Below, piece after piece: positions 1 through 64,000 of a DNA stretch of 64,000 nt. The notes below the pieces were generated by a model, which worked only from the letters and a program-made list of their open reading frames with translations, had not been told where the DNA came from and did not search any database. Source of the stretch: an uncultured Oscillospiraceae bacterium (GTDB lineage: Bacteria; Bacillota; Clostridia; Christensenellales; Aristaeellaceae); the NCBI GenBank assembly GCA_964345895.1, contig CAYFSQ010000001.1:6456-70455 (forward strand), written 5' to 3'. The position numbers and the translations under genes were made by a program. Numbering within the stretch: the stretch's first letter is position 1; each line of letters starts with the position of its first letter.

Positions 1-209
1 CCTCCTATGGCATGATGCGCATGGAGGTGGTCAGTGCCCTTTCCGATGCTCATCTGGGGCATGTGTTCACCGATGGCCCTATGGAAAAGGGAGGGCTGCG
101 CTATTGTATCAACAGCGCTTCCCTGCGCTTTGTACCCTACGACACCATGGAAGAGGCGGGCTATGGCTGGCTGATTGCTGCCTTTGACCAGGAAGAACAA
201 GGGGAATAG
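1..209 (+). CDS. msrB: Peptide-methionine (R)-S-oxide reductase MsrB, C-terminal fragment (5' end outside window)
   Basis: Frame is open from the window edge. [11 protein letters not shown]...[13 protein letters not shown] is the conserved SelR/MsrB catalytic-Cys region. Stop TAG 207-209. Confidence 0.85.
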
Positions 210-212
210 CCC

Positions 213-1778
213 CTACAGGGCGATAACCCGTGTTGCCACCTTATCCACAAAACGTTGGTCGTGCTCGACAAAGACCAGGGTGGCATCGGTATTCACAAGA
301 AGATTTTCAATCTGCTCCCTGCTTTCCAGGTCGATATAGTTAAGGGGTTCATCCCACAGATACAGGTGCGCTTGCTGCGCCAAGGATGCGGCAAGCAGCA
401 CCTTTTTCTTTTGCCCAAGGGAGTATCCGGCCATGGAGCGGTCAAAGGCTTCCCTGGGGAAGTCCAGCTTGCGCAGCAGCGTCAGAAAGAAATCTGTTTC
501 AAGCTGAAGCTGCATGGCATAATCATAGGGAGAGCCTGCAAGGTGGTCACTTAGCTGGGGCAATATAGATAGGACGATGTTCTGAGGGCCGGTGATGCGC
601 CCCTTCATCAGCGGCAGGATGCCTTGCAGCGTTTTAAGCAGGGTGCTTTTTCCTGCGCCGTTTTTACCCGTAATGGCAATCCTTTCGCCCTGGCCGATAT
701 CTGCGGAAAAGTTGGACAACACAGGCACACCCTGATACCCCACCGTGATTTCATGGAGCCTCAGCAGCTTGTTTGCCCTGTGCTTCAGGGGGTGCAGCTT
801 TAATTCCGCCGTATATTCCAGGTTCTTCAGCAATCCTTCCTTTTCTTCCACCTGTTTCTGGATGCGGTTTTGCAGGCTGATGGCACGCTGCATCATGCGG
901 GCGCTTTGGGCGCCCACAAAGCCGCGGTCGTGGACATGCTGCCCGATTTTGCTGCGCTCTACCTGGTCGCTCCACTGGCGCTTTTCTGCAGCGGAGGCCT
1001 TTAAACGGCCGATATCTTTGCTGATACGGGCATTTTTCTCCCTGTCAGCCATGTCCTGCTGCTGCTTGTTGGCAGCATAGGAGGAATAGGTGCCCTGCTC
1101 AATGCGGATGCCCTGCTTTTGCAGCGCCATGATGTGGTCGCAGCTTCTGTCCAGAAAATCCCGGTCATGGGAAACCAGCAGAAAGCCCGTCTGGCTGTGC
1201 AGATACTCTGCCACTTTTCTGCGGCCCAAATAATCCAGATGGTTGGTGGGCTCGTCAATCAGGAGGAAGTTGTTCTTTTTCAGAAACAAAGCGCAGAGCA
1301 TCATGCGGGTGCGCTCCCCAGGGCTGAAGGTGGCAAAGGGGCGGGTAAGCTGCTCCGGGTCAAGATCCATGCGGGCAACTTCCCGTCTGATCAGTTCGTT
1401 GATGATGTATCCGTCTTGCTGGGCATACAGTTGCTCCAGCTGCCCCCAGCTTTCCAGGTCGCCCCCTGGCTGAAGGTGCCGCTGCATATCCTCTTCCCAT
1501 TGGTCAAAGGGTGCAATGATGCTGCGCATGACATCAAGGGCGCTGCGCTCTTCATCCACAGGGCAGGGGAAGAGGCTGAAGGAAAGGGGCGTCTGGATGG
1601 TGCCTTTGCCCTGCAGTTCACCTGCCAACAGGCGCAGCAGGGTGGTTTTGCCCCGGCCGTTGCGCCCCACCAGGCCCAGGCGCCAGGAAGAATCCATATG
1701 AAAGGAAAGGTTATCAAACACCGGTACATAGCTACCGGGATAGGTGAAGGATAATTGATGTACTTGTATGATGGACAT
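213..1778 (-). CDS. ABC-F ATPase, Lsa-like (candidate antibiotic-resistance/ribosome-protection type)
   Basis: ORF track 213..1796, trimmed to ATG 1778 with AGGAGG at 1783-1788. Two ABC cassettes (Walker A GRNGRGKTT and GKNGAGKST; signature-like SPGERTR and SLGQKKK) joined by a long charged linker, with no TM domain. The N-terminus WRLGLVGRNGRGKTTLLRLL resembles Lsa-family ARE ABC-F proteins. Confidence 0.85.
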   Translation of the reverse strand: MSIIQVHQLSFTYPGSYVPVFDNLSFHMDSSWRLGLVGRNGRGKTTLLRLLAGELQGKGTIQTPLSFSLFPCPVDEERSALDVMRSIIAPFDQWEEDMQRHLQPGGDLESWGQLEQLYAQQDGYIINELIRREVARMDLDPEQLTRPFATFSPGERTRMMLCALFLKKNNFLLIDEPTNHLDYLGRRKVAEYLHSQTGFLLVSHDRDFLDRSCDHIMALQKQGIRIEQGTYSSYAANKQQQDMADREKNARISKDIGRLKASAAEKRQWSDQVERSKIGQHVHDRGFVGAQSARMMQRAISLQNRIQKQVEEKEGLLKNLEYTAELKLHPLKHRANKLLRLHEITVGYQGVPVLSNFSADIGQGERIAITGKNGAGKSTLLKTLQGILPLMKGRITGPQNIVLSILPQLSDHLAGSPYDYAMQLQLETDFFLTLLRKLDFPREAFDRSMAGYSLGQKKKVLLAASLAQQAHLYLWDEPLNYIDLESREQIENLLVNTDATLVFVEHDQRFVDKVATRVIAL

Positions 1779-1798
1779 AGCGCCTCCTGTCCGCACGG

Positions 1799-1818
1799 AA
1801 AAAGACTGCTTCCGCAGT
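1799..1818 (-). terminator. Weak terminator-like hairpin inside the ABC-F leader
   Basis: Minus strand reads ACUGC-GGAA-GCAGU, then C and UUUUU. The stem is only 5 bp. It is nested inside a longer pairing, CCGCCACGG (1833-1825) with CCGUGCGG (1798-1791), that ends right at the ABC-F Shine-Dalgarno. Confidence 0.35.
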
Positions 1819-1851
1819 GATTACCCGTGGCGGCATTTTTTGTGTTTGGAT

Positions 1852-1869
1852 TCAGGCGCTGATGTTCAT
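1852..1869 (-). CDS. 5-codon upstream leader ORF (MNISA) of the ABC-F gene
   Basis: Minus strand reads AGGAG, 6 nt, then ATG AAC ATC AGC GCC TGA. It lies between a near-consensus promoter and the hairpins before the ABC-F start. It is too short for the ORF track. Confidence 0.45.
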   Translation of the reverse strand: MNISA

Positions 1870-1896
1870 TTTTTTCTCCTGTTCTTTGATAGGGTC

Positions 1897-1925
1897 ATTA
1901 TAAAATATTCGTTTGCCCGGGTCAA
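1897..1925 (-). promoter_or_regulatory. SigA-type promoter for the ABC-F leader
   Basis: Read on the minus strand: TTGACC (1925-1920), 17-nt spacer, TATAAT (1902-1897). Confidence 0.5.
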
Positions 1926-1927
1926 GG

Positions 1928-1956
1928 GCGACAAGCCGCCCCTGGCGTGGTATAAT
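1928..1956 (+). promoter_or_regulatory. Candidate promoter of the VOC/glyoxalase gene (divergent, back-to-back with the ABC-F promoter)
   Basis: GCGACA (1928-1933), 17 nt, then extended -10 TGg-TATAAT (1948-1956). Confidence 0.4.
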
Positions 1957-1987
1957 TGTTTTAACAAGAAAAAAGGAGGTCACCCCC

Positions 1988-2356
1988 ATGTTTACCATGG
2001 TGCACACCAATTTTAATGTATTTGATTTGGACAAGTCCCTCGTTTTCTATCAGGAAGCCCTCGGCATGAAGGAAGTCCGCCGGAAGGAAGCCAAGGATGG
2101 CAGCTTCATCATCGTCTACCTGGCAGATGAAAAGCACAACTGCGAGTTGGAGCTGACCTGGCTTAGAGACCGGGACACCCCCTACGATTTGGGTGATAAG
2201 GAATTCCACGTGGCCTTCACCACCCCGGACTTTGATGCCGCCTATCAAAAACACAAGGAAATGGGCGTTATCCTCTATGAAAACCCTGCCATGGGCATCT
2301 ATTTCATCGGTGATCCCGATGGCTATTGGCTGGAAGTTGTGCCGGAAAAGAAGTAA
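1988..2356 (+). CDS. VOC family protein / glyoxalase I-like (lactoylglutathione lyase type)
   Basis: Trimmed from 1913 to ATG 1988, preceded by AAAAGGAGG. MVHTNFNVFDLDKSLVFYQEALGM...GYWLEVV is a typical small glyoxalase/VOC fold sequence. Confidence 0.8.
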   Translation: MFTMVHTNFNVFDLDKSLVFYQEALGMKEVRRKEAKDGSFIIVYLADEKHNCELELTWLRDRDTPYDLGDKEFHVAFTTPDFDAAYQKHKEMGVILYENPAMGIYFIGDPDGYWLEVVPEKK

Positions 2357-2375
2357 GGGCCCATATCTACCAATG

Positions 2376-2404
2376 AAAAAGCCGCCTGTCCTGGCGGCTT
2401 TTAT
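2376..2404. terminator. Bidirectional intrinsic terminator between convergent genes
   Basis: AAAAA-GCCGCC-tgtcct-GGCGGC-TTTTAT. Confidence 0.7.
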
Positions 2405-2411
2405 ACGGGCA

Positions 2412-3263
2412 TTATTCAGTAAAGGGCGGCGTCTGCGGGCGCAGCAAACCCTCGCTGCCCTTTAGCGCAAAGCGGGTAATCATTTCATTGGTCAGGCTGA
2501 TGCCGTCAAAGGGCAGGGTTAATGCATCCCTGTCCACCCAGGAAGCGCTTTCCAGCTCCTCATCCTGGGGGTTGATGATGTCACTGCCCTCAAGACGGGC
2601 ATAGTACCCCACCAGCAAGCTGGAGGAAAAACCCCAGGGCTGGCTTTTGTAGTAGGTGATGTCGGTTACCTTTAGGCCCGTTTCCTCCCACACTTCCCGG
2701 CGGACGGTTTCTTCCAGGGTTTCGCCTGCCTCGGCGTACCCGGCAACCAGGGCCTGGTGATGGCTGGGGCGGCCCTTGATGCGGGTTACCAGCAGCTTGT
2801 TGCCGTTGATGATGCCCACAATAACGGCAGGGTTTAACGTGGGATAGTATACCTGCCCGCAGGATGGGCAAAACAGCATGCGTTCTGCAGCAGCGTGCTG
2901 GGTAGCCTGGCCGCATGCGCCGCAAAACTGGTGGCGCAAGTACCACATCGACAGCTGATGGCCGATGCCGGCAACAAAGGCATTGCTTTTGCTTGCGTTA
3001 AAACGCACTTCCCGCAGGGGTACCCAGCAGCATCCAGGGGGAAGCTCCTGCCCGCTGGATAAAAAGTACGCGCTTCCCTCCAATGAAAACAGATATTGCA
3101 GGGGCTGGTGCTTATCCGGCAGGGTGTCTATCCGGGGAAAGCGTTGCAGGCCCTCTTCCATAGCGACAGCCTCGTCATGAAAAAGAAGGACAGGGCTGTC
3201 ATCCCGGGGGACAGCGCTGATGTAAGCATTGTTAAAATGGGGATGTACATGGTCGTGCAGCAT
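2412..3263 (-). CDS. nudC: NAD(+) diphosphatase (NADH pyrophosphatase, Nudix)
   Basis: Zinc ribbon CGACG...CPSCG followed by Nudix box GYAEAGETLEETVRREVWEETGL. Confidence 0.8.
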   Translation of the reverse strand: MLHDHVHPHFNNAYISAVPRDDSPVLLFHDEAVAMEEGLQRFPRIDTLPDKHQPLQYLFSLEGSAYFLSSGQELPPGCCWVPLREVRFNASKSNAFVAGIGHQLSMWYLRHQFCGACGQATQHAAAERMLFCPSCGQVYYPTLNPAVIVGIINGNKLLVTRIKGRPSHHQALVAGYAEAGETLEETVRREVWEETGLKVTDITYYKSQPWGFSSSLLVGYYARLEGSDIINPQDEELESASWVDRDALTLPFDGISLTNEMITRFALKGSEGLLRPQTPPFTE

Positions 3264-3415
3264 AAAGCCCTCCTGTTCCTATCAACAGTATACCCCGGAA
3301 CGGGTTATTTTCACATGTTCTTCATGGGGGAATGCTTGCCAGTCAGGTTGATAAACTGTATAATAAAAATGGAGGATATTTTGCACCTCCGTTGAATGAA
3401 CGACAAGGAGCCATT

Positions 3416-4840
3416 ATGCGTAAAACGAAAATTATCTGTACCCTTGGGCCTGCCTCCAACACACGGGAAAAAATTAAAGAGCTGGCACTGGCCGGGATGA
3501 ATGTCGCCCGGTTCAACTTTTCTCACGGCACCCATGATTCTCATTTAGCGGTCTTTAAAGAGCTGTTAAGCGTCCGCAACGAGTTGGGGCTTCCCATTGC
3601 TGCCGTGCTGGATACCAAGGGCCCAGAAATCCGCATACGGGACTTTAAAGATAGCAAGGTCATGCTGGTGGAGGGGCAGCAGTTTACCCTGACCACAAGA
3701 GAAGTTGAAGGGGACGAAACCATCGTTTCAGTCAGCTACCCGGATTTGCCCAATGACCTGGGGGATAAAAGCCGCATCCTGGTGGATGATGGGCTGATAG
3801 AGCTGGCCATCGAAAGCAAGACGGAGACCGATGTGATATGCCGCGTTGTTTCAGGGGGAGAGCTGTCCAGCCGCAAGGGCATCAACCTGCCCGGCACCCA
3901 TATTTCCATGCCCTATATCAGCGCCCAGGACCGGGAGGATATCCTCTTTGGCATCCGTACCGGGTTTGACTACATCGCCGCCTCCTTTGTGCGCTCCAAG
4001 GAAGACCTGATGGAGGTGCGCCAGCTTCTGGATGAAAACGATGGCGAGCATGTCAACATTATGGCCAAGATTGAAAACCCCGACGGGGTGGAGAACATCC
4101 GCGAAATCATCCAGCATTGCGATGCCGTCATGGTAGCCCGGGGCGACATGGGCGTAGAAATCCCCCTGGAGGACGTCCCTGTTATCCAGAAATACATCAT
4201 CAAGGAAGCCCGTATGGCGGGCAGACAGGTGGTTACCGCCACCCAGATGCTGGAAAGCATGGTGCGCAACCCCCGCCCCACCCGTGCCGAGGCGACAGAC
4301 GTTGCCAACGCCATTTACGATGGCACCAGCGTCATCATGCTCTCTGGTGAAACCGCCAACGGCCACTATCCTGTGGATGCTGTGCGCACCATGGCGCGCA
4401 TTGCAGAACGGGCGGAGAGGGATATCGACTATGCCAAGCGCTTCTACGAGCATACCGGCCGGGATACCACTGAAAACATCACCGATGCCATCTCCCACGC
4501 CACCTGCCTGATTGCCTACAACCTAAACGCTGAGGCCATCATTACGGTGACCAAATCAGGCTCAACCGCCAGGATGATCTCTCGTTTCCGCCCCACCATG
4601 CCCATCATTGCCTGCACCCCTTCCGCTGAAACCCAGCGGCAGCTGTCCCTTTCCTGGGGTGTGGAAGCGCTGATGGTAGGGGAAGAGCGTGTGACCGACA
4701 TCCTCTTTGATCAGGCGGTGAACGCTGCCAAGCGGGCAGGCCTGGTGCATGATGGACAGATTGTCATTTTAACCGCCGGTGTTCCCCTGTCCCAGTCCGG
4801 CACCACCAACCTGATCAAGGTTGTCAAGGTGGGGGAATAA
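3416..4840 (+). CDS. pyk: Pyruvate kinase
   Basis: Trimmed to ATG 3416 (AAGGAG 3405-3410). Motifs TKIICTLGPAS, NFSHG, DTKGPEIR, AKIEN, MVARGDMGVEIP, TATQMLESM and MLSGETA, plus a C-terminal regulatory domain. Confidence 0.95.
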   Translation: MRKTKIICTLGPASNTREKIKELALAGMNVARFNFSHGTHDSHLAVFKELLSVRNELGLPIAAVLDTKGPEIRIRDFKDSKVMLVEGQQFTLTTREVEGDETIVSVSYPDLPNDLGDKSRILVDDGLIELAIESKTETDVICRVVSGGELSSRKGINLPGTHISMPYISAQDREDILFGIRTGFDYIAASFVRSKEDLMEVRQLLDENDGEHVNIMAKIENPDGVENIREIIQHCDAVMVARGDMGVEIPLEDVPVIQKYIIKEARMAGRQVVTATQMLESMVRNPRPTRAEATDVANAIYDGTSVIMLSGETANGHYPVDAVRTMARIAERAERDIDYAKRFYEHTGRDTTENITDAISHATCLIAYNLNAEAIITVTKSGSTARMISRFRPTMPIIACTPSAETQRQLSLSWGVEALMVGEERVTDILFDQAVNAAKRAGLVHDGQIVILTAGVPLSQSGTTNLIKVVKVGE

Positions 4841-4856
4841 CATCCAGATACATCAA

Positions 4857-4887
4857 AGCGGGCGGTGGAAATCCGCCCGTTCTCTTT
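4857..4887 (+). terminator. Intrinsic terminator after pyk
   Basis: GCGGGCGG-tggaaat-CCGCCCGT followed by TCTCTTT. The purB SD/ATG follow within about 10 nt. Confidence 0.55.
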
Positions 4888-4897
4888 GGGAGGTTTT

Positions 4898-6334
4898 ATG
4901 AGCGAACATACCGGTTATGTATCCCCTTTTTCTGCGCGCTACGCCAGCACAAAAATGCAGCATATCTACTCAGACAGCCACCGCGCTGCATGCTGGCGCA
5001 GGCTGTGGGTGATTCTGGCAGAAAGCGAGATGGAACTAGGCTTGCCTGTTACCAAGGAACAGGTGGAGGAAATGCGCGCCCACATCGATGATATCGATTT
5101 TTCCGCCATCGCTGCCTACGAAAAGCAGCTGCGCCACGATGTCATGGCCCATGTTCATGCCTTTGGGGATTGCTGCCCCACAGCCCGACCCATCATCCAC
5201 CTGGGGGCAACCAGCTGCTATGTGGGGGACAACACCGACGTGCTGCTGATGCGGGAAGCCCTGCAGCTGATACTGGCCCGGCTGCTGGAAGTGGCCCGTG
5301 CCCTTGCTGACTTTGCCAAAGCGTACAAGGACATGCCCACATTGGGCTACACCCATTTTCAGCCGGCGCAACCCACCACGGTGGGCAAACGCGCCACCTT
5401 GTGGCTCCATGATGTTTTAGAGGATATCAGGGAAACCCAGCATGTCCTGGATACCCTGCTGCCCCTTGGTTCCAAGGGGACCACCGGCACCCAGGCTTCC
5501 TTCCTGGAGCTGTTTGACGGCGACTACGACAAGGTCAAGCAGTTGGATCTTCTGTGTGCAAAAAAGATGGGCTTTGAGCGCGCCGTCCCCGTGTCGGGGC
5601 AGACCTACTCCCGCAAGCAGGATACCCGAGCGCTGAACCTCCTTGCCCAGATTGCCCAGACAGCCCACAAGTTCAGCAATGATATTCGTCTCCTGCAGCA
5701 CCTGAAGGAAATAGAAGAGCCCTTTGAGAGCAAGCAGATCGGCTCCTCCGCCATGCCCTATAAGCGCAACCCCATGCGCACCGAGCGCATGGCAGGCATT
5801 TCCCGCTTTATTATTTCCAACGTTCAAAATAGCGCCATGACGGCGGCAGGCCAATGGCTGGAGCGCACCCTGGACGATAGCGCCAACCGCAGGCTGTCCC
5901 TGGCCGAAGGCTTCTTGGCCGCCGACGGGCTGCTGGTGCTTTTCCTGAACGTAGCCCAAGGGCTGGTTGTATACCCAAAGATGATTGAAAAGCATCTGCT
6001 GGAAGAATTGCCCTTCATGGCCACCGAAAACCTGATGATGGAAGCCGTTCGCAGAGGCGGCGACCGGCAAGCGCTGCATGAAAGAATCCGGGTCCACAGC
6101 ATGGAAGCGGGCAAGCGCGTCAAGCAGGAGGGGCTGGACAACGATTTGCTGAAGCGCATTGCCCTGGACGATGCTTTCGGCTTAAGCCATGATGAAATCA
6201 CCGGCCTTTTGTCCCCGGAGGATTATACCGGCTGCGCCAGCATGCAGGTGGCTGATTTCCTGAAGGAAGAAGCCCAACCTTTGCTGGAAAAGTACAAAGA
6301 TGTCCGCATTGCGGCGGAGGATGTGCGGGTATAA
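4898..6334 (+). CDS. purB: Adenylosuccinate lyase
   Basis: Trimmed to ATG 4898 (GGGAGG upstream). Fumarate-lyase signature GSSAMPYKRNP and the typical PurB N-terminus YVSPFSARYAS. Confidence 0.95.
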   Translation: MSEHTGYVSPFSARYASTKMQHIYSDSHRAACWRRLWVILAESEMELGLPVTKEQVEEMRAHIDDIDFSAIAAYEKQLRHDVMAHVHAFGDCCPTARPIIHLGATSCYVGDNTDVLLMREALQLILARLLEVARALADFAKAYKDMPTLGYTHFQPAQPTTVGKRATLWLHDVLEDIRETQHVLDTLLPLGSKGTTGTQASFLELFDGDYDKVKQLDLLCAKKMGFERAVPVSGQTYSRKQDTRALNLLAQIAQTAHKFSNDIRLLQHLKEIEEPFESKQIGSSAMPYKRNPMRTERMAGISRFIISNVQNSAMTAAGQWLERTLDDSANRRLSLAEGFLAADGLLVLFLNVAQGLVVYPKMIEKHLLEELPFMATENLMMEAVRRGGDRQALHERIRVHSMEAGKRVKQEGLDNDLLKRIALDDAFGLSHDEITGLLSPEDYTGCASMQVADFLKEEAQPLLEKYKDVRIAAEDVRV

Positions 6335-6363
6335 CGAAGCACTCCCAATGAAATACAGCATAC

Positions 6364-6391
6364 AAAAACAGCGCCGAAAAGCGCTGTTTTA
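6364..6391. terminator. Bidirectional intrinsic terminator (purB / hydrolase convergent)
   Basis: AAAACAGCGC-cgaaaa-GCGCTGTTTT. Confidence 0.7.
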
Positions 6392-6408
6392 AATTGCTCA
6401 TCCTTGTT

Positions 6409-7536
6409 TTACGGCTGCACCGTGGCAAAGGGCAGCGGAGGGTTTTCTGTGGCTGGGGTACCGCCTGCTACAAACTGTTTCAGGAAGCTACCGATTTTTG
6501 CCACCGATGCCTCTTCATACCAAGCAGCGCTGTGGCCGCCTTCTTCCAAGGTGACCAGCTCAACATTGAGGAATTCTTTGCTCAGCCGTTCTGACTGGGC
6601 GTAGGGTATCATCCTGTCGTCCTTGGCGGCGACAATCAGGGTGGGGCAGGCAATCTTCCGGGCGTATGTATTGCTTTTGAAGGGATTGCGGATGGGGACC
6701 GGGGGCACGGGGAAATCCATCTCCAGCATGTTTTCGCCAAAGGCATTCACCATTTCTTTGCCGTTATAGAAGGGGGACAGCAACAGCAGCCCGGCCGGTT
6801 GCTTTTCCGCTGCCAGGCGGGCAGCGGTGCCTGTACCCAGGCTCCACCCGCCTACAACGATGCGGTCCCTATCAACACTGGGATGGGCGGCGGCAAAATC
6901 ATAGGCTGCTCTGGCCATCTGGAGGATGCTTTCTTCTCCCGCTTTGCCGTCGGAGCGTCCATAGCCGGGGTTATCCATCATCAGTACATTGTAGCCGTTA
7001 AAGATGCCGTCCTTATTGCGGTTGCCGCTGAAGGACAGTACATTGGTTGCTTCCTCGCCATTGCCGCCAAAGTACAGCAGCAGTGCGCCCTTGTCCGGCG
7101 CATTCTTCCATAGCCAGCCCGAGTATTCGCCCTCAGGGGAGGGCAGCAGCACCCGCTCAAATCTGGAATCTGCTGCCAGCTGCTGTTCTGCCCTCTCGTC
7201 GGCTGGGACGGAGGGGAACATGAAGAAGTCCTGGGCGATCCAGGCGGCTCCCATGCCCCATACAAGGGCCAAGGCCAGCACAAAGGCCAGCACGCGGCCC
7301 AGGTTTTTCAGCAGCCTGACGGGCTTATTGGCCGGTATAAGCATGATGATAAACAGCACGGCGGCAGAGAGGGCGGCGATGGGCAGCAATTCAGACCAGG
7401 GCAGGTTGAATTTGCCGTTGGATATGGAACGCAGCGAAATTTGAGCGCCCAGTGCGATCAAACCGCTCAGCAGGGCGGCAGCCAGTATGCTGCCAAAGAA
7501 TCGTTTGAAGGTTATCCGGTTTCGTGTTCCGCTCAT
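6409..7536 (-). CDS. Membrane-anchored alpha/beta hydrolase
   Basis: Three hydrophobic N-terminal segments, then a hydrolase fold with nucleophile elbow GWSLG. Specific substrate is unknown. Confidence 0.7.
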   Translation of the reverse strand: MSGTRNRITFKRFFGSILAAALLSGLIALGAQISLRSISNGKFNLPWSELLPIAALSAAVLFIIMLIPANKPVRLLKNLGRVLAFVLALALVWGMGAAWIAQDFFMFPSVPADERAEQQLAADSRFERVLLPSPEGEYSGWLWKNAPDKGALLLYFGGNGEEATNVLSFSGNRNKDGIFNGYNVLMMDNPGYGRSDGKAGEESILQMARAAYDFAAAHPSVDRDRIVVGGWSLGTGTAARLAAEKQPAGLLLLSPFYNGKEMVNAFGENMLEMDFPVPPVPIRNPFKSNTYARKIACPTLIVAAKDDRMIPYAQSERLSKEFLNVELVTLEEGGHSAAWYEEASVAKIGSFLKQFVAGGTPATENPPLPFATVQP

Positions 7537-7550
7537 CAGCTTTTGCTCTC

Positions 7551-7664
7551 TCAGTTGCCGATTTTGCGCATCAGCTTGATGGTCACAAAGAACAGCCCCA
7601 GCACCAGGAAGACGCCGACCAGACCGACAGCGGAAATGAGAAGACCGTTAAAGAATAAAGACAT
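7551..7664 (-). CDS. 37-aa single-TM protein, OadG-like small subunit candidate
   Basis: Not in the ORF track (below its length cut-off). GGAGGA, 6 nt, then ATG 7664. Product MSLFFNGLLISAVGLVGVFLVLGLFFVTIKLMRKIGN, stop TGA 7551-7553. Starts 12 nt after the beta-subunit stop. Confidence 0.5.
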   Translation of the reverse strand: MSLFFNGLLISAVGLVGVFLVLGLFFVTIKLMRKIGN

Positions 7665-7676
7665 GTTGCTTCCTCC

Positions 7677-8882
7677 TTATATAAACATGGAGACCAGGGT
7701 GATAATCATGCCGCCTGCCACGATGGAGCCGAGCTGACCTGCCACGTTAGCGCTGATGGACTGCATGAGGATGAAGTTGGTGGGATCCTCCGCCGTGGCC
7801 ATCTTCTGGATGACGCGGGCGCTCATGGGGAAGGCGGAAATGCCGGCCGCACCCACCATGGGGTTGATTTTGGTCTTGCGGAACAGGTTGATCAGCTTGG
7901 CGAACAGCACACCGCCGGCGGTGTCAAACACGAAAGCGAACAGGCCCAGGCCCATGATGAGGGCGGTGTCCAGGCGCAGGAAATTGTCAGCAATCATGGT
8001 GGAGCCAATGGTGATGCCCAGCAGGATGGTGACCAGGTTGGCCAGCTCGTTCTGGGCAGTCTTGCTAAGCCTTTCCAGCACGCCGCACTCGCGGATCAGG
8101 TTGCCAAACATGAGGGAGCCTACCAGGGGCGCCGACATGGGTACGATGATGCCTGCCACCAGGGTAACGACAATGGGGAATAGAATCAGCGCGGTCTTGG
8201 AGGAGCGCTCTTCATTGTAGTTCATGCGGATCATCCGCTCTTCCTTCGTTGTCAGCGCGCGGATGACGGGGGGCTGAATGACGGGCACCAGGGACATATA
8301 GCTGTATGCCGCCACCGAAATGGGGGCCATATAGTCCTGAAGTTTGAAGTGGTTGGCCACATACAAGGTGGTGGGGCCGTCTGCTGCGCCGATGATGCCA
8401 ATGGCCGAGGCCAGGCGCAGGATGAGGCCTTCATCCCCGGCGGTGGCGGGCAACACGATGGGAATGAGCAGAATAGCCGTCAGGAAGGTGGCGAAGATGC
8501 CAAACTGCGCAGCTGCGCCAAAGAAAATCATGGTCGGATCCTTCAGCAGCGGGGAGAAATCAATCATGGCGCCTACGCCGATGAAAATCAGTACAGGGAA
8601 CAGCTCGTTGGCAATGCCTGCGTCAAACAATACCCGCAGGAAGCCAGGGGCGTCCACTGTGCCGATGGCAGAAGGCATCATGGTTTCCAGCACCGGGGGC
8701 AGGTTAGCCAGGATGGCGCCAAAACCAATGGGGAGCAGCAGGGCGGGTTCATAGTCCTTTTTAATGGCCAGGTAGATGAGCACGCCTGCGATGGCAAACA
8801 TAACCAGCGTTTTAAACCCGGCGCCTGTAAACAGAAAGCCGATGCCGGAAAACAGTTCACCACTCATTTTTGCAAAGTCCAT
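7677..8882 (-). CDS. Sodium ion-translocating decarboxylase, beta subunit (OadB/GcdB/MmdB family)
   Basis: 401-aa polytopic membrane protein. The N-terminus FLFTGAGFKTLVMFAIAGVLIYLAIKKDYEPALLLPIGFGAILANLP is typical of the family. Confidence 0.9.
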   Translation of the reverse strand: MDFAKMSGELFSGIGFLFTGAGFKTLVMFAIAGVLIYLAIKKDYEPALLLPIGFGAILANLPPVLETMMPSAIGTVDAPGFLRVLFDAGIANELFPVLIFIGVGAMIDFSPLLKDPTMIFFGAAAQFGIFATFLTAILLIPIVLPATAGDEGLILRLASAIGIIGAADGPTTLYVANHFKLQDYMAPISVAAYSYMSLVPVIQPPVIRALTTKEERMIRMNYNEERSSKTALILFPIVVTLVAGIIVPMSAPLVGSLMFGNLIRECGVLERLSKTAQNELANLVTILLGITIGSTMIADNFLRLDTALIMGLGLFAFVFDTAGGVLFAKLINLFRKTKINPMVGAAGISAFPMSARVIQKMATAEDPTNFILMQSISANVAGQLGSIVAGGMIITLVSMFI

Positions 8883-8896
8883 GAGAGGATCCTCCT

Positions 8897-9718
8897 TTAT
8901 ATGCCTGTAGAATCAGGCTGGGTCTTGTGGTGACGGGGGCCAAGGGGGGCATAGCGGCGGGCAATCCAGCGGCAAATGCCGTCCAGGCCGGGGTATATCA
9001 TACGCTCGGAAATGTTGATGTAATCCAGCTTGTCCCGGATTTCCAACTTCACCTCTGCGGGGATAACAATGCGGGTAAAAGCGCTGTCTGCGCCTTGGAT
9101 GGTATCAATCAGCACATGGGCATCGCTGGTGAGGGAAAACAGCGCGTATTGGTTGGCAATGCGGTTAACCACCGATGCAGGCTCAAAAAAGAAGGAAAAG
9201 GGCTGATCGCATACTTCTTTTAAAGCGGAGAAATCTGCTGCCACGCCGTCCAGCATTTCCATGGAAAACACATTGCATTTTTCCTGATAGAGGAGCCTGG
9301 AAAACTTTTCAGGCAGCAGATGGTTGATTTTTTTCATGTCGCAGCAGATGATGGCGCCGTCCAGATGGTAGCTGTCGGTATCCTCCGTGGCAAAATGGGC
9401 AGCCACCAGGGGGGAATAGGTCCAGTCCAGCAGCCTGGTGGGCAGGCCGTACTGCTGCCCCATGGCGACCATCTGCCAGAAGGAATGGCAGTTGGTTAAA
9501 TCCGCATAGCCGTACTTGCGGAAGGAACGAAGAATCTGCCGCTCCAGGCCAAGGTTCTGCGGGCTGCAGCGGTTCAGTGAGGGAATCAGACCCCAATGCT
9601 TGTCCGCCACCCCCCGGTATACCCGGCTGTTGCGGTAGCGCAGGAGATCCTCATCCCACATGCCCTCAAAGGCTGCCGCCTGCAAGGTATCCCAGTTGGT
9701 AACAACGATTTCGCGCAT
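8897..9718 (-). CDS. FRG domain-containing protein
   Basis: LRYRNSRVYRGVADKHWGLIPSLNR...QQYGLPTRLLDWTYSPLVAAHFA matches the FRG-domain pattern as I remember it. Function is unknown. Confidence 0.7.
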   Translation of the reverse strand: MREIVVTNWDTLQAAAFEGMWDEDLLRYRNSRVYRGVADKHWGLIPSLNRCSPQNLGLERQILRSFRKYGYADLTNCHSFWQMVAMGQQYGLPTRLLDWTYSPLVAAHFATEDTDSYHLDGAIICCDMKKINHLLPEKFSRLLYQEKCNVFSMEMLDGVAADFSALKEVCDQPFSFFFEPASVVNRIANQYALFSLTSDAHVLIDTIQGADSAFTRIVIPAEVKLEIRDKLDYINISERMIYPGLDGICRWIARRYAPLGPRHHKTQPDSTGI

Positions 9719-9753
9719 GCGACATCCCCTCCTTCAAAAAGTATACGGAAAAC

Positions 9754-9782
9754 ATTATAGGGTAAACGAAAGGTTTCTTCAA
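9754..9782 (-). promoter_or_regulatory. SigA-type promoter for the FRG gene
   Basis: Minus strand: TTGAAG (9782-9777), 17 nt, TATAAT (9759-9754). GAAGGAGGGG SD before ATG 9718. Confidence 0.5.
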
Positions 9783-9880
9783 GTAAAATCAAGTGTTTTC
9801 TCTGCATTTCTGCGTATTGCCTCAAGCGGTTCTAAGGTGGGCAAGAGGCGGCCAGCCCTGGCGCTGTGCAAACGAATGCA

Positions 9881-9948
9881 GGTCACATTCAAGAACAGGT
9901 TCACACTCAATAACGGGTTCACTTGTATGTTCATTCTTATCCGTTCAT
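9881..9948 (+). repeat. Five direct G(G)T(T)CA(C/T) repeats upstream of the yerC-his promoter
   Basis: GGTCAC 9881, GGTTCAC 9898, GGTTCAC 9916, TGTTCAT 9928, CGTTCAT 9942. Core spacing 18, 18, 12 and 14 nt. Confidence 0.4.
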
Positions 9949-9955
9949 TTTCAAC

Positions 9956-9984
9956 TTGACTTTATTACGCTAAAGTGATAAAGT
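9956..9984 (+). promoter_or_regulatory. Candidate promoter of yerC(hisR)-his operon
   Basis: TTGACT (9956-9961), 17 nt, TAAAGT (9979-9984). Tandem AAGTGAT AAAGTGAT overlaps the -10. Confidence 0.4.
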
Positions 9985-10011
9985 GATGAAGTATTCTACA
10001 AGGGAGGGCCT

Positions 10012-10302
10012 ATGTCGAACATCTTTAATCAAGCGAGCAGCAAGCTTTTTGAGGCACTGCTGACGCTGAAAACACCGGAGGAATGCCGGTTGTTCTTTGA
10101 AGATCTGTGCACCGTCGGCGAGATTCAGGCGCTGGCGCAGCGCTACCAGGTGGCGGGCATGCTGGCAGACAAAAAGAACTATCAGGAGATTGCCGCGGCA
10201 ACGGGGGCGTCCTCCGCCACCATCAGCCGGGTGAACAGGTGCCTCAGATACGGCAGTGGCGGCTATCAAATGACCCTTGAAAGGAGCCCTTATGCAGATT
10301 GA
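10012..10302 (+). CDS. yerC: YerC/YecD TrpR-like DNA-binding protein (candidate histidine regulator HisR)
   Basis: 96 aa. LFEALLTLKTPEECRLFFEDLCTVGEIQALAQRYQVAGML...ATGASSATISRVNRCLRYGSGGY is the YerC/YecD family pattern. SD GGGAGGG. Overlaps the hisZ start. Confidence 0.8.
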   Translation: MSNIFNQASSKLFEALLTLKTPEECRLFFEDLCTVGEIQALAQRYQVAGMLADKKNYQEIAAATGASSATISRVNRCLRYGSGGYQMTLERSPYAD

Positions 10303-11218
10303 TGAAAGGCTGTTAACCCGGGAAGAAAAAGCACTGTTCACCCTGCGGGCTTTGTTTAATCAGCAGGGGTACACCCGCTATGCCATGAGCCGCTTTGAAC
10401 CCTACGACCTGTACGTGGAAAACAAAGACTTTTTGGGCAACGACCGCATCATTACCTTTACCGATGTGGGCGGCAAATTAAAGGCGCTGAAACCCGACGT
10501 TACACTGTCCATCGTCAAACGGGCGCCCGATATGCCGGGCAGCAAATCCCGCGTGTATTACAGCGAAAATGTCTACCGTGCCCGGCCGGGAGACGGCGGC
10601 TTTCGGGAGATTCTTCAATCCGGCGTTGAATGCATCGGCGATCTTGATGATTCAGATGTCTGCGAGGTTGTCCTGCTGGCGGTCAAGGCTTTGCAATCCC
10701 TGTCAAAGGACTATGTGCTGACATTGTCCCATGCTGGCTTTATTACAGCCCTGCTGGATGCCCTTCAGGTTCCCCAAGGGTTGCGGGATGGTCTGCTCCG
10801 CTTTGTAAGGCAAAAGAACACGGAAGGCCTGCTCCAATATTGCGCTGCAAAGAACCTGCCGGGGGAAAATGCAACTGCCCTTAGCAACCTGATTTCCCTC
10901 TACGGCACCCTGGCAGACAATCTTCCCCTTTTGGCGAATCTTTGCCGCAACGAAAAAATGGAACAGGCGGTAAAGGAGTTGTCCATTGTGTCCGATGCCC
11001 TGGGCAGCATCTCCGACGGGGACAATGCCCGCCTCGATTTTTCTGTGATGAACAACATGCAGTATTACGACGGGCTGGTGTTCAAGGGGTTTGTCAACGG
11101 CCTGCCCGAGGGGATTCTGTCAGGGGGCCAGTACGGCGGTCTGCTGCAGAAGATGGGGCGCAAAGCAACGGCTGTTGGCTTTGCTGTCTACCTGAATGAA
11201 GTGGAGTATTTGCCATGA
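10292..11218 (+). CDS. hisZ: ATP phosphoribosyltransferase regulatory subunit
   Basis: Trimmed to ATG 10292 (AAAGGAG upstream). Class-II aaRS-like HisZ sequence. Precedes a short-form hisG. Confidence 0.85.
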   Translation: MQIDERLLTREEKALFTLRALFNQQGYTRYAMSRFEPYDLYVENKDFLGNDRIITFTDVGGKLKALKPDVTLSIVKRAPDMPGSKSRVYYSENVYRARPGDGGFREILQSGVECIGDLDDSDVCEVVLLAVKALQSLSKDYVLTLSHAGFITALLDALQVPQGLRDGLLRFVRQKNTEGLLQYCAAKNLPGENATALSNLISLYGTLADNLPLLANLCRNEKMEQAVKELSIVSDALGSISDGDNARLDFSVMNNMQYYDGLVFKGFVNGLPEGILSGGQYGGLLQKMGRKATAVGFAVYLNEVEYLP

Positions 11219-11850
11219 CCAACATTCTTCGTATCGCTTTGCCCAAGGGGCGCTTGGGCGAACAGGTCTATCAACGGATGGACAAGGCAGGATTTTCCTG
11301 CCCTGAAATACTGGAACAAAGCCGCAAGTTGGTGTTTGAGAACCCGGACAAGGGCGTGCGCTACTTCTGGGTAAAACCCTCTGATGTGGCGGTCTATGTA
11401 GAGCGAGGCGCGGCGGACCTGGGGGTGGTAGGCAGGGACACCCTGCTGGAAAACAATCCTGATATCTACGAGTTGCTGGATTTGCAATTGGGCAAATGCC
11501 GCATGGCGGTGGCTGCGCCTGAAGGCTGGCAGGACGATATGTCCCGCGCCTTGCGGGTTGCCAGCAAGTATCCCCGCATCGCTTCCCGCTTCTATGAAAG
11601 CCGGGGACGGGATATCGATATCATCACCCTCAATGGCTCGGTAGAGTTGGCCCCCCTGCTTCATCTGTCCGACGTCATTGTGGATATTGTGGAAACAGGC
11701 AAGACCCTGGTGGAAAACGGCCTTCAGGTGGTGGAGGACATTGTGCACATCAGCGCAAGGCTGATCGCCAACAAAGCAGCCTATCACTTTAAACACGATG
11801 AGGTAGAAAAGCTGCAAAGCGCACTAAGGAAGGGGTTGGAGGAAGTATGA
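11215..11850 (+). CDS. hisG: ATP phosphoribosyltransferase, short form
   Basis: 211 aa, starting LRIALPKGRL. 4-nt overlap with hisZ. Confidence 0.9.
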   Translation: MTNILRIALPKGRLGEQVYQRMDKAGFSCPEILEQSRKLVFENPDKGVRYFWVKPSDVAVYVERGAADLGVVGRDTLLENNPDIYELLDLQLGKCRMAVAAPEGWQDDMSRALRVASKYPRIASRFYESRGRDIDIITLNGSVELAPLLHLSDVIVDIVETGKTLVENGLQVVEDIVHISARLIANKAAYHFKHDEVEKLQSALRKGLEEV

Positions 11851-13112
11851 TTACCATTTTGCAGGCAGAAAACATCAGCATGGAACAGGTGTTGGCCCGC
11901 TCCGCGCCGCTGAATGATGTGCGGGAGAAGGTGGAGAGCATCCTGCAGGACGTGCGGGATAATGGCGATGAGGCGCTAAAAAAATACAACGCCCTGTTTG
12001 ACAACGCCCGCCCCGAAACCCTGGAAGTAACCAAAGACCAGTGGGAGCAGGCCCTGCAGCAGGCAGACCCCAAGCTGATGGACATCATGCAGGAAGCGGC
12101 GGACAACATCCGCCAATTCCACGAAAAGCAGCGGCGGGAAGGCTTTGAGATTCAAAAGCCCGACGGCACGGTGGTGGGGCAGCGGGTGCATGCTGTCAAG
12201 CGGGCAGGGCTGTACACCCCCGGCGGCACAGCAGCCTATTACTCCAGCGTGCTGATGAACGGCATCCCCGCCAAGGTGGCTGGGGTTGAGGAAATCATCA
12301 TGGTTACCCCGGCGAAGGACGGCATCATTCATCCTGATATTCTGGCGGCGGCCACCATTGCCGGGGTGGACAGGGTGTTTATGGTGGGCGGTGCCCAGGC
12401 CATTGGCGCCCTGGCCTACGGTACAAAGAGCATTCCCCGGGTAGACCGCATCGTCGGGCCAGGCAACGCCTATGTGGCGGAGGCCAAGCGGCAGGTATAT
12501 GGCATCTGCGGCATCGACATGATTGCCGGTCCCAGCGAAATACTGATTGTGGCAGATGAACATAACGATGCCAGGGTGCTGGCGGCGGACATGCTGTCCC
12601 AGGCAGAGCATGATGAGGACGCTGCCGCCGTGCTGGTCACCAACAGCATGGACTTGGCCCTTCAGGTACAGCAGGAACTGGAAAGGCAAATCCCTCTGCT
12701 GCCAAGGGCAGTGATGGCCCGCGCTTCCATTGACAACAACGGCCGCATCATCGTAACAAAGGACATTCTGAGCGCAGTGGATATCTCCAACGCCTGGGCA
12801 CCGGAGCATCTGGAACTGTGCGTGGAAGATCCCTTCAGCTGGCTGGATAAAATAGACAACGCCGGCTCCATCTTCCTGGGCCGCTCCACCCCGGAAGCGG
12901 TGGGGGATTACTGGGCGGGCACCAACCACACCCTGCCCACTTCCGGCACGGCGCGCTTTTCCAGCCCCCTGTCGGTGGAAGATTTCCTCAAGGTATCCCA
13001 GTACATCTACTACCCCAAGGAGGCTACGGCAAGAGCCGCAGACAAGATTGCCTACTTCGCCGGAAAGGAGGGGCTGCAGGCCCACGCCCTCAGCGCCTTA
13101 ATGAGAAAATGA
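11847..13112 (+). CDS. hisD: Histidinol dehydrogenase
   Basis: GGAQAIGALAYGT...IVGPGNAYVAEAKR and SQAEHDEDA motifs. 4-nt overlap with hisG. Confidence 0.95.
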   Translation: MITILQAENISMEQVLARSAPLNDVREKVESILQDVRDNGDEALKKYNALFDNARPETLEVTKDQWEQALQQADPKLMDIMQEAADNIRQFHEKQRREGFEIQKPDGTVVGQRVHAVKRAGLYTPGGTAAYYSSVLMNGIPAKVAGVEEIIMVTPAKDGIIHPDILAAATIAGVDRVFMVGGAQAIGALAYGTKSIPRVDRIVGPGNAYVAEAKRQVYGICGIDMIAGPSEILIVADEHNDARVLAADMLSQAEHDEDAAAVLVTNSMDLALQVQQELERQIPLLPRAVMARASIDNNGRIIVTKDILSAVDISNAWAPEHLELCVEDPFSWLDKIDNAGSIFLGRSTPEAVGDYWAGTNHTLPTSGTARFSSPLSVEDFLKVSQYIYYPKEATARAADKIAYFAGKEGLQAHALSALMRK

Positions 13113-14185
13113 GCAAGTATTTTCATCCCCGCTATGGTTCCCTGAAGCAGTACGTACCGGGAGAGCAACCCCAGGATCAACAGTATATCAAGCTGAACAC
13201 CAACGAATCGCCCTTTCCGCCGCCGGAAAATGTTGTGAAGGCGGCAGAGGAGGCAGCGCGCAGCGCCCATCTGTATTGCGACCCGGATTGCCGCCTGATA
13301 CGCGTGGAGGCTGCCAAGGTTTATGGGGTAGATGTGGAAGAGGTACTGTGCTTCAATGGCAGCGACGAGGTGCTGTCCTTTGCCTTTGCTGCCTTTGGGC
13401 AGGATGGTGTGGCCTTTCCCGCTTTATCCTATGGTTTCTATCCCATCTTTGCCGCCGTCAACCAGGTTCAGGGCCATCCTGTCCCCATGGGGGACAATAT
13501 GGCCATTGTGCCCGAGGACTATTTTGGCTTGCACAAAGCCATCGTCATCGCCAACCCCAATGCGCCCACGGGGCAGTACCTTAAGCCCGGGCAAATTGAA
13601 AGCATTCTTCAAAACAACCCAGGCCATGTGGTGGTGGTGGACGAAGCCTATATCGACTTTGGCGGGCAAAGCGCTCTGCCCCTGATTAAAAGGTACGATA
13701 ACCTGCTGGTGACCCGCACCTTTTCCAAGTCCCACTCCCTGGCAGGGGCAAGGATTGGCTTTGGCTTTGGCCATCCGGAGTTGATGCAGGATTTGAACAC
13801 CCTGCGCTGTTCCACCAACCCTTACAATGTAAGCGCCATGGGACAGGCGGCAGGGCTTGCAGCGCTGAAGGAAAACGTATATTATATGACATGTTGCAAG
13901 ACGGTTGCCCAAACCCGTGATCAGACGGCCAAAGCCCTCACTTCCCTTGGCTTTCATGTGATGCCCTCCCTGACAAATTTTTTGTTTGTTACCCACCACG
14001 GCGTGGCGGGGGAAGTGCTGTATAAAAGCCTGCGGGCAAAAGGGGTGCTGGTGCGGTGGTTTAACCAACGGGAGGTACGGGACTATGTGCGTATCTCCAT
14101 CGGCAGCCCGGAGCAGATGGGCGCATTGCTCAGCGCCCTGCAAGAGACATTACATGAGGAGTACCATGCGAAACGCGTCGATTGA
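13109..14185 (+). CDS. hisC: Histidinol-phosphate aminotransferase
   Basis: Class-II aminotransferase. LNTNESP near the N-terminus and PLP-Lys region TFSKSHSLAGARIG. Confidence 0.9.
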   Translation: MSKYFHPRYGSLKQYVPGEQPQDQQYIKLNTNESPFPPPENVVKAAEEAARSAHLYCDPDCRLIRVEAAKVYGVDVEEVLCFNGSDEVLSFAFAAFGQDGVAFPALSYGFYPIFAAVNQVQGHPVPMGDNMAIVPEDYFGLHKAIVIANPNAPTGQYLKPGQIESILQNNPGHVVVVDEAYIDFGGQSALPLIKRYDNLLVTRTFSKSHSLAGARIGFGFGHPELMQDLNTLRCSTNPYNVSAMGQAAGLAALKENVYYMTCCKTVAQTRDQTAKALTSLGFHVMPSLTNFLFVTHHGVAGEVLYKSLRAKGVLVRWFNQREVRDYVRISIGSPEQMGALLSALQETLHEEYHAKRVD

Positions 14186-14744
14186 ACGAAACACCAGCGA
14201 AACCAACATCAGCCTGAGCCTGGTTTTTGAAGGCACAGGAGGGCGGGAGATTGATACTGGCATCGGTTTTCTGGACCATATGCTGGACTTGTTTTCTGCC
14301 CACAGCGGGTTTGACCTGAACGTCCTTTGCAAGGGGGATACCCAGGTGGACGGCCACCACACGGCGGAGGATGTGGGCATCTGCCTTGGCCAGGCACTGA
14401 AAGAAGCGCTGAAAGACAAGAAGGGCATACGCCGCTACGCTTCCCTGGCGTTGCCCATGGACGAGGCGCTGGTCCTTTGCGCGGTGGATATTTCCGGCAG
14501 AGGCATGCTGCAATACCACCTGCCCATGGCGGTGGAAAAAATCGGCACCTTTGATGTGCAACTGCTGGAAGAGTTCTTCCAGGCCTTCGCTGTGCATGCG
14601 GGTATTACGCTGCATATCAGGCTTTTAGACGGGCGCAACGCTCACCACATCGCGGAGGCTGCCTTTAAGGCAACGGCCCGGGTGCTGAAGGATGCGGTAC
14701 AGATTGTCAGCGACACTGTACCCTCCACAAAGGGGGTATTATGA
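14166..14744 (+). CDS. hisB: Imidazoleglycerol-phosphate dehydratase
   Basis: Trimmed to ATG 14166 (GAGGAG upstream; overlaps the hisC end). RNTSETNISLSL, GDTQVDGHHTAEDVG and NAHHIAEAAFKA motifs. Monofunctional, with no phosphatase domain. Confidence 0.9.
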   Translation: MRNASIERNTSETNISLSLVFEGTGGREIDTGIGFLDHMLDLFSAHSGFDLNVLCKGDTQVDGHHTAEDVGICLGQALKEALKDKKGIRRYASLALPMDEALVLCAVDISGRGMLQYHLPMAVEKIGTFDVQLLEEFFQAFAVHAGITLHIRLLDGRNAHHIAEAAFKATARVLKDAVQIVSDTVPSTKGVL

Positions 14745-15466
14745 ACATTTATCCTGCGATCGACCTGATCCATGGCAAGGTTGTGCGCCTAAAGCATGGC
14801 GATTTTGACCAGATGACCGTCTATTCCGATGATCCGGTGCAGGTGGCCCGCTCTTTCATGGAGCAAGGGGCAGAATACCTGCACGTGGTCGACCTGGACG
14901 GCGCCCGGGAGGGAGAGCCGGAAAACGACGCCATCATCGCCCGTATCATCGCGGAGAGCGGGCTGAAGGTAGAGGTGGGCGGCGGCATTCGGGAGAAGGA
15001 CACCATCGAAAAATATCTGTCCATGGGCGCCCACCAGGTAATCCTGGGCACCGCAGCGCTGGAAAATGGCGATTTTCTTCACGATGCTGTGGACACCTAC
15101 GGTGAAAAAATCGTGGTGGGTGTGGACGTGAAGGATGGTTTTGTCGCCGTCAAAGGCTGGCAGGAATTAAGCGATATGCGTCTGGACACATTTTTTCAAG
15201 ACTTGTCCGCCATCGGCGTTGGCCGCATCATCTGCACCGACATCTCCCGGGATGGCGGTATGATGGGCAGCAATCAGGATTTGTACCGGGAGCTGGTGGA
15301 GGAATATCCTGTTCGCATCACAGCTTCAGGCGGCGTCACCACCCTGGCGGATATCCGTGCGCTGCAAAGCATCGCCGTGGAAGGTGCCATCATCGGCAAG
15401 GCGCTGTATACAGGGGATATCATTTTAAGCGAGGCCATTTCTTTGGCCAAAGGGGATGGACGTTAA
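14741..15466 (+). CDS. hisA: ProFAR isomerase
   Basis: IYPAIDLIHGKVVRL...GGGIR, TIM-barrel HisA pattern. 4-nt overlap with hisB. Confidence 0.9.
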   Translation: MNIYPAIDLIHGKVVRLKHGDFDQMTVYSDDPVQVARSFMEQGAEYLHVVDLDGAREGEPENDAIIARIIAESGLKVEVGGGIREKDTIEKYLSMGAHQVILGTAALENGDFLHDAVDTYGEKIVVGVDVKDGFVAVKGWQELSDMRLDTFFQDLSAIGVGRIICTDISRDGGMMGSNQDLYRELVEEYPVRITASGGVTTLADIRALQSIAVEGAIIGKALYTGDIILSEAISLAKGDGR

Positions 15467-15468
15467 AC

Positions 15469-16230
15469 ATGACCCGACCTAAAAATATTGTGGCTTGCCT
15501 TGATATCAAGGATGGCAAGGTTGTCAAAGGGGTCAATTTCGCTGGCATTAAAGAAGTAGGCGATGTGCTGGAGCGGGCCAGGCTGTATGCCCAAATGGGC
15601 GCAGATGAGCTTTGCTTTTACGACATCTCTGCCTCGGTAGAAGGGCGTACCCTGTTTACCCAAATGCTGGAGAGCATGGTAAAGGCCGTCAACACCCCCG
15701 TGTCTGCCGCAGGCGGCGTAAAGACAACAGAGGATTTTGCCCGTGTGCTGGATACCGGCGTTGTCAAGGTCAGCATGAACTCAGGCGCGCTGCTGAACCC
15801 CTCCCTGGTGGAAAAGTGCGCCCGCAAGTTTGGACAGGACAAGGTTGTCGTGGCGGTGGACGTTGCCAGGGTGGGCGATGAATGGCATTGCTTTAACCAG
15901 GCAGGCGCCCACGACACCGGCATAGAGGCCCTTGGGTGGCTGAAACAGTGTGAAAGCATGGGGGCAGGCGAAGTTGTGGTGAACTCCATCGACACCGACG
16001 GCGTGCGGCAGGGCTACGACCTGGGCTTGCTGGAGGCTGTATGCAACAGCCTGTCCATCCCGGTGGTGGCTTCAGGCGGCGCGGGCAGCGTGGAACATAT
16101 CCTGTCCCTGTTTGCAAAGGTGCCAAAGTGCGCCGCTGCCTTGGGGGCATCGATATTCCATTACGATTTGGTCAACATTGAGGAACTGAAACAAAGGATG
16201 GCCGGGGAGGGTATCCCCGTTAGATTGTGA
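15469..16230 (+). CDS. hisF: Imidazole glycerol phosphate synthase, cyclase subunit
   Basis: [18 protein letters not shown]...VASGGAG, HisF pattern. Confidence 0.9.
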
Positions 16231-16237
16231 GGATAAT

Positions 16238-16882
16238 ATGGACATAAGCACGCTGCGTTTTAACGACAAGGGACTGATTCCCGCCATTGTGGTGGATGCC
16301 GACACCAACCAGGTGTTGATGCTGGCCTACATGAACGAGGAATCCCTGCGCCTGACGATGGAAAAGGGGCTGACCACCTTTTATAGCCGCAGCCGCCAAA
16401 GGCTGTGGACAAAGGGGGAAACCAGCGGCCATTACCAGCATGTTCTGTCCATTACCCCGGACTGCGATGGCGATACCCTGAAAGTGCTGGTACGCAAGGA
16501 AGGGCCTTCCTGCCACCTGAACACCGAAACCTGCTTTGACCGCGAACCTATTTTTGAGGGGGAGGGCTCCGCATTTTCCATGACGGGGCTGATGGAACTG
16601 CTTCAAGGCCGCAAGCAGAACCCGCCCCCCGGCTCGTATACCAGCTACCTGTTTGAAAAAGGGTTGGATAAAATCCTCAAAAAGGTAGGGGAAGAAACCA
16701 CCGAGGTGATTATCGCCGCCAAAGCAGAGGATAAGAAGGAAACCATTTATGAAATTGCCGACCTTGCTTACCATGTTATGGTGCTGATGGTGGAAGCGGG
16801 TATTTCCCTTCAGGATATCGCGCAGGAACTGGCCTCAAGGCATGTGGTGGACAAGAAAGTTAAACAGGAAAAGATGACGTGA
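16238..16882 (+). CDS. hisI: Bifunctional phosphoribosyl-AMP cyclohydrolase / phosphoribosyl-ATP pyrophosphatase
   Basis: [25 protein letters not shown] (cyclohydrolase) followed by [21 protein letters not shown] (pyrophosphatase). Confidence 0.9.
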
Positions 16883-17556
16883 AGAAACCAATATCTCCCT
16901 TTATCAGCGTGTTTTTAAAAAGCAAAACCTCTTTGCTGACAGTGCTCAGCGGCATGCTGAACAGCCTGTCCCTGCTGTTTTTTGGCCAGACTGTAACCCA
17001 TCACACCGGCAATTTGACCAAGCTGGCCCAGGGTTTAGCCCAAGGGGAGATGGACATCGTGCTGCTGATGCTTTCCCTGGTGGTGTGCTATTTCCTGGGG
17101 GCTATGGTATCGGGCCTTATTTTTGCGCCCCAGCAGGGGCTCTTAAGCCGCCGCTACGGGGTGTTGATGATCGGTGCAGGCGTGCTGCTGATTTTTCTGA
17201 CGCAGATTGTGGGCCCGAATACCTTGATGGCGCCGATGCTGGCCATGCTGTCGGGCATCCAGAACGGCATGTATTTAACCCACAAGGATATGCTGCTGCG
17301 CTCCACCCATATGACGGGTTACCTGTCGGATATGGGCTTCCTTCTTTCCAGGATTATTAGGGAAAAGGGCGAAAAGGCCGAGCGTTTCTGGCTGGTGTTC
17401 TTCCACCTGCTGGCTTTTGTGCTGGGCGGTGTGCTGGGGGTGCTGCTGATGCCCCAGGGTTTTGAAGTTGCTATGTTTATAATTGGTCTGCTGTATCTGC
17501 TGGTGGGCATTGCCTTTGTCTACATCGGCTTAAAGCCTTACCCCAAAGCCCAGTAA
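16879..17556 (+). CDS. YoaK/DUF1275 family membrane protein
   Basis: GTG start overlaps the hisIE stop (GTGA). Polytopic membrane protein. The [14 protein letters not shown] motif is typical of DUF1275. Confidence 0.65.
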
Positions 17557-17575
17557 ACGAAAAGGGATTATCAAA

Positions 17576-17605
17576 CGGGGAGGCATTGCCTTCCCGCTTT
17601 CTTTT
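17576..17605 (+). terminator. Intrinsic terminator ending the his-DUF1275 transcription unit
   Basis: CGGGGAGGC-att-GCCTTCCCG followed by CTTTCTTTT. Confidence 0.7.
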
Positions 17606-17690
17606 ACATATACCCATATGGTATCGGCGGAGGCTGGCCCAACAGACAGGGCTGCAATGTGGTATAATAAGGGAGACAGGAGGGGTGGAC

Positions 17691-18236
17691 ATGTTACACG
17701 AAATTGAAAAACAAGCCCGTCAGGCCATGGAAGAGCTTCTTGCCCAGGCAAAATTAATGCCAGGCCAGGTATTGGTTATTGGCTGTTCCACCAGTGAAAT
17801 TGTGGGCAACCGCATTGGGAAGGGGTCCAGCATGGAGGCGGCTCAGGCGGTGCTCAAGGGCATTGCCCAGCCCTTGCAAGAAGGGGGCATCCGCTTGGCG
17901 GCCCAGTGCTGCGAACACTTGAACCGCGCGCTGATTGTGGAAAGGGAAACGGCTGAAATACTTCAGCTGACCATGGTTAATGTTGTACCCCAGCCAGACG
18001 CCGGCGGATCCTTTCCGGTAACGGTATACAACCATATGCGCGACCCCGTCGCGGTGGAATATATTACGGCAGATGCGGGGATTGATATCGGCGGCACGCT
18101 GATTGGCATGCACCTAAGGCCTGTCGCCGTCCCTGTGCGGCTTAGCTTGAACCGCATCGGTGAAGCCCATATCCTGTGCGCCCGTACACGGCCTAAGTAT
18201 ATCGGCGGCCCCAGGGCAGCATATCTGGAGATGTAG
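17691..18236 (+). CDS. TIGR01440/DUF436 family protein
   Basis: Trimmed to ATG 17691 (AGGAGGGG upstream; TGgTATAAT at 17660-17668). VLVIGCSTSEIVGNRIGKGSS pattern. Confidence 0.7.
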   Translation: MLHEIEKQARQAMEELLAQAKLMPGQVLVIGCSTSEIVGNRIGKGSSMEAAQAVLKGIAQPLQEGGIRLAAQCCEHLNRALIVERETAEILQLTMVNVVPQPDAGGSFPVTVYNHMRDPVAVEYITADAGIDIGGTLIGMHLRPVAVPVRLSLNRIGEAHILCARTRPKYIGGPRAAYLEM

Positions 18237-18268
18237 AGAACCATGTTCAATCTGTTCAGAAACGAAAT

Positions 18269-18976
18269 GTGTCCACGATGACAAGGGCTCAAAGCACTGT
18301 GCATCCGCTGTATCCTAAAACAATGCTGGCACGGTTTTTAAGCCGTCCCAATCGCTTCATCGCCCATGTGGAAGCCGGGGGCGAAACGCTGGTTTGCCAT
18401 GTGAAAAACACGGGCAGATGCAAGGAACTGCTGCTGCCGGGGGCCTTGGTGGTCATCGCCCCAGCCCAAAATCCCCTGCGCAAAACGAAGTACGACCTGG
18501 TGGCCGTCTACAAAGGGGATATGCTGATTAACATTGACAGTCAAGCACCCAATGTGGTTGCATATGCATGGCTTAAGGAACAATATCCCGATGCCATTGT
18601 GAAAAGGGAGGCCGTGTTTGAGCATTCTCGGCTGGATTTCCATGTATCCAAGGAAGGGTTCAGCCTATATGTGGAAGTGAAGGGCTGCACCCTGGAGGAA
18701 GATGGATTGGCTCTTTTTCCCGATGCACCGACGGAGCGCGGGGTCAAGCATCTGAATACCCTGGTGTCCTGTGTACAGCAGGGGCATCAGGCCATGGCAT
18801 TGTTTGTTATACAGATGCGTCCTGTACGGTTTTTTTCGCCCCATGATGCCATGCATCCCGGCTTTGGGGAAGCCTTGCGCCGTGCTGCGGCTGCCAATGT
18901 ACGGCTTGCAGCCTACGATTGTCTGGTGCAGCCGGAGGGGCTGGCCATTCATGCCCCGGTACCTGTGCTGTTATAA
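18269..18976 (+). CDS. sfsA: Sugar fermentation stimulation protein SfsA (DNA/RNA nuclease-like)
   Basis: FLSRPNRFIAHV...CHVKNTGRCKELL pattern. The start is uncertain (GTG 18269, ATG 18278 or ATG 18323; none has a clear SD). Confidence 0.8.
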   Translation: MSTMTRAQSTVHPLYPKTMLARFLSRPNRFIAHVEAGGETLVCHVKNTGRCKELLLPGALVVIAPAQNPLRKTKYDLVAVYKGDMLINIDSQAPNVVAYAWLKEQYPDAIVKREAVFEHSRLDFHVSKEGFSLYVEVKGCTLEEDGLALFPDAPTERGVKHLNTLVSCVQQGHQAMALFVIQMRPVRFFSPHDAMHPGFGEALRRAAAANVRLAAYDCLVQPEGLAIHAPVPVLL

Positions 18977-19710
18977 TGCTGGAAGGAGATAAACTGGTGG
19001 ATACACAGCGTGACAACATCAAATTTCTTGCGGACAATGTGGCGGAGATACGCCACCAAATTGCGCAGGCTGCCAAGGAAGCGGGCCGAAGGGCAGAGGA
19101 TATATTGCTGTGCTCCGTTTGCAAGAGCCAGCCTGCTGAGCTGATTCTGGCAAGCGCTTCCCTTCCCATCGACTTGTTTGGCGAGAACCGCATGCAGGAG
19201 CTGGTCAGCCACCACGAAGCGGGCTTATATGGGCAGAAACCCTGCCACTTCGTGGGCCATCTGCAAACCAACAAGGTGCGCAGGGTGGTGGGGCTTGTCA
19301 GCATGATTCAGAGCGTCAACAGCATCCGCCTGCTGGACAGCATCAACCTGGAAGCTGAAAAACAGGGGATTGTGCAGGATATCCTGATGGAAATCAATAT
19401 TGGTGACGAAGAAACCAAGATGGGCGCATCGGAGGAAGCGCTATGGCCCATGCTGGACAACGCCCTTGCTAAAAAGAATGTCAGGCTGCGGGGGCTGATG
19501 GCCATACCGCCTGCCTTTGACAATTCGCCGGAAAGCCGCCGGTACTTTGCTGCCATGCGCAGCCTGCTGCAAAAAGCGCAGCAGCATGTGGGACAGGCAG
19601 CAACGCTGGATACCCTGTCCATGGGCATGACGGACAGCTACCTTGCAGCCATTTTAGAAGGGGCAACCCTCGTCCGGGTAGGGCGGGGCATCTACGGCGA
19701 GCGGGTATAA
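18976..19710 (+). CDS. yggS: YggS family pyridoxal-phosphate homeostasis protein
   Basis: Trimmed to ATG 18976, overlapping the sfsA stop. LCSVCKSQP...FGENRMQEL...HFVGHLQTNK...LSMGMTDSY pattern. Confidence 0.85.
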   Translation: MLEGDKLVDTQRDNIKFLADNVAEIRHQIAQAAKEAGRRAEDILLCSVCKSQPAELILASASLPIDLFGENRMQELVSHHEAGLYGQKPCHFVGHLQTNKVRRVVGLVSMIQSVNSIRLLDSINLEAEKQGIVQDILMEINIGDEETKMGASEEALWPMLDNALAKKNVRLRGLMAIPPAFDNSPESRRYFAAMRSLLQKAQQHVGQAATLDTLSMGMTDSYLAAILEGATLVRVGRGIYGERV

Positions 19711-19750
19711 TTAAGTGTAGAAGCAACCAAAACATTTACAGGAGGATACG

Positions 19751-20089
19751 ATGGACAAGATACTTTTTTATGGCATGACGGGGGAAAAGATGTGCTTTCA
19801 GCATGTGCTGATGAATGCCCTGGATTTACACGGCGATGGGAAGACGGTGCACATCGTCTTTGAAGGCGCGTCGGTGAAGCTGGTTCCCCAGTTCGAAAAG
19901 GAAGAGAACGCATTGTACAAAAAGGCGAAGGAGCTCGGGCTCATTGCCGGCGTCTGCCTTGCCTGTTCCAAGGTACTGGGCGTGTTTGACGAGGTGGAAA
20001 AGAGCGGCCTGTCCCTGCTGGATGACATGAACGGCCACGCGGGCATGAAGCGTTTTATCAACTCGGGCTATCATGTGATCAGCATGTAA
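19751..20089 (+). CDS. DsrE/DsrF-like family small protein
   Basis: 112 aa. Alternating beta-alpha pattern with conserved Cys (CLACSKV) reminiscent of the DsrE-like fold. The assignment is tentative. Confidence 0.45.
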   Translation: MDKILFYGMTGEKMCFQHVLMNALDLHGDGKTVHIVFEGASVKLVPQFEKEENALYKKAKELGLIAGVCLACSKVLGVFDEVEKSGLSLLDDMNGHAGMKRFINSGYHVISM

Positions 20090-20104
20090 AAGCAAGGAGG
20101 GCTT

Positions 20105-20635
20105 ATGGTGGCTACTACCATATATCTTTCTCCCCTTGGGCCTATGCTGCTGCGCAGCCATGGCGAGGCAATCTCCGGCCTGTGGTTTGCAGGGGCGAAG
20201 TACGCCCCGCCGCAGCCTGCAGAAACCGTAGAAATAGACGCATTGCCTGTCTTTTTACAAGCCAGGGACTGGTTGGATCGCTATTTCAGGGGACAAAACC
20301 CAGGTGCTCTGCCGCCCCTTCACCTTGAGGGCAGCGCTTTTCGCCAAGCAGTATGGGCTGTGCTGCAAAGCATTCCATATGGTCATACGATGACCTATGG
20401 CGAGATTGCTCAACACCTTGAAAAGAAGCTGGGCAGACCCATGTCGGCCCAGGCGGTGGGGGGAGCCGTGGGACATAACCCCGTGTCTATTCTGGTGCCT
20501 TGCCACCGTGTGGTGGGGGCAGATGGAAGCCTTACAGGCTATGCAGGGGGGATGGATAAAAAGATCTCCCTGCTGACCCTGGAGAAGACAGACATGCAGG
20601 GTCTGTATCCCCCCAAGAGCGGCACCGCCATATAA
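20105..20635 (+). CDS. ogt: Methylated-DNA--protein-cysteine methyltransferase
   Basis: Active-site PCHRVV motif and TYGEIA helix. Confidence 0.9.
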   Translation: MVATTIYLSPLGPMLLRSHGEAISGLWFAGAKYAPPQPAETVEIDALPVFLQARDWLDRYFRGQNPGALPPLHLEGSAFRQAVWAVLQSIPYGHTMTYGEIAQHLEKKLGRPMSAQAVGGAVGHNPVSILVPCHRVVGADGSLTGYAGGMDKKISLLTLEKTDMQGLYPPKSGTAI

Positions 20636-20636
20636 G

Positions 20637-20667
20637 AAAAAGCCTCTTCCACTGGGAAGAGGCTTTA
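20637..20667. terminator. Bidirectional terminator (ogt / pirin convergent)
   Basis: AAAA-AGCCTCTTCC-actg-GGAAGAGGCT-TTAT. Confidence 0.75.
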
Positions 20668-20678
20668 TTCATAACCGC

Positions 20679-21524
20679 TTAGTTTTCGTAATCGACGCCG
20701 TCCTTCAGGAAAGTGCCGTTGCGCAGTTCAGAGAAGGCGTGGCGCAGTTCGGTGTCGGTATTCATCACGATGGGGACGCCCCAGGAGATTGGTTCGTCCA
20801 GCCGCTTGCTGGAAACAAACAGAATTTCAATGGGGGTATCCTGGGCCTGGATGTGAAGGGTGGTGCCATTGGTGGTTAAAGCGGCGGTTTTCTCGGCAAT
20901 CGGTGTCCCGGCGACCACAGCATTCCCCAACAGAGTAAACACAAACGCGCTGTTATCTTCCGGTACGTCCAAGGTGACGGAAGCGCCGGCATCCAGGTGG
21001 ATGTCATAGTAGTCCAGCGGCTGATAAGCGCTCTGAAAGCCCTTGTGATCCTTGTAAGAGCCGGCCAGCAGACGCAGTTTGCCGCCCTCCAAGGGGATTT
21101 CCTCGATGGTTTCCTTCTTGATGGCATGGTAGTTCGGCTTGGCCATCTTATGGCGGGCAGGCATGTTCAACCACAGCTGTACCCCCAGCATGCGGGGGCC
21201 GGCGGGCAGCTTTTCCTCGTGCATGATGCCGGAACCGGCAGTCATCCACTGCACTTCGCCATCGGTTACCGTATCCTCATTGCCAATGCTATCCCGATGG
21301 GTCATGGCGCCGGAGGACATGAAACTCACCGTCTCGATGCCCCGATGGGGGTGCATGGGAAACCCGGCGATATAGTCCTGGGGGTTGGTGCTGTCAAAGG
21401 AATCCAGCATTAAAAAGGGGTCGTAGGCATCCACGGTGCCGTGGCCTAACACGCGAACCAGTTTGACGCCTGCCCCGTCTATGGCAGGGACGCCCCGTAC
21501 TTGTTGTTTAATTGTTCTCTCCAT
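20679..21524 (-). CDS. Pirin family protein
   Basis: GFPMHPHRGIETVSF...QWMTAGSGIMHEE, bicupin pirin motifs. Confidence 0.9.
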   Translation of the reverse strand: MERTIKQQVRGVPAIDGAGVKLVRVLGHGTVDAYDPFLMLDSFDSTNPQDYIAGFPMHPHRGIETVSFMSSGAMTHRDSIGNEDTVTDGEVQWMTAGSGIMHEEKLPAGPRMLGVQLWLNMPARHKMAKPNYHAIKKETIEEIPLEGGKLRLLAGSYKDHKGFQSAYQPLDYYDIHLDAGASVTLDVPEDNSAFVFTLLGNAVVAGTPIAEKTAALTTNGTTLHIQAQDTPIEILFVSSKRLDEPISWGVPIVMNTDTELRHAFSELRNGTFLKDGVDYEN

Positions 21525-21703
21525 GATAATAACCCCCTTATCATGTTTAATATACCCATCCTTTCAGAATTAAAACGCCCTTAACCAGCAGTTTGATTTG
21601 TGTAAAATCCAGGTAAAATACTGGCTAATCATGGGTGGAAGGCTTGAAAGACCACTTCGTATCCGTTAAGATATTTTCAGAAAAATATACTGGGGGGACA
21701 GCC

Positions 21704-23206
21704 ATGAGAACAGAGGATGCACGCAGGCTGCTGTGGCAGCTGACAGAGCTGCGCAAGCAAGTGCAGGAGGATGGGGCAGCCCTGTATAAAGAATGGAAGC
21801 CAGATATTAAGCGTGAAACCTTTGCTTACAGCGCTCAAAACCTGGCGGAGTATGTGGCGCTGCGGCGCCATGACTTGAGCGAACTGCAGTGGGAGCTGAT
21901 TCCCGTTGGGCTTTCCTCCTTGGGCCGCCTGGAAGCCCGGGTAATGCCCACCCTGGACTCAGTGGTGGCATCCTGTGCCCGCATCGCCGGGGAACAGAGC
22001 CCCGCCAGCTACCATATTACAGAAGACTTTCTGCAGGGAGAAGAAACCCTGGAGCGCAATACCGAGGAGGTGCTGGGGCCAGAGCCTGAGAAGCGCTATA
22101 CCCGCATCATGGTTACCCTGCCTACCGAGGCCGCCTATGATCCCCTCATTGTGGATGGCCTGGTTGCCTGCGGCATGGAGATTGCCCGCATTAATTGCTC
22201 CCACGACAACGAGAACCTGTGGGGGATGATGATTCGCAATATCCGCGATGCGGCTGCCAAGCACCGCCGCAATGTGCGCATCAGCATGGAGATTCCCGGC
22301 CCCAAAATCCGGATTGACCGCACAATGACCACCATGCGCAAACCCCGCGTCGTGGTGGGGGATCATATCTACTTCACCGGCAACAAGCTGATGTACCTGC
22401 CAAGCGGCATTCAGCTGGCACTGTGCTGCAGCGTTCCGGAAATTATTGACTACCTGACGGTGGGGGAAGTGGTGCTGATGGATGACGGCCATGTGGAAAC
22501 CACCGTAGAAGAGCGCTTGGATGATGGCGTCATTTTAAGGGTCACCCGGGTCGTCCGGGAAAAGGGGGTAACCCTAAGAGCAGAAAAGGGTATCAACTTC
22601 CCCGGAATCGATTATAAAATTCCCCTTTTGTCCCAGAGGGATGAAGAAATCATGGACTTTGTCTGCAAGAATGCCGACATCGTCGGCTGCTCCTTTGTGC
22701 GGGACAGGGACGATGTAACCCTTTTGCTGGACGAAATCAACAAACGTATCAAAAAGAAGGATTCCATGCCTGTCATCATCAAGATTGAGACATCGGATTC
22801 CATGCGGATACTGCCCGAAATTCTGGTGACAGCCGCATCCCGGGTGTCCACTGCCATCATGATTGCCCGGGGGGATTTGGCGGTAGAGGTGGGGTATGCC
22901 AGGCTGTCTGAACTGCAGGAAGAGATTCTCTGGATCTGCGAAGCGGCCCATGTGCCCGTTATCTGGGCTACCCAGGTTGTTGAAACATTGGTAAAGACGG
23001 GCATCCCTACCAGGGCGGAGATTTCTGATGTCAGCCTGGCGGCCAAGTCGGAATGCGTCATGCTTAACAAGGGGGAACACATCAACCAGGCGGTGCTGTT
23101 TGTGGGGGATGTCCTGAGTAAGTTTGAAAAACATGTATATAAAAAGACGGCCATTTTGCGCAGGCTGACCATCGCCAGCGACCTGTTCAAGGAAGACCGT
23201 TTGTAA
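21704..23206 (+). CDS. Divergent pyruvate-kinase-family protein with N-terminal extension and no C-terminal regulatory domain
   Basis: Trimmed to ATG 21704. PK-barrel motifs are present but altered: TRIMVTLPTE, ARINCSHD, PGPKIRI, GCSFVR, IIKIETS, IARGDLAVEVG, WATQVVETL, PTRAEISDV, MLNKGEH. Confidence 0.75.
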   Translation: MRTEDARRLLWQLTELRKQVQEDGAALYKEWKPDIKRETFAYSAQNLAEYVALRRHDLSELQWELIPVGLSSLGRLEARVMPTLDSVVASCARIAGEQSPASYHITEDFLQGEETLERNTEEVLGPEPEKRYTRIMVTLPTEAAYDPLIVDGLVACGMEIARINCSHDNENLWGMMIRNIRDAAAKHRRNVRISMEIPGPKIRIDRTMTTMRKPRVVVGDHIYFTGNKLMYLPSGIQLALCCSVPEIIDYLTVGEVVLMDDGHVETTVEERLDDGVILRVTRVVREKGVTLRAEKGINFPGIDYKIPLLSQRDEEIMDFVCKNADIVGCSFVRDRDDVTLLLDEINKRIKKKDSMPVIIKIETSDSMRILPEILVTAASRVSTAIMIARGDLAVEVGYARLSELQEEILWICEAAHVPVIWATQVVETLVKTGIPTRAEISDVSLAAKSECVMLNKGEHINQAVLFVGDVLSKFEKHVYKKTAILRRLTIASDLFKEDRL

Positions 23207-23222
23207 GAAAAGGGTTCAATAT

Positions 23223-23249
23223 AAAAGCCGGGCAGCTGCCCGGCTTTTC
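23223..23249. terminator. Bidirectional terminator (PK-like / manA convergent)
   Basis: AAAAGCCGGGC-agct-GCCCGGCTTTT. Confidence 0.8.
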
Positions 23250-23257
23250 ATAATGGG

Positions 23258-24220
23258 TTATTCTTTCACAGGATAGCTGATCAGCAGGTGTTGCCCTGTC
23301 ATCTTTAAGGGGTATCCGTCGGCCGGCAGAAAGACCGTATCTCCGGGGGCAAGGTCCAGCATGCCTTCATCCCACTTGATGTGAGCTTTTTCGATGGCTG
23401 TCAGCATCCGGAAGCGTCGGCTGTCGGGCATGAGGACGGCATCTTCACAGTCGGTATACCGCTCTGTTACAAAAAACGGACAGGCCAGCAGCAGCTCCCG
23501 CTTGCCCTTTCCCGCTTCCAGGGAAAGGATATGGGGTACGGTGGCCTCCAGGCGGCTGTCCACATCGGTAACATCAAGGGCTTGATCAAGGTGCAGCTGC
23601 CGCTTGTTGCCTTGGGCATCCGTGCGCTCCCAGTCATAGAAGCGGTAGGTTACATCGCTGCTTTGCTGTATTTCGTACAGGACGATGCCACCGCCGATGG
23701 CGTGGACGGTGCCTGCGGGGATAAAGAAAGCATCCCCTTTTTTTACCGGCACAGAGCGCAGCAGGCTTTCCACCGTGGCACCTTCCAAGGAAGCTTCCCG
23801 CAGCTGTTCCTTTGTCACGTTTTCATTGACACCGTATATAATCCGGGCATCCTCCTGGGCGTCCAGAATAATCCATGCCTCGGTTTTCCCAAGCTTGTTT
23901 TCATTTTCCGCCGCATAGCTGTCGTCGGGGTGTACCTGCACGCTTAACTTATCCTTGGCTGCGATGAATTTCAGCAGCAGGGGGAATGTGCCGGTATGTT
24001 GCGTACCCACCAGCCTTGTGCCATAGCGGGCAATCAGCTCACCCAGGCTGCGGCCCTTTGCATCCATGCTGTTGAGGCCTTCAATGGCACTGACTTCCAG
24101 GCTTTCGCCTGTTCTGTCATCCGGAATATCCCTGTTAAACAAGGCACGCAGCTGGCTGCCTCCCCAGGGGGTGGCTTCGCCATAGCGATAGGCTGGCTGC
24201 ATGGGAATGGGGGCTAACAT
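23258..24220 (-). CDS. manA: Mannose-6-phosphate isomerase, class I
   Basis: Trimmed to ATG 24220 (AGGAG 5 nt upstream). YGEATPWGGS, SVQVHPDD, KTEAW and PAGTVHAIGGG motifs. Confidence 0.85.
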   Translation of the reverse strand: MLAPIPMQPAYRYGEATPWGGSQLRALFNRDIPDDRTGESLEVSAIEGLNSMDAKGRSLGELIARYGTRLVGTQHTGTFPLLLKFIAAKDKLSVQVHPDDSYAAENENKLGKTEAWIILDAQEDARIIYGVNENVTKEQLREASLEGATVESLLRSVPVKKGDAFFIPAGTVHAIGGGIVLYEIQQSSDVTYRFYDWERTDAQGNKRQLHLDQALDVTDVDSRLEATVPHILSLEAGKGKRELLLACPFFVTERYTDCEDAVLMPDSRRFRMLTAIEKAHIKWDEGMLDLAPGDTVFLPADGYPLKMTGQHLLISYPVKE

Positions 24221-24236
24221 AAGCGCTCCTTTCAGA

Positions 24237-24593
24237 TCACACAATGGCCTTGGTGGCGACGACGCTGACGCCGGTGCCGGCCACGTTTTCAATCAAAACA
24301 TCTCCAGGCAAAATGGGCATGCGCAGCTTTGCACTTAATATTTCCTGCATGCACTGGGATATCTTATCCTTAGGGATGGGGGACATGGTTTTGACGCTGA
24401 CGGGCATCTGGCTGCCCTCCACAGGGGCCACAGCCGTAATCATGCGCATGGGGGCAACGCATTCCTGGCGGGCGTAGGTATCTCCCCGCTTGCAGGCATT
24501 GTTTTCCACCATGGTTACTTCACCCTTTTCCAGCGTTACCGTCATGCGGCAGCCCACCGGGCAGGAGATACAGGTTATCTGTTGCTGTTCCAT
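24237..24593 (-). CDS. DUF1667 domain-containing protein
   Basis: ITCISCPVGCRMTV...ENNACKRGDTYARQE...P.KDK, typical DUF1667 Cys pattern. Confidence 0.8.
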   Translation of the reverse strand: MEQQQITCISCPVGCRMTVTLEKGEVTMVENNACKRGDTYARQECVAPMRMITAVAPVEGSQMPVSVKTMSPIPKDKISQCMQEILSAKLRMPILPGDVLIENVAGTGVSVVATKAIV

Positions 24594-24602
24594 GGCTTCT
24601 CC

Positions 24603-25970
24603 TTATGCTCCAGCCAGCTTTACGATGGCATAGGCGAATATCTTCATACTTTTATAGAGGGAATCCAGCAGCACATGCTCGTCCGCCTGGTGGGCAACCT
24701 CAGGGTCCCCGGGGAAGGAAGTACCAAAGGCGACGCCTTCCTCCAGCATCTTCGCGTAGGTACCGCCGCCGATGGCCAGGGCTTTCTTTTCAAGGCCCGT
24801 TACCTCGTGGTAGGCATCCAGCAGGGACTGTACCAGCTCGCTGTTTTCCGGTACATGGTGGGGGGCTTTGTCGATGGTCTGAATAATGTCCACACCGGGC
24901 AGGTGCTGCTTGATCATCTGCACCAGGTATACCCTGTCCGTCAGGATGGGGCAACGCATGTCCAGCGTAGCGTACAGGCTGTCTTCATCCACCCGGATAA
25001 TGCCCAGGTTGCATGTCAGCTTGCCTGAAAGCTTGTCCTCAACCATGGCGCCGATTCCCTCACCCCAGTAGGTGGTGCCGATGGTGTCTGCCAGCAGCTT
25101 GATGGGGCCTTCAGCGCCCAGATCCCGCAGGGTAATCAGCAGCTGACCAATGGCATTGCGCCCGCCCTGGGGATAGGCAGCGTGGCCGGGAATGCCCTCG
25201 GCGGTAATCTGCATGCCGCCTTCGGTTTTTTCGGCCTTCACGGGCCAACCATACTTCTTGCTGATGGCATCCGTTTTGGCAATCAGCTCTTCTCCGCCTT
25301 TTACCAAGGCGCTGGCGTTGCCCGGGATGACGTTCATCCTCTCGCCCGTTGCCCAGCGGATCACCTGCAAGCCTTCCTTGCTGGGCACAGCGTGGAGCTG
25401 CAGGCCCACCATGCCCTTTTCAATGTTGATGACGGGGTAGTCGGCATCGGGGCTAAAGCCCATGCGGGGCATGGTTTCCTTCTGCTTGTAATAGAGCATG
25501 CATTCCATGCCGCTCTCTTCGTCGCAGCCCAGTATCAACCGCACCTTGCGCTTGAGGGGAATGCCCGCCTTCTTCACCGCCAGCATGGCGTAAAGGGCAG
25601 CTACTGCCGGGCCTTTGTCATCGCTGGTGCCCCGGCCATACATCCGGCCATCCACAATCTCTGCGCCCAGGGGGTCCTTTGTCCACCCATCCCCCAGGGG
25701 CACCAGGTCCAGGTGGGCCAGAATGCCCAGGGCATCCTCATCCGCACCTTCGCCCATTTCGGCATGGCCGGCGTAGCCGTCCACATCCTTGGTGGTAAAG
25801 CCCATTTTTTTACTGTCTTCCAAGGCTTTGTCCAGCATGATACGCAATTCCTTGCCAAAGGGGGCGCCGGGGGCGGCGTCATCCCGTATGCTGGGAATGG
25901 CTATCCATTCCGTCAGCGTTTGAACCATGGGGGCTTTTAATTCATCCAGTATGCGTTTTAACTGATCCAT
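24603..25970 (-). CDS. pepV: M20-family dipeptidase (PepV/Sapep type)
   Basis: Trimmed to ATG 25970, directly after the upstream stop. HLDLVP, GRGTSDDKGP and CDEESG motifs. Confidence 0.85.
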   Translation of the reverse strand: MDQLKRILDELKAPMVQTLTEWIAIPSIRDDAAPGAPFGKELRIMLDKALEDSKKMGFTTKDVDGYAGHAEMGEGADEDALGILAHLDLVPLGDGWTKDPLGAEIVDGRMYGRGTSDDKGPAVAALYAMLAVKKAGIPLKRKVRLILGCDEESGMECMLYYKQKETMPRMGFSPDADYPVINIEKGMVGLQLHAVPSKEGLQVIRWATGERMNVIPGNASALVKGGEELIAKTDAISKKYGWPVKAEKTEGGMQITAEGIPGHAAYPQGGRNAIGQLLITLRDLGAEGPIKLLADTIGTTYWGEGIGAMVEDKLSGKLTCNLGIIRVDEDSLYATLDMRCPILTDRVYLVQMIKQHLPGVDIIQTIDKAPHHVPENSELVQSLLDAYHEVTGLEKKALAIGGGTYAKMLEEGVAFGTSFPGDPEVAHQADEHVLLDSLYKSMKIFAYAIVKLAGA

Positions 25971-25971
25971 C

Positions 25972-27153
25972 TTATTCTCCTTCCTTGTCCAGCACGGCCT
26001 TGGCGAAACGCTCAAGGCCTTCGATTAATTGGGCGCGGGGGCAGCCGAAGTTGATGCGCATGAAGCCCTGCCCCGCTTCTTTACCAAAGAAAGTGCCCGT
26101 GGTCAGCGCAACCTTGTGGGCATAACAGCGTTTTTCCAGGTCTTCATTGTTCTTTTCATAGGCGGATACATCCACCCATGCCAAAAAGGTGGCGTCGATG
26201 GGGGTAACATGGGCCTTGGGCAACAGCTTGTTCAAGGTATCTACAACTACCTGGCGGTTGTCGGATAAATAGTCCATTAGGCCATCCAGCCACGCATCTC
26301 CATGGGCATAGGCGGCCTCGGTGCCTGTTAAAGCAAACACATTGCCGCTTTCCACGCCATTGGCTGCCATGTGTTGCCTGAGCTTTTGCAATGTTTCCTC
26401 ATCTCGGCAGAACAGGTATGCCTGCTTCAGCCCTGCGATGTTGAAGGTTTTGCTGGCAGCCGTCATGCAGATGGTGGTAGCAGGGATGCCTTCCACCGCT
26501 AAAATGCTGGTAAAGCGCTGGGGCTTGTACACAAAGTCGCAGTGGATTTCGTCCACAGCCAGGTATGCGCCGTACTGGGTGCACAGGTCGCTGATACGCT
26601 TCAGCTCTTCCTTGGACCACAGGCGGGAAACGGGGTTGTGGGGGCTGCACACCATCACCAGCTTGATGCCCTGGCGCAGTTCCTCCTCAACCTTTGTAAA
26701 GTTGATATGATAGCGATGGGCATCATCCTGCTGTAAAGGCACCTCAACCAATGTACGCCCGCTGTCGTTGACAGCGAAAAAGAAAGGCCCGTACACCGGC
26801 GGCATAATCAGCACCCTGTCCTCAGGCGCGGTCAGCGCCATCACAGATGCCCGCAGACCTGAAACCACCGAGGGCATCATCAGCATTTCGCTGCGCTTGA
26901 TGGTTACCCCGTGGCGGCGCTGCCAAAAATGGATCACGGCGTTATCGCTTGCTTCGCTTACCATGGGGTAGCCATACACGGGGTGCTGCGCCCGCTCAGA
27001 TAAAGCCTTGGTAATGGCGGGGGCACAGGCAAAGTCCATATCCGCCACCCACAGGGGAATGCCCCCTTCGGGCAGCATCTCCCGGCTATCCCACTTGGCA
27101 CAGTCAGTGCCCACGCGGTTTAAGGGCTGCTCAAAAAAGTCCTTGTCAAACAT
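25972..27153 (-). CDS. patB: MalY/PatB family PLP-dependent C-S lyase (cystathionine beta-lyase type)
   Basis: NRVGTDCAKWD N-terminal hallmark and PLP-Lys region AASKTFNIAGL. Confidence 0.85.
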   Translation of the reverse strand: MFDKDFFEQPLNRVGTDCAKWDSREMLPEGGIPLWVADMDFACAPAITKALSERAQHPVYGYPMVSEASDNAVIHFWQRRHGVTIKRSEMLMMPSVVSGLRASVMALTAPEDRVLIMPPVYGPFFFAVNDSGRTLVEVPLQQDDAHRYHINFTKVEEELRQGIKLVMVCSPHNPVSRLWSKEELKRISDLCTQYGAYLAVDEIHCDFVYKPQRFTSILAVEGIPATTICMTAASKTFNIAGLKQAYLFCRDEETLQKLRQHMAANGVESGNVFALTGTEAAYAHGDAWLDGLMDYLSDNRQVVVDTLNKLLPKAHVTPIDATFLAWVDVSAYEKNNEDLEKRCYAHKVALTTGTFFGKEAGQGFMRINFGCPRAQLIEGLERFAKAVLDKEGE

Positions 27154-27156
27154 CCT

Positions 27157-27753
27157 CTATCTTCCTTTCCTACATAAAAATACCCGATAGCCAGCGCTGC
27201 GCTGGCCAATAGAAACCGATGAAAACAGGGTCTGCAAATGCTTCTGGGCGCTGTCTGCCCCCTGCTGTTTGCGGATAACCACATACAGGGTGCCATCTTT
27301 CTTCAGGTGCTGCGCACATTCCTCAAACAAACGGTAGATGACTTGCTTGCCGGCCCGAATGGGGGGGTTGAGCAAGATGTGGTCAAACTCTCCGTCGATG
27401 TTTTCAAACCCATCGCTTTGGATGATTTCTGCCCGTACCCCGTGGGCCTGGGCGTTGCGGGCGGCCAGTTCCACAGCCCGGCTATTGACATCTGACATGG
27501 TGACCAACAGGGCAGGGTGCGTTTTGCCCAGGATGGTACCAACTGCCCCCCAACCGCAGCCAATATCCAGCAGAGTCCCCTCCATGGTCTTTGGTGTAGC
27601 GCTCAGCAGCGTCAGGGTGCCCTTGTCCATTTCGCCTCGGGAAAACACACCGGCATCGGTCACAAAGCGGTATCGCTGCCCTTGGTAGGTGGTATCAAAG
27701 GTGATGGGGTTGCTGGCAACCTCAGGCTCGGGGGAAAAGTAATGGTTACTCAA
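27157..27753 (-). CDS. Class I SAM-dependent methyltransferase (RsmC/YbxB-like small rRNA methyltransferase)
   Basis: LLDIGCGWG SAM motif and NPPIRAG amino-methyltransferase motif. FVTDAGVFS pattern. Confidence 0.8.
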   Translation of the reverse strand: MSNHYFSPEPEVASNPITFDTTYQGQRYRFVTDAGVFSRGEMDKGTLTLLSATPKTMEGTLLDIGCGWGAVGTILGKTHPALLVTMSDVNSRAVELAARNAQAHGVRAEIIQSDGFENIDGEFDHILLNPPIRAGKQVIYRLFEECAQHLKKDGTLYVVIRKQQGADSAQKHLQTLFSSVSIGQRSAGYRVFLCRKGR

Positions 27754-28477
27754 TGCCGGCAGCCTCCTTCAGGGCGGTTAATTCATGTTCTGTTAAAAGC
27801 CTGTACTGGCCGGGCTCAAGGCTCTCGTCCAGCGAAAGAGGGCCAAAGGACAGCCGCTTAAGGGCCGTTACCTCGTGGCCGCAGGCCAGGAACATACGCT
27901 TCACCTGGTGGTACTTGCCCTCGCACACCGTAACCAGCGCCTTGCTTTGGTTTCCGTCTGCCGTTAGGATGCGCAGTGTGGCGGGCAGGGCAGTAAAGTC
28001 CTTCAGCTGGATGCCCTCCTGAAACTGGCGGACGGCATTGTCCGTCAACTTGCCTTTTACCACGGCCTCATACACCTTATCCACTTCCCGTTTGGGGGAC
28101 AGCAGCTTGTGGGCTAAGGTGCCGTCGGTGGTAAAGAGCAGCAGCCCCTGGGTATCCTTGTCCAACCTGCCCACAGGCATGCAGCCTAAAGACAGGTACT
28201 TTGGGGGCAGCAAGTCCATCACGGTTTTTTGCCGGTGGTCGTTGGCGGCGGTCAGGATGCCCATGGGTTTGTTCATCATCAGGTGGTAGGTCAATTGGGT
28301 ATCGATCACCGCGCCATCCAGGGTAATCAGGCTGTCCAGGCTGATCTGGGCGGCGGCACTTGTGACGGCATGCCCATCCACATGGATGCGTCCTTTGCGG
28401 GCTATGGCCTGGGCCTGGCTGCGGGTGGCAAGGGACAAAAGGGAGAGGAGCCGATCCAGGCGCATTTTACCTGCCAT
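27746..28477 (-). CDS. rsuA: Pseudouridine synthase, RsuA/RluB family
   Basis: S4 domain (MRLDRLLS...) and catalytic VGRLDKDTQGLLL. Start is ATG 28477 or 28465 (neither has a strong SD). The longer track start 28525 was rejected. Confidence 0.85.
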   Translation of the reverse strand: MAGKMRLDRLLSLLSLATRSQAQAIARKGRIHVDGHAVTSAAAQISLDSLITLDGAVIDTQLTYHLMMNKPMGILTAANDHRQKTVMDLLPPKYLSLGCMPVGRLDKDTQGLLLFTTDGTLAHKLLSPKREVDKVYEAVVKGKLTDNAVRQFQEGIQLKDFTALPATLRILTADGNQSKALVTVCEGKYHQVKRMFLACGHEVTALKRLSFGPLSLDESLEPGQYRLLTEHELTALKEAAGIE

Positions 28478-29348
28478 GGTTGTCCAAAAGAGCAGCTGCC
28501 AAGGCAGCCTTGCGGTACTGCACAAAGGGCAGGTACAGCACGGCCAGCGCCACAGCTATCTGGGTAAAAGCATTGCTGGAGAAAGCCATTTTGTTAACGG
28601 TATCCAGCCCCTTTAACAGGTCCGCTGTCATGCTGCCTGTCATCTTGGGGGCCATGTCCATGTAGAGGATCATCAGTACTGCCAGGACAGCGGGCAGGCA
28701 AACGATGAAGTTCTTCAAGGTTGTTTTTGCCAAGGAGCCGCTGCTAACCTGCATCCACTGCCTGTTGGTTTTAAAAGGCTTGTCCGCCAGCAGTTCCTGG
28801 GGCAGGTATTCCAGTGCCAGATGCCTGCGCCAACCGGCATAGGCCAGCACCAGGCTCAACAGGAAAAGACCCATCAGCATCAACGTGCCGTGGAGGTAGG
28901 TGCCGCCTACCAAGGAAGCTAAGAAGCGAATGACCTTCACCAGTTGGGTGGCATCCGCTATGTTCCACAGGTAGTAAAGCCCCGCTGTGCAAACAAAGGC
29001 GGGCAGCAGCCAGAAAAATGCCCGGCCAAAGCGGGACAGGGCTACCTTCAGCCACAGGCTGTACCTGCCTTTCTGAGGCTCCTGGCCCATGGCATAGCGC
29101 ATCAAACGCCCCCGGGAATAGAAGCGGAAGGGCAATACCAGCACCAGGTACAACAGGACGGAACACACTGGGAAAATGACAACGCCCATGCCAAAGGGAG
29201 GCTTAAACGCCTCGCCCAGATACCCCAGAATGATGGGGGCAAGGGCAACCAGGCGCAGCGCAAGCTGCATAAAAAGGGTTTTTACCAATTCCGGTCTGTG
29301 GTTCTTTATTGTTTGTCCCGCGGCTTTGTGGGGTGAAGATACATTCAA
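28467..29348 (-). CDS. Polytopic membrane protein of unknown function
   Basis: Multiple hydrophobic segments with no recognisable family. Start moved to in-frame TTG 29348, 8 nt after GAGGAGG (29363-29357). The track start TTG 29390 sits inside the upstream terminator tail. Confidence 0.55.
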   Translation of the reverse strand: MNVSSPHKAAGQTIKNHRPELVKTLFMQLALRLVALAPIILGYLGEAFKPPFGMGVVIFPVCSVLLYLVLVLPFRFYSRGRLMRYAMGQEPQKGRYSLWLKVALSRFGRAFFWLLPAFVCTAGLYYLWNIADATQLVKVIRFLASLVGGTYLHGTLMLMGLFLLSLVLAYAGWRRHLALEYLPQELLADKPFKTNRQWMQVSSGSLAKTTLKNFIVCLPAVLAVLMILYMDMAPKMTGSMTADLLKGLDTVNKMAFSSNAFTQIAVALAVLYLPFVQYRKAALAAALLDNHGR

Positions 29349-29378
29349 AGGAAAATCCTCCTCAAGTTCAATGGGTAA

Positions 29379-29407
29379 ATTATAAAACAATACCCCCGCT
29401 AAAGCAA
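29379..29407 (-). promoter_or_regulatory. Promoter embedded in the uvrA-unit terminator
   Basis: Minus strand: TTGCTT (29407-29402, in the terminator loop), 17 nt, TATAAT (29384-29379). Confidence 0.45.
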
Positions 29408-29415
29408 GGCGGGGG
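29383..29415 (-). terminator. Intrinsic terminator after the uvrA / Cys-rich miniprotein unit
   Basis: Minus strand: CCCCCGC-cttgcttta-GCGGGGG followed by TATTGTTTTA. Confidence 0.55.
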
Positions 29416-29423
29416 CAAAGAAG

Positions 29424-29642
29424 TTACAGCAAGAAAAGGTTGTCTGCTTTGGTTTCCTCTTCCTGCGACACGGGGGGAAGAAGCGTTCCCTCCCTCAGGC
29501 GGGCAATGTCCTCCCTTGTCAGCACCCTGCCTGCGCCCATGCAGGCATCACAGGTGTGGCCGCAATGGGGGCATTGACAGCGTACCTCGCCCCCTTCCGT
29601 CTGGATCATATAATCCCCGCAGTTGGGGCAGCCGCAGCGCAT
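29424..29642 (-). CDS. 72-aa Cys-rich double zinc-knuckle miniprotein
   Basis: MRCGCPNCG...RCQCPHCGHTCDAC: two CxCPxCG motifs plus CxxC (8 Cys in 34 aa). Its ATG overlaps the uvrA stop (TAATG). Confidence 0.6.
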   Translation of the reverse strand: MRCGCPNCGDYMIQTEGGEVRCQCPHCGHTCDACMGAGRVLTREDIARLREGTLLPPVSQEEETKADNLFLL

Positions 29643-32500
29643 TATTTTTTCCCTTTCTTTGGCTTGTCAGTTGCAGGTACAATCCCCGCCTTCAACAGGT
29701 ACTGTCCGGTATAACTGTCCTTCTTGGCGGCAATGTCCTCCGGGGTGCCCTGGACGACAATATGCCCGCCTTCGTCGCCCCCTTCAGGGCCCAGGTCGAT
29801 AATATAGTCTGACGTTTTCAGCACATCCAGATTATGCTCCACCACCAGCACCGTATTGCCCGACTTTGTCAGCCGCTGCAACACGTGAATGAGCCTGGAT
29901 ACATCATCAATGTGCAGCCCGGTGGTGGGCTCATCCAGCAGGATGATGGTCTTTCCTGTGGCCCTGCGGCTTAGCTCCGTCGCCAGCTTCACCCGCTGGG
30001 CTTCGCCTCCTGACAGGGTGGTGCTGCTTTGCCCCAGGCGGATATACCCCAGCCCCACATCGTACAGGGTGTTCAGCTTGTTCATAATTTGCGGGTGGTT
30101 TTCAAACAGCCGCATGGCTTCTTCCACCGTCATATCCAGCACATCCGAAATATTCTGGCCTTTGTACTTGATGTCCAGCGTCTCCCGGTTATACCGCTTG
30201 CCCTTGCAAACCTCGCAGGGCACATAGATATCCGCCATGAAGTGCATTTCAATCTTCAGCAAGCCATCCCCGCTGCAAGCTTCGCACCGGCCGCCCTTGA
30301 CGTTAAAGGAGAAGCGTCCCGCGTCGTAACCCCGGGCCTTTGCCTCGTTCAACTGGGCAAATACCTTGCGGATCAAATCAAACAAGCCGGTATAGGTGGC
30401 TGGGTTGCTGCGGGGGGTACGGCCGATGGGGGATTGATCAATGTTGATGATTTTATCCAACTGCTCCAGGCCTTCAATGGCCTCATGTTTGCCGGGGTAG
30501 CTCTTGGCACGGTTCAAATCCCTTGCCAGAGCCTTGTAGAGAATTTCGTTCACCAAGCTGCTTTTTCCACTGCCCGAAACCCCAGACACGCTGCAGAACA
30601 CCCCCAAGGGAAACTTGACGTCGATGTTCTTCAGGTTATTTTCCTTTGCCCCTTTTATCGTCAGCCAGCCGGTGGGCTTGCGCCTTTTGGCGGGGGTGGG
30701 AATGCTCTTTTTACCGCTTAGGTATTCGCCGGTTACCGAGCGGGGCGCTGCCATCAAATCAGTGGTTTGGCCTACAGCCACCACTTCGCCGCCATTCTCC
30801 CCGGCGCCGGGGCCAATGTCCACAATGTAATCGGCAGCGCGCAGCGTATCCTCGTCATGCTCTACTACAATCAAGGTGTTACCCTGGTCCCGCAGTTTTT
30901 TCAGCGTTTCCAGCAGCCGGGCGTTGTCCCTCTGGTGCAGGCCAATGCTGGGTTCATCCAGGATGTACAACACCCCCATCAGGCTAGAGCCAATCTGGGT
31001 TGCCAAGCGGATGCGCTGGGCTTCGCCCCCGGATAGGGTAGCGGCTGTGCGGGACAGCGTCAGGTATTCCAGCCCCACATTGCACAGGAACCCTAAACGA
31101 GAGCTGATTTCTTTGATAATCTGCTCAGCAATCATCCGCTGGGTGGGGGAGAGGCTCAGGCTGCTGAGGAAGTCCCTGGCCTTTACCATGTTCATGTCGC
31201 TCAGCTCTGCAATGTTCTGTCCGCCCACCGTAACTGCCAGGGATTCTGGCTTCAGGCGTTTGCCGCCGCAGGCGGTACAGTCCTGCTCGCTCATGTATTC
31301 TTCGTACATGGCCTTCATGCCCTCGCTGCTGGTTTCGGCATACCGCCGCAGGGTGGAGGGGATGATGCCTTCATAGGCCACCTTGTATACGCCCGAGCCG
31401 GAAAGGGATTCAAACTTCACGGGGATTTTAACGCCCTTGGTGCCATACAGCAGAATGTTCATCACCTTTTCCGGCAATTCGCCCACCGGGGTGTCCATGC
31501 TGAAGTGATAATATTCCGCCAGCCCCATAAACAGCATATGGCTGGTGGAGCGGGCGTTGCCAGCGCTGTTCCAGCCCATGGCATTGATGGCCCCCTGGTT
31601 AAGAGACTTGGTTTTATCAGGAAATACCAGCTCCGGCGATACCGTCATAAATCGGCCCAAGCCCGAACAGGTGGGGCAGGCGCCGTAGGGATTGTTGAAG
31701 GAAAACATACGGGGTGTCAGCTCTTCCAGGTTGATACCGCATTCTGCGCAGGCATAGTTCTGGGAGAACATCATATCCTCGCCGCCTACCACCTGGACAT
31801 TGACCAGCCCGCCGGACTGCTTGAGCACCGTTTCGATGGAGCCGCTTAGCCGGCTTTCCAACCCCGGCCGGATGGACACCCTGTCCACCACAATTTCGAT
31901 GGTATGTTTTTTCTGTTTATCAAGGCTGGGTGGTTCGTCCAACTCAAAAATTTCGCCGTCTATGCGGGCGCGGACAAAACCATTCTTGCGGGCATCCTCC
32001 ATCAGCTTGACGTGCTCGCCCTTGCGCCCTCTGACGATGGGGGCCATCAGCAAAAGCCGTGTGCCTTCAGGCAATGCCATCAGCGCGTCCACCATCTGAT
32101 CCACCGTTTGCTGGTGGATTTCCTTGCCGCACTTCGGGCAATGGGGGATGCCCACCCGGGCATACAAAAGCCGTAAATAGTCGTGTATCTCTGTCACCGT
32201 GCCCACGGTGGAACGGGGGTTATGCACCGTGGTCTTCTGGTCGATGGAGATGGCGGGGGAGAGGCCTTCGATGCTGTCCACATCAGGCTTTTCCATCTGC
32301 CCCAAAAATTGCCGGGCATACGAAGACATGCTTTCCACATACCGTCGCTGGCCTTCTGCGTAGAGGGTATCAAAGGCCAGGGAAGATTTGCCCGAACCGG
32401 ACAGCCCCGTCAGCACCACCAATTGGTTACGGGGGATGTTTACGTCGACATTTTTTAAGTTATGGACGCGTGCGCCCTTAATGATGATTGAATCCTGCAT
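29642..32500 (-). CDS. uvrA: Excinuclease ABC subunit A
   Basis: 952 aa. [17 protein letters not shown], two ABC ATPase modules ([18 protein letters not shown]) and zinc-finger Cys clusters. Confidence 0.97.
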
Positions 32501-32573
32501 ACATGCTCCTTAGAGTTTTTACCTTGGGAATTATAGCACGTATGTTCCCCTGTTTCAAGGCGTGATGGGGATA

Positions 32574-32605
32574 GGAAAAGGGCTGCAGCCAGTGGTGCAG
32601 CCCTT
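32574..32605 (-). terminator. Intrinsic terminator of the V-ATPase operon
   Basis: Minus strand: AAGGGCTGCA-ccactggc-TGCAGCCCTT followed by TTTCC. Two further GC hairpins (32664-32678, 32684-32706) lie between it and the ntpD stop. Confidence 0.65.
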
Positions 32606-32714
32606 ATGTTTATTTGTGGTTAACAGGGTTTATGCGGTGTTTTTTCCTTTCGTCCAAGGCATGCCGGGCTTTGCCCGGACCCACCAAGGGGAATGATTCC
32701 CCTTGGAACCCGCA

Positions 32715-33350
32715 TCAGTCCCTGGCGGCGATGATTTCCTTAACCTTCATCAGGCGGATGATGGAGCTGCGCTCATTCTCGTCCAGCTTCATGGTGATGA
32801 CCCGGATGGTTTCCTCAAACTGAGGAATCATCACATACTCCAGGGCGTTTACCCTGCGGCGGGTCTTTTCAATCTCATTGGCCAAGAGGGAACAGGTTTT
32901 TTCCAGCTCAGCTAAGCGGAACAGCTCTGGCAGCAGGGCAGCCATTGTCTCAATGGCATCATCCAGTTCGGCTGAGGTTTCCGCATACCCATAGGGCTGG
33001 ATGGCTTCCTTCAGGCTTTCTGCTTCCAGGTTGATTTCCGGCACCCTGACCGACAAAATGTTGCGGATGCCCATGGTCACCTTGGCACTGCGGGCGGGGT
33101 ACATCAGCGCGCTTTCCAGGGTGGTGCCATCCATCACGGCCCTTGCCATGGCGAAGCGGCGCAAGGCCAGCTGCAGGTCTTTCTCCACCTTGACGCGCAA
33201 TGTGGCGTTCTCCCGTATCAGCCCGATAAAACGGCGCACCAACTCGTCCCGCTTATCCTTGAGCAACTTGTGCCCGCGCTTGGCGGTCACCAAGCGGCGC
33301 TTGATGCGGGTGAGCTCCATCCGTGTGGGGTTGACGCGCAGGGTGGCCAT
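32715..33350 (-). CDS. ntpD: V-type ATP synthase subunit D
   Basis: [20 protein letters not shown]..., coiled-coil central stalk pattern. Confidence 0.9.
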   Translation of the reverse strand: MATLRVNPTRMELTRIKRRLVTAKRGHKLLKDKRDELVRRFIGLIRENATLRVKVEKDLQLALRRFAMARAVMDGTTLESALMYPARSAKVTMGIRNILSVRVPEINLEAESLKEAIQPYGYAETSAELDDAIETMAALLPELFRLAELEKTCSLLANEIEKTRRRVNALEYVMIPQFEETIRVITMKLDENERSSIIRLMKVKEIIAARD

Positions 33351-34738
33351 TACTTCTCGTCCTCCACTTCAAGGGGCAGGTACTGATCGACCATCTCGTC
33401 GCGGATACGCTTCAGTTCGTTGCGAGGCAGGATCTTCAGCAGTTCCCAGCCCAGGTTCAGCGTGTCCTCGATGCTGCGGTCGGTATCATTGCCCTGGGAA
33501 ACATACTGCTTCTCAAAGGCGTCGGCAAACTCAGCAAACTTTTTGTCCGTGTCGCTCAGCGCCGCTTCGCCCAGAATGACGGCCAATTCCTTGGCGTCCT
33601 TGCCCCGGGAATAGGCAGCAAACAGCTGGTTCATGGTGGGGGCATGGTCTTCCCTGGTTTTGCCCTTGCCGATGCCCTTGTCCTTCAGGCGTGACAAGGA
33701 GGGCAGCACGTTGATGGGCGGCACTATGCTGCGCAGGTGCAGCTCACGGCTTAAAATTATCTGCCCTTCGGTGATGTAACCCGTCAGGTCGGGTATGGGA
33801 TGGGTGATGTCATCCTCCGGCATGGTCAGGATGGGCAGCTGGGTAATGGAACCCTTCTTGCCCTTCACACGGCCGGCACGCTCGTACATGGATGCCAGGT
33901 CGGTGTACAGGTAGCCGGGATAGCCGCGGCGGCCCGGCACTTCCTTGCGGGCAGCGGACACTTCGCGCAGGGCTTCGGCGTAGTTGGTCAGGTCTGTCAG
34001 GATAACAAGCACGTGCATGTCTTTTTCGTAGGCCAGGTATTCTGCTGCCGTCAGCGCCATACGGGGGGTGGCGATGCGCTCGATGGCGGGGTCGTTGGCC
34101 AGGTTCATAAACAGCACGGCACGCTCAATGGCGCCGGTACGCCTGAAGTCGGAGATGAAGAAGTTGGCTTCTTCAAAGGTGATGCCAATGGCGCCGAACA
34201 CCACGGCGAAGTTCTCATCAGTGCCCAGCACCTTGGCCTGCCGGGCAATCTGGGTGGCAAGCTGGGCGTGGGGCAAACCGCTGCCTGAGAAAACCGGCAG
34301 CTTCTGGCCGCGCACCAGGGTATTCAAGCCGTCAATGGCGGAAATGCCCGTTTGGATAAATTCACTGGGATAGTCCCGGGCGGCGGGATTCAAGGGCTCG
34401 CCGTTGATGTTGCGGCGGGATTCGGGGATGATGGCAGGGCCGCCATCCCGGGGTTCGCCCATGCCGTCGAAAACCCGGCCCAGCATATCCATGGACAGGG
34501 ACAGTTCGATGCCCCGGCCCAGAAAGCGGGCTTTGCTGTCATCAATCTTTAAGCCGTTGCTGCTTTCAAACAGCTGCACCAGGGCTTTATCGCCATTGAT
34601 TTCCAGCACGCGCCCCCGGCGCATTTCGCCGTTGGCTTGCTCAATCTCGACCAGCTCGTCGAAGGTGACGCCGGACACCTGTTCCACCAGCATCAAAGGC
34701 CCTACGACTTCCTTTATGGTACGGTACTCTTTCAACAT
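33350..34738 (-). CDS. ntpB: V-type ATP synthase subunit B
   Basis: 462 aa, non-catalytic AB-family subunit ([15 protein letters not shown]...). Confidence 0.95.
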
Positions 34739-34739
34739 C

Positions 34740-36506
34740 TCACAGCCCTCCCTCGTCAGTCAGCGCGGCAATCTGGCTGTTTAAATCGGATTCATAGCCG
34801 TCAAAATCATGGAGGTTTTCTTCCAGCACATACTTGGCGCGGGCAATGCGGTCGCGCACCGGCAGGTTCAGCACACCGCTGAGGGTAGCGCCTTTCTTCA
34901 GCGCTTCATGTCCCTTATGGGAGTACGCCAGGATCAATTGCAGCATCAGGTGCTGTTTCTCCAAGGATGTATAGGTGTCCACCTCATCAAAGGCGTTTTG
35001 GTGCAGGTAGTCTTCACGGATGGAGCGGGCAACTTCCATGGTCAGCCTGTCATCCCAGCTTAAGGCATCGATACCCACCAGACGGACGATTTCTTCCAGC
35101 TCCGATTCCTGTTGCAATATGCCCATGGCTTCGGCGCGCATGGCGTTCCAGCCGGCGGCCACATTGTCGCTGAACCAATCCTGCATGGAGTCGATATACA
35201 AAGAGTAGGATGCCAGCCAGTCAATGGCGGGGAAATGCCGCTTGTAGGCCAGCGCAGCCGACAGCCCCCAGAACACCTTGACGATGCGCAGCGTTGCCTG
35301 GGAAACGGGCTCTGATATATCGCCGCCGGGCGGGGAAACGGCCCCGATGGCGGAGATAGAGCCGTAGCGATCGGTGGAAGCTACGCACTTAACCACGCCG
35401 GCGCGCTCGTAGAATTCGGCAATGCGGCTGGCCAGGTAGGCAGGGTAGCCTTCCTCGCCGGGCATTTCTTCCAGGCGGCCGCTCATTTCGCGCAGAGCCT
35501 CTGCCCAGCGGCTGGTGGAGTCGGCCATGATGGCAACCTTGTACCCCATGTCGCGGTAGTATTCGGCAATGGTAATCCCGGTATATATGCTGGCTTCACG
35601 GGCTGCCACCGGCATGTCCGATGTGTTGGCAATCAGCACGGTGCGCTTCATCAGCGTTTCGCCGGTGCGCGGGTCATGCAGTTCGGGGAACTCCATCAGC
35701 ACGTCGGTCATCTCGTTGCCGCGCTCGCCGCAGCCAACGTAGACAATGATGTCAGCATCAGCCCACTTGGCCAGCTGGTGCTGTACCACCGTCTTGCCCG
35801 AACCGAAGGGGCCGGGCACAGCAGCGGTGCCGCCTGAAGCAATGGGGAAAAAGGTATCGATAACCCGCTGCCCCGTTACCATGGGGCCATCGGGGGCTTG
35901 CTTTTCTTGATAGGGGCGGCCTCTGCGCACGGGCCACTTCTGCAGCATGGTGATGGGGGTGTCTTGGCCGTCATCTGTGGTAATCACGCAGATGACATCC
36001 TCCACCTTGGCGCTGCCTTCGTGGATGCTCTTTACCGTGCCTTCCACGCCCTTGGGCACCATGATGCGGTGCTCCACAACAACGCTTTCCTGCACGGTGC
36101 CCAGCACATCGCCGTGGGTAACCTTGGCGCCCACAGAAACCTTGGGCATAAAGCCCCAGATTTTTTCCCGGTCCAGGGAGGGCACTTCCACGCCGCGGGC
36201 AATGCGCTCGCCGCTCTTTTCACGGATGGCAGTCAGAGGGCGCTGGATGCCGTCGAAAATGGATTCAATCAGGCCTGGCCCCAGTTCCACCGACAGAGGC
36301 GCGCCGGTGGATTCCACCGGTTCACCCGGGCCGATGCCCGCTGTTTCTTCATATACCTGGATGGAGGCGCGGTCGCCCCTGAGCTCGATGATTTCGCCCA
36401 CCAGGCGGCTGTTGCTGACGCGCACCACGTCGTACATACGCGCGTCTGCCATTCCGCCGGCTACAATCAGCGGACCGGCGACCTTGATAATGGTTCCCTG
36501 GGCCAT
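34740..36506 (-). CDS. ntpA: V-type ATP synthase catalytic subunit A
   Basis: 588 aa. Walker [21 protein letters not shown]-terminus. Confidence 0.95.
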
Positions 36507-36508
36507 AA

Positions 36509-36847
36509 TTATTCCTCCATATTGTTCAGCAGAATGTTGGCGCCTACTGCTTTTTCCACGTTGGAATGCAGGCGCTCCATCCCCAGCCCCGTGGTTTCCC
36601 GGCTGCCGGGAATGGGGATCAGGGACACATGGGGGTCACTGTCGTATTGACTCATTGTTTCGGGGATCAGACGGGCAATATCCTCGGTGACAAAAATGAC
36701 CGGGATTCCGTCGGAAACAAGCTTAAAAACCGCATTGGCTGCCTGCTGGGCCCCCTGCACGCTTACAACGCGCATGCCCAACGTGCGGAATGCCAGCACC
36801 GCGTCGCTATCGCCAATGACGCCGATGGATAATGGTTTTTTAGCCAT
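36509..36847 (-). CDS. V-type ATP synthase subunit F
   Basis: Trimmed to ATG 36847 ([15 protein letters not shown]...). Small alpha/beta stalk subunit in the operon position before A. Confidence 0.8.
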
Positions 36848-37808
36848 ACAACTCACGCAGCCTTTCCCGGATGGCCTCAATGGGGAAATTGTTTTCCTTG
36901 CCTGCCAGAATCAAGCGCACAGCGGCGGCTTCCCGGCTGCGCATCAGCAGATAACCGATCAAGCGCTCGTTGTCGCCAATGGTTCTGCGGTAGGGGGTGA
37001 AGAAGTCCAGCAGGTAGTTGTCAATTTCCTTTTCGAAGGCTGCCAGTTTATTTTTGTCCATAAAGGCGGCAATGGCAGCGGCATATACTTTAGCGCCGTA
37101 CCGGTTGACCAGAAGGGGAATGCGCTCGCTCTTAAGGTATGCTTTTTCCCATTCACTTACTTTAACCTCGCCGCCGGGCAGCAGCATGGCGGCCAGGAAG
37201 GCGTAGGGTTTGCCGGCATGCATGGCGCGCAGCGCCATCAGGGCGTTGCGCAAATCTGCACTGGCCTTAAAATAGCTCAGCGCTACCTTTTGCTTGTTGC
37301 TCAGCAAGGAGAAAGCCCATTGATAGTGCGCCTTATCCAGGGCCACATCAATCTCCATCGGGTCCACCTCTACCGCCAGGCGCTTTTCCAATCCATCCAG
37401 GGCGGCCTTGAGGGTGGGGGGAAAGCCGTCATACTTGCGTTCATTGATGGCATGGCGCATTTTTTCCAGCGGAATGGTACCACACAGCGACAGGCTGCCC
37501 GGGTCTGTTTCCAGGCTCCGCGCTTTGAGCAAAATCTTCAGGTTTTCCACGTCATGGCCTATCAGGAAGGCTTGTACAAGGTGATCGTCGGTGGATAAAT
37601 CCTTCAGCAGCTCGCATGCACGGCGCATATGTTCCTGAGCGTTATCCTCATCGCTGCCCATATCCGGCCAGGAATACTCGCTGAGTATGCGGCGGGCTTC
37701 CTGGGCACCCTGGGCTTGAAGAAGGCGCTCCAGCTTTGCCGTGTCCAGGGCGTTTTTTTCCAGTACGCTCAGACGGCCGACGGCATAATAAATACTGCTT
37801 TGCGGCAA
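36840..37808 (-). CDS. ntpC: V-type ATP synthase subunit C (V0 d-type)
   Basis: 322-aa helical protein in the conserved operon position. YYAVGRLSVLEKN N-terminus. Confidence 0.8.
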   Translation of the reverse strand: MPQSSIYYAVGRLSVLEKNALDTAKLERLLQAQGAQEARRILSEYSWPDMGSDEDNAQEHMRRACELLKDLSTDDHLVQAFLIGHDVENLKILLKARSLETDPGSLSLCGTIPLEKMRHAINERKYDGFPPTLKAALDGLEKRLAVEVDPMEIDVALDKAHYQWAFSLLSNKQKVALSYFKASADLRNALMALRAMHAGKPYAFLAAMLLPGGEVKVSEWEKAYLKSERIPLLVNRYGAKVYAAAIAAFMDKNKLAAFEKEIDNYLLDFFTPYRRTIGDNERLIGYLLMRSREAAAVRLILAGKENNFPIEAIRERLRELYG

Positions 37809-37828
37809 AGGCTTGCCTCCTTTCTAAA

Positions 37829-38419
37829 TTATGAGAAGAGGATGTTGGCGACGTCCGTTTCAGCCTGCAGACGCATGGCATCCACCAAGGCTTCAAAGGT
37901 ACAGTTGATTTCTGTCCCTCCCTGACGCAGCACAAAGCCGGTACCGGGCACAAGGTCTTCCCCTAATGCAAGGTTACCTTGCCCCTTTTCTTTCGTGAGG
38001 GCAGCGTTTACATCAGCCACAAAGGCATTGTCGATGACATGCTTTGTGTTCTGCCCGGCCAGCAGGGTTTCATTGCCCTGGGCGAGGGAGATGGCCTGTT
38101 TCAGGAAGTAGTCCCGGATAGCTTCCGCCGGCATGCCACGAAGCTGCTCGGCAGCCTGTTCAAAGGCGCTGCTGAGCACCTGGCGCTTCTGGGCCAGGTC
38201 GCTTTTTTTATCCTCCAGCTCCGCCATGCGCAGCATACGCTTCTCCGTCTCCTCGCCATCCTGCGCCATGCGCTGGCGGTTGAGGGCGTGCTTATCGTTG
38301 ATGCGCTTCTGGGATTCGGCACGGATGATGTGCGCTTTTTGCTTGGCGTCCTCCAGGATATCCGCAGCAGCAGCCCGGGCATCCTCGCCGATTTTATCTA
38401 AAATCGTCTTGACATCCAT
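37829..38419 (-). CDS. ntpE: V-type ATP synthase subunit E
   Basis: 196 aa. N-terminal charged coiled coil and C-terminal globular part. Operon context. Confidence 0.8.
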   Translation of the reverse strand: MDVKTILDKIGEDARAAAADILEDAKQKAHIIRAESQKRINDKHALNRQRMAQDGEETEKRMLRMAELEDKKSDLAQKRQVLSSAFEQAAEQLRGMPAEAIRDYFLKQAISLAQGNETLLAGQNTKHVIDNAFVADVNAALTKEKGQGNLALGEDLVPGTGFVLRQGGTEINCTFEALVDAMRLQAETDVANILFS

Positions 38420-38422
38420 GGC

Positions 38423-38902
38423 TTAGCCCAATACGGAATTAACCATCAGGAAGGAAATTAGCAGCGCGAAAACGGCATAGGTTTCCACCATGACGGCCAT
38501 GGTGATGCCGCGGCCGGACATGTCGGGGCGCTGGCCGGTCATCAGCATGCCGGCAGCAGAGACCTTTGCCTGCTGGATGGCAGAATACCACCCCACCACG
38601 CCGATGGGGAGACATGCGACAAGAAATTTAAGGCCCTGGGTAACGGTCACATCCACCATCTGGCCGCCCAGCACGCCTGTGTTGATCAGCACGATAACGC
38701 CAATCAGGAAGCCGTAGATGCCCTGGGTGGCAGGCAGCAACTGCAATACCAGCAGTTTGCCGGCGACCTCGGGGTTTTCCGTGGCAACGCCTGCGGCGGT
38801 TTCACCGGCCAGGCCGACACCGCGGCTGGAGCCGATACCGCTGAGGATAACCGCCAGAGCGGCACCAAGAAGGGCGAGAATTTGACCAAGCTGAAGTTCC
38901 AT
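38423..38902 (-). CDS. ntpK: V-type ATP synthase subunit K (proteolipid, double hairpin)
   Basis: 159 aa, 4 TM. LQLLPATQGIYGF, AIQQAKVSAAG and AVMVETYAV align with the E. hirae NtpK Na+-site motifs. Confidence 0.9.
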   Translation of the reverse strand: MELQLGQILALLGAALAVILSGIGSSRGVGLAGETAAGVATENPEVAGKLLVLQLLPATQGIYGFLIGVIVLINTGVLGGQMVDVTVTQGLKFLVACLPIGVVGWYSAIQQAKVSAAGMLMTGQRPDMSGRGITMAVMVETYAVFALLISFLMVNSVLG

Positions 38903-38943
38903 ATTTTTTCTCCTCTCAGATAGGGTCTGTTATATAAGGCATC

Positions 38944-40872
38944 TCACTCTGCCGGAGCAGTCTGGATGCTTACATACTTTGTTTTCATGTCCAGCGGACG
39001 GAAGGGCTTGCCGCCGTCCTCGTAGAACTTGCCGAAGAATTCGATGTACTGCAAACGGCAGGAGTGCACATAGGCCCCCAGCGCATTGATGCCCAGGTTG
39101 AACAGGTGGCACACAACAAACAGCACCACGGCAATCACCTTGCCGATGATACCCCCCGACCAGACCATGCCAATCAGGATGTTGAACACCATGCCGATGA
39201 CGCCGGTGGCCAGGCCCATGCCAAATAAGCGCATATAGCTGAGCAAATCGCTGACCCATCCGGTGATACCGTACAGCGCGCCTAAACCACTGAGCAAGCG
39301 TTTGATGGGGTTTTTCTTATCCCGCCCCGTCATCAGCAAGACGATGGCAAAGCCGATGATGGCCATGTACTTTCCGATGGTGGCGGTGGCGGGCAGCACC
39401 ATGAGCCCCAGGCCGACCAGCAGCAGGAACCAGCTGAACTGATCGGATATGGCGGCTACGGGATCGCCCCGTTTAAAGTTCATGTAGGCTGCGACGCCCA
39501 GGCCCGAAAACAAGTGGATGGCGCCAATGGCCAAACAAACCGCCATAACGGGCATGGGATCGTTGACAGCATCCAGGGGGAAGAAACGGCTGAAGCGGGG
39601 CAGGGGATTAAAGCCCAGTACCGTATTGAAGGCCAGGCCCCAAATGATAGTGGATATGCCGCCGAAAATTAACAGGTAGAGCATCTTGGCATTGCGTACC
39701 GGGATTTTCTTCACCTTCACGAAAATAAGCAGGGCCAGGGCCATCATTAGGCCATAGCCTGCGTCGGACAGCATCATGCCAAAGAGGATGACATAGAAAG
39801 GAGACATAACGGCGGTGGGGTCGATGCCCCGGTAGGAGGGCATGGCAAAGCCCTCCACCACCGGCTCAAAGGCGGTGACGAAGGGACCATTCTTCAGCAG
39901 AATGGTGGGCTCTTCATCGTCCTTGGGGTCCTCCAGGGTAACCATGGCAGAGGGAGAGGCTTTTTGTATGCCTTCTTTCAGCTTTTCGGACATTGCTTCG
40001 GGCACCCAGCCCTGCAAAAGGAAGGTCTGCTCCGTTTCGGCAGACTCCAGGATGGCGCTGTGCTTGCGCTCCTCCAGAGAAAGCATATCGTGGAGGATTT
40101 TTAAATCGCCGATGCTGTGGGCCAGCTCCTTGCTTTCTTCCTCCAGTTGGGTGCGCAGGGTGCCAAGGCCGGCTTCCTGATCGTTTAAGGAAGAAAGGTA
40201 TTGTTTAACGTTCTTGCCTTGCAGGGGGGTGAAGTTTTCCTGGGAAAAACCAGCCGTCTCCAGGGCGCTGCGCCCTTCTTCCAAGGCGGAATTGTGGATG
40301 GCTACATACAGGTTGCTGGTGTCAGGGGTCTGCGACACGATGCGTGTCAAGGCAGGCAGGGGTGCCAGGGCTTCCTCCAGCTTGGGCAGGTTCCGGGTGG
40401 GAACATGGCCTGCCATCTGCAACACCGTGCGGCTGGAGGCCAAATCCTGGGCCGAGGGGGTAAAAGCCTCCCAGGGCAGGTATTGATCCCGTGCTGTTTT
40501 GATGCGCGTTTCTGTGGCGCGCATGTCGCCGCTGCGCCGCTCAATCTCTTCCAGACGGGTGATGACTTCTTCCAGTTCTTTACGTCTATTGAGCACCCGC
40601 AGGCTTTCTTCTTCCTGTACCTGGGGGTACTGTTCAAACGCGGGCTTGGGCTGGGTGTCGTATCTGGCAAGCTTATGCAGTGCCCAGCGGACACGTTCCA
40701 GCGCAGCGCTTTGTGTCGCCTGTTCCGCGCTTTCTTTGGCCTTAAAATCAGCGTAATCAGTGGGAAGCTCGGTAACTTCCACGCACTGCATCCGCTGCAT
40801 CAGCCTGATCAGCTTCTCCCTGTCCGAGCGCATGGCCAGCAGGGTCAGCTTTTTCATCTTAACGATGGCCAT
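38944..40872 (-). CDS. ntpI: V-type ATP synthase subunit I
   Basis: 642 aa. Hydrophilic coiled-coil N-half and polytopic C-half. MAIVKMKKLTLLA N-terminus. Confidence 0.9.
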   Translation of the reverse strand: MAIVKMKKLTLLAMRSDREKLIRLMQRMQCVEVTELPTDYADFKAKESAEQATQSAALERVRWALHKLARYDTQPKPAFEQYPQVQEEESLRVLNRRKELEEVITRLEEIERRSGDMRATETRIKTARDQYLPWEAFTPSAQDLASSRTVLQMAGHVPTRNLPKLEEALAPLPALTRIVSQTPDTSNLYVAIHNSALEEGRSALETAGFSQENFTPLQGKNVKQYLSSLNDQEAGLGTLRTQLEEESKELAHSIGDLKILHDMLSLEERKHSAILESAETEQTFLLQGWVPEAMSEKLKEGIQKASPSAMVTLEDPKDDEEPTILLKNGPFVTAFEPVVEGFAMPSYRGIDPTAVMSPFYVILFGMMLSDAGYGLMMALALLIFVKVKKIPVRNAKMLYLLIFGGISTIIWGLAFNTVLGFNPLPRFSRFFPLDAVNDPMPVMAVCLAIGAIHLFSGLGVAAYMNFKRGDPVAAISDQFSWFLLLVGLGLMVLPATATIGKYMAIIGFAIVLLMTGRDKKNPIKRLLSGLGALYGITGWVSDLLSYMRLFGMGLATGVIGMVFNILIGMVWSGGIIGKVIAVVLFVVCHLFNLGINALGAYVHSCRLQYIEFFGKFYEDGGKPFRPLDMKTKYVSIQTAPAE

Positions 40873-41182
40873 CGCTTAATACCCTTTCAACGATGTAGCG
40901 GGCGGCTTCTGGTACGCGGGACAAGGCTTTCTGGTGTGCGCTTTCCCGGGCGGCGGCTAACCCTTGCTGGTTGCCCAGGATGATTTGCTCCACCTGCTTG
41001 CGGCGCTCCTGAAGGGCGTTGTTGTATGTGTCCCGCATTTCCTTGTCAGCGCTGCGCTCGTCTGCGGCAGCGGCTTCCTCGCTGGCCTGCACAATATCAC
41101 GCCCCTTTCGCTGGGCATCCAGGCGCAGCTTTTCCGCTTCCACTTCCGCTTTCCGGATACTGTCCATGATTTCAAAAGCCAT
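40859..41182 (-). CDS. V-type ATPase peripheral-stalk small subunit (G/H-like)
   Basis: Trimmed to ATG 41182 (GGGAGG 6 nt upstream). 107-aa charged helical protein at the head of the operon. Confidence 0.6.
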   Translation of the reverse strand: MAFEIMDSIRKAEVEAEKLRLDAQRKGRDIVQASEEAAAADERSADKEMRDTYNNALQERRKQVEQIILGNQQGLAAARESAHQKALSRVPEAARYIVERVLSDGHR

Positions 41183-41272
41183 CGGCATCCTCCCATCAGG
41201 CGCTTGCTTGAAAACGCTAATATACATAACGATTATGACTTAAACAAAACGATTATACCATCCAATTATTGA

Positions 41273-44200
41273 TTATTCAAGGCTACAATCTGTGTTTTTT
41301 GTCTGCTGGCCGCTCAGCGCTTCCATGGCATCCACCAATTTACGCATGGCCTGTATGCCTTCCCGCAGGGCGACGTTCTCGTCGGCTCGGGGCAGGGATA
41401 AGACCAGGGCAGGCTTTTTACCCCCCACCAAGCTGAAGGGGCTGCCCTCCAGTGCCTTAACCAGAATGTTCAAATCGTCGATGTATTCTTCCTTCAGGCG
41501 CATCGTCAAAAAGCCGCTGCCAAAGGTAACCATGTCACAGCCTGCCTTGCCTGCCAGGGACCGCAGCAGGGCAATATCCATCAGGGTCATCACTTCCTCC
41601 GGGGGTTCACCAAAGCGATCCACCAGGTCATCTACCAACTGGGCCTGGTCCTCATCATCCCGTATCAGGGAGATGCGCTTATAGACTTCCACCCGCTGCG
41701 CCTGGCCGGACACATAGCTTTCCGGCAGGAAGGCGTTGACGTGCAGTTCCACCCGGGTTTCCCTTTCGCTCTGGCGGCTCAGGGTAAAGTCGCCCTGGGC
41801 TTCCCGCACGGCTTCTTCAATCATCTTGCAGTACATGTCATAGCCAATCACGCTGACTTGCCCAGATTGCTCGGGGCCGAATATATTGCCTGCGCCGCGT
41901 ATCTCAAGGTCCCGCATGGCAATGCGGAAGCCGGCGCCAAACTCGGTAAACTCCTTGATGGCAGCCAAGCGCTTTTCAGCGGTTTCCGTCAGCGCCTTGT
42001 CGCCCTTGACCAGAAAATAAGCATAGGCGGCGCGGTTGGAGCGGCCCACCCGTCCCCTCAGTTGGTACAGCTGGCTTAGGCCAAAGCGGTCGGCGTCAAA
42101 CACAATCAAGGTGTTGGCGTTGGGAATGTCGATGCCGTTTTCAATGATGGTGGTGCATAGCAGCACGTTGAATTTGCCGTCGGAAAAGTCCATCATCACA
42201 TCTTCCAGGGCATTGTCCCGCATCTGGCCGTGGGCGATGGCAATGCGCGCCTCGGGAACCAGGTTTCGCAAACGGGCGCCGAAGGCATCAATCTGCTGCA
42301 CCCTGTTATAGAGGAAGAACACCTGGCCACCCCGGTTCAACTCCCGCAGGATGGCATCCCGCACCATGCCGTCGCTGTAGTCTACCACGTAGGATTGTAC
42401 GGGGTAGCGTTCTTCCGGCGGTGTCTCCAGCAGGCTCATATCCCGCACGCCTACCATGCTCATATGCAGCGTACGGGGGATGGGGGTGGCGGACAGCGTC
42501 AGCACATCCACCATGTTCTTCATGTTCTTGATAACCTCTTTATGCCCCACGCCAAAGCGCTGCTCTTCGTCTACGATTAACAGCCCCAGGTCCTTGGGCT
42601 TCACGTCTTTGGATAAAAGGCGGTGGGTGCCAATAAGGATATCCAGCTCGCCCGCTTGAAATTTTCGCAGCAGCTCTTTGTTTTCCCGGGGGCTGCGGAA
42701 GCGGCTGATCATGCCAATGCTGACAGGAAACCCCTCAAAACGCTTGAGGAAGGTGCGGTAATGCTGCTGCACCAAGATGGTGGTGGGGGCCAGCATGGCC
42801 ACCTGTTTTCCCCCCATCACCGCCCGGAAGGCGGCGCGCATGGCCACCTCGGTTTTTCCATAGCCCACATCGCCGCATAACAGGCGGTCCATGTTGATGG
42901 GCTTCTCCATGTCCCTGAGCATATCCTGCACAGCGCGTAGCTGATCGCTTGTCAGCTCAAACTCGAAGTTTTCGTTAAACTGCTGCTCCCAGGGGGAGGC
43001 AGGGGGAAAGGCAAAGCCAGGGGTGGACTGCCGCTGGGCGTAGAGGTTTAACAGGTTAAATGCCAGCTTCTGCAGCGACAGCTTCACCTTGCTCTTTTGT
43101 TTGGCCCAGGTGTTGCCGCTTAAGTCGTTCAGCTGCGGGGCATCCCCCTGGCCGCCGATGTACTTTTGTACCCGGTCGAATTGGTCGGTGGGCACATACA
43201 GCTTGTCCGTGCCCTTGTATTGAATCAGCAGGTAATCCCGCCAGGTGCCCTCGCTCTGCAGGCGCACCGTACCCTGGTATACGCCGATGCCATGGTGTTC
43301 GTGCACCACATAGTCCCCCGTGCTTAGCTCCACAAAGGCGTCTATGCGGGCGCCTGCATGGGTGCTCTGCCGGGTTTTTTTCTGGGTGCGGCCATACAAA
43401 TCGCTGTCCGCGATTAGCATCAGCTGGGCATCCTCCATGATAAAGCCATGGGAAATGCTCAGGGAAAGCAGCTTGGCTTTGCCCCTTTCCAAGGCAGTAT
43501 CCCCCTGGGTGGTTTCGGGCAGGGGGTAGTCAAAGTCGTACAAAGCCTGGCGGATGCGCTCTCCCCGGGCGGAACCGCCCGCTAAAAGTGCAATGGCGTA
43601 GCCTTCCTTCGTATAGGCTTTAATGTCATCGCTCAACTGGCGGAAGCGCCCCCGATACTTGGAAGCGCTGATGCCCTTAAACTGCAAAACGACCTGAGGC
43701 TCTATCCCCGCCATGCCGCGCAGCAGGTCCTGCATGGTGACAATGTCCAGTTCGTTAAACCGCTGCTGCAAGGCTTCCAGGGAAAACAGCAGTTGCGCTT
43801 GCTCAGGCACTGCCTCTTCCCGTACCAGGGCCTGCTGAATGTCCTCATAGAAGCCATTCAACCTGTCCTCGGTGCGGGTCAGCACACGGTCAGGGGTATC
43901 CAGCACCACCAAGGGGTTGTCCAGCCAGCTTTCCAGCGGCACAGTATCATCGGATAGCAGGGGCTGCCACAGGTGGAGGGTGGGGAATGTGCCGCTCTCT
44001 TTAAGCCGCTCTGTATCCCGCAGCATGCGGTGGTAACCGGTGTTCAGGCCTACCTGGGAAGGGGGTTCTGCCTCCTCCTCATCCAAGGTATGCTGGGTCA
44101 GCAGGGCAGGGCGCTTTTGCATGGCGCTTTGGATAAGGGCTTCCATGTGTTCCGCGGCTTTTTCCCGCTGTTTTTTGGGTAAAAGATACTCTGCCGCCGC

Positions 44201-44863
44201 CGTCAGGGTGCAGGAAGGGATCCTGCCTTCGCTGCGCTGGGTAACAGGGTCAAAGGGGCGGATGGAATCCACATCGGTGTCAAAAAACTCGATGCGATAG
44301 CCTGTGCTGCTTTGGGGCGGATAGACATCCAGGATGTCGCCCCGCAAGGCGCACTGTCCCTTGCCTTCCACCATGTCCACCCGCTCGTAGCCCCAGGAAA
44401 CCAGCTTCAATGCCAGGGCTTGTATGTCCTGCTGATCACCGGTTTTGATGTTCAGGGTGCGCTGTCTGGAGATGGCGGGGGAGGGAAAGCGCTGCAACAG
44501 CGCTTCTGCGGGGGCGCAGAGCACCTTCATATCTCCATCCTGTGCCTTGTGCAGCGTCATCATGCGCTGCCACTGGCTGTCCCGGCTGGCGGTGCCTTGC
44601 ACAAACTGCATTTCGCTGTGGGGCAAGGTGGCGGCCTGCCCTCCTGTAAACGCAAAGCAATCATCCCCTGCCCGCTGGGCCGCCTGCACAGAGGGCAAAA
44701 TGTAGAGTACGGGGCGCTTTAAGGCATCAGCGAGGGCACAGGCAAAAAACGCGCGCTGTGACTCGGGCATGTCATAGAGCGCGATGGTTTGCTTGCTGTG
44801 AATGGCTTCCAAGGCTTTTTGCCAGTTTGTATCGTCCCTTAAGGGGTTAAACAGTGGGTTCAT
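41273..44863 (-). CDS. mfd: Transcription-repair coupling factor
   Basis: 1196 aa. UvrB-homology N-region, CarD-like domain (GDYVVHEHHGIG), SF2 helicase motifs (CGDVGYGKTEVA, DEEQRFGV) and TRCF C-domain. Confidence 0.95.
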   Translation of the reverse strand: MNPLFNPLRDDTNWQKALEAIHSKQTIALYDMPESQRAFFACALADALKRPVLYILPSVQAAQRAGDDCFAFTGGQAATLPHSEMQFVQGTASRDSQWQRMMTLHKAQDGDMKVLCAPAEALLQRFPSPAISRQRTLNIKTGDQQDIQALALKLVSWGYERVDMVEGKGQCALRGDILDVYPPQSSTGYRIEFFDTDVDSIRPFDPVTQRSEGRIPSCTLTAAAEYLLPKKQREKAAEHMEALIQSAMQKRPALLTQHTLDEEEAEPPSQVGLNTGYHRMLRDTERLKESGTFPTLHLWQPLLSDDTVPLESWLDNPLVVLDTPDRVLTRTEDRLNGFYEDIQQALVREEAVPEQAQLLFSLEALQQRFNELDIVTMQDLLRGMAGIEPQVVLQFKGISASKYRGRFRQLSDDIKAYTKEGYAIALLAGGSARGERIRQALYDFDYPLPETTQGDTALERGKAKLLSLSISHGFIMEDAQLMLIADSDLYGRTQKKTRQSTHAGARIDAFVELSTGDYVVHEHHGIGVYQGTVRLQSEGTWRDYLLIQYKGTDKLYVPTDQFDRVQKYIGGQGDAPQLNDLSGNTWAKQKSKVKLSLQKLAFNLLNLYAQRQSTPGFAFPPASPWEQQFNENFEFELTSDQLRAVQDMLRDMEKPINMDRLLCGDVGYGKTEVAMRAAFRAVMGGKQVAMLAPTTILVQQHYRTFLKRFEGFPVSIGMISRFRSPRENKELLRKFQAGELDILIGTHRLLSKDVKPKDLGLLIVDEEQRFGVGHKEVIKNMKNMVDVLTLSATPIPRTLHMSMVGVRDMSLLETPPEERYPVQSYVVDYSDGMVRDAILRELNRGGQVFFLYNRVQQIDAFGARLRNLVPEARIAIAHGQMRDNALEDVMMDFSDGKFNVLLCTTIIENGIDIPNANTLIVFDADRFGLSQLYQLRGRVGRSNRAAYAYFLVKGDKALTETAEKRLAAIKEFTEFGAGFRIAMRDLEIRGAGNIFGPEQSGQVSVIGYDMYCKMIEEAVREAQGDFTLSRQSERETRVELHVNAFLPESYVSGQAQRVEVYKRISLIRDDEDQAQLVDDLVDRFGEPPEEVMTLMDIALLRSLAGKAGCDMVTFGSGFLTMRLKEEYIDDLNILVKALEGSPFSLVGGKKPALVLSLPRADENVALREGIQAMRKLVDAMEALSGQQTKNTDCSLE

Positions 44864-45434
44864 CTTGCTTCTTTCCGTTGTACTTGTTCATGGCGGCGGT
44901 GATGCCCTCCTTGATAAAGAACAATGCTGCCTCTGCCGCCAAATCCACCGCTTTTTGCAAAGCTTCAGCATCCTTTGTGCCGGTGTAGCGGGACAGCACC
45001 CAGTCTGCTAAATCCCATGCTGGGGGCGGCGCACCGACGCCAACCCGAATCCTGGGGAAGCGGTCGGAGCCCGTTTGCTGGAGGATGCTTTTCCACCCAT
45101 TGTGGGTGCCTGCGCCGCCATGGGGGCGCAGGCGCAGGGTGCCTGGCGGCAAATCTATATCATCAGAAATGACCAAAACATCCTTGGGCTCCAGGTGGTA
45201 CCAGCGCATCAACTGCTGCAGGGCAACGCCGCTTTCGTTCATGTAGGTCTGGGGCTTTACCAGGGCGATCTTTTGCCCCCCATACTGCCCCTCGGCCACC
45301 ATGGCCTGCATCTTTTTGCGGGCAGCGTGGATATTGCACAGGTCTGCAATCCTGTCCACGGCATCAAAGCCCACGTTGTGGCGGGTGTTAATGTAGGGCT
45401 GCCCAGGGTTGCCAAGGCCAACGATCAGAATCAT
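44847..45434 (-). CDS. pth: Peptidyl-tRNA hydrolase
   Basis: Trimmed to ATG 45434 (ATGA overlap with the purR stop). MILIVGLGNPG...TRHNVGF. Confidence 0.9.
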   Translation of the reverse strand: MILIVGLGNPGQPYINTRHNVGFDAVDRIADLCNIHAARKKMQAMVAEGQYGGQKIALVKPQTYMNESGVALQQLMRWYHLEPKDVLVISDDIDLPPGTLRLRPHGGAGTHNGWKSILQQTGSDRFPRIRVGVGAPPPAWDLADWVLSRYTGTKDAEALQKAVDLAAEAALFFIKEGITAAMNKYNGKKQDEPTV

Positions 45435-46261
45435 AGGGCGCTGTCCTTTTCTTCTGTCAGCCATGGCGCAGGGCGCACCAGCAGGCGGTCAGCGCCTGTT
45501 TCGGAAAACAGCATCAGGGACCTGTCGCCGCTGATGTGCCTCTCCGGCGGGTTTTCCTGGGCCAGCATAAAGGCCATGCCCACCACCTCTACATTAAACT
45601 CGGCCATTAACGAAACCATGCCCCGGGCGGTGCCGCCGGCGCGGATAAAGTCGTCCACAATCAGGGCTTTTTGTCCAGGTTTGACAGCCCGGCGGGCCAG
45701 CGCCATGGTTTCGATGCTGCCCCTGCCGGTAACGTAGTTGATGTTCACCGCGCTGCCCTCGTACACCTTGCTGGAGCGGCGGGCGATAATCAGCGGCACG
45801 CCCAGGGCTTCAGCGGTCATTAACGCAAAGGGAATGCCCTTGGTTTCCATGGTCAAAACAAAATCAGCGCCGGCGCCATAGTATTCACCGGCGATGATAG
45901 AACCCATGCGCCGCGCAATATCGGGGGAAGAGAGGATGTCAGACCAATAGAGGTAGCCCCCTGCCAGGACGCGCTGGGGGTCGCACAGCGTCTGGCTGAT
46001 GCTCTCCACCTGTTGGTACGCCTGCTGGCGCGATAGAAGGGGGCGGAACCGCACGCCGCCGGCAGCCCCTGCCAGGGTTTCCACCTGGCCAAGGCCGTGC
46101 TTTTGCAAAGCGCATTCCACAATGGCGATGTCCTCGCTCATGGTGGATTTTGCTGTGCCGAACTTCTCGCAAAACTGCGGCAAGGTGAACAGCTTGTTGG
46201 GGTTATCTGTCAATAGCCGCGTAATGGCGGCAATGCGCTCGGTGCGCTTGGTTTTGTCCAT
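45431..46261 (-). CDS. purR: Pur operon repressor
   Basis: Trimmed to ATG 46261 (GGAGGG 6 nt upstream). N-terminal wHTH (RIAAITRLL) and PRT-fold motif ALIVDDFIRAGGT. Confidence 0.9.
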   Translation of the reverse strand: MDKTKRTERIAAITRLLTDNPNKLFTLPQFCEKFGTAKSTMSEDIAIVECALQKHGLGQVETLAGAAGGVRFRPLLSRQQAYQQVESISQTLCDPQRVLAGGYLYWSDILSSPDIARRMGSIIAGEYYGAGADFVLTMETKGIPFALMTAEALGVPLIIARRSSKVYEGSAVNINYVTGRGSIETMALARRAVKPGQKALIVDDFIRAGGTARGMVSLMAEFNVEVVGMAFMLAQENPPERHISGDRSLMLFSETGADRLLVRPAPWLTEEKDSAL

Positions 46262-46297
46262 GGTCATCCCTCCAAATTCATCTGTATCATACCATAC

Positions 46298-46341
46298 AGA
46301 CACGAATGTTGCACCACGTTTTTTGTTTAATGTTCGTCATT
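46298..46341. promoter_or_regulatory. Candidate PurBox site(s) upstream of purR
   Basis: The reverse complement of 46329-46341, AATGACGAACATT, matches 11 of 13 positions of the B. subtilis PurBox AWWWCCGAACWWT as I recall it. A poor second copy (AGACACGAATGTT, 46298-46310, 7/13) lies 18 nt away in inverted orientation. Confidence 0.3.
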
Positions 46342-46386
46342 GCTGGTTGTCTGCGGAAGCGTTTCCATATAAATGTCGCTTTTTGC

Positions 46387-46415
46387 TTGCAAGCCTTGAC
46401 GGCAGGTGGTATGAT
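46387..46415 (+). promoter_or_regulatory. Candidate tig promoter
   Basis: TTGCAA (46387-92), 17 nt, TGg-TATGAT (46410-15). An alternative -10 TATAAT at 46434-39 has no good -35. Confidence 0.4.
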
Positions 46416-46482
46416 AAAGTGTATTGTTCAGGGTATAATAGCCTGAGCAATGATATGTTTGATTCAAGTAGGAGGAGTTCCC

Positions 46483-48015
46483 ATGGCTTACACCACAGAA
46501 AAGATTTCCGGCAATCAGGTACGGTTCGACTTTACTATCCCTGCGGAGCAGTTTGATGCAGCAATGCAGAAAGCTTACCTGCAGCAGCGCGGGCGCATCA
46601 ATGTGCCGGGTTTCCGCAAGGGCAAGGCCCCCCGTAAACTGATTGAAAACATGTACGGCGAAGAAGTCTTCTATGACGCCGCCTTCGACATCATTTTTCC
46701 CGAAGTCTATTCAGAAGCTGTGGAAAAAGAAAACACCGACGTGGTGGACCAGCCCTCGGTTGATTTAAAGGACATCGGCAGCGGCAAAGACCTTGTCTTT
46801 TCTGCCACCGTGTATGTGTCCCCTGATGTGGAGCTGGGCAAATACAAGGGGCTGAAGGCAACCAAATACGTGCCCCCCGTCACCCAGGAGCAGATTGATG
46901 CCCGCATCCAGCAGGATGTGCGCAAGGTGACAACCACCCAGGATGTAACAGATCGCGCCGTAGAAGAAAACGACACCGTCAACCTTGACTATTCCGGTTC
47001 TGTGGATGGCGTTCAATTCCAGGGCGGCACCGCTGACCACCAGCAGCTGAAGATTGGCTCCGGCTCCTTCATCCCTGGCTTTGAGGAGCAGATGGTGGGC
47101 ATGCAGATTGGCGAAGAAAAGGACATTCCCGTCACCTTCCCCACGGAGTACCATGCCGAGGAATTGGCCGGCAAGGAAGCGGTTTTCCATGTAAAGGTAA
47201 ACAGCATCCAGGAAGAAGTTGTCCCCGAACTGGACGACGACTTTGCCCAGGACGTGTCTGAACACCAGACCTATAAAGAATACCTGGAAGCCATCCGCAA
47301 GGAACTGGAAGATGATGTCGAAAAGAACGCCGAAGTAACGGTGGAAAACAGCCTCATCCAGCAGGCAGTTGACGCCTCTGACTGCGATATCCCTGCCGCC
47401 ATGGTGGAGCGGGAAATCGACGCCCAGGTGCGCAACATGCAGATGCGCATGGCGTACCAAGGCCTGCGTTACGAAGACTACCTTAAGTACACCGGCATGA
47501 CGGAAGAAGCCTTCCGCGACATGTACCGGGCAGACTCTGCCAACAATGTCAAGACGCAGTTGGTTATTGACGCCATCCGCAAACAGGAAAAGGTGGAGGT
47601 CAGCGAGGACGAGGTCAACGCCGAGGTTGATAAGCGTGCCGAGGAAATGGGCCGCGACAAGGAAGAGTACCGCGCCTCCCTGAGCGAAACCCAGAAGGAA
47701 AACTTCCAGGACATCGCCGCCATCCGCAAGGTGATTGACATCCTGAAAAACGAAGCCAAGGTGGACGTGAAGAACGAGGAACCCGGCAGCCTTGATGCCG
47801 AGGAAATCCTTGCCGAAACAGAAAAGGCAGTCGAAAAGGCCGAGAAGAAACCGGCCAAGAAGCCCGCCCGCAAGACCACCAAGAAAGCGGAAGAACCCAA
47901 GGAAGAAGAACCCAAGAAAGAAGAATCCAAAGAAGAAAAGTCCGAGGAGAAGGCGGAAGCACCTGCCAAACCCAAGGCGAAAAGAACCAAAAAGGCGGAG
48001 GAGCCTAAAGAATAA
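46483..48015 (+). CDS. tig: Trigger factor with extended Lys/Glu/Pro-rich C-terminal tail
   Basis: Trimmed to ATG 46483 (AGGAGG upstream). GFRKGKAP ribosome-binding motif, FKBP PPIase domain and C-terminal arm. About 85 extra low-complexity residues at the end. Confidence 0.95.
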   Translation: MAYTTEKISGNQVRFDFTIPAEQFDAAMQKAYLQQRGRINVPGFRKGKAPRKLIENMYGEEVFYDAAFDIIFPEVYSEAVEKENTDVVDQPSVDLKDIGSGKDLVFSATVYVSPDVELGKYKGLKATKYVPPVTQEQIDARIQQDVRKVTTTQDVTDRAVEENDTVNLDYSGSVDGVQFQGGTADHQQLKIGSGSFIPGFEEQMVGMQIGEEKDIPVTFPTEYHAEELAGKEAVFHVKVNSIQEEVVPELDDDFAQDVSEHQTYKEYLEAIRKELEDDVEKNAEVTVENSLIQQAVDASDCDIPAAMVEREIDAQVRNMQMRMAYQGLRYEDYLKYTGMTEEAFRDMYRADSANNVKTQLVIDAIRKQEKVEVSEDEVNAEVDKRAEEMGRDKEEYRASLSETQKENFQDIAAIRKVIDILKNEAKVDVKNEEPGSLDAEEILAETEKAVEKAEKKPAKKPARKTTKKAEEPKEEEPKKEESKEEKSEEKAEAPAKPKAKRTKKAEEPKE

Positions 48016-48039
48016 ACCCTCCGCGTGGAAGGAGACAAC

Positions 48040-48651
48040 ATGGCTGAATACCTAATTCCTTATGTAGTCGAGCGCAGCGGCAATGCCGAGCGTTCATACG
48101 ATATTTACTCCCGTCTGCTCAAGGACAGGATTATATTCCTTTCCGGCCCTGTCCATGATGCCATGGCCAACACCGTGGTTGCCCAGCTTTTGTTCCTGGA
48201 AATGGACAATCCCAATGCAGATATCTCTTTGTACATCAACAGCCCCGGCGGTTCAGTCACTGCGGGCATGGCCATCTACGATACGATGCAGTACATCAAA
48301 GCCCCGGTGCGTACCGTGTGCATCGGCATGGCAGCCTCCATGGGTGCTTTCCTGCTGATGGCAGGGGAAAAGGGAAAACGCATGGCGCTGCCCAACAGCG
48401 AAGTAATGATCCATCAGCCCTCCGGCGGCGCCCAAGGACAGGCGACGGATGTAACCATCCGTGCGGAATGGCTGCTGAAAACCAAGAAAAAGATGACCGA
48501 TATGATGGCAGATATGACGGGACAGAGCATAGAACGCGTCGCCCGGGATATCGAGCGCGACTATTTCATGAGTGCCAAAGAAGCGCTGGACTATGGCATC
48601 ATCGACGAAATCTATCAGCCCCGTCCCAAGCAGGAGGAAAAGGATGCCTAA
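48040..48651 (+). CDS. clpP: ATP-dependent Clp protease proteolytic subunit
   Basis: Trimmed to ATG 48040 (GGAAGGAG upstream). RIIFLSGPV and [11 protein letters not shown] (catalytic Ser) motifs. Confidence 0.95.
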
Positions 48652-49951
48652 AGAACCCTATGAGCCGCGCAAGCTGCATCGCTGCAGCTTCTGCGGGAAA
48701 TCCCAGACAGAAGTTGAGCGGCTCATCGCAGGCCCTAACGCCTACATCTGCAATGAATGCGTCGAGCTGTGCAGCGATGTGTTAGGTGAAGACAGCTTTC
48801 AGCCTGGGAAAAAGCAGGCCATCGGCGACAAACTGCCCACCCCCCTTGAACTGAAAGAGTCCCTGGACGCATACGTCATCGGCCAGGACCGTGCCAAGCG
48901 TGCCTTGTGCGTGGCAGTATACAACCACTATAAGCGCATCCGCTCCACCCGCCGCAACAAGGACGTGGAGCTGAAAAAGTCCAACGTTCTGCTGGCAGGC
49001 CGAACAGGTACCGGTAAAACCTACCTGGCCCAGACCCTGGCAGACATCCTGAATGTGCCCTTTGCCATTGCCGATGCCACCAGCCTGACGGAAGCCGGCT
49101 ATGTAGGCGAGGATGTAGAGAACATCCTTCTGCGCCTGATCCAGGCTGCCGATGGGGACATCAAAGCGGCCGAGCAAGGCATCATCTACCTGGACGAGGT
49201 GGACAAGATTGCCCGCAAGTCGGAAAACACCTCCATCACCCGGGATGTATCCGGTGAAGGGGTGCAGCAGGCCCTGCTAAAAATTCTGGAAGGCACGGTG
49301 GCCAATGTACCGCCTCAGGGCGGCCGCAAGCACCCCCAGCAGGAATTTTTGCACATCGATACCAGCAACATTCTCTTCATCTGCGGCGGTGCCTTTGATG
49401 GTCTGGAAAGCATCATCAAATCCCGTTTGGGCAGCCGTATTCTGGGCTTTGGCTCCGCTGAAAAGGACGACAGCGCACGGCAGGAAAGCGAAACCCTCAA
49501 GCACATGCAGCCTGAGGACTTGGTTCGCTTTGGCATGATCCCTGAACTGGTGGGCCGTCTGCCCGTGGTGGTGTCCTTGGATTCTTTGGATCAGGACGCC
49601 CTGGTGCGCATCCTGAAGGAGCCTAAGAATGCCCTGGTAAAACAGTATCAATACCTGTTTTCCCTGGATGATGTGGAGCTGACCTTCACCGACGAAGCCC
49701 TGGAGGCAGTTGCCCGCCAGGCCCTGGAGCGCAAAACAGGTGCCCGTGGTCTGCGCGCTATCCTGGAGAGCGCTTTGATGGATATCATGTTTAACCTGCC
49801 CAGCCAGCAGGATTATAAAAAGTGCATCGTCACCAAAGAGGTGGTCGAGCAAGGCGCGCAGCCGGAACTGATTAAAAACGTCCCGGGCAGAGCACCTAAA
49901 AAGCGGCTGAAGGCTGCTGAAAACCAGCCTGTCGCGGGGGATGCCTCGTAA
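48644..49951 (+). CDS. clpX: ATP-dependent Clp protease ATP-binding subunit ClpX
   Basis: Trimmed to ATG 48644. C4 zinc finger CSFCGK...CNEC. Walker A GRTGTGKT. Confidence 0.95.
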
Positions 49952-50035
49952 GAGCGTTCTAAGAGCATGGCCGATTATTCGGCGTACCCTCTTCCCGCCC
50001 CGTGCGAGAAGAGGATTTTTATCACAGGAGGAACC

Positions 50036-52387
50036 ATGACAAAACAATCCATGAACCGCATACCGCTTGTGCCCTTGCGGGGGATGATGATATTTCCGCA
50101 CACCGTGCTGCATTTTGATGTAGGCCGCCCCCAGAGCGTGGCGGCGGTGGAGCGTGCGCTGCTGGAAGGCCGCAAGGTGCTGATGGTGGCGCAAAAGGAT
50201 GTGGATGCCGAAGCGCCCACCCTAAAAGATCTGTACGAAACAGGCACCATTTCAGAAATCCGCCAGGTGCTTCATTTGCCCGGCAACAACCTGCGCGTGC
50301 TGGTGGAGGGCATAGGCCGCGCCCGCATGCTGGATATAGATTCCCAGGAAGGGGGCTGGGTTGCAACCTACGAGCCCATCCCTGCCTTTGACATGGCCAA
50401 CATGAGCGAGGAAATCTCCGCCCTGGTACGCCTAACCAAGGAATACTTTGACAACTACGCCCAGAGCAGCGGCCGCATATCCGCTGAGTTGCTGCGCTCG
50501 ATTAAACGGATTGAAGATCCTGACAACCTGGCAGACACCATTGCCTCCAATGTTATCAACGACCTGAGCGATAAGCAGGGCATGCTGGATGTCCACGATG
50601 CTGCAGACCGTTTGGAGCAGCTTTGCATGTACCTGGCCAAGGAAACCCAGCTGGCTGGTATTGAAAAAATGGTCCAGCTTCGGGTTAAAATGCAGATTGA
50701 TAAGAACCAAAAGGATTACTATCTGCGGGAGCAGCTGAAGGTTATCCAGGAGGAACTGGGCGAAGATGACCAGCAAGAGCTGGACGACATGCGCGCCCGG
50801 ATGGAAAAAACGCCGCTGAATGAAGAAGCCCGTGAAAAGGTGGAGAAGGAGCTGGATCGCTTAAACCGCATGGCTCCCGGCACGCCGGAAGTATCGGTGA
50901 GCGAAAACTATATTCAGTGGATTTTGGACCTGCCCTGGGGCAAGTACACCAAGGACCGCATGTCTCTGGACCGTGCCCGGCGTATTCTGGATGAAGATCA
51001 CTTTGGCATGGACAAGGTGAAAGAGCGCATCATTGAGTTTCTTGCTGTGCGCGGCATGAAGATGAAGGGCGGCAAGGAGGATGCCTTGAAGGGCTCCATC
51101 CTGTGCTTTGTAGGCCCGCCAGGGGTGGGTAAAACCAGCATCGTCAAGGCCATCGCCAGGGCCATGGATCGTAAGTTTGTTCAGATGTCCCTGGGCGGCG
51201 TGCGGGATGAGGCGGAGATATACGGCCATCGCCGTACATATATCGGTGCTATTCCCGGCCGTATCATTTCCAATATCAAGCGCGCCGGCACCATGAACCC
51301 TGTCTTCCTCTTTGATGAGATTGACAAGATGGGCCACGACTTTCGGGGCGACCCCGCCAGCGCTATGCTGGAGGTATTGGACAGCGAGCAGAACAACCAC
51401 TTCCGCGACCACTACCTGGAAGTCCCCTTCGATTTGTCCCAGGTGATGTTTGTAACCACTGCCAACACAGCCGGGGAAATCCCCGCGCCGCTGCTGGATC
51501 GCATGGAAATTATCGAAGTTTCCAGCTACACAGAGGAAGAAAAACGAGAGATTGCCAAGAAGCATCTGCTCAAACGCCAGATTTTGGAGAACGGACTGCC
51601 TCCCCGCAGCGTGCGCATGAATGACGCGGCCTTCCGTTTGGTGATTGAAGGCTACACCCGGGAGGCGGGGGTACGCTCCCTAACCCGTGCGCTGGCGAAA
51701 ATTGTGCGCAAAGCCGCCGTGGAAATGCTGGATACGGGCAAAGAATACATCACCGTCAACAAAGACAAGGCCCGGCTGTACCTGGGGCCGGAACGCTTCC
51801 TTCGGGGTGAACTTCTCAGGGAGCCTGTGGTGGGCGTGGTCAATGGCCTTGCCTACACCGAGGTGGGCGGTGAAATGCTGGCGGTGGAATGCGTTGTCAT
51901 GCCGGGCACCGGCAAGTTTTCCCTGACCGGCCAGTTGGGGGATGTGATGAAGGAAAGCGGCCAGGCCGCCTTAAGCTGGGTGCGTGCCCACGGGCAGGCC
52001 TATGGTCTGCAGGATGATTTCTCCCAAAAGAGCGATATTCATATCCATGTTCCGGAAGGTGCCACCCCCAAGGATGGCCCCTCCGCCGGCGTCACCATGG
52101 CCACCGCGCTGCTTTCAGCGCTGACTGGCCGTAAAGTGAAGCAGGATGTAGCCATGACGGGGGAAATTACCCTGGCAGGGCGGGTGCTGCCTATCGGCGG
52201 TGTCAAGGAAAAGCTGCTGGCGGCCTTCAGGGCAGGGGTTAAAACCCTGTGCCTGCCGGAAGAAAACAAGAAGGATGTGGAGGAGTTGCCGGAGAATATT
52301 CGCGCACACTTTGCCATCCATTATGTGTCCCGCATTCAGCAGGTTATCGACGTAGCCCTGGCAGAGGAAGAAAAGAATGGACATTAA
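50036..52387 (+). CDS. lon: Lon protease (LonA)
   Basis: Trimmed to ATG 50036 (GGAGG upstream). LON N-domain, Walker A GPPGVGKTS and protease motif PKDGPSAG. Confidence 0.95.
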   Translation: MTKQSMNRIPLVPLRGMMIFPHTVLHFDVGRPQSVAAVERALLEGRKVLMVAQKDVDAEAPTLKDLYETGTISEIRQVLHLPGNNLRVLVEGIGRARMLDIDSQEGGWVATYEPIPAFDMANMSEEISALVRLTKEYFDNYAQSSGRISAELLRSIKRIEDPDNLADTIASNVINDLSDKQGMLDVHDAADRLEQLCMYLAKETQLAGIEKMVQLRVKMQIDKNQKDYYLREQLKVIQEELGEDDQQELDDMRARMEKTPLNEEAREKVEKELDRLNRMAPGTPEVSVSENYIQWILDLPWGKYTKDRMSLDRARRILDEDHFGMDKVKERIIEFLAVRGMKMKGGKEDALKGSILCFVGPPGVGKTSIVKAIARAMDRKFVQMSLGGVRDEAEIYGHRRTYIGAIPGRIISNIKRAGTMNPVFLFDEIDKMGHDFRGDPASAMLEVLDSEQNNHFRDHYLEVPFDLSQVMFVTTANTAGEIPAPLLDRMEIIEVSSYTEEEKREIAKKHLLKRQILENGLPPRSVRMNDAAFRLVIEGYTREAGVRSLTRALAKIVRKAAVEMLDTGKEYITVNKDKARLYLGPERFLRGELLREPVVGVVNGLAYTEVGGEMLAVECVVMPGTGKFSLTGQLGDVMKESGQAALSWVRAHGQAYGLQDDFSQKSDIHIHVPEGATPKDGPSAGVTMATALLSALTGRKVKQDVAMTGEITLAGRVLPIGGVKEKLLAAFRAGVKTLCLPEENKKDVEELPENIRAHFAIHYVSRIQQVIDVALAEEEKNGH

Positions 52388-52955
52388 AAGCGCGGCCTTT
52401 GTCATCAGCCTGCCCAAGTACGGCACCTTCCCGGGCAAAGGGCTACCCCAGATTGCCGTAGCAGGCAAGAGCAATGTGGGCAAAAGCTCCCTCATCAATG
52501 GTTTGTGCCGCCGTAAAGGCCTGGCAAAGACCAGCGGAACCCCGGGTAAAACAAGGTTGATTAATGTGTTTTTACTCAATGAAACCTTGCACCTGATTGA
52601 CCTGCCCGGCTACGGCTATGCCAAGGTAAGCAAAACTGAAAAGGAAAGCTGGGGCAAAATGATGGGGGAATACTTCAGCCAGTCCCAGGATTTAAAGGTG
52701 ATGCTGCAATTGGTGGACATCCGCCACGAGCCGACGAAGGACGACGTGCAGATGGTTAATTTCCTTAGGGACAACGGCATCCCCTTTATTGTGGCAGCAA
52801 CCAAGGCAGATAAACTATCCAAAGCCCAGCGCCAGCGTGCCCTGCACCTGGTTGCCCGCACCTTGGCCGTGCAGCCCTGGGATATTTTCCCCTGGTCGGC
52901 AGAGACGGGGGAAGGCCGTGATGCCATCCTGAAAAAATTGGACGAATTTATTTAA
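52377..52955 (+). CDS. engB: Ribosome biogenesis GTP-binding protein YihA/EngB
   Basis: GKSNVGKSSLIN G1 motif, DLPGYG G3 and TKADK G4. Overlaps the lon end. Confidence 0.9.
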   Translation: MDIKSAAFVISLPKYGTFPGKGLPQIAVAGKSNVGKSSLINGLCRRKGLAKTSGTPGKTRLINVFLLNETLHLIDLPGYGYAKVSKTEKESWGKMMGEYFSQSQDLKVMLQLVDIRHEPTKDDVQMVNFLRDNGIPFIVAATKADKLSKAQRQRALHLVARTLAVQPWDIFPWSAETGEGRDAILKKLDEFI

Positions 52956-53021
52956 GCGTTTGCGCCAACCCCCGGCCTGTGGTATGATAAATATGCATAA
53001 TCATCCGGAAGGGGTGTTTAT

Positions 53022-54128
53022 ATGTTGCATGTAGAAATTCTGCACAGAAACACGAAGGACCTGCAGCCTTTTATTCAGTTGCCCTTTGACCTGTACAAGG
53101 GCGATAGCAACTGGGCGCCGCCGGTGCGCCGAAAATTGCTGGACAGCCTGCTAAGCGACGAGAATGATTTGTTGGCCCATTCCCAGCCGCAGTTTTTCCT
53201 TGCCTACCAGGGGGATACGCCCATCGCCCGTGTGATGGCGGGGATGGATACTCACCTGGGAGAAGGGGTGGGCTGGTTCAGCCTGTTTGAAAGCGAAGAT
53301 AATATGGATGGCGTGCGTGCCGTGCTGGATGCGGCTTGCGCCTATTTAAAAGAAAAAGGCGCTACACAGGTTGTGGGGCCCATTGCCCCCCAGTATGACC
53401 TGCTGAACCGCGGATTGCTGGTGGACGCTTTCGATGGGCTGCCTGTGCTTCACAACCCCTACAACAAGGCCTATTATCCCGCCCTTCTTGAAGGCTACGG
53501 CTTTGTAAAAAAGAGGGATTATCTTGCCTATCAGATTCCCATCGCCGATGTACCCCTGGAAAAAATGGAGCCCCTCGCCCAGAAGGTGGAGCAGCGTTTC
53601 AACTTCAGGGTGGAGCAGATTCCCTCCCAGCGCTTAGGCCTTCGGCTAGCACGGGAGATTGCCAGCATCATCGCCAAGGCATCCAAAGCAACAGGGGAGG
53701 ATGTGCCTACGCCAGAGGATATCCAGCAATTGTTGGAGCGATTGAAAACCATCTACCGGGGGGAACTGTGCGTCATGGCCTACGCCGGGGAAAAACCCAT
53801 CGGTGTGGTGTTGGCCTTTCCCGACAATACCCCCTACCTTCAAGCGCTGGATGGCGTAGAAACGCCCCTTCGGGTGTTGAAGGCCGTGTTGTCCATGAAG
53901 AATGTTATCACCGTGCGCTGCCCCATGCAGTCGGTGGTGCCGGAATACCAGAGCAAGGCAGTTAACCTGGCCATGATTCATCATGCCATCAGCAACGCAA
54001 AACGCCTGGGCTATACCTATATTGAAGGCTCCACCGTGCCGGAAGATGATGTGGTGTCCATCAACAACACGTTGCTTGCAGGGGGCAGGCACTACCGTAC
54101 TTACCGCGTGTACACCAAAGATTTGTAA
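53022..54128 (+). CDS. Uncharacterised protein, putative GNAT-fold acyltransferase family
   Basis: 368 aa. The FIQLPFDLYKGDSNWAPP N-terminal motif and NPYNKAYYPALLEGYGF recall proteins annotated as GNAT-like N-acetyltransferases. The assignment is tentative. Confidence 0.4.
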   Translation: MLHVEILHRNTKDLQPFIQLPFDLYKGDSNWAPPVRRKLLDSLLSDENDLLAHSQPQFFLAYQGDTPIARVMAGMDTHLGEGVGWFSLFESEDNMDGVRAVLDAACAYLKEKGATQVVGPIAPQYDLLNRGLLVDAFDGLPVLHNPYNKAYYPALLEGYGFVKKRDYLAYQIPIADVPLEKMEPLAQKVEQRFNFRVEQIPSQRLGLRLAREIASIIAKASKATGEDVPTPEDIQQLLERLKTIYRGELCVMAYAGEKPIGVVLAFPDNTPYLQALDGVETPLRVLKAVLSMKNVITVRCPMQSVVPEYQSKAVNLAMIHHAISNAKRLGYTYIEGSTVPEDDVVSINNTLLAGGRHYRTYRVYTKDL

Positions 54129-54202
54129 AGTGCGCAAGCCTTGCGCTTTGCGGACAGTTATGGTATGATTCATGTCGTTGATTTGAAAGAGAGGGATTGA
54201 CT

Positions 54203-54439
54203 ATGTCCGGTATTCAATTGGTGATGACCATTCTGCTGATGATTTCAGCCCTTGTGCTGATTGGATCTGTATTGCTGCAAAAGGGTGATGCTGAAGGTAT
54301 TGCCGCCTTAGGTGCATCCACGGGCGAAAGCTATTTCGGCCGCAACAAGGAAAAGTCTGCCCAAGGCAAGCTGGCGCAGCTGACCAAGGTATCCGCTGGC
54401 GTGTTCGTTGTGCTGACGCTGGCCATGCTGTTCATCTAA
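54203..54439 (+). CDS. secG: Preprotein translocase subunit SecG
   Basis: Trimmed to ATG 54203. Two TM segments flanking LLQKGDAEGIAALGAS..., typical SecG. Confidence 0.85.
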   Translation: MSGIQLVMTILLMISALVLIGSVLLQKGDAEGIAALGASTGESYFGRNKEKSAQGKLAQLTKVSAGVFVVLTLAMLFI

Positions 54440-54455
54440 CATCGATGCCCTTACA

Positions 54456-54483
54456 GGCTGGCGCATAGCGTCAGCCTTTTTTT
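54456..54483 (+). terminator. Intrinsic terminator after secG
   Basis: GGCTGGCGC-ata-GCGTCAGCC (9 bp with one G-T pair) followed by T7. Confidence 0.8.
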
Positions 54484-54515
54484 GGTAGCGAACGCTTGTA
54501 TGATAGGAGTATGCG

Positions 54516-56438
54516 TTGATTGTCCTCAGTGCCCAGCAAGTAAGCAAAGCCTTTGGCGTCCATCAGGTATTGAAGGACGTCAGTTTTGTGCTGCAAACTG
54601 GGCAGCGTATGGGCCTGGTGGGCGTCAATGGCTCGGGCAAAAGCACGCTGCTTCGGCTGATTACCGGGGAACTGTCCATAGACGGCGGCAGCATCAGCCT
54701 GCAAAGGGGCATGCGGGTGGGGTACCTTGCCCAAAGCTGGCGGCCTGACAGTGGCTCTACGGTGCTGGATGAGCTGGAAAAGGTGTTTGAGCCTGTGCGA
54801 TTGCTGGAAGAGAAGATGCGCAGCCTGGAGCAGCAGATGGCCCATACCCTGGATGCTCAAGAGCTGGAACGCCTGGGAAATGACTATGCCCGGACCATGC
54901 ACCTCTTTGAGGAAGGGGATGGCTATGCCCGGCATTCTTTGGTGCAGGGCGTGCTGTCCGGCCTCGGTTTTCTAAATGCCCAGCATCAGGAGGCCGCCAA
55001 GCTAAGCGGGGGCGAGCTGACCAGGCTCAGCCTGGGGCGGCTGCTTTTACAAAAACCCGATATCCTGTTGCTGGACGAGCCCACCAACCACCTGGACCTG
55101 GATGCCCTTAAATGGCTGGAGGAGTATTTATCCTCCTACCCCGGCGCTGTGATGCTGGTCAGCCACGACCGGTACTTTTTAGACAGGGTCTGCACCGATA
55201 TGGTGGAGCTGTTAATGGGGGAAAGTGAGCAGTATAAGGGCAACTATTCAAGGTATATGGAGCAGCGGGTAGAGCGGTTCGAGTCCCGCCGCCGTGCCTT
55301 TGACCAACAGCAAAAGGAGATAGAGCGGCAGGAGGCCATCATTGAGCGGTTCCGCTCCTTCAACCGTGAAAAATCCATCCGTGCCGCGGAAAGCCGCGTT
55401 AAAAAACTGGAAAAGATGGAGCGGCTCAGCAAGCCTTCGGAGGAAAAACAGATTCACTTCCGCTTCACTGCCCGCAGGCGGATGGGGGAGGAAGCGCTGA
55501 AGGTGAAGGGCATGGAAAAGTCCTTCGGTGACAAACAACTGTTTGAGAATGCCTCCCTGTTTCTTGAGTCTGGCGACCGCGCCATCCTGATAGGCGCAAA
55601 TGGCATTGGCAAGACCACCTTCCTGGAATGCCTGCTGGGGCGGCAGCAGCCGGACAAGGGCATTGTAGACTTTGGCACCAATGCAGATATCGGCTACTAC
55701 GACCAGAAGCAGCAGCGGCTCCATGATGAAAAAAATGTCATCAACGAAGTTTGGGACGATTTTCCCCGCATGACCCAGACAGAGGTGCGCAGCGCCTTGG
55801 GGCTGTTCCTCTTTAGCGGGGATGAAGTGTTTGACAAGGTGTCTACCCTGTCCGGCGGCGAAAAGGCGCGGGTAGCGCTGACCAAGCTGATGCTGCGCAA
55901 AGACAATTTCCTGATCCTGGACGAACCCACCAACCACCTGGATGCTGACAGCAGGGAAATGCTGGAGGAAGCCCTGGAGGATTTTGACGGGACCATTCTG
56001 GCCGTATCCCATGACCGATACTTTATCAACCGTCTTGCCAACAAGGTGGTGGTGATGCACAAGGATGGCCTGGTCGTCTATGAGGGCAACTACGATGAGT
56101 ATCTTATACAGAAGGAACGGCAGGACAATGGGGATGGGGTTGCCTTCAGCGGCATCACCCGCACAGAGATTGCCAAACAGCGCAGAAAAAGCCGGGAAGA
56201 ACAGAATCTATACAATCGCCTGAAAAATGCGGTGCAGGAAGCGGAAAAGGCTGTTATCCAGGCAGAAGAGGCCAAAGAGCAGCTGGAAGAAAGCATGGCA
56301 GACCCGGAGGTCTACACCAACCCGGACAGGGCACAGGAGGTGGCCAAGGCCTACCAGCAAGCCAAGCAAGAAACCGAAAACGCTTATGCTGTTTGGGAAA
56401 AAGCGGAGGAAGCCCTGCTTGCTTTTGAGGAAGAATGA
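54516..56438 (+). CDS. ABC-F family ATPase (Uup/YdiF-like) with C-terminal coiled coil
   Basis: TTG start 6 nt after AGGAG. Walker A GVNGSGKST and GANGIGKTT, LSGGE signatures, no TM domain, charged C-terminal helix. Confidence 0.9.
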   Translation: MIVLSAQQVSKAFGVHQVLKDVSFVLQTGQRMGLVGVNGSGKSTLLRLITGELSIDGGSISLQRGMRVGYLAQSWRPDSGSTVLDELEKVFEPVRLLEEKMRSLEQQMAHTLDAQELERLGNDYARTMHLFEEGDGYARHSLVQGVLSGLGFLNAQHQEAAKLSGGELTRLSLGRLLLQKPDILLLDEPTNHLDLDALKWLEEYLSSYPGAVMLVSHDRYFLDRVCTDMVELLMGESEQYKGNYSRYMEQRVERFESRRRAFDQQQKEIERQEAIIERFRSFNREKSIRAAESRVKKLEKMERLSKPSEEKQIHFRFTARRRMGEEALKVKGMEKSFGDKQLFENASLFLESGDRAILIGANGIGKTTFLECLLGRQQPDKGIVDFGTNADIGYYDQKQQRLHDEKNVINEVWDDFPRMTQTEVRSALGLFLFSGDEVFDKVSTLSGGEKARVALTKLMLRKDNFLILDEPTNHLDADSREMLEEALEDFDGTILAVSHDRYFINRLANKVVVMHKDGLVVYEGNYDEYLIQKERQDNGDGVAFSGITRTEIAKQRRKSREEQNLYNRLKNAVQEAEKAVIQAEEAKEQLEESMADPEVYTNPDRAQEVAKAYQQAKQETENAYAVWEKAEEALLAFEEE

Positions 56439-56465
56439 GGCGTTTCACCTTTTCCATACAAGCGG

Positions 56466-56494
56466 TTGACAAACTGTTTTTTATGCATTATAAT
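56466..56494 (+). promoter_or_regulatory. Consensus SigA-type promoter of the met leader-metNIQ unit
   Basis: TTGACA (56466-71), exactly 17 nt, TATAAT (56489-94). Confidence 0.7.
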
Positions 56495-56528
56495 GCGCCC
56501 AAGACCGAAGAAGAAAGGAGGCTTCCAC

Positions 56529-56606
56529 ATGAAAACTACCATGATGATGCGAATGTCCATGATGATGTGCGAGGCTTCCCCGCGCTTCTTCTGTTGCGTC
56601 GCTTAA
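56529..56606 (+). CDS. 25-codon Met/Cys-rich leader ORF (MKTTMMMRMSMMMCEASPRFFCCVA)
   Basis: AAAGGAGG (56514-21) 7 nt before ATG. 7 of codons 5-13 are AUG, and there are 3 Cys codons. Stop TAA 56604-06. It sits between the promoter and the terminator preceding metN. Not in the ORF track. Confidence 0.6.
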   Translation: MKTTMMMRMSMMMCEASPRFFCCVA

Positions 56607-56626
56607 TCTGGTTTTAGATGATATAA

Positions 56627-56659
56627 GCCCGCTTCGCGAAGTGCGATAGCGGGCTTTTT
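56627..56659 (+). terminator. Intrinsic terminator (attenuator) between the leader ORF and metN
   Basis: GCCCGCUUCGC-GAAGU-GCGA(U)AGCGGGC (11 bp, one bulge) followed by UUUUU. Confidence 0.8.
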
Positions 56660-56683
56660 ATGTCTGTTGGAAGGGAGAAAGCA

Positions 56684-57703
56684 TTGGCTTCTGAAAAGAA
56701 AACACCCCTGATTGCCATTCGAAACCTGTCAAAAACCTACCAAGGCACCGATGGGGAGATTAAAGCCCTGGACGGGGTAACGCTGGAAGTAAGGGAGAAG
56801 GAAATCTACGGCATCGTCGGCATGAGCGGGGCGGGAAAATCGACGCTGATCCGCTGCATGAACCGCCTTGATACACCCAGCGGCGGAGACGTCCTCTACA
56901 AGGGGCAAAGCATCCTGACCATGAACCCCAGCGAACTGATTGCCACCCGGCGCAAGGTCAGCATGATTTTTCAGCAGTTCAACCTCTTTATGCAGCGCAC
57001 GGTGGGACGGAATGTGCGCTATCCACTGGAGTTAAGCGGCGTTCCCGCCAAGGAGGCGGAGGAAAGGGTACGGGAGCTGCTGAAGATTGTCGATCTGGAA
57101 GACAAGATCAACGCGTACCCAGCCCAATTATCCGGTGGACAAAAGCAGCGTGTAGCCATCGCCCGTGCCCTGGCCAATGAGCCCGAAGTGCTGCTGTGCG
57201 ACGAGGCCACAAGTGCCCTGGACCCGATGACTACCCAATCCATTCTGTCCCTGCTGAAGGGCATTAACCAGCGTCTGGGCATTACCATTGTCATCATTAC
57301 CCACGAGATGGCGGTCATCCGCCAGGTATGCACCAGGGTGGCCATACTGGATGGCGGCAGGGTTGCGGAAGAAGGGCCGGTGGATGAGGTATTCCTCCAC
57401 ACCAAGTCCGACGCAGGCAGGCGGTTGTTCGGCATCCTGCCCGAAACTCCCGATGAAGATCCCGGCGTCCCCGCCATGCGCATCGTGTTTGACGGCACCG
57501 CCCGGGAGAAGCCCATCATCGCGACCCTCATTAAGCAGCATGGTGTCATGGTGAACATCCTGTCCGCCAACATGAAGCATCTGGGCGGCAAAATGTACGG
57601 CCAGATGCTGATTGAAACCCCGGAGGATGCGCAGGAAAAGCTGCTGGTGACAGAATACCTGACCAAGCAAGGCCTGACGGTAAAGGAGGTGAATGAGAAA
57701 TGA
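56684..57703 (+). CDS. metN: Methionine ABC transporter ATP-binding protein
   Basis: Walker A GMSGAGKST, LSGGQKQR and a C-terminal NIL domain. The start is probably in-frame TTG 56684 (GGGAG 6 nt upstream). The track ATG 56660 lies in the terminator U-tract with no SD. Confidence 0.9.
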   Translation: MASEKKTPLIAIRNLSKTYQGTDGEIKALDGVTLEVREKEIYGIVGMSGAGKSTLIRCMNRLDTPSGGDVLYKGQSILTMNPSELIATRRKVSMIFQQFNLFMQRTVGRNVRYPLELSGVPAKEAEERVRELLKIVDLEDKINAYPAQLSGGQKQRVAIARALANEPEVLLCDEATSALDPMTTQSILSLLKGINQRLGITIVIITHEMAVIRQVCTRVAILDGGRVAEEGPVDEVFLHTKSDAGRRLFGILPETPDEDPGVPAMRIVFDGTAREKPIIATLIKQHGVMVNILSANMKHLGGKMYGQMLIETPEDAQEKLLVTEYLTKQGLTVKEVNEK

Positions 57704-58362
57704 GCATGGAAACAATGATTCCCCTGTTATGGCAAGGCTTACTGGAAACCCTGGAGATGACCATCCCCGCGACTTTGTTTTCCTACCTCATTGGTATGCC
57801 CCTGGGCATCCTCCTGGTGGTGACGCGCAAGGATCACATCATGCCCAACATCAAGCTCAATGCCATCCTCGGCACCATTGTTAACTTCCTGCGCTCCATT
57901 CCATTCATCATCCTGCTGGCGATGCTCTTTCCTGTAACCCGCATCGTGATGGGCCGCGCCATCGGGACCCGCGCCATCATCTTCCCCCTGATTATCAGCG
58001 CATTTCCCTATGTTGCCCGCATGACGGAGGGGGCCCTCATCGAGGTGGACCGAGGCATCATCGAAGCAGCCCAGTCCATGGGCTCCACCAACAGCCAGAT
58101 TATCTTCAAAGTGCTGATTCCCGAAGCCATGCCCTCCATCATCAACGGCGCTGCCATCAGCATGGTTAACATCCTTGGTTATACCGCCATGGCCAGCGCG
58201 GCAGGCGGCGGGGGATTGGGATCCATCGCCATCATCAAAGGCATCAACATCCGCAAGTTGGATGTCATGTATGCGGCCAGCATCCTGCTGGTGTTCCTGG
58301 TACAAACCATCACCGTTACCGGCACAGGTGTGTCGAAAAAAATAGATCACAGAAGTCGCTAA
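57700..58362 (+). CDS. metI: Methionine ABC transporter permease
   Basis: 220-aa, 5-TM BPD-type permease. ATGA overlap with metN. Confidence 0.9.
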   Translation: MSMETMIPLLWQGLLETLEMTIPATLFSYLIGMPLGILLVVTRKDHIMPNIKLNAILGTIVNFLRSIPFIILLAMLFPVTRIVMGRAIGTRAIIFPLIISAFPYVARMTEGALIEVDRGIIEAAQSMGSTNSQIIFKVLIPEAMPSIINGAAISMVNILGYTAMASAAGGGGLGSIAIIKGINIRKLDVMYAASILLVFLVQTITVTGTGVSKKIDHRSR

Positions 58363-58379
58363 TTTGGAAGGAGACTCCC

Positions 58380-59210
58380 ATGAAAAAGACCATCGCATTG
58401 GTACTTACCCTTATCCTGGCCCTCAGCGCCGTCACCGCCCTTGCAGCAGAAAAGCTGACCATTGGTGCTACCTCCAACCCCCACTACATCATCCTGGACT
58501 TTGTCAAGGACGACCTGAAAGAACTGGGCTACGACCTGGAGCTGGTCGAGTTCTCAGACTATGTGCTGCCCAACCAGGCCACCGCTGCCGGCGAATTAGA
58601 CGCCAACTTCTTCCAGCACAAACCCCACATGGTGGCCTTCAACACTGAAGTGCCAGAGAACGAGCAGTTAGTAGAAGTTCTGGGCGTGCACTATGAGCCC
58701 TTTGGCATCTACCCCGGCACAAAGAAATCCCTGGACGACATCACCAAAGGCGATAGCGTGCTGGTACCCAACGACCCCTCCAACGAAGCGCGTGCCCTGT
58801 TCCTCCTTCAGGACAAAGGCCTGATTACCCTGCCGGAGAACGCACAGCTGACCGATAAGCTGACCAAGCTGGACGTGGTGGACAACCCCTACGAATTGGA
58901 ACTGGTGGAAGTGAACGCAGAGCTGATTCCCTCCATGCTGGAAGATGCCAGCTTCGCCACCATCAACGGCAACTATGCCATCGCCGCAGGCTTCAGCCCT
59001 GCCAAGGATTCCCTGTTCCTGGAGCCGGTGGATGGCACCAGCGGCCAAACCTACATCAACTACGTTGTTGTTCGCCAGGATAAAGTGAATGAGCCCTTCG
59101 TGGAAGCGCTGAAAAAGGTGCTCTTCACTCAGAAGGTGAAGGAATTCATCGAAAACAGTGAAGACTTTGGCGGCGGCGTCATCCCCGTGTTCGAGGTTCC
59201 CGCCCAGTAA
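58380..59210 (+). CDS. metQ: MetQ/NlpA family methionine-binding protein
   Basis: Signal peptide followed by the KLTIGATSNPH...FQH.P pattern of MetQ/NlpA. No Cys anywhere, so no lipobox. Confidence 0.9.
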   Translation: MKKTIALVLTLILALSAVTALAAEKLTIGATSNPHYIILDFVKDDLKELGYDLELVEFSDYVLPNQATAAGELDANFFQHKPHMVAFNTEVPENEQLVEVLGVHYEPFGIYPGTKKSLDDITKGDSVLVPNDPSNEARALFLLQDKGLITLPENAQLTDKLTKLDVVDNPYELELVEVNAELIPSMLEDASFATINGNYAIAAGFSPAKDSLFLEPVDGTSGQTYINYVVVRQDKVNEPFVEALKKVLFTQKVKEFIENSEDFGGGVIPVFEVPAQ

Positions 59211-59226
59211 TGTAAGCAAGCCAACA

Positions 59227-59249
59227 GGCCCCCTCAAACTGAGGGGGCC
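59227..59249 (+). terminator. Perfect 9-bp hairpin after metQ (terminator module copy A, no U-tract)
   Basis: GGCCCCCTC-aaact-GAGGGGGCC followed by TGCTGATTG. Confidence 0.45.
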
Positions 59250-59291
59250 TGCTGATTGTCAAAGAAAACTGTATAGGACGAAAGGGGAGGT

Positions 59292-59461
59292 GTAGGAGGG
59301 GGCACCCCTCCTACTGTAATCCGCATCAGCGGCGTGTACGGTGATGCGGAAAGCCTTGCGTAGCAAGGGTTTCCTTGCCGTTTGCCGCCCGGGAGCATAG
59401 CGAGAGGCAAACGGCCCATCGTTCCAAACGTCAAAAAAGGGTCTGAAAGACCTTTTTTGAC
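59292..59461 (+). other. Cluster of five stem-loops (candidate sRNA / 3'UTR element / REP-like insert)
   Basis: Five stem-loops. (1) GTAGGAGGGG-gca-CCCCTCCTAC, 59292-59314. (2) CCGCATCA-13 nt-TGATGCGG, 59321-49. (3) CCTTGC-gta-GCAAGG, 59354-68. (4) GCCGTTTGCC-19 nt-GGCAAACGGC, 59377-59415. (5) GTCAAAAAAGG-...-CCTTTTTTGAC, 59430-61. No credible ORF. Confidence 0.4.
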
Positions 59462-59469
59462 GAATTGAG

Positions 59470-59495
59470 GCCTCCTCAAACTGAGGGGGCTTTTT
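59470..59495 (+). terminator. Intrinsic terminator (module copy B, with U-tract)
   Basis: GCCTCCTC-aaact-GAGGGGGC followed by TTTTT. Same loop and 3' arm as copy A. Confidence 0.75.
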
Positions 59496-59565
59496 CGCAC
59501 AAAGAAAAGGCAGATTAATGGCAGAAAACATGGTACAATAGCCCAAACTGAAGGAGGATTTTATC

Positions 59566-60159
59566 ATGGAAGCAGGATTGACACGCGAAGAGGCCTTGGC
59601 ACTTTTACTTAAGTACAACAAGCAGCCTTTCCATATTCAGCACGCGCTGACGCTGGAAGGCGTCATGCGTTGGTTTGCCATCGATCAAGGTTTTGAAAAC
59701 GAACAGGACTTTTGGGCCATTGCCGGGCTTGTCCACGATGTGGACTTTGAAATGTGGCCGGAAGAGCATTGCAAAAAAGCCTATGAGCTTCTAAAGGAAG
59801 CCGGGGCAACAGAAGAGTTGATTCATGCTGTGCAAAGCCACGGCACGGGGATATGTATCAACGTCCCCACCGAGCATCACATGGAAAAGGTGATGTATGC
59901 TGTAGACGAGTTGACGGGCCTGGCAGGCGCTGCTGCGCTGATGCGCCCCTCCAAGTCGGTGCAGGATATGGAGCTTAAGAGCCTGAAAAAGAAATTTAAG
60001 GACAAGGCTTTTGCGGCTGGTTGCTCCCGGGATGTCATCACCAAGGGTGCGCAGGAACTGGGCTGGGAGTTGGATACCCTGTTGCAGAAAACCCTGGAAG
60101 CCATGCGGGATTGTGAAGAGAGTGTATCACAGGAACTTAGCCGCCTGACACAGGCTTAA
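59566..60159 (+). CDS. HD domain-containing phosphohydrolase
   Basis: H...HD pattern (HALTLEGVM...GLVHDVDFE...H). GAAGGAGG SD. Confidence 0.75.
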   Translation: MEAGLTREEALALLLKYNKQPFHIQHALTLEGVMRWFAIDQGFENEQDFWAIAGLVHDVDFEMWPEEHCKKAYELLKEAGATEELIHAVQSHGTGICINVPTEHHMEKVMYAVDELTGLAGAAALMRPSKSVQDMELKSLKKKFKDKAFAAGCSRDVITKGAQELGWELDTLLQKTLEAMRDCEESVSQELSRLTQA

Positions 60160-60162
60160 AGC

Positions 60163-60846
60163 ATGCAATACAATGTACTGAACCTGGTCGCCATCTCAGC
60201 CGGGGGCTTTCTTGGCTTGTTGTTTCGCAAGAAGCTGCCCATGCACCTGGTGGACGCCGCCAAGGTGATGGCCAACCTGTGCATCCTGGTGGTGGGCATA
60301 CAGGGTGCTATTGCTACGAACAATATGATGCTGATGCTGATCAGCGCTGTGATAGGCGGGGTGGTGGGCACCGCCCTTGGAATCGATGACGGTTTCCAGC
60401 GCCTGGGAGATAAATTGAAAAGTCTGGCCAAAAGTGAGGATGCTCCCTTTAGTCAAGGCTTTGTTACGGTATTTATGATGCAGTGCATCGGTTCCATGGC
60501 CATCCTGGGCCCCATCAATGCTGCGCTGAAGGGGGACGGCACCATTCTGGTGCTAAAATCGGTGCTGGACTTTACCTCCACCCTGGTGTACGGCACCATT
60601 TATGGTAGCGGTGTGCTACTCTCCGGCCCCCTTGTATTTCTTTATCAGGGGGTTATTTATCTGGCGGCAGGCCTTTTATCGCCCCTGCTTACCCCACAAA
60701 CCATCACAGAGATTGGCGCTGTCGGCAGCCTGCTTATTATGGCATTATCGCTGAATCTGCTTGATATCATTAAAATCAAATTGGCGGATTATCTGCCTGC
60801 TATGCTGGGGCCTGTGCTCTATTATTTTCTTTTAAATATCTTCTGA
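60163..60846 (+). CDS. DUF554 family membrane protein
   Basis: LNLVAISAGGFLG...FMMQCIGSMAILGPINAAL.GDGTIL..KSVLDF...LYQGVIYLAAGLL, typical DUF554 (YdfK/YqgA-like). Confidence 0.75.
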   Translation: MQYNVLNLVAISAGGFLGLLFRKKLPMHLVDAAKVMANLCILVVGIQGAIATNNMMLMLISAVIGGVVGTALGIDDGFQRLGDKLKSLAKSEDAPFSQGFVTVFMMQCIGSMAILGPINAALKGDGTILVLKSVLDFTSTLVYGTIYGSGVLLSGPLVFLYQGVIYLAAGLLSPLLTPQTITEIGAVGSLLIMALSLNLLDIIKIKLADYLPAMLGPVLYYFLLNIF

Positions 60847-60908
60847 TACTTGACGGGAACAGCAAATCTTCAGTAAAATAGAAAAAGAATATCCATGGAG
60901 GTGATGTT

Positions 60909-62381
60909 TTGTCCGCACTCCGAAGCAAATTAAAGGAAGTCCTTGCCGCTGTTCTGCCTGTGGTGATCATCGTACTGATTTTGCATTTCACCATCGCGCC
61001 CCTGGAGGCAGGGTTGCTGAGTAAATTCTTGGTAGGTGGGGTATTGATTATTGTCGGCCTAACGATTTTTTTGTTTGGTATCGACCAAAGCATAGATCCC
61101 ATCGGTCAGGGCATCGGCAGCATGCTGGCGCATTCAGGTAAAAAGATATTGGTCGTTGTGGTGGGTTTGGTGCTGGGGTTCTTCATCTCCTTCGCCGAAC
61201 CTGATTTGCATATCCTGGCGGGGCAGGTCTCCAGCATCACGGCCGGCCAGTTTTCTCATATGGTTATGGTGGCGGTGGTGTCCATTGGCATCGGTGTGAT
61301 GATGACCATGGCAATGCTGCGCATACTGAAGAACATTCCACTAAAATACGCCTTTTTAATGGCCTATGGCCTGATCTTGGTGTTGTCCCTGTTTTCTTCC
61401 AGCGACTTTCTGGCTATTGCCTTTGACGCATCGGGCGCCACCACCGGTGCGCTGACAACGCCCTTTATGCTGGCCCTTGCTGCTGGCGTATCTGCCATGA
61501 AGAAGGACACCAAGTCCAGTGAGGTGGACAGCTTTGGGCTGGTGGGTATGTCATCCACTGGCGCCATCATTGGTGTGCTGTCAGCAGGTCTTCTGATGGG
61601 CATCGATAAGCTGACAGGTACCATGCCCCAGGCGGAGCCCGCCGCCGCGAACCTGCTAAGCACCTATGGCGGATTGTTCCTCAAGGAAGGCCAGTCCACC
61701 CTGTTGTCCCTGGCGCCCATCGTGCTGTCCTACATCTTCTTCCAGAAGGTTTTCCTTAAACAAAGCCGGGAGGCAGTGTCCTCCATCACCAAAGGCTTGC
61801 TGATGACCTATATCGGCCTGGTGCTGTTTCTAACCGGCGTCAACGGCGGGTTTATGGAGGTAGGGCGCGACGTGGGGATGAGCCTGGCCAGCATGGACAG
61901 CAAGGTGCCCGTGCTGCTGGTGTCCTTTGTTCTGGGGCTTGTCACCGTTCTGGCAGAACCTGCCGTTATCGTGTTGACCCACCAGGTTGAGGACATTACC
62001 GGCGGCTATGTACGCCGTCCCCTGGTGCTGATTTTCTTATCCATTGCCGTTGGGCTGGCCATCTTCATGGCAACGCTGCGCATCCTGGTGCCCGGCGTCC
62101 AGCTGTGGATGTACCTGCTGCTGGGCTTTGGTGGCGCGGTGGCGTTGGCATTTTACACCCCAGATCTTTTTGTGGGCATGGCGTTTGACGCCGGCGGCGT
62201 TGCTTCCGGACCGATGACTGCGACCTTCAGCCTGGCCTTCGTGCAGGGCATCGCCATACAGACCCCCAATGCAGACATTGTTGCCGACGGTTTCGGTATG
62301 ATTGCCATCGTTGCCATGATGCCGGTCATCGCACTGCAGGTATTGGGCGTGCTCTACAATCTTAAGACGAAAAAGAAGTAA
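60909..62381 (+). CDS. Membrane protein with two fused DUF1538-like halves
   Basis: TTG start 7 nt after GGAGG. 490-aa polytopic protein. The motif AEP(D/A)(L/V)x(I/V)Lx(G/H)QV(S/E)xIT occurs once in each half (SFAEPDLHILAGQVSSIT and VLAEPAVIVLTHQVEDIT). Confidence 0.7.
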   Translation: MSALRSKLKEVLAAVLPVVIIVLILHFTIAPLEAGLLSKFLVGGVLIIVGLTIFLFGIDQSIDPIGQGIGSMLAHSGKKILVVVVGLVLGFFISFAEPDLHILAGQVSSITAGQFSHMVMVAVVSIGIGVMMTMAMLRILKNIPLKYAFLMAYGLILVLSLFSSSDFLAIAFDASGATTGALTTPFMLALAAGVSAMKKDTKSSEVDSFGLVGMSSTGAIIGVLSAGLLMGIDKLTGTMPQAEPAAANLLSTYGGLFLKEGQSTLLSLAPIVLSYIFFQKVFLKQSREAVSSITKGLLMTYIGLVLFLTGVNGGFMEVGRDVGMSLASMDSKVPVLLVSFVLGLVTVLAEPAVIVLTHQVEDITGGYVRRPLVLIFLSIAVGLAIFMATLRILVPGVQLWMYLLLGFGGAVALAFYTPDLFVGMAFDAGGVASGPMTATFSLAFVQGIAIQTPNADIVADGFGMIAIVAMMPVIALQVLGVLYNLKTKKK

Positions 62382-62390
62382 GGAGGACCT

Positions 62391-63071
62391 ATGTCTACCA
62401 GCCATTCCCGCGTACAGGTGCTGACGCTGATCCTCACCCCGGAACAAAGCGCAGCGCTGTCTAAACAGGCGCGGAAGCATCACCTGAGTGTTACCAAGAT
62501 ATTAGCCAAAGGCACCGTAGCCAGCCATTTTTTCCAAATGCTGGGCATCACCAGCGACCGGAGGGAATTGGTCAGCATTCTGATGTCAAAAGAAAATGCG
62601 ATGGAATTTATTGACGTGCTGCATGATAAACTGCAGCTTGATAACCCTGGGCATGGTATTGCGTATTTAACCGACGTGCTGGCTTGTGTCGGCACCCATA
62701 ACGGCACCCAAATAACGCTGGATGAAACTGCCAGCCTGTATCCGGAGGAGAATATGTTTCATAAAATTACCGTGGTGGTTGAACGTGGAAATGCTGAGGA
62801 CGTCATGGAGGCAGCCCGCGGCGCAGGCGCTCGGGGCGGCACCATCCTGCATGGGCGCGGTTCCAGCGGCAAGGAAGCCCGGACGATATTCGGCATGGAA
62901 ATTGAACCGGAAAAGGAGATTATCATTATTTTAACACCCACAGCCATCACTAGGCAGGTGTTCGATGCAGTGGCCGAAAAGATGGATATCGAAACCCCTG
63001 GCAAAGGAATTATGTACATCGAGCCCTTGGCGGGCACCCGTGGTTTGTTGGAAAGCACCCAAGCTGAATAA
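62391..63071 (+). CDS. Tandem PII-like (nitrogen regulatory protein P-II family) protein
   Basis: 226 aa. The second half, KITVVVERGNAEDVMEAARGAGARGGTILHGRGSSG...IIIILT, is PII-like. The first half (VLTLILTPEQSAAL...AKGT...LVSILM) looks like a degenerate copy. Confidence 0.65.
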   Translation: MSTSHSRVQVLTLILTPEQSAALSKQARKHHLSVTKILAKGTVASHFFQMLGITSDRRELVSILMSKENAMEFIDVLHDKLQLDNPGHGIAYLTDVLACVGTHNGTQITLDETASLYPEENMFHKITVVVERGNAEDVMEAARGAGARGGTILHGRGSSGKEARTIFGMEIEPEKEIIIILTPTAITRQVFDAVAEKMDIETPGKGIMYIEPLAGTRGLLESTQAE

Positions 63072-63074
63072 GAA

Positions 63075-63113
63075 AAATCCCCCGGACTCTGGTCCAATGG
63101 GGGATTTCTCTTT
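63075..63113. terminator. Terminator between convergent PII-like and TetR genes
   Basis: AAATCCCCC-(GGAC-tctg-GTCC)aat-GGGGGATTT followed by CTCTTTCC. Confidence 0.65.
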
Positions 63114-63129
63114 CCTTTAGGTTCTGGCT

Positions 63130-63696
63130 TTACTTGTCTGCTGCAGTCATGCCATTTATCAGTGCATTCAACAGCCGGGCAAAGAGGTTGGCAATTTCCT
63201 GGGGAGTTTCCTTAAAATTGCGGGATGCCCAGTGTCCTACCAGGCCGACACAGCCCTGGATATAGAAATTGTACACATACTCCAAATCATCCGGATTGAT
63301 GCCCGATTCGCCCCACTGCCGCAGTACTTTGTCGCTGGAGATTGTCAGGATGCTGCGAAGAAAATCCTCATTGCCGTTCTTGCCGAGCAAAGCGGCATAG
63401 ACTTCGCGGTTTTCGTAGATAATCTCGAAAATACTGTTCAACATATCCTGCTGGGGATGGATTAAATCGTTTGTATTAATTTTTTCCCGAATGGAATTAT
63501 AAAACTCCTTTTCGATGCTACGCAGCAAATCACCTACCCCCTGGTAGTGCAGGTAGAAAGTACTGCGGTTGATATCAGCTTCCTCGCACAGGGTAGTGAT
63601 GGTAATCTTATCAACGGGGGTATCCTTCATCAGGGTCAGAAGGGTATTACGCAACAGTAACTTGGTCAGCTTTACGCGACGATTTTCTTTTTTCAT
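63130..63696 (-). CDS. TetR/AcrR family transcriptional regulator
   Basis: N-terminal HTH ITITTLCEEADINRSTFYLHY. Resembles the DhaS-like TetR subgroup. Confidence 0.85.
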   Translation of the reverse strand: MKKENRRVKLTKLLLRNTLLTLMKDTPVDKITITTLCEEADINRSTFYLHYQGVGDLLRSIEKEFYNSIREKINTNDLIHPQQDMLNSIFEIIYENREVYAALLGKNGNEDFLRSILTISSDKVLRQWGESGINPDDLEYVYNFYIQGCVGLVGHWASRNFKETPQEIANLFARLLNALINGMTAADK

Positions 63697-63741
63697 GGTT
63701 CTCCTCCCCGTAACATTGCAGTGTGCCGAATCTAAGACATA

Positions 63742-63765
63742 ATTTCAGTAATTAATGATTGAAAT
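63742..63765. promoter_or_regulatory. Imperfect 24-bp palindrome, candidate TetR operator
   Basis: ATTTCAGTAATT/AATGATTGAAAT. Within 63743-63764 the two 11-nt half-sites match at 9 of 11 positions. It lies in the divergent TetR/epimerase intergenic region. A third half-site, CTGAAA, is at 63773-78. Confidence 0.35.
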
Positions 63766-63856
63766 AATCGTGCTGAAAGTAAAATACAAAGAGGGGGCAT
63801 TGTCAAAGAAAAATCAACGCATTGTCTATTAACCAACCTGGAAGGGGTGTAAAAAC

Positions 63857-64000
63857 ATGGTGTTTTATATTACAGGGGGTGCGGGGTATCTGGGCAGCAA
63901 TATCATCAGGGCTTTGCTGCAAGAGGGGCATACAGTCTGCACCCTGGTGCTGCCAAAGGATCCAGCGGCTGCGCAATTGCCTGAAGGCACGTTGATCATG
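63857..64000 (+). CDS. NAD-dependent epimerase/dehydratase family protein, N-terminal fragment (3' end outside window)
   Basis: ATG 63857 after GGAAGGGG. Rossmann motif ITGGAGYLGSNI. Confidence 0.75.
   Translation, partial: MVFYITGGAGYLGSNIIRALLQEGHTVCTLVLPKDPAAAQLPEGTLIM

What the first reader, a model, noticed from the sequence alone, without database searches (positions are those of the whole stretch)
56466..56686. Met/Cys-rich 25-codon leader ORF plus terminator in front of metNIQ: candidate ribosome-mediated methionine attenuator where an S-box/T-box is expected
Seen in the sequence:
- Consensus promoter TTGACA-17-TATAAT (56466-94).
- SD AAAGGAGG 7 nt before ATG 56529.
- ORF MKTTMMMRMSMMMCEASPRFFCCVA, in which 7 of the 9 codons 5-13 are AUG and 3 codons are Cys.
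- 20 nt after its stop, an 11-bp GC-rich hairpin (56627-54) followed by U5.
- The metN SD and a likely TTG start (56684) come immediately after the terminator.
- Inside the ORF, just after the Met run, GCG(A)GGCUU (56569-77) can pair (8 bp, one bulge) with AAGCCCGC (56625-32), which is the 5' flank/arm of the terminator. This gives a possible antiterminator.
- The 9-mer GAGGCTTCC occurs twice: as the leader SD (56518-26) and inside the ORF (56571-79).

Established knowledge: the trp, his, leu, thr, ilv and pheA leader-peptide attenuators have this same promoter / short ORF with regulatory-codon run / terminator layout. Methionine uptake and synthesis genes in Firmicutes are classically controlled by SAM-I (S-box) riboswitches or Met T-boxes. 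I cannot see the conserved cores of either in this roughly 160-nt leader.

Inference: translation of the AUG run reports Met-tRNA(Met) charging (and possibly Cys) and sets termination versus readthrough into metNIQ.

I do not know of a described Met-codon leader attenuator.

Caveat: I could not derive a fully self-consistent ribosome-position / alternative-fold logic by eye. A ribosome stalled at codons 11-13 would cover the proposed antiterminator strand, while a stall at codons 5-9 would not.
Basis: partly seen in the sequence, partly recalled or inferred. Interest (0 to 1): 0.85.

Follow-up and report, generated by a model that had tools for sequence, protein, structure and literature searches.

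The report
Methionine-codon leader peptide attenuator of metNIQ
A tiny upstream gene packed with methionine codons, followed by a transcription stop signal, most likely lets the ribosome itself report methionine shortage and switch on methionine uptake and synthesis genes in many gut-type Clostridia, a form of control not previously worked out for methionine.

Summary
A 12/12 consensus promoter, a strong SD, the 25-codon ORF MKTTMMMRMSMMMCEASPRFFCCVA and a -22 kcal/mol hairpin with U5 lie directly upstream of metN-metI-metQ. No Rfam family (SAM riboswitches, T-box) matches, although the same scans found SAM-I in front of metN in four other genomes. About 30 related or independent leaders from Clostridia genomes and metagenomes keep an SD, an in-frame Met run (usually with a Cys codon) and their own terminator, while the rest of the peptide drifts and even changes frame. 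The same device precedes metY-metA biosynthesis operons. I revise the RNA logic. Instead, the last ORF codons (56584-56605) pair with the terminator 5' arm and loop (56624-56642), with covariation as good as the terminator's own. The repeated 9-mer marks the two strands of a conserved helix (P1) that pairs the leader's SD/AUG with RNA after the Met run and acts as anti-antiterminator. A ribosome held in the Met run breaks P1 and frees the antiterminator; a ribosome at the stop codon covers it. The only precedent found is an untested 'metL' annotation in Streptomyces lividans. No experiment exists. Verdict: new variant of a known kind.

The parts
56466..56494 (+). Sigma-70-type promoter: -35 TTGACA (56466-71), 17-nt spacer, -10 TATAAT (56489-94)
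   Evidence: 12/12 consensus match. Equivalent TTGACA..TAtaAT promoters precede the homologous leaders.
56514..56521 (+). Shine-Dalgarno sequence of the leader ORF (AAAGGAGG), 7 nt before the AUG. It also forms part of the P1 5' strand.
   Evidence: Sequence. A GGAGG-type SD 6-10 nt before the start is present in all 24 leaders tabulated.
56529..56606 (+). Leader ORF, 25 codons plus stop: MKTTMMMRMSMMMCEASPRFFCCVA
   Evidence: Intact homologous ORFs occur in L001-L007, L081-83, L088, L161-166 and L176.
56541..56570 (+). Regulatory codons: Met run (codons 5-13, 7 AUG of 9) followed by Cys codon 14 (UGC 56568-70)
   Evidence: The Met run is conserved as in-frame AUG codons. Indels inside the run are multiples of 3. 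A Cys codon lies within or next to the run in about 20 of 24 leaders.
56507..56530 (+). P1 5' strand: GAAGAAG (56507-13) and GGAGGCUUCCACAU (56517-30). It includes the SD and the first two bases of the start codon.
   Evidence: MFE fold (5' domain -32.0 kcal/mol). Cognate versus swapped duplex test: 0 of 5000 permutations reach the cognate mean. Explicit duplexes with compensatory spacers.
56565..56591 (+). P1 3' strand: AUGUG(C)GAGGCUUCC (56565-79) and CUUCUUC (56585-91). It holds the second copy of the 9-mer. P1 acts as anti-antiterminator and sequesters the leader SD.
   Evidence: It overlaps the antiterminator 5' strand at 56584-91, so the two are mutually exclusive.
56567..56585 (+). P2: local hairpin immediately after the Met run (-8.8 kcal/mol), followed by a U-rich stretch. 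Candidate RNA polymerase pause hairpin (inferred).
   Evidence: Predicted when the SD region is occupied. RNAalifold consensus with 4 compensatory pairs. Flagged as a hairpin plus T-rich tail.
56584..56605 (+). Antiterminator 5' strand, in the last 7 codons of the ORF: GCUUC (56584-88), UG (56592-93), GCG (56596-98), GCUUA (56601-05)
   Evidence: Truncated-transcript folds (-14.8 kcal/mol). Independent RNAalifold prediction. Pair counts: 82.4% of cells paired, 8 of 11 pairs with changes on both sides, 0 of 500 shuffles reach the covariation score. CTTCTT and TTGCG are conserved in different reading frames.
56624..56642 (+). Antiterminator 3' strand = terminator 5' arm plus loop: UAAGC (56624-28), CGC (56630-32), CG (56635-36), GAAGU (56638-42)
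   Evidence: This explains why the terminator loop sequence GAAGU is conserved.
56625..56659 (+). Intrinsic terminator: 5' arm 56625-37, loop 56638-42, 3' arm 56643-56 (bulged U 56647), U-tract 56655-59
   Evidence: -22.0 kcal/mol. 86.2% of cells paired, 7 of 13 pairs with changes on both sides, 0 of 500 shuffles.
56669..56686 (+). metN ribosome-binding site (GGAAGGGAG 56669-77) and likely TTG start (56684-86)
   Evidence: Homologues start about 20-25 nt after the U-tract and have stop codons in the upstream frame.
56684..59210 (+). Regulated operon: metN (56684-57703), metI (57700-58362), metQ (58380-59210)
   Evidence: Pfam: ABC_tran+NIL, BPD_transp_1, Lipoprotein_9/NlpA.

Best explanation
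This is a ribosome-mediated (leader-peptide) transcription attenuator specific for methionine, and probably for cysteine as well. It controls the methionine ABC importer metNIQ. Transcription starts at the consensus promoter. A ribosome loads on the leader SD while RNA polymerase moves on; a hairpin just after the Met run (P2) may pause the polymerase (inferred). If charged tRNA-Met (or tRNA-Cys, for codon 14) is scarce, the ribosome stalls in codons 5-14. A ribosome sitting there prevents helix P1 (SD/AUG region 56507-30 with 56565-91) from closing. It leaves the last ORF codons (56584-56605) uncovered. These pair with the terminator's 5' arm and loop (56624-42) as they emerge, the terminator cannot form, and metNIQ is transcribed. 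If Met is plentiful, the ribosome runs to the stop codon (56604) and covers the antiterminator's 5' strand. The terminator (56625-56, U5) then forms and transcription stops at about 56659. With no ribosome, or after the ribosome is released, P1 forms. P1 locks up both the CUUC part of the antiterminator and the leader's own SD, so the default state is OFF. What is shown: the parts, their conservation, their covariation and their mutual exclusivity. What is inferred: stalling, timing, pausing and the actual response to methionine.
For: (1) The anatomy is confirmed. (2) No known RNA family matches, with positive controls found elsewhere. (3) The Met-run ORF is conserved. All 7 closest MetN relatives have it, as do at least 5 sequence-unrelated subfamilies; about 30 leaders were found in all. 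Each has an SD, an in-frame Met run and its own terminator 17-57 nt after the stop codon. (4) Coding signature: indels inside the run are multiples of 3. After the run the peptide is not conserved, and the conserved blocks CTTCTT and TTGCG are read in different frames. (5) Regulon: homologous M/C-rich leaders plus terminators precede metY-metA (L016), metY-metN (L091) and metY-metA-PALP-metN (L167, L169). (6) Antiterminator: it is predicted in truncated transcripts only when the ribosome is in the run. Across 24 leaders, 72% of the terminator 5' arm plus loop is captured, against 24% with the ribosome at the stop codon, and the capturing strand always lies in the last ORF codons. RNAalifold recovers it independently. 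Covariation score is 0.383 against a shuffled mean of 0.229 (0 of 500 shuffles); 82% of cells are paired against 33-49% when the partner is slid. This is comparable to the terminator. (7) P1: cognate duplexes average -23.6 kcal/mol against -17.8 for swapped partners (0 of 5000 permutations; rank 1 of 22 in 7 leaders). Compensatory spacers are visible. (8) The leader and SAM-I never co-occur in the 80 genome loci.
Against: There are no experimental data of any kind, and all relatives are MAG or metagenome sequences. At equilibrium the terminator wins whatever the ribosome position, so the model depends on kinetics. That is also true of E. coli trp, which I state from my own knowledge. The antiterminator is irregular and modest in energy: -14.8 against -22.0 kcal/mol. 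In the window itself its energy gain is not significant against shuffles (0.15 of shuffles do as well; the median across leaders is also 0.15). The AT structure was derived from these same sequences, which inflates the slid-partner control, and relatedness inflates the shuffle control. P1 hides the leader's SD, so severe Met starvation, which also limits fMet-tRNA, would lock the system OFF; this is awkward for a starvation sensor. The Cys codon UGC is part of the structural strand AUGUGCG in the window type, so Cys sensing cannot be separated from RNA constraints.
Confidence: 0.78

Rival explanations
1. Arrest-peptide sensor. The conserved nascent peptide (M-M-M-R-M-x-M-M-C) stalls the ribosome from inside the exit tunnel in response to free methionine, SAM or another small molecule, as TnaC does with tryptophan. 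tRNA-Met charging would not be the signal. The RNA switch downstream would be the same.
For: Within the window subfamily the run is conserved as a peptide motif, with a recurrent Arg or other charged residue inside it (MMMRM, MCMRMMC, MMMRLM). The same M/C/R theme appears in S. lividans metL.
Against: Across subfamilies only the Met (and Cys) codons are shared; spacing and the other residues differ freely. A ligand-induced stall would switch the operon ON when Met or SAM is high, which is the wrong sign for uptake and biosynthesis genes under the RNA logic found here. The simple hungry-codon model explains everything seen.
Confidence: 0.07
2. RNA-only element. The leader is a new riboswitch or tRNA-binding RNA (for example AUG triplets pairing with the CAU anticodon in a T-box-like way, or a new SAM or Met aptamer) and the ORF is incidental.
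For: There is strong nucleotide-level conservation in the window subfamily, including inside the ORF. Three covarying helices exist. The P1 helix hides the SD, as if translation were not wanted.
Against: No Rfam match even at E<=10. Every subfamily, although unrelated in sequence, keeps a strong SD at the correct spacing, a start codon, an in-frame AUG run and a stop codon placed at the antiterminator strand. Indels in the run are multiples of 3. The run lies in a weakly structured loop with no conserved aptamer-like core. No T-box sequence is present.
Confidence: 0.06
3. Protein-mediated attenuation. A TRAP-like or other RNA-binding protein, activated by Met or SAM, binds the repeated AUG triplets and decides between terminator and antiterminator.
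For: Repeated triplets in a leader followed by a terminator resemble the B. subtilis trp leader (own knowledge). Some related metN loci appear to use a protein-type promoter box instead.
Against: The spacing between AUG triplets is always 0, 3 or 6 nt, as codons would be. TRAP sites have 2-3-nt spacers (own knowledge). The SD, start and stop codons are conserved. No candidate regulator gene is linked in the window or in the loci.
Confidence: 0.04
4. Independent small gene. The ORF encodes a functional Met/Cys-rich micro-protein (for example metal-binding or membrane-active) with its own terminator. Its position before metN is a neighbourhood effect and is not regulatory.
For: It has a strong promoter, SD and terminator of its own. 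Cys-rich C-termini (FFCCVA, CLCCVA) recur in some members.
Against: The peptide sequence after the run is not conserved and changes frame. ORF length ranges from 19 to 54 codons. The ORF is always placed between a promoter and a methionine gene that has no promoter of its own. It is also found before metY. The terminator is coupled to an alternative pairing with the ORF's own 3' end.
Confidence: 0.03

Closest known systems
Classical leader-peptide transcription attenuators of amino-acid operons (E. coli/Salmonella trpL, hisL, leuL, thrL, ilvL, pheL; also His and Leu leaders in Firmicutes, PMC2965389 and PMC5794164)
   Same: [quoted passage not shown] There is an antiterminator whose 5' strand is free when the ribosome stalls at the run and covered when it reaches the stop codon, plus an upstream helix (like 1:2) that competes with the antiterminator. 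The terminator is more stable than the antiterminator, so control is kinetic.
   Different: The regulatory codon is AUG, which has a single codon and is shared with initiation; methionine has not been on the list of attenuator-controlled amino acids. A Cys codon usually accompanies the run. The '1' strand is the leader's own SD/start region, not the regulatory codons, so the run sits in the loop of P1 and P1 also shuts off leader translation. The device controls an uptake ABC transporter as well as biosynthesis genes.
'metL' leader peptide upstream of metNIQ in Streptomyces lividans TK24 (Droste et al. 2021, PMC8079986)
   Same: A short ORF before metNIQ with alternating Met, Cys and Arg (..GARCMCRRMCAF), called a methionine attenuator by its authors.
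   Different: It is only an annotation from RNA-seq. It is leaderless, only 3 internal Met codons are present, no typical terminator was found ('termination is unclear'), and there was no comparative or mechanistic analysis. Homology to the Clostridia leaders was not tested here.
Poly-Cys leaderless sORF attenuators of mycobacteria (Canestrari et al. 2020, bioRxiv 10.1101/834739)
   Same: A short upstream ORF enriched in a sulfur amino acid's codons senses tRNA charging through ribosome stalling. Several operons share the device (the 'ribulon' idea).
   Different: [quoted passage not shown] They are leaderless and sense Cys only. Here there is a canonical SD, an intrinsic terminator with a U-tract, and Met as the main codon.
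Met-specific T-box (e.g. S. aureus met leader RNA, PMC3771891) and SAM-I/S-box riboswitches
   Same: They occupy the same position (5' leader with terminator) and do the same job for metNIQ, metY and metI-type genes in Firmicutes. The T-box also reads tRNA-Met charging and not SAM.
   Different: They have no translated ORF and depend on conserved RNA cores that Rfam detects. Those cores are absent here but were found in L021, L026, L027 and L075. The leader and SAM-I are mutually exclusive among the loci examined.

Membership tests
Ribosome-mediated leader-peptide transcription attenuator | Short ORF with a functional-looking SD and start codon, between the promoter and the first structural gene | tested here: met
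   AAAGGAGG lies 7 nt before ATG 56529, and the promoter is at 56466-94. The same holds in all 24 tabulated leaders.
Ribosome-mediated leader-peptide transcription attenuator | Run or enrichment of codons for the amino acid that the downstream operon supplies | tested here: met
   7 AUG in codons 5-13 precede a methionine importer. Such density is essentially confined to met-gene leaders in about 1 Mb of control sequence.
Ribosome-mediated leader-peptide transcription attenuator | Regulatory codons conserved while the rest of the peptide drifts | tested here: met
   The frame changes after the run, and indels within the run are multiples of 3.
Ribosome-mediated leader-peptide transcription attenuator | Intrinsic terminator between the leader ORF and the first gene | tested here: met
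   56625-56659, -22 kcal/mol plus U5. It covaries and is present in every leader.
Ribosome-mediated leader-peptide transcription attenuator | Mutually exclusive antiterminator that is free when the ribosome is at the regulatory codons and masked when it is at the stop codon | tested here: met
   56584-56605 x 56624-56642. This is computational only. The energy gain is individually modest: 0.15 of shuffles do as well in the window.
Ribosome-mediated leader-peptide transcription attenuator | Upstream helix competing with the antiterminator (anti-antiterminator or pause hairpin) | tested here: met
   P1, 56507-30 x 56565-91, -32 kcal/mol for the domain. Partner-specific covariation. The pause function was not tested.
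Ribosome-mediated leader-peptide transcription attenuator | Readthrough increases on starvation for the cognate amino acid and requires leader translation | not testable with these tools
   Needs Term-seq, reporter assays or in vitro coupled assays.
SAM-I (S-box) and other SAM/SAH riboswitches | Match to the conserved aptamer core (Rfam covariance models RF00162 etc.) | tested here: not met
   No hit at the gathering threshold in the whole window or at E<=10 in 56380-56780. Positive controls score 88-94 bits in L021, L026, L027 and L075.
T-box leader | Stem I with specifier loop, plus the conserved T-box sequence forming the antiterminator bulge (RF00230) | tested here: not met
   No hit, or in any of the 80 genome loci.
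Translational attenuator (ermC-type; mycobacterial poly-Cys sORFs) | [quoted passage not shown] | tested here: not met
   A canonical terminator with a U-tract separates the leader from the metN SD. In the equilibrium fold the metN SD is only partly paired and not with the Met run. An added translational effect is not excluded.
Conserved functional micro-protein | Amino-acid sequence conserved over its length, with a constant reading frame | tested here: not met
   Only the Met/Cys core is conserved. The C-terminal halves differ in frame and length.

The most novel reading that the evidence does not exclude
The device is a dual sulfur-amino-acid sensor (Met plus Cys codons) with a built-in single-round gate. 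P1 closes the leader's own SD after the first ribosome has passed. The decision then depends on one pioneer ribosome and also reports the capacity for initiation (fMet-tRNA). The recurrent charged residue inside the run (MRM/MEM) would tune stalling through the nascent chain. This would be a form of attenuation that integrates initiation, elongation and peptide-tunnel effects for the one amino acid that both starts and extends proteins. It would define a methionine 'ribulon' (metNIQ, metY-metA, possibly DUF218/GNAT genes) across gut Clostridia and perhaps Actinobacteria.
Probability: 0.2. Interest if true: 0.8.

Novelty: new variant of a known kind. Interest (0 to 1): 0.62.

Why it matters
Methionine has been the notable gap among amino acids controlled by leader-peptide attenuation. 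Textbook control of Met genes is by MetJ/MetR, S-box, T-box or MtaR-type regulators. This result indicates that a whole set of Clostridia use the ribosome itself as the sensor for methionine uptake and synthesis. The set includes lineages labelled Oscillospiraceae, Christensenella, Faecalibacterium-like and Peptostreptococcaceae, and many of them are gut organisms known only from metagenomes. The device reads tRNA-Met charging and not SAM. It also raises mechanistic questions: how AUG runs avoid internal initiation, how a Met sensor copes with Met-dependent initiation, and what an SD-sequestering anti-antiterminator adds. Practically, it would improve annotation of 5' leaders in gut MAGs, give a compact Met-responsive expression switch, and show that Rfam-negative leaders before met genes need not be 'unregulated'.

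Tried and rejected
(1) Equilibrium folding with a 27-nt ribosome mask at each codon: the terminator forms with probability of about 0.96 at every position. This does not discriminate between states, so I replaced it with folds of transcripts truncated before the terminator's 3' arm.
I rejected it as the conserved switch, although its invariant GCG:CGC part cannot be excluded.
(3) RNAalifold on a MAFFT alignment of the 5' domain did not recover P1, because the SD-to-AUG spacer varies in length and is misaligned. I used an alignment-free cognate-versus-swapped duplex test instead.
(4) Searching the protein database with the leader peptides: the query was too short at first. A padded profile then gave only 3 hits, because such ORFs are rarely called as genes. 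Two of them gave new members and context.
(5) Looking for a closer relative or the source organism: the best MetN identity is 73% in genomes and 68% in metagenomes, so the organism is not identified beyond Clostridia of the Oscillospiraceae/Christensenella type.
(6) Looking for a cultured, named strain carrying the Faecalibacterium-type leader: only MAG and metagenome proteins appeared among the best 120 hits.
(7) Eight literature searches found no description of a methionine leader-peptide attenuator apart from S. lividans metL. Subscription-only papers are not covered.
(8) Four of six additional metY loci (L168, L170, L171, L172), and also L008-L010, L012 and L175, have no such leader. The device is therefore lineage-specific and not universal.
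Full report
OBSERVATION.
- TTGACA-17-TATAAT lies at 56466-56494. It scores 12/12 and is the only perfect promoter-like site in the 6 kb scanned.
- AAAGGAGG (56514-21) lies 7 nt before ATG 56529.
- The ORF 56529-56606 encodes MKTTMMMRMSMMMCEASPRFFCCVA.
- A 13-bp GC-rich hairpin (56625-56656, -22.0 kcal/mol) is followed by T5 at 56655-59.
- The next genes are metN (ABC_tran+NIL), metI (BPD_transp_1) and metQ (NlpA lipoprotein).
- metN most likely starts at TTG 56684, behind GGAAGGGAG. In the homologues the frame that would run back through the terminator contains stop codons.
- The leader folds better than all 200 dinucleotide shuffles (z = -3.8).

IT IS NOT A KNOWN RNA FAMILY. Rfam finds nothing in the whole window at the gathering thresholds. 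In 56380-56780 at E<=10 it finds only noise, mostly matches to the terminator (best E = 0.17, 22.9 bits against a cut-off of 50). The method works: SAM-I riboswitches scoring 88-94 bits lie directly upstream of metN in L021, L026, L027 and L075. Among the 80 closest metN loci from GTDB genomes, 4 have SAM-I and none has a T-box. Thirteen have a Met-run leader, and L016 has one before metY. No locus has both a leader and a riboswitch.

THE MET-RUN ORF IS CONSERVED. I fetched metN loci from 185,579 species genomes and from metagenomes. All seven closest relatives (64-73% MetN identity, L001-L007) carry a short ORF between a TTGACA/TATAAT-type promoter and a terminator. Examples are MKQTAMMMQMMMCEGSPRFFGCVPLS, MRQMMMRMPMMCVIPVPCF and MRSMMMRMPMMCVISDPVLLALR.

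Other subfamilies differ in nucleotide sequence but keep the same plan:
- L011, L084-86, L092: ..KKSMAMMMRLMYMSDAAWSC..
- L013, L014, L173, L174: MKFATMMMNMMMNMMMPMCMCRMSMF.. (L013 is labelled Faecalibacterium)
- L015, L017, and L070 (labelled Peptostreptococcaceae)
- L007, L083, L176: TNLCAMSMNMMRA..

Each of the 24 tabulated leaders has a GGAGG-type SD, an in-frame Met run and its own intrinsic terminator (-9 to -27 kcal/mol) 17-57 nt after the stop codon. Such Met density is rare. In about 1 Mb of control sequence (80 loci, both strands) it occurs 13 times. Ten of these are the leaders upstream of metN, one is a leader in front of metY, and the other two are antisense by-products of metI and metN codons.

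Inside the run, length differences between homologues are multiples of three. After the run the peptide is not conserved, and the conserved nucleotide blocks CTTCTT and TTGCG are read in different frames in the window (..FFCCVA*) and in L002 (..LLGLR*). So the 5' half is constrained as Met codons and the 3' half as RNA.

REGULON. In L016 a homologous leader, MRKNQAMCMRMMCMAMPCAPVCVRIL, has its own promoter, SD and terminator. It is divergent from metN and precedes metY (Cys_Met_Meta_PP) and metA (HTS). L091 reads leader-metY-metN. L167 and L169 read leader-metY-metA-PALP-metN. In L089 a leader precedes DUF218 and GNAT genes. A database peptide (P0003, MYATMMMRMSEMCVMNDPVLLVLR) sits in SecG / ABC-F / leader / metNIQ / hisS, which is the window's own synteny. 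The device therefore marks both methionine uptake and methionine synthesis operons. Some relatives lack it: L008-10, L012 and L175 have a promoter box and no terminator, and L168 and L170-172 also have no leader.

RNA LOGIC. At equilibrium the terminator forms whatever the ribosome position. From my own knowledge this is also true of E. coli trp, where 3:4 is about -20 and 2:3 about -12 kcal/mol. The relevant question is therefore what captures the terminator's 5' arm before the 3' arm exists.

In truncated transcripts with a ribosome held in the Met run, the last ORF codons pair with the terminator 5' arm and loop. The 5' strand is GCUUC 56584-88, UG 56592-93, GCG 56596-98 and GCUUA 56601-05. 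It pairs with GAAGU 56638-42, CG 56635-36, CGC 56630-32 and UAAGC 56624-28 respectively (-14.8 kcal/mol). With the ribosome at the stop codon that strand is covered, and none of the terminator arm is captured.

Over 24 leaders the captured fraction is 72% with the ribosome in the run and 24% with it at the stop codon. The capturing strand always lies in the last ORF codons. Against shuffles the energy gain is modest (median rank 0.15; 0.15 in the window), but it is individually significant in L088, L011, L084, L092, L013, L017 and L089.

RNAalifold, given only the truncated region, predicts the same three helices, with 8 of 14 pairs showing compensatory changes. On alignment A2 the antiterminator has 82.4% of cells paired (33-49% when the 3' partner is slid), 8 of 11 pairs with changes on both sides, and a covariation score of 0.383 against a shuffled mean of 0.229 (0 of 500 shuffles). 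That is as good as the terminator: 86.2%, 7 of 13 pairs, 0.279 against 0.159. It also explains why the terminator loop GAAGU is conserved.

P1. The minimum-energy fold pairs GGAGGCUUCCACAU (56517-30: SD, spacer and the AU of the start codon) with AUGUG(C)GAGGCUUCC (56565-79). It also pairs GAAGAAG (56507-13) with CUUCUUC (56585-91). The domain energy is -32.0 kcal/mol.

The helix exists in all 18 leaders examined (-13 to -24 kcal/mol), with compensatory spacers:
- L082: GGGAUCAAA with UUUGAUCCC
- L004: GGGAUCGAAAU with AUUUCCGAUCCC
- L006: GGGAUUUGGA with UCCAGAUCCC
- L092: GUCACGACC with GGUCGUG

In an alignment-free test, cognate partners average -23.6 kcal/mol against -17.8 for swapped partners. 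No permutation out of 5000 reaches the cognate mean, and seven leaders rank first of 22.

P1's 3' strand contains the CUUC of the antiterminator, so P1 is an anti-antiterminator. It also hides the leader's own SD. A local hairpin, P2 (56567-85, -8.8 kcal/mol), followed by a U-rich stretch and conserved with compensatory changes, is a candidate pause site. That role is inferred only.

MODEL.
- Stalled in codons 5-14 (Met, and perhaps Cys14, scarce): P1 cannot close around the ribosome, the antiterminator strand is free, and transcription reads through.
- At the stop codon (Met plentiful): the antiterminator strand is covered and the terminator forms.
- No ribosome: P1 forms, the terminator forms, and the leader SD is closed.
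With the A site on codon 13, about 11 nt downstream are covered (to about 56576), which stops short of the true antiterminator strand at 56584.

The parts, their conservation, their covariation and their mutual exclusivity are shown. Stalling, timing and the response to methionine are inferred.

COMPARISON AND NOVELTY. The device works like the classical trp/his/leu/thr/ilv/phe attenuators, and it meets every sequence-level criterion of that class (see the membership table). Only the physiological test is missing. It differs in four ways:
- The regulatory codon is AUG.
- A Cys codon accompanies the run in about 20 of 24 leaders.
- The anti-antiterminator uses the leader's SD.
- An importer is among the targets.

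Eight full-text searches found one precedent: an untested 'metL' annotation (..GARCMCRRMCAF) before metNIQ in S. lividans, with no clear terminator (PMC8079986). The mycobacterial poly-Cys sORFs are translational attenuators (bioRxiv 10.1101/834739). The S. aureus 'met leader' is a T-box. The attenuator survey of Naville and Gautheret lists no Met leader peptide. Subscription-only literature was not searchable.

VERDICT. It is a new variant of a known kind. Confidence in the ribosome-mediated Met attenuator is about 0.78, and confidence in the exact antiterminator pairing is lower, at about 0.6. Interest is 0.62. The mechanism class is classic, but methionine was the missing amino acid. The family is widespread in poorly studied gut Clostridia, and the SD-sequestering helix and the Met/Cys pairing are unusual.

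Noticed in passing
window 54197-54439 and 54516-56438 (+); L161-L166: A SecG-like gene and an ABC-F ATPase (two ABC_tran domains, ABC_tran_Xtn and a C-terminal domain) lie immediately upstream of the leader promoter. The order SecG / ABC-F / leader / metNIQ / hisS is conserved in a related lineage. I see no sign that the ABC-F is part of the switch.
   Followed up: partly
L008, L009, L010, L012 (about 2880-2960), L016 (about 2925-2990, metN side), L175 (about 1400-1470): metN loci that lack the leader and terminator share a promoter box, TTGACA..GCATCGTGTATGATGACGGCACATTC, with a short 5' UTR. It may be an operator for a protein regulator that replaces the attenuator.
   Followed up: no
L089 2152-2235 (- strand) and genes 1268-2200, 677-1255 (-): A Met-run leader (MKRVSTMRMFMMCEEMSIALLGLHGNA) with a -27 kcal/mol terminator precedes a DUF218 (YdcF-like) gene and a GNAT acetyltransferase, divergent from metN. 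These may be additional members of the regulon with an unknown link to methionine.
   Followed up: partly
window 58179-58325 (- strand); also L001: A Met-rich 48-codon ORF (..NLRMLMPLMMAMDPNPPPP..) lies antisense to metI and is conserved in L001. It has no SD or terminator context and is best read as a by-product of conserved metI codons.
   Followed up: partly
L167 2501-6293; L169 2501-6323; L172: Operons metY-metA-PALP-metN lie behind the leader. The PALP-family gene (cysteine synthase or threonine synthase type) sits between metA and metN. This hints at a combined sulfur-assimilation and methionine unit.
   Followed up: no
L176 1-1219 and about 1330-1500: An S-adenosylhomocysteine hydrolase gene ends about 280 nt before a leader-metNIQ unit. 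This MetN variant was seen on more than 20 contigs.
   Followed up: no
window 56550-56552 (CGA, codon 8); equivalent positions in most leaders: A charged residue, usually Arg, sits inside the Met run in most subfamilies (MMMRM, MCMRMMC, MMMRLM, MFMRMCM, CMCRMSM) and in S. lividans metL (CMCRRMC). I have no explanation. It could tune stalling or avoid internal initiation.
   Followed up: no
window 56660-56662: An ATG directly after the terminator U-tract opens the longest metN ORF (347 aa). It has no SD, and in the homologues the corresponding frame is closed by stop codons, so automatic annotation may mis-call the metN start.
   Followed up: yes
L019 about 2830-2890 and L093 about 2330-2390: Upstream of metN in an Anaerobutyricum-like lineage, an inverted repeat AGAGACTACAC..GTGTGGTCTCT followed by T6 overlaps the putative promoter. 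There is no ORF and no Rfam hit. Its nature is unknown.
   Followed up: no
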